DNA from: an uncultured archaeon
GTDB lineage: Archaea > Asgardarchaeota > Lokiarchaeia > Sigyniarchaeales > SOKP01
Direction: 5' to 3'
DNA: 28,374 nt
Assembly (NCBI GenBank): GCA_964493715.1
Contig: CAZBPC010000038.1
Coordinates: 1-28,374, forward strand
Of this stretch, positions 1 to 28,374 are shown piece after piece. The notes under the pieces were generated by a model. The model saw nothing but the letters and a program-made list of their open reading frames with translations, searched no databases and was not told the DNA's origin. Numbering within the stretch: position 1 is the first letter of the stretch; every line of letters begins with the position of its first letter. The translations under genes and the position numbers were made by a program.

Positions 1-1
1 G

Positions 2-103
2 AAAGGCTTATGGAAAATTATCGCTATTTGGTTGCTAACTTTTCCCGCAGCAGCCATCCTTTCTGTATTGCTCTTCTTTCCAATAAGTCTAATAGGCCTG
101 TAA
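2..103 (+). CDS. 3' end of a membrane transporter, probably PiT family inorganic phosphate transporter (partial, runs off the left edge)
   Basis: My translation of frame 2 gives KGLWKIIAIWLLTFPAAAILSVLLFFPISLIGL*. The I-x3-W-x2-T-x-P-AA helix matches the typical PiT C-terminus. Stop TAA at 101-103 is followed by a T-run. Not in the ORF track. Confidence 0.6.
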   Translation, partial: KGLWKIIAIWLLTFPAAAILSVLLFFPISLIGL

Positions 104-139
104 TTTTTTTCATAATTTTTCGGATGCAAAAATATAGTA

Positions 140-1195
140 TTGAGTCTTTTTGATATAAGAACATATAAAAAATCAGACCATTTCTATATAGGCAAATTAA
201 GTGTGTTTTATAAATTGGTAGAAAGCAAATTTTTGTCCTTTGATGGTTCATCCCTTTTATCTCACTGTTGCACCTATTATAACGCAGACTCCAAAAGAGT
301 ATGTCTAATTCCCGTAATTCATCTTGGAAATTCCACCTATTTTCAAAATTTGGTGAATTACATTGGAAATCGTCCGACTCTATTCGAAAATATGAAGTTA
401 GTAGTAAAAGATCAAAATGCACATGGTTCGATAAAAAACCTTGAAGATTATATGGAACTAAATGCTTCTAACACCGAAACTTTTTATAAAACGTACAAAA
501 AACTTCTCAATAGGTTCTATAAAAAATATTTTACTAAAGAACTGAAAGAGTTATGGAAATTAGTAAAAAGAGAAGTTGAGAATTCAGATAGTAAAATAAA
601 ACAAATTTATGAATTCAGTGAAAAAACAAGGTTCGCAGTACAAAGTTTTACCCCCATACAACTCTATTGGGCAGAAATTATGAATTTATCACATCAATTT
701 ATAGCAATTGACTATGAAAATGATATCATTAATCGCTCAAATTGGATAGTTACAGATTTGGATATTCAAAAATTGATGAAAGATGTTGATCTTAATGAAT
801 TATTTAAAGAGATTCTGACAACACCCTCTCAAAATTTATTGAATGAGGTATTAAAAGAAATTCAAATGATTTTTTCATCAATTTTAGCATGCGTAGAATT
901 AGCTAATTTACCAAACGTATCCCAAAGACGAGAAAGGTTAGCAACGTGGGTGATGGAAAGTATTTCTCAACAATATAAAATTATTGAAGAAGCAAGTCCA
1001 GAGTACATATTAAATATGCGGAATAATTTGGTTGAAAATAGAATTATAGAGACACTTGAAAAAAATGATGAAGTCATGGTTTTTTTTGGAGCGACACATA
1101 TGATTGGAATAGAAAAGTTCCTAATTGATATTGAATTTGCTTTTAAAGCCGAGGAACCCTTTAAAGTGTTTGATATTAACGAAGATGATGATTAG
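140..1195 (+). CDS. Hypothetical protein, TraB/GumN/Tiki-superfamily-like putative metalloenzyme
   Basis: 351-aa ORF with TTG start. Motifs LIPVIHLG, LFE, MRNN and VFFGATHM occur in the order and style of the H/E/N/H metal ligands of TraB/Tiki proteins. Confidence 0.5.
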   Translation: MSLFDIRTYKKSDHFYIGKLSVFYKLVESKFLSFDGSSLLSHCCTYYNADSKRVCLIPVIHLGNSTYFQNLVNYIGNRPTLFENMKLVVKDQNAHGSIKNLEDYMELNASNTETFYKTYKKLLNRFYKKYFTKELKELWKLVKREVENSDSKIKQIYEFSEKTRFAVQSFTPIQLYWAEIMNLSHQFIAIDYENDIINRSNWIVTDLDIQKLMKDVDLNELFKEILTTPSQNLLNEVLKEIQMIFSSILACVELANLPNVSQRRERLATWVMESISQQYKIIEEASPEYILNMRNNLVENRIIETLEKNDEVMVFFGATHMIGIEKFLIDIEFAFKAEEPFKVFDINEDDD

Positions 1196-1321
1196 ATAAA
1201 TTTATAGAAATGGAATTTTGAGAATGAGTGAAGTCTGAAGATTTAATTAGGAGTCAAAAAATATATTACAAAATATTCAAGCGTGGAATGTTCCCAATTT
1301 TAGAATTTATGCGATTTTACA

Positions 1322-1918
1322 TTGATTTTTTGGAATCCTGGAATATTTCCTCATTTTAATAACCATCCTTTCTATATTTCAAATTTCCCTCTATTAATTG
1401 CATGTATTGTTATCATCAGCGGATTATTTTCCATTTTGGAATATGTGATCATCTTCAAAAATCCATTTTATTACATAACATGCGTGGGATTAGTTTGCAT
1501 AACTTTCTATCCATCCACAATATCGATGATCATTTTTATTAGTTCATCGAGATGGTCCACTCTCTATGAACCGTTCAAATTCTTCGTACTTTTTGCTTTA
1601 ACTTTTGAAACTTTATATATTTTTGTTCTCATTAGAGATTTAAGCCACAATAAATATACTAAATACTACCATAAAAAATATGGATATGCATTTCGTGGTG
1701 GAACTCTATTGAACGCAACATATTATAGTACACGAGAATTTGATAAACTTGAAAAAGGAAGACAATATTGGCAAGATCAAAACCCAGAGGAAGTTCAGAA
1801 AAAGAATGAGGAATTAAGAGCTTATGAGAAAAAATTTAAGAAGAAACTCTTAATATGGTTTCAAATTGTTGCAGTATTGGGATTTAATTTCATTTTTGGT
1901 ATTTCTCTGTTAATATAA
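1322..1918 (+). CDS. Hypothetical multi-pass membrane protein (5' end uncertain, possibly frameshifted)
   Basis: 198-aa ORF with about 4 hydrophobic segments and a charged loop. A protein-like upstream frame starting at GTG 1228 may be the true N-terminus. Confidence 0.65.
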   Translation: MIFWNPGIFPHFNNHPFYISNFPLLIACIVIISGLFSILEYVIIFKNPFYYITCVGLVCITFYPSTISMIIFISSSRWSTLYEPFKFFVLFALTFETLYIFVLIRDLSHNKYTKYYHKKYGYAFRGGTLLNATYYSTREFDKLEKGRQYWQDQNPEEVQKKNEELRAYEKKFKKKLLIWFQIVAVLGFNFIFGISLLI

Positions 1919-2016
1919 ATAAATTGAAATTAATAAATTCTAAATAAAGTCTAAGAGATCAAAAAGTTTTTAAAACAACCATCTAAATTTTTATAAAACG
2001 AATAAATGAAAAATAA

Positions 2017-2040
2017 GGTTATCTCCTAAAAAAGATAACC
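2017..2040. repeat. Perfect 8-bp inverted repeat (GGTTATCT-8 nt-AGATAACC), possible regulator site or hairpin
   Basis: Read directly: ggttatct 2017-2024 and its reverse complement agataacc 2033-2040, about 50 nt upstream of the small zinc-ribbon ORF. Confidence 0.5.
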
Positions 2041-2090
2041 CCCCAAAGAATTACAGTTAAATAAAAAATAGAAAAGAGTGGAGGAAACAA

Positions 2091-2225
2091 ATGGGAATAG
2101 AATGTCCAAAGTGTAAAGGAAATTTTTCTGCGTTTACAACTGAGAGTAAGCCTAAAATAAAAACAACCTGTCCTTTTTGCAAATATAAGTTTAAAATCCC
2201 GAATCCTAATTATAGCACCAAGTAA
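2091..2225 (+). CDS. Small zinc-ribbon protein (44 aa)
   Basis: My translation: MGIECPKCKGNFSAFTTESKPKIKTTCPFCKYKFKIPNPNYSTK*. It has two CxxC knuckles and a GGAGG Shine-Dalgarno at 2080-2084. Below the ORF-track length cutoff. Confidence 0.8.
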   Translation: MGIECPKCKGNFSAFTTESKPKIKTTCPFCKYKFKIPNPNYSTK

Positions 2226-2517
2226 TAAATAGAATTAGATTTTTAAATCTTTTGGAATTAACACCAAAGAACTGTGCTAAATTATAAATCTACATTAAAT
2301 ATCTAATAAATATAACCAAAATCTTATTTTTTATAATCTGTGGAAGCTTTAAGGCAGCAAACGAACGATTTATTGTTAAATGGGGATGAGCTACTAAACA
2401 ATATGGAATTTTTTTCCTCTTTTTATGAAGATTTATCACCTATTATTTTGTGTTCAATAAGGTTTTTATACACTTCGGTGATAAAATCCAATAAGGAAAA
2501 TACTGTAGATCTTTTTA

Positions 2518-3897
<1,380 letters not shown>

Positions 3898-4052
3898 TTA
3901 TTCACTAAAACTTTCTTTCTGAGATCTATAAATATATCGGTCTTGAAAAAGATTCTTATGAACTGCTTCCCATCAATTTCCCATTCAACTGTAATGTAAC
4001 TGATTTATTACTTTCGGGTAAAGAAAAGAGATATAAAGGCAAATATAAAGAA

Positions 4053-4877
4053 TTAGTCCTTCTTTTTATGTGCTTTTATTGAAAAAATCATCGGGACAGA
4101 ATGTTTTAAAGTCTGAAATTCCCAATATTTATCGTCCCTTTGTTTCATATCAGGATGAATCTGAAAAAAACTAAATGGAAATTCGTGGAGAAATTCTAAT
4201 TCAAAATTAACTTTCAATAACGAATTAATAATGTCTCCCATTGAGTGAAACCAATCGTAGGTTTCATAATTTTGCAATTTTATATTGGGATCGACGTATG
4301 ACCCATCATCTCCATCAAATAGATAAGGCTCTCCATTATTAAAGTAATCATAACCCACCTGAAAAGCACTGACATACTTTTCGTCGATAAGATTACCAAA
4401 AGGATGGTTATCAGTAATGTAAAAAGTACCACCGGGTTTCAAACAATAATCGATTATTTCCGCCCATTTATATAAATTAGGTAGCCAACAAATGGTGCCA
4501 TTAGACGTGAAAACAATATCAAATTTTTCGTCTAATAAATCTGGTATCTCATATATATTTGTCTTAATAAACTTAGCAGGAATTTTTAATTCTTCACTTA
4601 ATTGACGAGCAAGCTTAATAGCTTCTTCTGAAAAATCAACTCCGGTTACCCTCGCTCCGAGTCTAGCAAAAGAAAGGGAATCCATTCCAAAATGACATTG
4701 TAGGTGTAGGAGTGTTTTACCATCTACATTTCCTATTTCTTCTCTTTCGATTGGAAATAAAGAAGATTTACCCGATCTAAATCCATCCAAGTCATAAAAT
4801 TTGGATCTTGCATTAATCTCAACTAATTCATTCCATCTTTTTAAATTAGTTTTAAAATATTTTTCATTATCTTTCAT
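4053..4877 (-). CDS. Class I SAM-dependent methyltransferase
   Basis: Motif I LLHLQCHFGMD, then GVDFS, FDIVFTS and LKPGGTF. Confidence 0.9.
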   Translation of the reverse strand: MKDNEKYFKTNLKRWNELVEINARSKFYDLDGFRSGKSSLFPIEREEIGNVDGKTLLHLQCHFGMDSLSFARLGARVTGVDFSEEAIKLARQLSEELKIPAKFIKTNIYEIPDLLDEKFDIVFTSNGTICWLPNLYKWAEIIDYCLKPGGTFYITDNHPFGNLIDEKYVSAFQVGYDYFNNGEPYLFDGDDGSYVDPNIKLQNYETYDWFHSMGDIINSLLKVNFELEFLHEFPFSFFQIHPDMKQRDDKYWEFQTLKHSVPMIFSIKAHKKKD

Positions 4878-4944
4878 TTGGTAACACCGATTTATATTTA
4901 AAAATTTATAAGGAGATTAATAATAATTACAATAAAATCGTTAT

Positions 4945-5370
4945 TTAGAATCGAAATATCTGTAATTTGTTTCTTGAATCTACAACTCCCATTAATAAGC
5001 TATTTAACACGTGAAGATCGGTAAAATTAAAAGAGCTATTCTTAGCAACGATACAATTTTCCAATTTAAAGTTCTCTCCAATTTTTACATTCTCATAAAT
5101 TATAGTATTTGATATTTCAACGTAATCGGCAATTTCTGAATTAGCACCAATGTATACATTCGGTCCTATAAGAACATCATCTCCTATCTTAACGTTGTCT
5201 TCTAAATAGACGGGTTCAATAAAAGTTGGGTAATCTCCAATATAGTTATCCACCCGATTCCTTAATTTAGCGAAGAAGGTTCCCATTAATTCTTGAATGT
5301 TTGATAATTCGATTTTTTTAGGGTTTACTATATTTTCTTCAATCTTGGTCAGTTCTTCCTTCATATTCAA
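4945..5370 (-). CDS. Stand-alone left-handed beta-helix (hexapeptide repeat) protein, similar to the C-terminal domain of NDP-sugar pyrophosphorylases
   Basis: Hexapeptide repeats PVYLEDNVKIGDDVLIGPNVYIGANSEI...NTIIYENVKIG. No N-terminal nucleotidyltransferase domain. Confidence 0.8.
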   Translation of the reverse strand: MNMKEELTKIEENIVNPKKIELSNIQELMGTFFAKLRNRVDNYIGDYPTFIEPVYLEDNVKIGDDVLIGPNVYIGANSEIADYVEISNTIIYENVKIGENFKLENCIVAKNSSFNFTDLHVLNSLLMGVVDSRNKLQIFRF

Positions 5371-5399
5371 CCACCGTTTTATTATATTACTTTTAATCT

Positions 5400-6125
5400 T
5401 TAAAAACCCAATAATTCCATTAATTTATCCATGTTCTCCCCAGTTTTTGCACTGGTTGTAATAACCTCTATTTCCGGGTTAAAATTTTTAGCGTCAGCAA
5501 TCATTTTCTCAACATTCGTTCCCAAACGTTCTTTTAGATCGATCTTATTTATAACCGCGATATCTGACATTTTAAAAAGCATTGGATGTTTTTCAATCAC
5601 CCATTCACCTTCTGTGATAGAAACTACGGTTATCCTTTTATCAGTTCCTAAAATAAACTCCGAGGGACATATTAAATTTCCTACATTTTCAATGAAGATT
5701 ATATCATAATTCTTCAAATCCTTGTTTTTAATTATTTGGTGTATGTGATAAGCATTTAGTGCGCATTCTCTACCCGTGTTGATCTGAATCGTATCAACAT
5801 TATGCTTTCCTATACGATCGGCATCTATTCGAGTAGTAATATCTCCACAAATGACCAAAATCCGATATTTTGGAGTTAACTTTTCAGCTATCTTTTCTAA
5901 TAGAGCAGTTTTTCCAGCTCCTATAGCCCCAACGATATCAAAAGATTTGATGTTATTTTCTAAAAAATTTTGATGAACTTTATCAGCTAATAAATTGTTA
6001 TCTTTTTTAACTGCTTTTTTAGTCTCAATTACTTCGTCTCTTATATCATCTCGAGCTAAATTGGTACTTTCGACTTCTTTAATTCTTGAGATTTCCCTTT
6101 CTTCTTTATCTGACATGAAGAACAC
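5400..6125 (-). CDS. hypB: Hydrogenase nickel-incorporation GTPase HypB
   Basis: P-loop GAIGAGKT, GD...DADRI, QINTGREC, IENVGNLICP, SITEG, INKID and SAKTG. The true start may be the internal ATG (MSDKEE). Confidence 0.92.
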   Translation of the reverse strand: MFFMSDKEEREISRIKEVESTNLARDDIRDEVIETKKAVKKDNNLLADKVHQNFLENNIKSFDIVGAIGAGKTALLEKIAEKLTPKYRILVICGDITTRIDADRIGKHNVDTIQINTGRECALNAYHIHQIIKNKDLKNYDIIFIENVGNLICPSEFILGTDKRITVVSITEGEWVIEKHPMLFKMSDIAVINKIDLKERLGTNVEKMIADAKNFNPEIEVITTSAKTGENMDKLMELLGF

Positions 6126-6205
6126 GTATTTGATTTTATTCTATTAATATTTGAAGGAATTTCAATTTTGCGATTTAGGGGAATTTCCATAATAACGCGA
6201 GTCTC

Positions 6206-7126
6206 TTACTTTGAATATTTTAATGTGATATAATTAGCAATTAGAACAAAGGAACCTCCTATAATAGTGAATATAGAAAGATTTTTTAAAAAAATGGCAG
6301 TATTAATTGTTGCCATAACAGGTTCAAAATACGATAAAATTATTATATTTCCTCCTTTATCTTTTTTCACTCCGACGTTATATAATGTAAATGCTAATGC
6401 AGTGGGAATAAGCCCTAGCAATAAAATGTAAATAAAATCCAAAGTTGTTATTCTAAATAAATCTGAAATACTTAATGGTAAAAATGGAATAAATAAGAAT
6501 AATGTTGACCATAATGTTAAAAAAGCATCAAAATTACCTTTCGTATTCAGTGATTGAATTTCATTTCTAATTTTATAAATTTTTTTTTTGGATAAAATCA
6601 TTACACCAAGGAAGAAGCCTGAAAAAAGTCCAATAACTAATCCCAATATTAAAACATGACCTGTCCAAAATTCCATTATAATAGATATCCCCACGATTGC
6701 TAAAATAAAACTAATGAAGTTAATTTTTGAAACTACCTCTTCTTTCGTTAATACTAAAAAGACTAACAGAAAAATTCCACTAGTATATAATAAAAAAGCT
6801 GCAAAAGCGTAACCAGTGAGTGTTATATTCCAAAAGTAAAGAAACACTACTAATGGGTTAGTTATTGCTATTATTATTAAATTTTTCCAGTGCATCTTGA
6901 AACACTGTTTAAAGAAAGCAATGGAAAAAGATCTTGTTATTATCATGAATAAAATTAGAAAACCCGCACCAAAAATTCCTCTGAACAAGACTATTGAGTA
7001 AATTGGATATCCACTTAGTAAAGAAATAAATATCCCCACATTTCCCATAAAGATTCCTGATAAAAACATACTTATTTTGGAAACAATGGGATTGAAACGA
7101 GCATTATCTAATTCCTCTATGGTCAT
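6206..7126 (-). CDS. DMT/EamA family transporter
   Basis: About 10 hydrophobic helices in two repeats, with LFRG, LLYT...F, LGLIPTALAFTLYNVG and YFEPV motifs. Confidence 0.88.
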   Translation of the reverse strand: MTIEELDNARFNPIVSKISMFLSGIFMGNVGIFISLLSGYPIYSIVLFRGIFGAGFLILFMIITRSFSIAFFKQCFKMHWKNLIIIAITNPLVVFLYFWNITLTGYAFAAFLLYTSGIFLLVFLVLTKEEVVSKINFISFILAIVGISIIMEFWTGHVLILGLVIGLFSGFFLGVMILSKKKIYKIRNEIQSLNTKGNFDAFLTLWSTLFLFIPFLPLSISDLFRITTLDFIYILLLGLIPTALAFTLYNVGVKKDKGGNIIILSYFEPVMATINTAIFLKNLSIFTIIGGSFVLIANYITLKYSK

Positions 7127-7289
7127 TGAATTGTAGAAGGAATCATGGTTTTAATTCTATTGGAATTGAATATTTCATAATCAATAGGCATATGATAAGT
7201 TGTCATCGATATGAATAAGAAATTTTTAGCAACAAAAGAAGAAATAGTATCTGGTATTTATTTAATAAATGATCTTGGAATTTAATAGA

Positions 7290-8567
7290 TCAATCTACTT
7301 TAGCACCACAAATAGGACATGCTCCTCTATTTCTGACCGTTGCCCCACAAATTTGACATAGTTTTATCGTTTTTTTCTTAGGAGGTCTGAGTGATGTAAT
7401 TGAAATTGGCTCTTTTGATGATTGTGGAATTTCATTACTATTTAAAGTTGTTTTAATTTCAATCTCATGACCGAAATAACCCCCTATCTTAACTTTTTTT
7501 ATAATTACTGGTTCTGTTGATTCTGTTGAGTATTCTGTTTCCTGTTGAGTAATAGGATTATTAAAGCCTTCAAATTCCTCCACATCTTCCACGATTTCAT
7601 TTTCTAATTCAAGTACCTCATCTTCAAATTCTAGTTCTTCAAATACTTCCTCATTATCTTCTTGAAAGATTAACTCTACGAATTCCTCATCTAATTTTAG
7701 GAGTGTATCACATTTAATACATCTAAATATGTGCTTGAATCCAATATTATTTGTAATAGAGTATTTTGCTGCACAACATAAATGATATTTTGCGTCACAA
7801 TTATAGCATTTATGAATTTCATCAGAATGTGCTTCACATATTGGACATAATTCTTGATTGCAAATGGTACATAATTCTTCATCTTCAGGATCTAGTGTTA
7901 TTAGATCCACTGCTAATTTTTCATAAAAAAGTTTGTCTTCATCAAGAAATTGATCATCTTCTTCAGGAAGGATGACAGAAAATTCTGTTTTATTTTGCAA
8001 AAGAGAGTTAAGGATATCTGGTAATAGTTTTGGATCGTTACAATAAAATACTCCACCTTGCGTTTCAGAAGTCATTACTTTAAGTTTAACATCATCAGTG
8101 AAAAATTTAGCATCTCCTACCCGAATAATATCAATAAAAGTGTCAAAAAATTTCGCTTTTAGTAGTAAATCATATAATGCGTGATGATATTCTTCGGGTA
8201 GTCCACTGGGGGTGTCAGAAAACACAATGACACGATAATTCTTACGCTTTTCTTTACTTTTGGTAAAAATATATGCTAGTGCTTCAAATAAACCATTTTC
8301 TAAGAAACTCGTATCATTTTCTCTTGACTCCCACTTGTCGTTAATAACTTTAGTAATTAATTCGGTATCAGGTTGATCATAAATCGTAATTAAGTTTTCC
8401 TTTTTTTGAAACATGATGAGTCCATATGTGCTTACACTGTGAAATTTTTCTTTTTCTTTTTCAAATCCAGTTATACTCTTCAATAAATTCTTTTTCTTTA
8501 TGAAATCTTTTGATAAATCAAGATAAAAGATAAATTCTTCAGAGTTCACAGATAATTGTTTAAACAT
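7290..8567 (-). CDS. vWA domain + RING/PHD-like zinc finger + C-terminal zinc ribbon protein (paralog A)
   Basis: N-terminal beta/alpha vWA pattern (FIFYLDLS, YGLIMF, YRVIVFSD, IDIIRVG, ETQGGVFY). Cys/His cluster CTIC-x4-CPIC-x9-CYNC-x4-HLCC-x17-CIKC, then an acidic linker and C-terminal CQICG...CPICG. Confidence 0.75.
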   Translation of the reverse strand: MFKQLSVNSEEFIFYLDLSKDFIKKKNLLKSITGFEKEKEKFHSVSTYGLIMFQKKENLITIYDQPDTELITKVINDKWESRENDTSFLENGLFEALAYIFTKSKEKRKNYRVIVFSDTPSGLPEEYHHALYDLLLKAKFFDTFIDIIRVGDAKFFTDDVKLKVMTSETQGGVFYCNDPKLLPDILNSLLQNKTEFSVILPEEDDQFLDEDKLFYEKLAVDLITLDPEDEELCTICNQELCPICEAHSDEIHKCYNCDAKYHLCCAAKYSITNNIGFKHIFRCIKCDTLLKLDEEFVELIFQEDNEEVFEELEFEDEVLELENEIVEDVEEFEGFNNPITQQETEYSTESTEPVIIKKVKIGGYFGHEIEIKTTLNSNEIPQSSKEPISITSLRPPKKKTIKLCQICGATVRNRGACPICGAKVD

Positions 8568-8723
8568 GAGAGCATCAAGAAAAAACCAAGAATTCTATTA
8601 ATTTAATATTAAATCATTCAGAATTTAACTACTAATGAAACTAGTTTTATTTAAAAATATCTTTTACCAAGATATATAATTTTATTTCAGAAATTAAATT
8701 TTTAATTTAATAGATAAAATTAT

Positions 8724-10091
8724 TTATAACTTAGTGCCACAATATGGACAAAATACATGATCCTTTTCATTTAACTGTTTTCCACAATTTGGGCAAATAA
8801 AAAAAGGAGATGCTTTTCTTTCAGAATTAGGGTTCCAGATCTTAGTTTGAGAAGAATCTTCCGGTTCCTTACTTTCCTCATTCGAGAATGGAGTATTAGA
8901 GATTGAAGTTCGTTCTACCCTAGATACTCTTTCATAGACAAGATTGCCCCCCTCTCTTCTTACTTTATACATTTTGCCAAAAAACCCACCAATGTGAATT
9001 ATTTTATCTCCTGAATTGGTTCCAAATGCTTGGTTTTCTTGAACGTTATTATAAAACTCATTTTCCGTTTCTTCAATCTCATCTACTTCATATTCCATTT
9101 CATCATAACTATCATCTTCATTCACATAACCTTCTTCTTTATACTCAAAATTATCAATGTAATCTTCAATAGATGCGATTTCAGGATTTCCTGATTGTAC
9201 AATCTCATCTTGATCGATTTGCAAGAGAACATCACATTTTGGACAACGAAAAATATGAGGAATACCAATATTATGATCGATCGTATAATTTGTAACGCAA
9301 CATTTATGAAAAGGATTTCCACAATCCGGGCACATTAGTGGAATGTCGTTTAAATCTGCACAAACAGGACATGCTTCATCATCACAAATTTGGCATTTAA
9401 TTTCTGTTTTATCTCGGGGGGAAGGGATTAGGTTTTTTGCTAGTCGAGAATAAAAATCATAGTCTTCTTTTTTGATCGAAATTTTCGGGGATTGGTTTGC
9501 ATAAATGCTCACATATTGTTTCATCTTAATAAGCTTTTCCATAGTTTTAAAAAAATCTCGCTTATCATTGATATAAAAGATACTTCCTTTAGTATCACTT
9601 GCGAGAACATTCAATTTAACATCATCTTTAAAAAATCGAGATTCAACCTGTGAAATTCGGATAATGTCAATGTAAGTCGGAAAATTCTTTATTTTTGATA
9701 CTAAATTGAACAAAACATCCGTATAATCTTCAGATAAATCACTTGGAGTATCTGTTATAATAATAATACGATAAGTTTTGGATTTCTTACGGATTTTTTC
9801 TGTTAAGAAAGAGAATACATAGAAAAGACCATTCTCGAAAAATGATTGATTCTTTGGTCTTGATTTCCAATTCTCTTCTATTGCATTAATAATTATATTT
9901 GAATCTTTCTTATCCGTAATAAAAATCGGATTTCCTTCTTCTTGAAAGATTAATAATCCGTAGTGACCCTTCAAATTTACTTTATTTTTTTCCGTGATGT
10001 AATGTTTTATTGTTTTAATTATATCTTTCTTCTTCAGGATCTCCTTGGTTAAATCTAAATAAATGAATACATCTTCATAAGATGAGATCAT
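8724..10091 (-). CDS. vWA domain + RING/PHD-like zinc finger + C-terminal zinc ribbon protein (paralog B)
   Basis: Collinear with 7290-8567: VFIYLDLT, YGLLIF, SFFENGLF, YRIIIITDTPS, IDIIRIS, FFKDDVKL. Finger CQIC-x4-CPVC-x9-CPDC-x4-HKCC-x17-CPKC; C-terminal CPNCG...CPYCG. Confidence 0.75.
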   Translation of the reverse strand: MISSYEDVFIYLDLTKEILKKKDIIKTIKHYITEKNKVNLKGHYGLLIFQEEGNPIFITDKKDSNIIINAIEENWKSRPKNQSFFENGLFYVFSFLTEKIRKKSKTYRIIIITDTPSDLSEDYTDVLFNLVSKIKNFPTYIDIIRISQVESRFFKDDVKLNVLASDTKGSIFYINDKRDFFKTMEKLIKMKQYVSIYANQSPKISIKKEDYDFYSRLAKNLIPSPRDKTEIKCQICDDEACPVCADLNDIPLMCPDCGNPFHKCCVTNYTIDHNIGIPHIFRCPKCDVLLQIDQDEIVQSGNPEIASIEDYIDNFEYKEEGYVNEDDSYDEMEYEVDEIEETENEFYNNVQENQAFGTNSGDKIIHIGGFFGKMYKVRREGGNLVYERVSRVERTSISNTPFSNEESKEPEDSSQTKIWNPNSERKASPFFICPNCGKQLNEKDHVFCPYCGTKL

Positions 10092-10243
10092 TACCTTTAC
10101 ACCCTTCTTACCGTTCTTTAGTTAAAGATGATTATTCATAAAATATTAGTTATCTATCTAAATGAAAACAATAAATATTTATTTTACTATGAATTAAAAA
10201 TGAAAAGAGAGCCGAAGAAATCACAAATATTAGGTAGTTTAAG

Positions 10244-12175
10244 ATGGAAAACTTTTTTGAAATGTTAAACCTTTCTAAAAATGCCATTCAAATATATTTA
10301 AAGTGTTTTGGGAAATATTCAATTTCAAAGATGGAATTGAATATTATTTTACCAAATTTATCACTTGAGGAGGTTTCAAACGCATTAAGCGAACTTATAG
10401 ATATTGGAATGATAATACCAATTTATCCAACAGATCCTAAAATTCTTGTTCATTATTTGGCAATTCCTCCTTTCGGAGCTGTGAGCAACTACTACGAAAA
10501 TATAAATGAAAATGTTGAAAATATCAAAACACAGATCCAGCTCATTGTAGGTAAAACTTTAGAAAAAATATTCAAAGATAACCAATTAATTGAAATAGAT
10601 ACTGCTTTTAAAGCTATAAAAGATCTAAGAAAAGATATTGACGAAGATTCGACAATTCAAAAGCAAGATGTAGAAGATATTGTGGCAGGAATGGAGAATC
10701 TGAGGGTTTTAAGCGATGCCTTTGAAAGTTTACACCATAATATAAAAGGCGTAACTCAATCTGAATTTACAAACTTAATAAAAATTATACCTACAATTGA
10801 AAATGAAATAAAAGAAAAAATTAATTCTTTAGAAATCAAAAAAAACAAAGAAGAATTAATAGAAATCGTTAGCACTGTGTTTAAAATGAACTTTGATACA
10901 ATGGTGGAAGAATTTACAATCGATTTACACGAGAAGATTAAGAAGGAATTTGATAATACCTTAGAGTCTATGAATACCATTATTAACTCTATGTTTCAAT
11001 TTAGGAATGATTTCAAAATGCTTTTATTAAATATGATGACTAATTTTGAGGTTAAAATAAATGAAATTTTTGAGATTGTGAAAAATAAAAAAGCTCAGTT
11101 GAAGCCTCAAATGGAGAGTTTTAGAGATCTCATAACTATCAAAATTAATGAAATAGTGCAAAACTCAATAAATTCAATTATAAAATTAAATGAACCTATC
11201 AATTCAGTAATGGATAGTTATTTAAAAATCATATCCACCTCTGAAAAAACACAAATTGATAAAATTTATCCAGTTTTTAGCTTAGCTAAAGTGAGTGAAG
11301 AATTCTCAAATTTTCTTGTTAATACAAAACAAAATCTAATAATCATCGTACCTAACCTTGAATCACTTATTTTACCCGAACACTTGAAAGAAGTATCGAG
11401 TTCTAGAAAAATAAAGATTATATCTTCGGAGGCACATACTAATAGTATTGTGAAGAAATTTGTTGAATTATCGAATGTAGATTATCGAATGTTAAAAAAT
11501 GAAACAATAATTATATTAAAAGGAGATAATGACCACGTGCTGCTTGGTGTTATCCAAGGAGATTCCTCTGATCCATTGAATAACTTTGTTGGAGTCTCTA
11601 GTAATTATACTCCTTTCGTTAAGATGTTAGACACATTGATAAATACATTATTAGAAATTGCCGTGAAGGATTCATTTCAAGTGCCAAAATCCATTGGTGT
11701 TGAAGGAGTGAACACAGATGTTCGTAGACAGATGAAAATTACCAATGAGCTTGAATCTAAAGCAAAGATCCTCGAAGAAAACAAACCAATAACTCCTACT
11801 CCGATTAAAACGGAAGTAAAAAAGACAATTGAAAAAATAGAACCTCCAAAAGAAATACCAAAGGCTTCAGCTCCTCCTACTCAAGCCGATCAAAAATCTA
11901 GTGAAATACCTAAACCTGAAGATCAATCTAGTATTATTATTAATAAGGCATTTATTGATCTAATTCAAAAAATGGGATCACTTAAAGGAAAAGAATTTAG
12001 TGAAGAATTACAAACCATAGCTAATCTGATACTAGAAAAAAAAGGATTTTCTGTAACACTCCATAAAATTAGAAGTACCATTAATCAATTCAAACTTAGC
12101 GAAGAGTATCTCAATGAGCTGGACAGGAAACAAGTTGTTACAAGTATTGAAGACTGGAAATCGCACTTGTTTTGA
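10244..12175 (+). CDS. TrmB-like protein: N-terminal winged HTH, long coiled-coil/helical region, PLD-like (TrmB effector-type) domain, Pro-rich linker, C-terminal helical domain
   Basis: N-terminus LNLSKNAIQIYL...LSLEEVSNALSELIDIGMI...YLAIPP resembles the TrmB wHTH. About 250 aa of heptad-rich helix follows. TKQNLIIIVP...IKIISS...YRML...IIILKGDNDHVLLG resembles the PLD-fold TrmB C-domain without HKD. Confidence 0.55.
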   Translation: MENFFEMLNLSKNAIQIYLKCFGKYSISKMELNIILPNLSLEEVSNALSELIDIGMIIPIYPTDPKILVHYLAIPPFGAVSNYYENINENVENIKTQIQLIVGKTLEKIFKDNQLIEIDTAFKAIKDLRKDIDEDSTIQKQDVEDIVAGMENLRVLSDAFESLHHNIKGVTQSEFTNLIKIIPTIENEIKEKINSLEIKKNKEELIEIVSTVFKMNFDTMVEEFTIDLHEKIKKEFDNTLESMNTIINSMFQFRNDFKMLLLNMMTNFEVKINEIFEIVKNKKAQLKPQMESFRDLITIKINEIVQNSINSIIKLNEPINSVMDSYLKIISTSEKTQIDKIYPVFSLAKVSEEFSNFLVNTKQNLIIIVPNLESLILPEHLKEVSSSRKIKIISSEAHTNSIVKKFVELSNVDYRMLKNETIIILKGDNDHVLLGVIQGDSSDPLNNFVGVSSNYTPFVKMLDTLINTLLEIAVKDSFQVPKSIGVEGVNTDVRRQMKITNELESKAKILEENKPITPTPIKTEVKKTIEKIEPPKEIPKASAPPTQADQKSSEIPKPEDQSSIIINKAFIDLIQKMGSLKGKEFSEELQTIANLILEKKGFSVTLHKIRSTINQFKLSEEYLNELDRKQVVTSIEDWKSHLF

Positions 12176-12183
12176 AATAAAAA

Positions 12184-12954
12184 CTATTTTTTCTTAATTC
12201 TATTTATCCCCTTGCTTATTGAGGAAATTAACTGCCATAATTGTGAGCCAAAGAATATGCACAAGAGAATGACTGACATCGTAATAAATACAATAGGATG
12301 CACTTGGTCACCAAATAAGCCGATTATTCCAAACACTGGGACTATAGGAGCAATTAAAATTACAAGATAATAAAACGATTTTCCTTTTTCTTTGTATTTT
12401 AGATGGGTTGTTATATTAAGCCATCCAAAGAGGATTAAGAATATTGGGATTGAATAATAGGCGATTGCGGGATATGGATCAGCTAATCCACCATACGCTG
12501 CAGCATAAAAGTAATTAGCAAAATAGAATACTATCATCTCAAGAGCGGTAATTGGCGTTGGAACACCCATGTATCCTGCACCAGTAGAAATATTAAAACG
12601 AGCTAATCTTAAAAGTGATCCTAAAGCAAATATTATGCATCCTATCATTAAAACGAGATCATAAAGGCTTCCAGTTTTAAATGCTTGAAATGTTAATAAT
12701 GCTGGCACTATTCCAAAAGTCAGTGAATCACTTAGAGAATCGAGTTCCCTCCCAATCTCATTTACAGTTCCCGTCTTTCGAGCAATGTATCCATCCAGCA
12801 AATCTGTACCTAAAGTTAAAGATATTAGGAAGAAACCAAAAGTGACTGTATAACGTGTACCTATTCCAGCATATATCAATGATACCAACCCAATAGTCGT
12901 TCCTAATAGCGTGGCATAGTCTTTCAGTTTAAGTAATTTTGGTATGGATGACAT
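12184..12954 (-). CDS. pssA: CDP-alcohol phosphatidyltransferase, PssA/archaetidylserine-synthase-like
   Basis: Signature DLLDGYIARKTG...GRELDSLSDSLTFGIVPA, plus the LRLARFN and YMGVPTP motifs of the PssA subgroup. Confidence 0.8.
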   Translation of the reverse strand: MSSIPKLLKLKDYATLLGTTIGLVSLIYAGIGTRYTVTFGFFLISLTLGTDLLDGYIARKTGTVNEIGRELDSLSDSLTFGIVPALLTFQAFKTGSLYDLVLMIGCIIFALGSLLRLARFNISTGAGYMGVPTPITALEMIVFYFANYFYAAAYGGLADPYPAIAYYSIPIFLILFGWLNITTHLKYKEKGKSFYYLVILIAPIVPVFGIIGLFGDQVHPIVFITMSVILLCIFFGSQLWQLISSISKGINRIKKK

Positions 12955-13022
12955 TATAATCTCTTTTTATATTTAATATTTTAAATCTCGATTCATTTAA
13001 AACATTTCCGTTGGATGCATTA

Positions 13023-13121
13023 ATGAACTCCCTCAACTTTAGGTTGAGGTCAAAAAAAAATCTTATTAAACAAGAAGCACTCAAAGTTTTTGAAGAACTT
13101 GAAAGAAAATTGCAGAGATAA
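13023..13121 (+). pseudogene. Possible 3' remnant of an upstream gene, or a 32-aa small ORF
   Basis: My translation: MNSLNFRLRSKKNLIKQEALKVFEELERKLQR*. The second half looks like an amphipathic C-terminal helix and the stop lies 3 nt before the next ATG. Confidence 0.3.
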
Positions 13122-13124
13122 AAA

Positions 13125-13586
13125 ATGCGAGATAAACGATTTGTAGTAGTACATCGTGGTGGATCACTCATTAAAGACCATCATCATCAAATAATTAGAT
13201 GGGCAAGGGAATGTTCAGAACATGTATTACCGCTTATCGATCAGAATATTGATAAGCGGCTAATTAATGCACTTTTTATTGCTAAAGAATGGGAAAAAGA
13301 AAATGTAACTGTAGGTGAAGCAAGAACTGCCTCTTTAGGTGCAATAGCAGTAGCAAATGAATCTTCAAATCCAATTATAACAGCAGTAGCGCGTTCTATT
13401 GGACATGCTGTAGCAACTGCTCATATGGCTGACCATTCAATAGGAGCTGCTGAATATGCACTTAAAGCGGTGAAATTTTCAGGTAAATCAATTGAAGAAG
13501 AAAGAAAATGGCAAGACAAAAAATTGACTTTAGATATTTCGGAACTTATATTAACAGCAAGGCAGAAAAAGAAACTTAAGATATAA
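13125..13586 (+). CDS. Putative immunity protein, Imm5-like helical family
   Basis: WARECSEHVL, ARSIGHAVATAHMADHSIGAAEYALKA and EERKWQ match the widespread bacterial Imm5-like 'putative immunity protein' pattern. Confidence 0.75.
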   Translation: MRDKRFVVVHRGGSLIKDHHHQIIRWARECSEHVLPLIDQNIDKRLINALFIAKEWEKENVTVGEARTASLGAIAVANESSNPIITAVARSIGHAVATAHMADHSIGAAEYALKAVKFSGKSIEEERKWQDKKLTLDISELILTARQKKKLKI

Positions 13587-13751
13587 AACACGCGAAATAA
13601 ATCTATGGGTTACAGACGATTTGGTTTCGATATCTCGATTCATTAAAATAATTAATTTTTGGACTCCTTCAACCTTAAATTTATTAAACTAAATGTACTA
13701 TTAATGAATAGGTTTACTATAATACATATAGTTTAAAGGTAGAGTTAATCA

Positions 13752-14558
13752 ATGAAGAATTGTCAAGAATGTGGCGAATCAGTGAGTGAAGATCAAAGAT
13801 TTTGTGAAAAATGCGGAGCAGAATTGATACATGAAGCAGAAAAAATTAGCTTAACTACTCCTACAACTCAAGCACCTACTCCAGCACCTATACAAAAGGG
13901 GGGGTTATTTGATTTGAGCCGAAATTATTATTTGATTAAAGAAAATGCTTGGGATTTAGGATTTGGTGAAATTTACGATGAGAAAGGAACAACTATCGGA
14001 TTAATGCATCGCATTCTGTTTAGTATTCGGAGACGTGTTGAATTACAGGAGAATGATGGCACTGTAGTTGCAACGATCCATAGCAAAATAGTCAGTGCCA
14101 GAGGAGCTCAAGACCTAAAGGACCCAATTGGTGTCCCTATTGCTCGAATTAAGAGAAAAATACTCACATTTTTTAAGCAAAAATTCTTTTTAGAAGAACC
14201 TGAGACAAAAATTCGTTGGTATGAGGCTGAAGGTGATTTTTTTGGTTGGAGTTTTAGAATTTTTGAGAGTAATACTCATAAGCTCATCGCAGAAATAGAA
14301 AAAGCAGATAAATGGCGAGATATTTTTCTGGGTGGCATTTTCGACTATGCTGATCGCTATGCATTAAGGATATTTGATAATGAAACTGATCGTAGAATTC
14401 TTGTAGGTTTCGTTTTATCTATAGATAATGTTTTGCATGATAACCAAGGAGGTATTGGACCCATGATTGGAGGTGTAAGAGGTCCAATGCTAGGTAGAAT
14501 ACCAGGAAGATTTCCAGGTCCCGCTGGAAGACGCCCAGGGACTCGTCGTCCATGGTAA
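13752..14558 (+). CDS. Zinc-ribbon + LURP-one/scramblase (Tubby-C-like) domain protein with Gly/Pro/Arg-rich tail
   Basis: N-terminal CQECG...FCEKCG and a Pro/Thr linker. Repeated beta-hairpins (IYDEKGTTIG, LQENDGTVVATI, LKDPIGVPIARI, AEGDFFGWSFRI...IAEIEK) end in the D.Y.L.I...D..ILVGFVLSID helix typical of LURP-one/scramblase. Confidence 0.8.
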   Translation: MKNCQECGESVSEDQRFCEKCGAELIHEAEKISLTTPTTQAPTPAPIQKGGLFDLSRNYYLIKENAWDLGFGEIYDEKGTTIGLMHRILFSIRRRVELQENDGTVVATIHSKIVSARGAQDLKDPIGVPIARIKRKILTFFKQKFFLEEPETKIRWYEAEGDFFGWSFRIFESNTHKLIAEIEKADKWRDIFLGGIFDYADRYALRIFDNETDRRILVGFVLSIDNVLHDNQGGIGPMIGGVRGPMLGRIPGRFPGPAGRRPGTRRPW

Positions 14559-14847
14559 CCTAAATAATCATTTAATTATTTAACGGTTAATTATAATTCC
14601 ATGTTAATTTCAAATAATATTCTTATTTGGGTTAATTCTGGGACTATTGAATTACATTCCAGATTTTTTACATCTTTTAAAAAGAACAGATAAGACTCAA
14701 TAATTCTTATTCTTAAGAACGAAAATTTCTTTTGGAATTGGTAAGTTTTTTAAAAGTTTAATTTATTATGGAGATAAAAGGAATATTAAGTGACTTTTTT
14801 TTCAAAACTTAGATCTTCAGATACAATAATTGTAGAGGAGTATAAAA

Positions 14848-15786
14848 ATGACAGATATTTACGAAGAATTCAGGGTTTATAAATTAGAGGACTCAGGAGA
14901 ACGCAATAAATTAGGAATAAAACAAGAAGAACTTCAAAATATTTTAAATCCAGAAGCTGTTGTTATTATTGTGAGAGAAGATTTAAGAAGAATTTTCATA
15001 TGGAAGGGTTCAAAATCCTCTGTTAGAAAAAGATTTGTAAGTTCTCGAGTGGCCCAACAATTGCAAAAAGAACTTATTGATGATTCACGATATCATAGAT
15101 GTAAAATAGTTTCTATTGACCAAGGTGACGAACTTCACGAATTCTTAAATGCTTTTAGGTTAGAGTCGATGGAGGTCACTGAACGTTTACCAGATCTGCG
15201 CTATATTCGAAATATTGAGAGAGATAGGATAGAAGAAGCTGAAAAACTCATAAGTGAAAGTACTACATCCAAAAAAGAGAATGAAGTTTACATTTCTCCT
15301 GGATTAAGTGATACTGATAACACTATTGTAATGTCTTCGTTTTCTCGGGATGTACCCAAAATAAATAAAAACCCTGTCATGCAAACAACTGCCAAAAAAG
15401 AATTATTTTCTATTCAAGAGCAAGAAAAGATAAAAGGAAAAGTTCTTGAGAAAGAAATTCCTAGTGAATATGAAAGACAAAACTTAATTCTTGGTCATAC
15501 CTTATTTGGCGCTACCACCAAAACCTTTGAAGTGTTTGGAAAGGATGTTGTAGAGGTAGCATGGGAAAAAGTAACAAAGTTACCAAAAGACATGATTGAA
15601 TTAGATGATTATAAATTAAGAGTCTATTTAGATGACAAAAAAGGAATTGTTGAGGCTGTCGAAGTTTTAAAGAAAAAAGACTCGATGCAAAAACAAGAAA
15701 ATAAAGATAAACCTACATCTTCAAATTACAATTCTAAATCACAGGGAAGAAGGGAGTTACCAAAAATTCCTAGCAACAATAAATGA
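14848..15786 (+). CDS. Asgard-type gelsolin-domain protein (single gelsolin repeat plus a C-terminal domain, 1DGelX-like)
   Basis: LNPEAVVIIV...RRIFIWKGSKSSVRKRF...AQQL...IVSIDQGDELHEFL follows the gelsolin repeat consensus. GAGGAG Shine-Dalgarno upstream. Confidence 0.8.
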   Translation: MTDIYEEFRVYKLEDSGERNKLGIKQEELQNILNPEAVVIIVREDLRRIFIWKGSKSSVRKRFVSSRVAQQLQKELIDDSRYHRCKIVSIDQGDELHEFLNAFRLESMEVTERLPDLRYIRNIERDRIEEAEKLISESTTSKKENEVYISPGLSDTDNTIVMSSFSRDVPKINKNPVMQTTAKKELFSIQEQEKIKGKVLEKEIPSEYERQNLILGHTLFGATTKTFEVFGKDVVEVAWEKVTKLPKDMIELDDYKLRVYLDDKKGIVEAVEVLKKKDSMQKQENKDKPTSSNYNSKSQGRRELPKIPSNNK

Positions 15787-15796
15787 GCTTTACCTT

Positions 15797-16498
15797 TTAT
15801 AACTCATAAAAGTCCTTTTCTTCAGTATCGAATTCTTCTAAGGGTTCACTATCACTCGTATCAGTTGATTTATTGGTTTCATCGACATTATCTGCTTTTT
15901 CTTCCTTTATTTCATTAGGCGTGCTAGAAGTTAGTTTTTCTTGAATAGATTTTTTCGATTCTGCTTTTTCTTCATCATTTTCTTCTTCTAGCTCTCTTTT
16001 TTTAGTCATCATCTTGATATTCTTCAATCCTTCAATTGCTTCTTTTCTTACCAAGGCGCTTCTATCCTTTAAAGCTTTTGCTAACACATCAAGGGAATAA
16101 GGATGGTGTAACTTACCTAATTCCGAAGCTGCCTCTTTCCTTACCTGTTCATCTGGATCATTCAATAGAATGTAGGAGAGTAGACCGATAACATCGTTTT
16201 CTCCAAATTCCCCAATTGATGCAACTGCTGATTTCCTTACATCCGGATTTGGATCAGAAACTGCTGTATCAGCTAATGTTTTGGTTACTTCATCAGAACG
16301 TCCAATAGGTGAAATCGAGCTAATATTTGTTCCACAAAATTTACAGAACGAATGAGTTATCTTGATTATCTTACCACAAGCAGGACATATCCTATGAATT
16401 GAAAAATCTAATGGAGCTCGAGGAGAACCTCTTGCTTCAGGTTTAGGTTGCTCATTTCTGATTCTGTATGGATTGCTATCATATTCTCTGTATCCCAT
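15797..16498 (-). CDS. Zinc-ribbon + HEAT (PBS-lyase-like) repeat protein with acidic tail
   Basis: CPACG...FCKFCG followed by three repeats DPNPDVRKSAVASIG / DPDEQVRKEAASELG / DRSALVRKEAIEGL. Acidic low-complexity C-terminus. Confidence 0.85.
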   Translation of the reverse strand: MGYREYDSNPYRIRNEQPKPEARGSPRAPLDFSIHRICPACGKIIKITHSFCKFCGTNISSISPIGRSDEVTKTLADTAVSDPNPDVRKSAVASIGEFGENDVIGLLSYILLNDPDEQVRKEAASELGKLHHPYSLDVLAKALKDRSALVRKEAIEGLKNIKMMTKKRELEEENDEEKAESKKSIQEKLTSSTPNEIKEEKADNVDETNKSTDTSDSEPLEEFDTEEKDFYEL

Positions 16499-16597
16499 TA
16501 CTATTTACTCTCTAATTTTTTATTTTATCTTATGACTATAATAACGAAACGATTTAATTAAATTAACGGGAGTCCAATTTTCGAACAAGAGATATTT

Positions 16598-16610
16598 AAA
16601 AAAAAAAAAA
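16598..16610 (-). terminator. Poly-T (13 nt on the minus strand) archaeal-type terminator after fbaB
   Basis: A13 on the + strand directly abuts the fbaB stop codon at 16611. Confidence 0.55.
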
Positions 16611-17672
16611 TTATGCAATGGTTATTTCTTTGCACAGATAGACATCTTGTACGGCATTTAAGATCTTAATTCCTTCAGGAGTTGGTTTTTTAAATGCTTT
16701 TCTTCCCAAAATAAGACCCGTACCTCCAGAACGTTTATTTATTACAGCTGCGGTCACAGCATCTGCAAGATCATTCTTACCCGATTCTCCTCCGGAATTT
16801 ATGAGTCCAACTCTGCCCATATAGCAATTTGTTACTTGATATCTATTCCATTCTAGTGGGTGATCTGTTGCTAACTTATTGTAAACCAATTCATCGGTCT
16901 TTCCAAAATTCAGATCTAAGAACCCTCGACTGAGCGTTGAGATTTTTTGCTTAATAATATCTGCTTCTATTGTTACACCAATATGATTAGCTTGACTCTC
17001 CAAATCGTTCGCAGTGTGGTAATCCTTACCATTTTTCACAAATTCTTCTGTATTTCTTAAATAGCACCATAATACACACACTAAACCGAGTTCATGAGCA
17101 ATTTTAAATGCTTCTGAAGTTTCTTGTATCTGGCGTCTAGAATTTTGAGAACCAAAGTAGATTGTGGATCCAACTCCAACTGCTCCCATATCCCAAGCTT
17201 GTTCTACACTAGCAAACATTGTTTGATCTGATATCTCTGGTTTTGACAACAGTTCATTATGGTTTAACTTGACTATAAATGGCAATTTGCGAGCATATTG
17301 CCTACTAATTGATCCAAGAACGCCTAATGTTGATGCTACAGCATTACAACCGCCTTCAATAGCTAATTTAATGATATTTTCAGGATCGAAATATCTTGGA
17401 TTGCGAGCAAAACTCGCAGAAGCTGTGTGTTCGATTCCTTGATCAACTGGGAGTATGGAAAGATACCCAGTTCCCGCCAATCTTCCTGTTTGGTTATATA
17501 ATCTTTCCATATTATTAAGCATTACATTGTTCCGATCACTATGTTCAATGACATTTTTAATGAAATCCGGTCCAGGGAGGTGTATCATTTCCTTGGGTAT
17601 ACCAGTACAAGTGTGATTTAACAAATCATCTGCTTCTGGTCCAAGTAAATTTTTTATTTCTTTGAAATCCAT
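16611..17672 (-). CDS. fbaB: Class I fructose-bisphosphate aldolase (FbaB/DhnA type)
   Basis: [50 protein letters not shown], Schiff-base lysine region ADIIKQK, GLINSGG and NKRSGG.GLI.GRKAF. Confidence 0.95.
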
Positions 17673-17675
17673 TTT

Positions 17676-17751
17676 TAATTTACCTCTTATAGGTTATAAT
17701 ATTCTTCACAAATAATAATTTACCTCTTATAGGTTATAATTCTTCACAAAT
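17676..17751. repeat. Two-copy tandem repeat (period 40 bp) covering the fbaB ribosome-binding site/leader
   Basis: TAATTTACCTCTTATAGGTTATAAT(AT)TCTTCACAAAT at 17676-17713 and 17716-17751; copy 2 lacks 2 nt. Each copy contains AGAGGT (Shine-Dalgarno-like) on the minus strand. Confidence 0.9.
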
Positions 17752-17903
17752 TAAATAAACATTTTTATGAAATATAGTCTAAAAGTTTTTTTCAAAATCA
17801 GAATTTACTCAATTAGAATCTTTTAATTGGTTATAAAACCCATTAAAATGTAAAGAATTTATATAACATAAACTTTTCATTCAAAAATTAAGGAGATTAA
17901 GAA

Positions 17904-18167
17904 ATGGTCGATCATGGAACTTATTTAAAAGCGGTGAACCATCCCGTACGCAAAGCAATGTTGCAAATTATCAATAATTCAACTAAAATTTCTAAAGCAG
18001 AGCTTTTGAACAAATTAAAAGAAAATCATGTTATAGAAAATGAAGACATGTTTGATTACAACATGAATTACTTGTTACAAACTGAATGTGTTAAGAAATT
18101 AAATCTTGAAAATGATAATATAGAATATGAAATATTACCAGCAGGAAAAGTAATTGAAAAATATTAA
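17904..18167 (+). CDS. Small ArsR-like winged-helix protein (paralog 1)
   Basis: YLKAVNHPVRKAMLQII...FDYNMNYLLQTECV...YEILPAGK resembles an ArsR/DUF7347-style wHTH. AGGAG Shine-Dalgarno upstream. Confidence 0.75.
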   Translation: MVDHGTYLKAVNHPVRKAMLQIINNSTKISKAELLNKLKENHVIENEDMFDYNMNYLLQTECVKKLNLENDNIEYEILPAGKVIEKY

Positions 18168-18205
18168 TTCTCTTTTTCTTTTTAATCATTATAATATTAG
18201 ACATA

Positions 18206-18568
18206 TTGCATTTTTACTTACTCATGCCAGATGAATCAGATTTTAAAGATTATAAGAGCATCGAAGAATTTGGAAAAACAATGGAAGGGAGCAAATATTT
18301 TCATGATCTCTATTTAAAAGCGGTTAATCATCCCGTTAGGCGTGAGATTCTGACACGACTTAGTGGTAATGAGGGTCTGTCTAAAAAAATCTTAATTGAC
18401 CATTTGCTTGAAAGGAAGTTAATCAAGGATGAAAGCATGTTAAAATATAACATAGATTACCTTATTAAAGCATTATGCATTCAAATAAAACGGGATGTAA
18501 ATACGGGTGAAGAAATTTACTATATTACCCAAGAGGGCAAAGTAATAGATTATTTGGACAAATCATAG
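18206..18568 (+). CDS. Small ArsR-like winged-helix protein (paralog 2); start probably ATG 18224
   Basis: YLKAVNHPVRREILTRL...LKYNIDYLIKALCI...YYITQEGKVI, collinear with the upstream paralog. Confidence 0.75.
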   Translation: MHFYLLMPDESDFKDYKSIEEFGKTMEGSKYFHDLYLKAVNHPVRREILTRLSGNEGLSKKILIDHLLERKLIKDESMLKYNIDYLIKALCIQIKRDVNTGEEIYYITQEGKVIDYLDKS

Positions 18569-18576
18569 GAAAATTT

Positions 18577-19866
18577 CTATGTAATAAAATTAAAGATCTT
18601 TTCCTTGCTATGAAAAATATCATTCTTATTATCGCCTGTTAAACGCCGGATATTCATAACTTTTGAAGGAGCAAAGTATTCAAAGTCAAATTCAACATCA
18701 TCCCCCGCGTTTTTTCCCGGTATGGGCATTAATCTGGCTGTAAGAGGTTTTTTAAGCCTCAATGATATCGTACATATATCTAATAAAATATAAAACAATT
18801 CTTGTTCAGTGATATCACCAGGTAACGGTACGCAATCCAAGCCTGTCCCACACATAGTAGAGTATAATAACAAGGTATCTAAATTGAATTTGTTTTCTGA
18901 AAGGCATTTGGAAATGGTATAATCTTCAAGCACTGAAGGCATAAAGCCTGAGAATCCAATAATTTTCTCTTTTTGAGGTATCGCGTTCTTAATCAATGCA
19001 ACTCCTAAAAGGGACCCGGGGGCACCGAAATACTCATAATTTAATTTTTCAAATGCTGTTCCAATGCTCTGGGGAATTGTTGGAAAAGGTGCAGGCGAAA
19101 AATCCATGCCATAAAAATCTATCCCATATTTAATTCCAATATTTTCTGTTACTTTAATTAACATGTCATGAATCTCATTAAAACGCTCTCTTAACTTTAC
19201 CTGGGCTTCTGTAATGTTTTTTGATTGTTCGAAAACTTTCACTACTTCATCAGCCATTTCTAATGCTAATGAAAACGTAGGTTTTTCAGATAAGTGGTAA
19301 GCTGCGGGGAAAAAAGGCGTATTTTCTTTTACATTGGAACTTACACAAAATTTCAGGTTATCAAATGGATCTGGATTAGAAAGCTTTTTTATAATTTTTG
19401 CCCCTGACCTTAATGCCGAGAGATTTATTCCATTTTTAGAGGAAGCTGCAGGTAATGAAGTAAAAAATTTCTCCCTTCTTTTAATAAAACTTGGAACCTC
19501 GTCCAATAACAATTTTTCATAAAGTCCATATCTTTCAATATTTTCATCAGCAGCTAAAATGGTGCAGCAAGCAAAATAATCAAAACCATAGTTACTAATT
19601 AAATATTCTATTAGATTAAATTGATCATGTAATGTTAGGAGCGCCTGGTTTAAATTCTGCTCAAACGATTGATGTTCATATGAAAAGATGGGTTGAGAAC
19701 AAAATCTCTTAGTCTGAACTTCAATGTCTAAAGATTTAAATCTCTCTATTAATTCTTGATTGAAGTTACTGAAACCTTGCAATTTATCTCGCATTAAATT
19801 TTCGAGTTTGATATTTTGAGCTAAAAATGGAATTTTCTGGCCGATTGTAATGGCTCTAATTTTCAT
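18577..19866 (-). CDS. DUF711 (UPF0210, PFL-like fold) family protein
   Basis: MKIRAITIG start, TPFFPAAYH, DFSPAP, GFSGFMPSVLED, LLLYSTMCGTGLDCVPLPGD and KPLTARLMPIPGK. Confidence 0.88.
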   Translation of the reverse strand: MKIRAITIGQKIPFLAQNIKLENLMRDKLQGFSNFNQELIERFKSLDIEVQTKRFCSQPIFSYEHQSFEQNLNQALLTLHDQFNLIEYLISNYGFDYFACCTILAADENIERYGLYEKLLLDEVPSFIKRREKFFTSLPAASSKNGINLSALRSGAKIIKKLSNPDPFDNLKFCVSSNVKENTPFFPAAYHLSEKPTFSLALEMADEVVKVFEQSKNITEAQVKLRERFNEIHDMLIKVTENIGIKYGIDFYGMDFSPAPFPTIPQSIGTAFEKLNYEYFGAPGSLLGVALIKNAIPQKEKIIGFSGFMPSVLEDYTISKCLSENKFNLDTLLLYSTMCGTGLDCVPLPGDITEQELFYILLDICTISLRLKKPLTARLMPIPGKNAGDDVEFDFEYFAPSKVMNIRRLTGDNKNDIFHSKEKIFNFIT

Positions 19867-19932
19867 AATTATCGGTTATATACTTGTATTTTGAATAATT
19901 AATTGAGAAAAGCTCTCTTTTTAGCAATTCTC

Positions 19933-22329
19933 TCAAATTTCATCTAATTTAGCTGAGGATTTCGAAGTTTTTTCTTTAGTAACAAGTTTTTCGTATTCAC
20001 CAGGCTTAATCGGTCCTAATTCTTCTAGTTGTTCCTTAAATTCTGTTATTACTTGAGCATATCGTTCTCCTTCACCAGCAGAAATACTTGTAATTTTTAA
20101 ACGATTTTCATTAATACCGGCTTGTATCAGCATTTCTCTCATACTTTCATACCTCGCTTTTGCCTTAATAAATCCAGTATCATAGTGACAATCCTGTTCA
20201 TGGCAGCCCGCGATTAAGACTCCATCAGCTCCTCGGAGTAATGTTTCGAAAACTAATGATGGATTGAGCATGGCAGTACACATCACTCTAATAGATCTTA
20301 CATTAGAGGGATATGTTATTTTACTGGTTCCTGCTAAATCTGCGCCCATATATGAACACCAATTGCATAGAAATGCCACTATTAATGGATGCTCGCTCTT
20401 TCCTTGACTTAAAATTGCTTTTGTTTGGGCAGATATTTGTTCTTTCCTAAACCCAGGAATATATAATGCATCTTGAGGACACATAGCAGCACAGGCACCA
20501 CAACCTGTACAATTGGCTTGTGTGAGCGTGAGTTTTTCCTTACTGAGACTGATGGCATTAAAATTGCAAATATTTTCACACAATCTACAGAGATTGCACT
20601 TTTCTTCATCAAAATAAACGATGTGGGGATTTAATTCAACTTTTCCTCTTGATATTAGAGCAATGGCTTTTGCAGCAGCGCTTTCCGCATGTGCAATGCT
20701 ATTTGGAATGTCTTTTGGTCCCTGTATTACTCCTGCTAAGAAAATACCATTTACTGATGTTTCTGAAGGGTGCACTTTCAGGTGTTTTTCAAGGAGGAAT
20801 CCATTTTGATCCAACGAAATATTTAATTTCTGACTTAATTCTACCGTTCCTTCAGCAGGTTCAATACCCACAGCCAATACTACTAAATCAGATTTATTTT
20901 CAAATAATGCATCTTCAAATATATCTTCTCCCTTTATTATTAAATCATCTGACATATCACTTTTTACTATTGAAGCTATATTACTTTTAATGAATCGAAT
21001 ACCAAATGCTTCTCGTGCACGATTATAAAATTCTTCGCAATTTTTACCTACCGCTCTTATGTCATTAAAGTAAACATTAATCTCTGTGTTTGGATTCTCT
21101 TTTTTAATCAGAATTGCTTGCTTAATTGATGCATTGCAACATACTTGGCTGCAATATTCTCGTCCAATCGTTTTATTTCTAGAACCTACGCAAAGAATGA
21201 AAGAAACCTTTTTAGGGGGTAAACCGGTTGAAGGACGTACGACTTTACCTCTTGTAGGACCATCATTATTTTGTAACCGCTCCATTTGCATCGTAGTAAT
21301 CACGTCAGGATATTTTTGAAAATTCAATTCCCCCAGTAAACTTGGATCAAATGTTTTGAATCCTGTTGCGACTATAATTGATCCAACTTCGATGTTAATT
21401 TTTTGTGGAATCTGGTCAAAATCAATAGCGTCTCTATCACACGCGAGAGAACAAGCTTTACATCCTATACAATATTCTTCTAAAATATTTGGAAATAAAG
21501 GAATCGCTTGAGGATATGGAATATCTATTGCTTTCCTCGGAAAAAAAGTGTTTTCTATATCTATTGGACATACTTCTCGACAAATATCAATACAACCCAC
21601 GCAATTTTCTTCGTTAATAAATCTCGGTTTCTTTTTTATAGATGCTTTAAAGTTTCCAACGTATCCTTCAATAGATTCAAGTTCACTAAACGTTAGCAAT
21701 TCGATATTAGGATGATCTTTAATTTCAGACATTAACGGTCCAAGGATGCAAATGCTACAATCTAAAGTTGGAAAGGTTTTATCAAATAAGGCCATGTGAC
21801 CCCCGATAGTAGCGTCTCGTTCAAGTAAGTACACCTTATATCCCGCATCTGCAATAACCATTGCTGCTTTTATTCCAGCAATACCTCCTCCTATTATTAA
21901 AGTTGATTTGGTAACCGGAGCATATTGGACTTCTAATGGTTCCAGAAGTTTTACTTCTTCTATTGCCATATTAATTTGATCAATTGCCTTTTTTGTGGCG
22001 TGTTCTGGTTGATTTGGGTGTACCCAGGAATTTTGCTCTCTAATGTTAGCAAAAGATATTAAAAATTTATTTATACCTGCCTTTTCAATTGCTTTTTGAA
22101 ACAAAGATCCATGCAATTTGAATGAACATGCTGCGATAACCACTCTGTCAATTCCTTTTTCTTTAATTTCATCATTAATCTTGTTTACTCCAGTTTCTGA
22201 GCATAGATATTGATCCCCAATTACTTGAATTTCCGGATAATTCTTTCTATAATATTCTTCAACCTTTTTTGTATCTATCGTGCCAGATATATTTCTTCCA
22301 CAGTTACAGATGAATAACCCTACCTTCAT
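19933..22329 (-). CDS. hdrA: Heterodisulfide reductase subunit A-like flavoprotein fused to a C-terminal MvhD/FlpD [2Fe-2S] domain
   Basis: N-terminal CNCG/CS/ACS/NIREQ, FAD site IIGGGIAG, DKTFPTLDCSICIL, two 2x[4Fe-4S] ferredoxin blocks, CVGSR...YCSQVCC and GPKDIP. C-terminal FLCNWCSYMGAD...RVMCT...GCHEQDCHY is MvhD. Confidence 0.92.
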   Translation of the reverse strand: MKVGLFICNCGRNISGTIDTKKVEEYYRKNYPEIQVIGDQYLCSETGVNKINDEIKEKGIDRVVIAACSFKLHGSLFQKAIEKAGINKFLISFANIREQNSWVHPNQPEHATKKAIDQINMAIEEVKLLEPLEVQYAPVTKSTLIIGGGIAGIKAAMVIADAGYKVYLLERDATIGGHMALFDKTFPTLDCSICILGPLMSEIKDHPNIELLTFSELESIEGYVGNFKASIKKKPRFINEENCVGCIDICREVCPIDIENTFFPRKAIDIPYPQAIPLFPNILEEYCIGCKACSLACDRDAIDFDQIPQKINIEVGSIIVATGFKTFDPSLLGELNFQKYPDVITTMQMERLQNNDGPTRGKVVRPSTGLPPKKVSFILCVGSRNKTIGREYCSQVCCNASIKQAILIKKENPNTEINVYFNDIRAVGKNCEEFYNRAREAFGIRFIKSNIASIVKSDMSDDLIIKGEDIFEDALFENKSDLVVLAVGIEPAEGTVELSQKLNISLDQNGFLLEKHLKVHPSETSVNGIFLAGVIQGPKDIPNSIAHAESAAAKAIALISRGKVELNPHIVYFDEEKCNLCRLCENICNFNAISLSKEKLTLTQANCTGCGACAAMCPQDALYIPGFRKEQISAQTKAILSQGKSEHPLIVAFLCNWCSYMGADLAGTSKITYPSNVRSIRVMCTAMLNPSLVFETLLRGADGVLIAGCHEQDCHYDTGFIKAKARYESMREMLIQAGINENRLKITSISAGEGERYAQVITEFKEQLEELGPIKPGEYEKLVTKEKTSKSSAKLDEI

Positions 22330-22448
22330 AAACTTTTTCCTCTATTTCTGAAGATCTCTAATCCAATTATAGTAATTAGATGTTATTAATTATTCTTAAT
22401 AACCAATCATAGATAATATTAATTCTTACAAAAGAAATGGATTACTAA

Positions 22449-24467
22449 TTATTGGGAAATCGTAATAATTGCAGAATTAAATGAACCAGATAAGTGAGAT
22501 TTTTCTGGAGTTTGAGGGGTAAAAAGGTTAACATTCAAACTTCTATTGAATCCGAAAGGGGACCCTGAGTAAATTAATGCTACTCCTGGTTTTAGTTCAA
22601 CTTTTTCCTCTAAAGTGTAGTTAGATTCACCATATCTATTTGATACAGTAACTTCTTTATCAATTTGGAGGTTTAATCGTTTAATATCAAAAGGATGGAG
22701 AAATATTTTTTCAAACTGATTAACAAAATTCGGATATATTTGACCGAATTGTGAATGAATAAATTGGATGTGTGAAGGAGAAATAAGATAAAATTGATTA
22801 GAGTTCCTACAAAAGGTTTCCTCGTTTACAAAATCTTCAATTAAAAGATTTAAATCCAAATTTAATTTAGATGGTTGAGATAAAAAAGGAATTTCTTTAA
22901 ATGGAACATCATCCTCATCAAATAAAGTGTGGTATCCTTTTTCATCAATATCCTTTTTCATTTTTTTAGAAAGCATCGTGATGCTTTTTCGCATTATCAT
23001 ACTTTGACTTTCTTGAAAATCCAAATCATCTTGCCAACCAATTTTGTATGCTAATTTTTGAAAAAATTCATAATTTGTTAAACAATTTGGATAAGGACAT
23101 GGTCCACCTTCATTAATAGATACTCCTGGGATATAATAGGGAGTATACATGTCATCATTTTCAACTCCAAATTTAGCAGGGATAACAATATCTGCGTATT
23201 TTGTTGTTTGATTTAAAAACATGTCTATCACAACAACAAAGAGGTCCTCTCGACTGAGCGCACGCCTTAGTAGATTTTGATTTGGAATGGAACTTGCTGG
23301 GTTAAAATTATAAATAAAAATCATTTTATATTTAGGAGAATTCAAAGCCCATCCTAAATCTATCAACATTATTTTATTATTTCTTGGAATGCTTGGATTT
23401 TTAGTTATATATTGAACAATAGGGTCAATGAATACCTTGTTAAAATCACTTTGGGAATAAACTAAACCCGTTCCGGGTCTCCCAAAATTACCCAAAATTA
23501 CTTGTAGGAGAGCAATTAATTGTAAAGTTTCTCCGCCGTGATAATATTTTTGAATACCGTATCCTACATTAAAGATCGTTTCATGTTTATGTTGAATAAG
23601 TAAATCTATTACTTTATTCAAAATATTAAAATCCACCCCAATTTTTTGCACGGCTTTTGTTATATCAAGCTTCTTAATTTTTGAAAAGAAAATTTCAGGA
23701 TTTTCAAAATAGTTAGATATAAATCCAGGATCATAACCATTCTTTTTGATTATCTGATTTATAATTAATTTGGCAACAAGATATTCCGTACCAGGATCAG
23801 GTTGAATGAAAAATTGAGCTTCTTGCGCTAATTTATGATATCTTGAATCTATTACGATCAATATTGAGCCGTTTTTTATTGCGGTTTTAATTAATCTATA
23901 AGCGTGAATATTAGTTTCTGGTAGATTACTTCCCCATATCACAATAACTTTTGCGGCTTTACTTTTCAATTGAAAGGGATTGGTCGTAGAGTATGTACCT
24001 AATAATTTTTGAAGAGCATCACATCCTCCTTCGTTACAAATGCCCCCTGTAGTAATTGTCGCACCTAATTTATTAAAAAATCTTAATGGTGCTAATCTTG
24101 ATATGAGTCCATTATTTCCTGCACTAAATGCAGCCACAATTGATTCTGGACCGTATGATTGTTTTATTTCACCGAGTTTTTCTGCTATAATCGTTAGAGC
24201 TTCTTTTAATCCAATTGGATTAAATTCATTTTGCCCTTTTGCACCCACGTGTTTTAACGGTTTGATCAATCTTTCAGGATGATAAACAAATTTCTCTCGG
24301 TTATTGAGTTTTGGACATAAGAATCCTTGGGTAAATGGATGTATCCTTGAAGGGATAGTTCCTAAAAATTTTACTTTTTCAGCATTGTCATTCCATTTAG
24401 TATGGAATACGCAGGATCCATAGCAATCTTTTGAACAAGTTCCGAATCGTTTTATTGCATCATTCAA
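22449..24467 (-). CDS. Molybdopterin-dependent oxidoreductase (DMSO reductase superfamily, uncharacterised YoaE/YyaE-like clade)
   Basis: [4Fe-4S] motif CSKDCYGSC...LCPK, HPERLIKPL, putative Mo ligand GGICNEGG, IVIWGSN, NFNPASS, TTKYADIVIPA, and a C-terminal dinucleotide-binding domain. TTG start. Confidence 0.88.
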   Translation of the reverse strand: MNDAIKRFGTCSKDCYGSCVFHTKWNDNAEKVKFLGTIPSRIHPFTQGFLCPKLNNREKFVYHPERLIKPLKHVGAKGQNEFNPIGLKEALTIIAEKLGEIKQSYGPESIVAAFSAGNNGLISRLAPLRFFNKLGATITTGGICNEGGCDALQKLLGTYSTTNPFQLKSKAAKVIVIWGSNLPETNIHAYRLIKTAIKNGSILIVIDSRYHKLAQEAQFFIQPDPGTEYLVAKLIINQIIKKNGYDPGFISNYFENPEIFFSKIKKLDITKAVQKIGVDFNILNKVIDLLIQHKHETIFNVGYGIQKYYHGGETLQLIALLQVILGNFGRPGTGLVYSQSDFNKVFIDPIVQYITKNPSIPRNNKIMLIDLGWALNSPKYKMIFIYNFNPASSIPNQNLLRRALSREDLFVVVIDMFLNQTTKYADIVIPAKFGVENDDMYTPYYIPGVSINEGGPCPYPNCLTNYEFFQKLAYKIGWQDDLDFQESQSMIMRKSITMLSKKMKKDIDEKGYHTLFDEDDVPFKEIPFLSQPSKLNLDLNLLIEDFVNEETFCRNSNQFYLISPSHIQFIHSQFGQIYPNFVNQFEKIFLHPFDIKRLNLQIDKEVTVSNRYGESNYTLEEKVELKPGVALIYSGSPFGFNRSLNVNLFTPQTPEKSHLSGSFNSAIITISQ

Positions 24468-24486
24468 GGGTCATCCCAACATCAAT

Positions 24487-25104
24487 TTATTTAGTTATAT
24501 CTTCTTTTTCAACGAAATTTTTTGGTAGAAAGGGGTAAACCTTGTATATATTAAAATCATTTTTTTTCATTTCAAGGAAATATTTCTTTTCAATTTCATA
24601 TTCTTCAGAAGCCCAAATTAGAATTTGTTCAGCTGAATAATACTCTCCTTTATTGACTAAAGAATCTTTCAACCCGGGACACTTTTTAGAATAATCTACA
24701 TAATTCTTACGACTTGTTACCAGAATGTGCCAAAATGGAAAACATCTGCATTGATAAGGTCTTTCTGAATGTACCGTGCATTCATTACCTACTAAAAAAG
24801 CGCATCTTTCATCATTACCAGTGAAATTAAAACCGAGTGTTTTGAATTTATATCTTTTTCCTCTCTCAGCTTGAGGTTCTTTCCAAAAAAAAGAATCATC
24901 TATAGCTTTTAAGTATCTTATTGCAAACTCTCTTAGCCCCGATTTTCCTTTTAAATTCAAGTGTAATGCTAACCGCTCTATGTCTTCCTTGAAAAGGTAT
25001 ACTTCTCCCTCATCTAAACCCTTACAACAACCCCCGCACATTTGACAAGAAAATTCTACACCATTTTCGAGAGCTTTCGAGAGTTTTATTTCCTGCGAAG
25101 TCAA
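24487..25104 (-). CDS. YkgJ family cysteine-cluster (CxxCxxCC) protein
   Basis: FSCQMCGGCC...CAFL...CTVHSERPYQCRCFPFW...CPG. Confidence 0.9.
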   Translation of the reverse strand: MTSQEIKLSKALENGVEFSCQMCGGCCKGLDEGEVYLFKEDIERLALHLNLKGKSGLREFAIRYLKAIDDSFFWKEPQAERGKRYKFKTLGFNFTGNDERCAFLVGNECTVHSERPYQCRCFPFWHILVTSRKNYVDYSKKCPGLKDSLVNKGEYYSAEQILIWASEEYEIEKKYFLEMKKNDFNIYKVYPFLPKNFVEKEDITK

Positions 25105-25216
25105 GTTTTCATTAAAGAGATTTTTATTCTATTAATGGTTTATAATATGGATATTTTCAATTTAAATTTAAATATTAATTTGTAATTTTTATATTATATC
25201 GAAGGAGTTTGTTTAT

Positions 25217-27457
25217 TTGGGCATATTTAAGAACACTGGAAAACACGTTTTCTCCTTATCAATGTTTGAAAGTGAGTTGAATGAGTTAGAACAAATCTAT
25301 AATCAGAAATCACTTCAAGATATGACAGCATATCAATCTTGGAAAGAGGAATTTATTAAAATATATGGAGTAAAAAGCATAAATCTTCGATTCTATATAA
25401 TAATGTCATTATTCTTTTTTATTGGACGGTTAAAACTCCTGAAAATAAGAAATAATGCCCAGGATTCAGTTATTGATAAGCAGATTTTTCAATTAGATTT
25501 TGAGAAAAAATTAAACTTACCAAAAGAATTTGGGGAGAACTCAATAATATATTATTTTTCACCCCTTCTGGAAAAAATTGATGTTACCGAGATTAACATT
25601 TATAATAAAATTTTGAACCATATTATTTTAAAATTACAAGATAATAATATTCCTCCTATTTATCAATTCGATTATTTGATCCAACATTTAATTTCTTCAT
25701 ATATCCGCCACGGATCTGGTGAATTTTACACGCCTCCATTTTTGGTAAAAAAAATGGTAAAAGAATCATATAAGGTAGGGGATCGTGTTTTAGATCCAAG
25801 TTGTGGTTCTGGAAATTTTTTGATTGAAATAATCAATGAAATCGATAATTCAAATATTAGTAGAGAAAAGAAAATTCAAGCAATTAGAAACGTACATGGT
25901 TACGATATTAACCCAATGTCCATATTTTTAGCGGGTATTAATATTGCTTGTTTAATCGATTTTGATTATAATCTGATTGGCTATCATTTGCATGTTATTG
26001 ATTCATTATTTCTTGAAAAAGGTTTGAATAACGGTAAATATGATTTAGTTATTGGTAATCCCCCTTGGTACGCGTTACGGGAAATAGAATCAGTAAATTA
26101 TCAAGAAAAAATTAAGGGATTATCGGATACATTAGGCATTAAACCAGCACCCAAAAATATTTTAAATATAGAAATTGCGTCGCTTTTCTTTTATAAAGCA
26201 AATTTCTCATTCATGAAAAAAGATTCGAAACTTTTTTTTGTAATTCCTAAAGGTGTTCTCACGGGTTCACATGCATCTAGTTTTAGGAGCTTTAAAGGAT
26301 TCAAGAAAATAACTTCTTGGATGTTTGAAAATGATATTCTCAAAATATTTAAAATTGATTTCATATGTCTATATGCTGAAAAATCTTCTAACTTAGGTAT
26401 GAAGGAGAGTTATAACATTCCAGTTATTTATTTTGGCACAAAAGATAACATCGTTAATTTTAATTACTTTGATCTAATTGATTTAGAGATTAAGAAAAAA
26501 GAAGAACTAATTCCTTATTCAATAAAAGTAAAAGGAGATAAAGTATTTGTTAACAAGTTCATTTCTAAAAAAGAACATGAAGATTTGGTACATCTTCAGA
26601 CCAGCCTTTACAAGGAATTATTTCATAAAGGAGCAGACTTGAACCCAAGGAATCTAATTTTTGTCACTGCAAAGAATCTTGATAATAGCTACGTAAGCAT
26701 ATCTCCAGACGACCGAATATTTAAAAAAGCAAAAATTCCTTGGAATATCCGAACATTTCAAGATGAAAAGGTAAATAAAAAATACATTTTCAATGTTATA
26801 AAAAGTACCGAACTAGTATCTTTCAATGTATTCGATCATTACAGAGTGTTTTTACCTCTAAAAAAATCGGACTTATCTTTCGATTATCTTTCATTGGATA
26901 CTCATTCAAAGCATTTTTATGACCTTATTAATTCTCATTATTTAAAATATAAGAAAAAAACCACTAATAAGGTCTCGCTTCTTGAAAATTTGAATCATTG
27001 GGGTAAATTAATTACCTCCCGACAACTTTCAAAAATAAAAGTTATCTATAACAACTCAGGCTCTACTCTAAATTCCGCAGTTATTGAGGGTGATTTCTTA
27101 ATAACGGGAGATCTCAGCTATTATGATACACAAAATATAGAAGAAGCTTACTATTTATCCTCAATACTTAATTCTCGCTTTATCAACAAGCAAATGAGAA
27201 TTATGAAATCTTCTCGTCATATATTTAAAAAGCCTTTTGAGACACCCATTCCTAAATTTGATACCCTTAATAGTCAACATCTTGCATTAATCGAATTAGG
27301 AAGAAAAGGTCATCAAATTGCAGAATCAACTTTACGGGATCTTGATATAATCAAGCAAAATCCCTCAAAATTCAAAATTCAAGAGAAATTAAAAAAAGCA
27401 CTTCAATCTACTCTCGATCAAATTGACGAAATATTAACCATCGGCTTTTTTCAATAA
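25217..27457 (+). CDS. N6-adenine DNA methyltransferase, gamma-class (Eco57I/type IIG-like MTase plus target-recognition region)
   Basis: Motif X GEFYTP, motif I VLDPSCGSGNF, GYDINP, DSL, motif IV IGNPPW, and C-terminal EEAYYLSSILNS...PIPKFD. AAGGAG precedes the TTG start. Confidence 0.88.
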   Translation: MGIFKNTGKHVFSLSMFESELNELEQIYNQKSLQDMTAYQSWKEEFIKIYGVKSINLRFYIIMSLFFFIGRLKLLKIRNNAQDSVIDKQIFQLDFEKKLNLPKEFGENSIIYYFSPLLEKIDVTEINIYNKILNHIILKLQDNNIPPIYQFDYLIQHLISSYIRHGSGEFYTPPFLVKKMVKESYKVGDRVLDPSCGSGNFLIEIINEIDNSNISREKKIQAIRNVHGYDINPMSIFLAGINIACLIDFDYNLIGYHLHVIDSLFLEKGLNNGKYDLVIGNPPWYALREIESVNYQEKIKGLSDTLGIKPAPKNILNIEIASLFFYKANFSFMKKDSKLFFVIPKGVLTGSHASSFRSFKGFKKITSWMFENDILKIFKIDFICLYAEKSSNLGMKESYNIPVIYFGTKDNIVNFNYFDLIDLEIKKKEELIPYSIKVKGDKVFVNKFISKKEHEDLVHLQTSLYKELFHKGADLNPRNLIFVTAKNLDNSYVSISPDDRIFKKAKIPWNIRTFQDEKVNKKYIFNVIKSTELVSFNVFDHYRVFLPLKKSDLSFDYLSLDTHSKHFYDLINSHYLKYKKKTTNKVSLLENLNHWGKLITSRQLSKIKVIYNNSGSTLNSAVIEGDFLITGDLSYYDTQNIEEAYYLSSILNSRFINKQMRIMKSSRHIFKKPFETPIPKFDTLNSQHLALIELGRKGHQIAESTLRDLDIIKQNPSKFKIQEKLKKALQSTLDQIDEILTIGFFQ

Positions 27458-27550
27458 TTCGGAAATATTACATTAAATTATATTAGGTCTAATTATTATT
27501 AGATAATAAGAGAATTCACATTATAATTCCTTGAGGTACTAAGAATCAAA

Positions 27551-28078
27551 TTGACGAAAAAATTTGTCTTCAAGATTTTAATTGCTGGCAATGGGGGAGC
27601 AGGAAAAACAACACTACTCCGTAGATATGTAAACGGAGTCTTCAATGAATCTACGATCGAGACGGTAGGGGTTGATTTTTTCATCAAGGAGATTATGTTT
27701 GATGATTTAGAAGCAAATTGTTCATTACAGTTATGGGATTTAGGAGGTCAAGAACGTTTCAGGCATCTCCTTGAAAATTTCGTCATGGGGGCAAGAGCAG
27801 CACTCCTCTTATTTGACATGACACGCATGCCTGTAATAAATGAGATTATAGCATGGGTAAATCTTGTAAGGATGCACGATATGAATTTACCAATCATTCT
27901 AGTTGGGACTAAATCAGACTTAGAAGATTTAATTGCTGTAAATGATGAAATAGCGCTAAATATTAAACAAACCTTTCAGATGGTTGATTATATAAAAACA
28001 TCATCTAAATCAGGAATGAATGTTGATATAGCATTCAAATCAATTATAGAATTTTTAATGACTAAAAGTAAATATTAG
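27551..28078 (+). CDS. Rab-like small GTPase (Ras superfamily, Asgard type)
   Basis: FVFKILIAGNGGAGKT (G1), TVGVDF (G2), LQLWDLGGQERFR (G3), VGTKSD (G4), TSSK (G5). No C-terminal prenylation motif. Confidence 0.92.
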   Translation: MTKKFVFKILIAGNGGAGKTTLLRRYVNGVFNESTIETVGVDFFIKEIMFDDLEANCSLQLWDLGGQERFRHLLENFVMGARAALLLFDMTRMPVINEIIAWVNLVRMHDMNLPIILVGTKSDLEDLIAVNDEIALNIKQTFQMVDYIKTSSKSGMNVDIAFKSIIEFLMTKSKY

Positions 28079-28123
28079 TTACCATGATTAATTGCGAATT
28101 TTAAGATAGAAGGTTTCAATAAA

Positions 28124-28374
28124 ATGATAGATGATGAACTGCTCATTTTAGGTTCTGGGGGCGGAAGACATAACATTCGAACTCAACATAGAGCCACGGG
28201 CGGAATTTTATACAAATTCAATGGCATTCAAACACACATCGATCCCGGACCAGGTGCGATCGTTCGTTTGAACCAATATCACGAGGACCCTCTAAAAACT
28301 GAGTTATTTATCGTGACTCACGTCCATATTGACCACTTTAATGACCTTTGTGCCATAATTGAAGCTTCCAGAGA
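28124..28374 (+). CDS. MBL-fold metallo-hydrolase (partial, runs off the right edge)
   Basis: My translation: MIDDELLILGSGGGRHNIRTQHRATGGIL...HIDPGPGAIV...FIVTHVHIDHFND. It contains the THxHxDH metal-binding motif. Not in the ORF track. Confidence 0.88.
   Translation, partial: MIDDELLILGSGGGRHNIRTQHRATGGILYKFNGIQTHIDPGPGAIVRLNQYHEDPLKTELFIVTHVHIDHFNDLCAIIEASR

Follow-up and report, generated by a model that had tools for sequence, protein, structure and literature searches.

A tandem pair of Lokiarchaeial vWA–RING-type paralogs: candidate cytosolic adaptors, possibly E3-like

Results

Two adjacent paralogs of common architecture

We find that two adjacent genes of a Lokiarchaeial contig, here called A and B, encode full-length paralogs that share one architecture: a predicted vWA domain, a RING-like finger, an acidic linker, a β-meander and a zinc ribbon. 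We tentatively read them as cytosolic vWA-RING adaptors and, in view of the E1, E2, ubiquitin-like and JAB genes present elsewhere in the genome, as possibly E3-like; we place this reading a little short of an even chance. The window, i.e., the whole stretch of DNA that was analysed, comprises 28,374 nt of contig CAZBPC010000038.1 (C38 in the genome searches), with 26 listed ORFs of at least 80 aa. The pair is laid out as follows:

7290..8567, minus strand: gene A, an ORF of 425 aa (P0001), paralogous to B and alike in architecture
8568..8723, minus strand: the B–A spacer, 156 bp, AT-rich, read from the sequence
8724..10091, minus strand: gene B, an ORF of 455 aa (P0002), in the order vWA, C4HC3 RING-variant finger, acidic linker, β-meander, zinc ribbon

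The two ORFs are co-oriented across the 156-bp gap and their products are 34% identical along the full length (BLASTP, E 3e-72), which places their paralogy far past chance. Both contain the ENGLF motif and a Glu/Asp-rich linker; B also holds HYITEKNKVNLKGHYGL and LASDTKGSIFYIND, the latter with the counterpart MTSETQGGVFYCND in A. ORFs, BLASTP and motifs agree with what an earlier note on this DNA had described, two co-oriented adjacent genes of one architecture, and all motifs quoted there were located in the two translations. Orthologs of B are 52–94% identical to it among the 120 listed of 617 matches, and the NCBI titles of some, products of automatic naming, read “vWA domain-containing”, “RING finger protein” or “E3 ubiquitin-protein ligase”.

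A predicted vWA domain with a degenerate metal site

9507..10091, minus strand: vWA domain of B, residues 1–195, with a degenerate MIDAS (D13-L-T-K-E17; D114 kept), from AlphaFold2 pLDDT >95, the p44 match at Z 21.2 and MIDAS column counts
7968..8567, minus strand: vWA domain of A (D17-L-S-K-D21), residues 1–200, inferred from the alignment to B

An AlphaFold2 model was built for B alone, and the fold of A is taken from the full-length A–B alignment. The model has a pLDDT of 81.7 overall and >95 across residues ~1–195. It matches 103 chains at a Z of at least 8; the best 50 rows are all vWA domains, and the best of the solved domains reach Z 20.1–21.2 with an rmsd of 2.4–2.7 Å. Judged by this model, the N-terminal domain of B is a vWA fold, and sequence chaining from A/B to VWA_2-matching paralogs also supports the assignment. 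The vWA fold named in the earlier note is thus borne out by structure and not by Pfam: in searches with A and B, none of its vWA families (VWA, VWA_2, VWA_3) reached E≤1. A VWA_2 search of the genome had no match on contig C38, and per-member Pfam searches found VWA_2 in 10 of 102 aligned relatives.

Two independent aligners put p44/Ssl1 first. Foldseek ranks 1–21 are all p44/Ssl1 (E 1.3e-10 to 8e-8). An unbiased VIA-align comparison with 48,161 representatives gives p44/Ssl1 at Z 20.1, 19.5 and 19.1, the next family following at 18.3. In VIA-align re-scoring, p44/Ssl1 fills ranks 1–25 at Z 18.5–21.2 (rmsd 2.4 Å over 177 residues at Z 21.2), with the next family at 18.4. Archaeal ArnB reaches Z 18.3–18.4 in an alignment that extends to model residue 367. 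Below it, Rpn10 (Z 17.9), p34 (17.1–17.9) and MERIT40 (17.3; Foldseek E 1.2e-7) are tied with integrin I domains (17.0–17.2). The resemblance to a p44/p34/Rpn10/MERIT40 group that had been suggested, with eukaryotic vWAs ranking above generic ones, therefore holds by structure for p44/Ssl1, whereas the other members do no better than integrin I domains.

An intact MIDAS (DxSxS … T … D) was not found in A or B. The motif starts as D13-L-T-K-E in B and as D17-L-S-K-D in A, with D13 (at least 90%) and D114 (invariant) retained in the clade. Positions three and five vary, the fifth as D25/E20/K16/S12 over 102 rows. The column counts confirm the degenerate site (DLSKD/DLTKE) that had been noticed by eye. 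The more canonical paralogs described below retain DxSxS (6/6, 5/6 and 5/6 by position).

A cross-brace finger of the variant-RING type

9192..9479, minus strand: helix and cross-brace C4HC3 finger of B, residues 205–300, from invariant columns, pLDDT 92–97 and RING-type fold matches
7668..7955, minus strand: C4HC3 finger of A, residues 205–300, with ligand positions as in B, from the alignment

The eight finger ligands are C233, C236, C254, C257, H262, C265, C283 and C286. Among 102 aligned family members the first five are invariant and the last three are kept at 90% or more; in clade B, all eight are invariant. The finger of B holds further cysteines, the conserved pair C241 and C244 as well as C264. 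For a finger-only model (pLDDT 92–97), the best 50 VIA rows are nearly all RING-type E3 domains, with C4HC3 variants leading: FANCL at Z 6.8 (62/67 residues, 23% identity), Listerin at 5.9, Nse1 at 5.6, PHF7 at 5.2 and Slx1 at 4.9, against 4.9 and 4.1–4.5 for the p44 RING, where VIA-align rows less than 1 Z apart count as tied. Fold-match scores of this size (best Z 6.8) are modest for a domain this small. Foldseek also has RINGs on top, but at E of 0.038 or above and with none at E≤1e-3.

PHD and C1 domains space their ligands in the same way (C-x2-C-x4-H-x2-C). Per-member Pfam searches returned Prok-RING_1 for 27 of 102 members and PHD for 16. PHDs also appear among the PDB sequence matches (MTF2 3.8e-4; Jade-1, DPF3 and BRPF1 about 0.01), and few stand in the best 50 VIA rows (PHF7 5.2, in complex with an E2; VIN3 4.1). 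With its RING-like fold matches and eight conserved ligands, the finger that had been proposed as RING/PHD-like is supported as RING-like, and the model assigns it to a fold of the variant-RING type. We take the E2-contact positions of RINGs to be a hydrophobic residue at C1+2, a proline after C7 and a basic linchpin after C8. Clade B has the hydrophobic residue in 39/39 and the proline in 39/39; after C8, 28/39 have an Asp in place of Arg/Lys.

Acidic linker, β-meander and zinc ribbon

9012..9191, minus strand: Glu/Asp-rich linker of B, residues 301–360, predicted disordered (pLDDT <50 for 322–359)
8922..9011, minus strand: three-stranded β-meander of B with GGFFG, residues 361–390, from model strands
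7443..7505, minus strand: KKVKIGGYFG β-meander motif of A, residues 355–375, from the clade A alignment
8727..8804, minus strand: C4 zinc ribbon of B, residues 430–455 (Pfam Zn_ribbon_3, 6.7e-7, 29 bits)
7293..7370, minus strand: C4 zinc ribbon of A (C404 C407 C417 C420), residues 400–425, from the alignment

The predicted strands of the B meander span residues 363–367, 373–380 and 383–388 (pLDDT 76–87), with GGFFG at 368–372. F371 and G372 are invariant in clade B; in A, GGYFG occupies 362–366, and G362, G363 and G366 are invariant in clade A. The ribbon ligands of B are C433/C436/C448/C451, and the ribbon cysteines are invariant over 76 rows. In A and B, Pfam detected neither a UIM nor any further ubiquitin-binding family at E≤1, and a DNA-binding domain was likewise not found.

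Phyletic range and age of the duplication

A/B-type genes occur in 38/38 genomes of the window’s family, in 2/3 of a sister family and in 0/158 genomes of 25 other families sampled in the phylum, counts that refer to sampled genomes, some of them incomplete. B is followed directly by A in 29 of the 32 genomes holding both copies, and six genomes of the window’s family (genera g4 and g6) have a single copy. In a quick IQ-TREE phylogeny of 54 rows, clades A and B each receive 100% SH-aLRT support, and the sister family’s single-copy genes diverge before A and B separate (SH-aLRT 90–95). As read from this tree, the duplication is recent and lies inside one taxonomic family; being within one family, it cannot be the duplication of p44 and p34. 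The conserved adjacency, together with the full support for each clade, argues that both copies were kept by selection. The earlier note had seen an old retained duplication and a precursor of a eukaryotic vWA heterodimer. The split within one family does not support the former, and the A/B duplication is too recent to equal that of p44/p34 as the latter would have it. A/B as the ancestor of the p44/p34 pair is ruled out by the same result. The pair is conserved where both copies exist, but not Asgard-wide.

Canonical paralogs carry the Ssl1 and Rpn10 sequence signal

Each genome has two further, more canonical vWA-RING paralogs, in the source genome on contigs C5 and C15. At ~395 aa they equal in length the human p44 chains listed among the PDB matches, and they exceed the Pfam Ssl1 (PF04056) cut-off with 41.7 and 43.6 bits vs 27, which no protein in 14 control genomes does; A and B have no match to this Pfam family. 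The Ssl1 model is matched in 37/38 genomes of the window’s family, 3/3 of the sister family and 1/158 of other families, the last one weakly. By these sequence matches, the vWA-RING superfamily was found to be restricted to one order among the genomes sampled, one weak match in 158 others aside. The canonical paralogs score 70 bits with VWA_2, 56 with bacterial BatA and a lower 40 with Ssl1, and the Atlas comparison is a near-tie (Ssl1-like cluster 0.89 vs bacterial vWA clusters 0.88).

With the canonical paralogs included, a superfamily profile matches PDB sequences of Rpn10 (7.8e-10) and MERIT40 (1.2e-5), and the C5 paralog matches S. pombe Rpn10 at 3.8e-6. In contrast, when the profile was built from the A/B clade only, no PDB sequence of a vWA, whatever its kind, was found. 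The matches to Rpn10, p44 and MERIT40 thus stem from the canonical paralogs in the alignment and not from the A/B clade, and the resemblance of A/B vWA segments to that group, suggested earlier, is not supported by sequence.

Genomic context

The ubiquitin-like system of the genome comprises an E1, two UQ_con E2s, five Ub-like genes and JAB. Its E1, E2, Ub and DUB genes sit on contigs C35, C14, C58 and C25, unlinked to the A/B locus, and none was found among the conserved neighbours at the 21 loci compared. The ubiquitin cluster may include its own RING-like candidate, P0273. An XPD-like helicase is encoded on a contig other than that of A/B, and the conserved neighbours at the 21 loci include no helicase or repair gene. 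Pfam searches of 24 of the 26 window ORFs of at least 80 aa revealed no kinase, phosphatase or FHA gene and no MoxR/AAA+ ATPase; the latter is also lacking among the conserved neighbours (21 loci), in line with the earlier remark that no MoxR ATPase is nearby.

10244..12175, plus strand: fam1, a conserved neighbour of 643 aa that is transcribed divergently and adjoins the vWA gene(s) in 18/21 loci

In three g4 loci, two genes separate fam1 from the vWA gene. The synteny is absent at the two sister-family loci; it is confined to one family and may be inherited gene order. fam1 has no Pfam or NCBIfam match, and it probably carries an N-terminal TrmB-type wHTH (Atlas own-cluster score 0.97; TrmB wHTH in 25% of cluster members). 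A functional tie between fam1 and A/B is only a lead. The conserved block also contains gelsolin-repeat and Zn-ribbon+LOR genes.

Discussion

Proposed role and alternatives

We suggest, with reserve, that A and B act as cytosolic vWA-RING adaptors. By analogy with p44, p34 and Rpn10, the vWA domain with its decayed MIDAS would most likely be a metal-independent protein-docking surface that grips a client or partner protein. We infer that the RING-type finger, whose additional Cys pair may hold a third zinc, would recruit a second protein. Most plausibly this would be a charged E2 of the genome’s own ubiquitin-like system, an E3-like action; or it could be another subunit, a scaffold action such as that of the p44 RING with p34. 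Several observations weigh against the E3-like step: clade B lacks the basic “linchpin” seen in many active RING E3s (Asp in 28/39), the locus is unlinked to E1, E2, Ub and DUB genes, the ligand spacing is of PHD/C1 type, finger scores are modest, P0273 is a possible rival RING, and the p44 RING, too, does not act catalytically in the solved p34–p44 complexes.

That A and B would instead form a non-catalytic scaffold, a heterodimer held together in the style of p44–p34 by the binding of one protein’s finger to the other’s vWA, regulating another enzyme or complex with no ubiquitin transfer, we consider unlikely. Such a scaffold would suit p44/Ssl1 as the best structural matches of B, the retention of both copies, adjacent and co-oriented, in 29/32 genomes, the lack of a basic linchpin in the clade B finger and the presence of an XPD-like helicase in the genome. 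In solved p34–p44 complexes (entry titles 5o85, 5nus and 5obz), a RING-like domain and a vWA are likewise joined. However, the six single-copy genomes in g4 and g6 belong to the same family, and an A–B heterodimer therefore cannot be obligatory; XPD lies on another contig, with no helicase or repair gene among the conserved neighbours; and the finger scores higher with FANCL, Listerin and Nse1 (Z 5.6–6.8) than with the p44 RING (4.9), differences of less than 1 Z being ties. Clearly more doubtful is an ArnB-like signalling module, in which vWA, β element and zinc ribbon would make a regulated switch (e.g., phosphorylation-dependent) over a cytoskeletal or cell-surface process or over transcription, with the TrmB-like fam1 as a possible partner. 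Outside p44/Ssl1, ArnB scores best by structure (Z 18.3–18.4), the ArnB study has the ArnA zinc ribbon binding ArnB (PMC12852372), and the 18/21 loci with adjoining fam1, the TrmB wHTH in 25% of its Atlas cluster and the gelsolin-repeat and Zn-ribbon+LOR genes of the conserved block would fit. Yet the model lacks the split eight-stranded β-sandwich and the C-terminal helical bundle of ArnB, Pfam found no kinase, phosphatase or FHA gene in the window, and the fam1 synteny, limited to one family, may merely be inherited gene order.

We regard it as very unlikely that the finger is a PHD-type reader of histone or other tails in a chromatin or nucleic-acid reader whose ribbon binds nucleic acid. 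The ligand spacing is exactly PHD-type, and the PHD Pfam matches (16/102) and the PDB sequence matches to the PHDs of MTF2, Jade-1, DPF3 and BRPF1 point the same way, but hardly any classical reader PHD appears in the best 50 structure rows, which RING E3 domains fill, and Pfam gave no DNA-binding domain in A or B. Very improbable, too, is the earlier proposal of a true evolutionary precursor of TFIIH p44 (with or without p34), Rpn10 or MERIT40. p44/Ssl1 does top the structural matches by about 2–3 Z units, the order of vWA then zinc fingers is common to p44 and A/B, and the canonical paralogs have the length of human p44 chains and pass the Ssl1 cut-off as nothing in the 14 control genomes does. 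Set against this are the duplication of A/B within one family, the confinement of the superfamily to one order (elsewhere in the phylum, A/B in 0/158 and the Ssl1 model in 1/158, weakly), the preference of the canonical paralogs for VWA_2 and BatA over Ssl1, the failure of the A/B-clade profile to match any PDB vWA sequence and the Atlas near-tie. A broader claim, that TFIIH p44/Ssl1 has no closer relative among living prokaryotes than the order-restricted Lokiarchaeial vWA-RING superfamily (canonical two-finger paralogs plus the A/B offshoot), seems to us improbable. If true, TFIIH would owe its vWA-plus-zinc-finger core, and the pairing of paralogous vWA-finger proteins, to an Asgard family of RING-type adaptors, neither having first arisen in eukaryotes; alternatively, a p44-like gene may have been transferred between early eukaryotes and this archaeal order.

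Comparison with known systems

The N-terminal vWA of p44/GTF2H2/Ssl1 is the best structural match of B (rmsd 2.4–2.9 Å, 175–183 residues). The order, vWA then C-terminal cross-brace zinc finger(s), is that of A/B, and Foldseek alignments of B to full-length p44 span 270–367 columns. Identity to B is nevertheless only 13–15%, and A/B have no Pfam Ssl1 match. p44 ends in a C4 finger and a C4C4 RING-like domain that binds p34, whereas the A/B finger is C4HC3 and at least as close to FANCL, Listerin and Nse1 as to the p44 RING. A/B further differ in adding an acidic linker, β-meander and zinc ribbon, in lacking linked TFIIH-type partner genes and in being confined to one archaeal order. Like p34/Tfb4 and p44, they are two paralogous vWA plus zinc-finger proteins, but their duplication is recent and genomes with a single copy exist. 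In the solved p34–p44 complexes, the p44 RING is, by the entry titles, a non-catalytic interaction module. FANCL, Listerin/Ltn1, Nse1, Slx1 and PHF7 share the C4HC3 ligand pattern and cross-brace fold with A/B, whose finger differs in its extra Cys pair and C264 and, in clade B, in having no basic residue after the last ligand.

ArnB of Sulfolobus, the best non-p44 structural match of B, is likewise an archaeal cytosolic vWA protein that works with a zinc ribbon. According to its study, the MIDAS of ArnB is intact, and the protein has a split eight-stranded β-sandwich and a phosphorylated C-terminal helical bundle; ArnA, which binds ArnB through the zinc ribbon, is a separate protein (PMC12852372). 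In contrast to this ArnB/Sec23-24 core, the B model has only a three-stranded meander and no helical bundle, and A/B bear a RING-type finger. Rpn10/PSMD4 and MERIT40/BABAM1 resemble A/B as cytosolic vWA proteins, and their vWA domains serve docking, as those of A/B may; Rpn10, however, carries UIM(s) after its vWA, and Pfam detected none in A/B. The WAV3-type RING-vWA E3s of plants and fungi, in which the RING is N-terminal, also unite RING and vWA in one cytosolic protein. The ArnAB study names WAV3-type proteins as structural relatives of archaeal vWA proteins (PMC12852372).

Architecture of the tandem genes

The window encodes two adjoining genes in the same orientation, separated by 156 bp:

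7290-8567, minus strand: gene A, ORF of 425 aa
8724-10091, minus strand: gene B, ORF of 455 aa

Their products are 34% identical across the entire length (BLASTP, E 3e-72), and all motifs quoted for them in an earlier note are found in the translations; the paired architecture holds up and is well conserved. The zinc ribbon of B is the sole significant Pfam or NCBIfam match for either protein, and searches of both collections returned no vWA, Ssl1, Tfb4 or UIM match (no vWA model at E ≤ 1).

Of the finger ligands, C233, C236, C254, C257 and H262 are invariant among the 102 aligned family sequences, while C265, C283 and C286 are conserved in at least 90% of them, giving the C4HC3 pattern C-x2-C...C-x2-C-x4-H-x2-C...C-x2-C. 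Clades A and B also conserve an extra C241-x2-C244 pair and C264, and H279 is present in 32 of the 39 clade-B sequences; judged from sequence, C241, C244, C264 and H279 might form a third zinc site. The linker after the finger is acidic and predicted to be disordered, with pLDDT below 50 at residues 322-359 of the B model. The GG(Y/F)FG motif then opens a three-stranded meander (pLDDT 76-87 in the B models), which is followed by a C4 zinc ribbon (pLDDT 84-92). Several vWA-plus-beta-sandwich structures align as far as residues 367-386 of the B model, suggesting that the meander may be positioned alongside the vWA domain.

The N-terminal domain and its closest structural matches

An exhaustive phmmer search of 1.84 billion representatives with B as query returned 168 proteins at E ≤ 1e-3, and the weaker relatives among them match VWA_2, VWA and Ssl1 (for example P0239, itself 6e-9 to B). 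An AlphaFold2 model of B, built from the 102-row alignment, has a mean pLDDT of 81.7, rising above 95 across residues 1-190, and aligns with solved vWA domains at Z values up to 21.2. As modelled, the N-terminal domain of B is a vWA fold, because the sequence chains to VWA_2-matching relatives and the structural alignment agrees. The DxSxS motif of the metal site (MIDAS) is intact in the canonical paralogs, the Ssl1-matching genes described below, and degenerate in A/B. In the 102-row alignment, where the A/B clade is dominant, the third MIDAS position is variable, the fifth is mainly D, E or K, and D13 and D114 are kept.

Structural comparison of the B model reveals a consistent ranking. With Foldseek, ranks 1-21 are entirely p44/Ssl1 (E 1.3e-10 to 8e-8), and these alignments span 270-367 columns, so that the match continues into the finger. 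Next come MERIT40, Tfb4, Rpn10 and p34, with E between about 1e-7 and 7e-7, and then ANTXR1 (4e-6). A Foldseek-independent search of 48,161 representative chains places p44 at Z 20.1, Ssl1 at 19.5 and 19.1, the archaeal ArnB at 18.3 and Rpn10 at 17.9, under which a continuum of intermixed intracellular and extracellular vWAs extends to 14.4. When the top 997 Foldseek chains are re-scored, p44/Ssl1 occupy ranks 1-25 (Z 18.5-21.2), followed by ArnB (18.4), Rpn10 (17.9), p34 (17.4-17.9), MERIT40 (17.3) and integrin I domains (17.0-17.2). The p44/Ssl1 structures therefore stand about 2-3 Z units over a plateau, and nothing separates the remaining "ubiquitin-module" vWAs from generic ones. The test set in the earlier note, whether Ssl1, Tfb4, Rpn10 or MERIT40 would rank above generic vWAs, thus comes out positive for p44/Ssl1 and negative for the others, which lie on the plateau. 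The model supports a vWA in B closer to p44 than to any other solved structure.

Sequence profiles tell a different part of the story. The profile of the 102-row alignment matches Rpn10 (7.8e-10), p44 (3.1e-8) and MERIT40 (1.2e-5) among PDB sequences, far in front of the 0.03-0.05 reached by complement C2 and the anthrax receptor; this alignment includes canonical paralogs that are themselves Ssl1-matching. The profile of the A/B clade (51 rows) yields no vWA match among PDB sequences at E ≤ 10, and the signal is consequently that of the superfamily's canonical members, not of A/B. We therefore dropped the A/B clade's own sequence signal to Rpn10, p44 or MERIT40 as a candidate, the broad-profile matches depending on the canonical and intermediate paralogs. 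Searched alone against PDB sequences with phmmer, B gives weak TRIM-RING and PHD hints only (E 0.04-0.75). In the ESM Atlas, B residues 1-195 score 0.89 against a eukaryotic Ssl1-like cluster and 0.88 against bacterial vWA clusters, a near-tie that serves as a lead only, as all scores are below 0.9.

The finger

The finger, modelled separately within B residues 196-455, reaches pLDDT 92-97. RING-type E3 domains make up nearly all of the 50 VIA-align matches listed, and C4HC3 variants lead them. FANCL aligns at Z 6.8 over 62 of 67 residues (2.6 Å, 23% identity), and further matches include Listerin (5.9), Deltex (5.7), Nse1 (5.6), APC11 (5.4), PHF7 (5.2), and Slx1 and the p44 RING (4.9). Foldseek on the finger-only model returned nothing at E ≤ 1e-3, its best rows being also RINGs. 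In clade B, a hydrophobic residue two positions after the first Cys and a Pro following the seventh ligand are each present in 39 of 39 sequences; in RING E3s, residues at these two positions contact the E2. The residue following the last ligand is Asp in 28 of 39, in contrast to a basic linchpin. Structural matches and ligand spacing together indicate a RING fold with PHD-type spacing, and the assignment of the modelled finger as RING-type is supported.

Distribution and age of the duplication

We sampled 199 genomes of the phylum at a threshold of E ≤ 1e-8. Genes of A/B type occur in 38 of the 38 other genomes of the window's family and in 2 of 3 genomes of the sister family; none was detected in the 158 genomes of the remaining 25 families sampled. 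Both copies are present in 32 genomes, in 29 of which B directly precedes A in the same orientation, while in the remaining 3 A and B fall at contig ends. A single copy is found in 8 genomes, and in one genome (86% complete) a canonical paralog was all that was seen. Both duplicates are kept in 6 of the 8 genera sampled.

We placed 54 rows in a tree rooted on the canonical class (quick search with SH-aLRT, no bootstrap). The branching order runs from canonical through the intermediate classes III and IV to the A/B group. Clades A and B each receive 100% SH-aLRT, and the single-copy genes of the sister family diverge below the A/B split. Within the window's family, the single-copy genes of genus g6 are nested in clade A, and those of genus g4 join clade B weakly (84). 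This topology argues for a family-level duplication, not an ancient Asgard one. The tandem pair, a young lineage-specific duplication, should consequently not be cited as ancestral to the p44/p34 heterodimer, and the earlier suggestion that it is a precursor of a eukaryotic heterodimer is not supported, given the position of the sister-family genes.

We note two variants of the family. The B ortholog at G147:C171:19264-20592 (minus strand) contains one in-frame TAA stop, which could reflect either a pseudogene or an error in the assembly. The relatives P0208, P0214, P0217, P0225, P0229 and P0231, and that at G178:C74:67376-68545, are about 1,050-1,120 aa long, with the vWA-finger-ribbon arrangement N-terminal to a long additional C-terminal region.

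The wider vWA-RING family is expanded in one Asgard order, each genome of which has some four or five paralogs. In the genome of the window (G000), the canonical paralogs are:

L009:829-2010, minus strand: canonical paralog C5 (on contig C5), 394 aa
L008:835-2010, minus strand: canonical paralog C15 (on contig C15), 392 aa

Each comprises a vWA whose DxSxS MIDAS is intact, together with two fingers of RING/PHD type at the C-terminus. The Pfam Ssl1 cut-off is exceeded by both (41.7 and 43.6 bits) and by no gene in 14 control genomes; VWA_2 outscores Ssl1 for both (70 and 66 bits), and the bacterial BatA model gives 56 bits for C5. The top PDB sequence matches of C5 are S. pombe Rpn10 (3.8e-6), plant Rpn10, the bacterial vWA 4rck, p44 (3.4e-4) and BatB. 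Matches to the Ssl1 model, about two per genome, occur in 37 of 38 genomes of the window's family, 3 of 3 of the sister family and 1 of 158 others, that one weak. Divergent from C5 lies a 406-aa ORF (L009:2193-3413, plus strand) in which motifs resembling small-GTPase G1 and G3 are seen by eye mid-sequence.

Genomic context

Neither the window genes scanned nor the conserved neighbours in the 21 loci compared include a gene for a ubiquitin-system protein, a helicase, a kinase or a MoxR ATPase; the earlier remark that no MoxR ATPase is nearby is borne out for both sets. Three genes belong to the block adjoining the pair:

10244-12175, plus strand: fam1, 643 aa, no Pfam or NCBIfam match
13752-14558, plus strand: Zn-ribbon + LURP-one-related (LOR) protein
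14848-15786, plus strand: gelsolin-repeat protein

At 18 of the 21 loci, the fam1 gene (~640 aa) and the vWA gene(s) are divergently transcribed; beyond fam1 lie a CDP-alcohol phosphatidyltransferase, the Zn-ribbon + LOR protein and the gelsolin-repeat protein, and gene order downstream of A is variable. In the Atlas, fam1 falls in a cluster made up entirely of Promethearchaeota proteins, 25% of which have a TrmB wHTH. The block is seen within one family only and is missing at the two sister-family loci, so the synteny is perhaps mere inherited gene order.

Elsewhere in the window, a 153-aa protein (13125-13586, plus strand) gives a strong match of 124 bits to PF21805, the Imm-5-like putative immunity protein; the other loci compared do not conserve it at this position. 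A 175-aa small GTPase of Ras/Roc/Arf type lies at 27551-28078 (plus strand; Ras 127 bits), and 19933-24467 (minus strand) encodes an HdrA-like flavoprotein fused to ferredoxin and MvhD/FlpD (798 aa) with an adjoining molybdopterin oxidoreductase (672 aa). Among the sequencing runs listed as containing the sequence, 24 are of DNA and none is of RNA.

The genome encodes, outside the window, an XPD-like helicase and ubiquitin-system genes: two UQ_con E2s on contigs C35 and C14, five Ub-like proteins, an E1 and a JAB deubiquitinase. A ubiquitin-like cluster at about 5158-11626 of L056 (G000 contig C35:4000-20000) contains three Ub-like genes, then genes for a wHTH regulator, a ThiF-type E1, a UQ_con E2 and a JAB deubiquitinase, and lastly P0273. 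The latter is a 385-aa multi-pass membrane protein with a terminal C-x2-C...C-x2-C-x4-H...C-x2-C finger; it matches B weakly (BLASTP, E 0.014) with the finger ligands aligned in register, and is possibly a candidate membrane-anchored RING-like E3.

Possible function and relation to known systems

We tentatively favour, at just short of an even chance, a reading of A and B as putative RING-type adaptors, in which the metal-independent vWA would dock a client and the variant RING would recruit an E2 or another subunit. Because genes for E1, E2, Ub-like and JAB proteins occur in the genomes bearing A/B, the two proteins are candidate archaeal E3-like adaptors. The lead of p44/Ssl1 in the structural rankings would also suit a non-catalytic p44/p34-like scaffold pair, a reading that we hold possible and distinctly less probable. 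ArnB, which comes directly behind p44/Ssl1 in both Z rankings, would point to an ArnB-like signalling module, and this we consider unlikely.

The PHD-type ligand spacing and the PHD hints could be taken to mean that the finger is a PHD-type reader; with RING domains filling nearly all listed structural matches, this is very improbable. We give equally little credence to true ancestry of p44, Rpn10 or MERIT40: the vWA of the B model is nearest to p44, and the tandem pair is too young and lineage-specific for a p44/p34 ancestor, which sets the limit on our claim.

Proteins combining vWA domains and zinc fingers are central to TFIIH (p44/p34), the proteasome lid (Rpn10) and BRCA1-A/BRISC (MERIT40). 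To our knowledge, very few archaeal E3-like adaptors have been described, and as putative RING-type adaptors the A/B family offers concrete, easily expressed candidates. Prokaryotic RING fingers, according to Burroughs, Iyer and Aravind in 2011, are reportedly sometimes fused to vWA domains, and the NCBI pipeline automatically names some orthologs vWA, RING or E3 proteins. Literature searches (Asgard/Lokiarchaeal vWA, RING, Ssl1, TFIIH) found no published description of an Asgard vWA-RING family.

Asgard TFIIH-related content, in the sections of PMC9258230 consulted, comprises a RAD25-like family only. In length and domain order, C5 and C15 are closer to p44 than A or B. The component domains are all known, and the vWA+RING combination is precedented in p44 and in the WAV3 E3 ligases, which PMC12852372 names. 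The nearest published system, as far as the available portion of PMC5654768 describes it, is the archaeal E1/E2/small-RING cascade of Caldiarchaeum.
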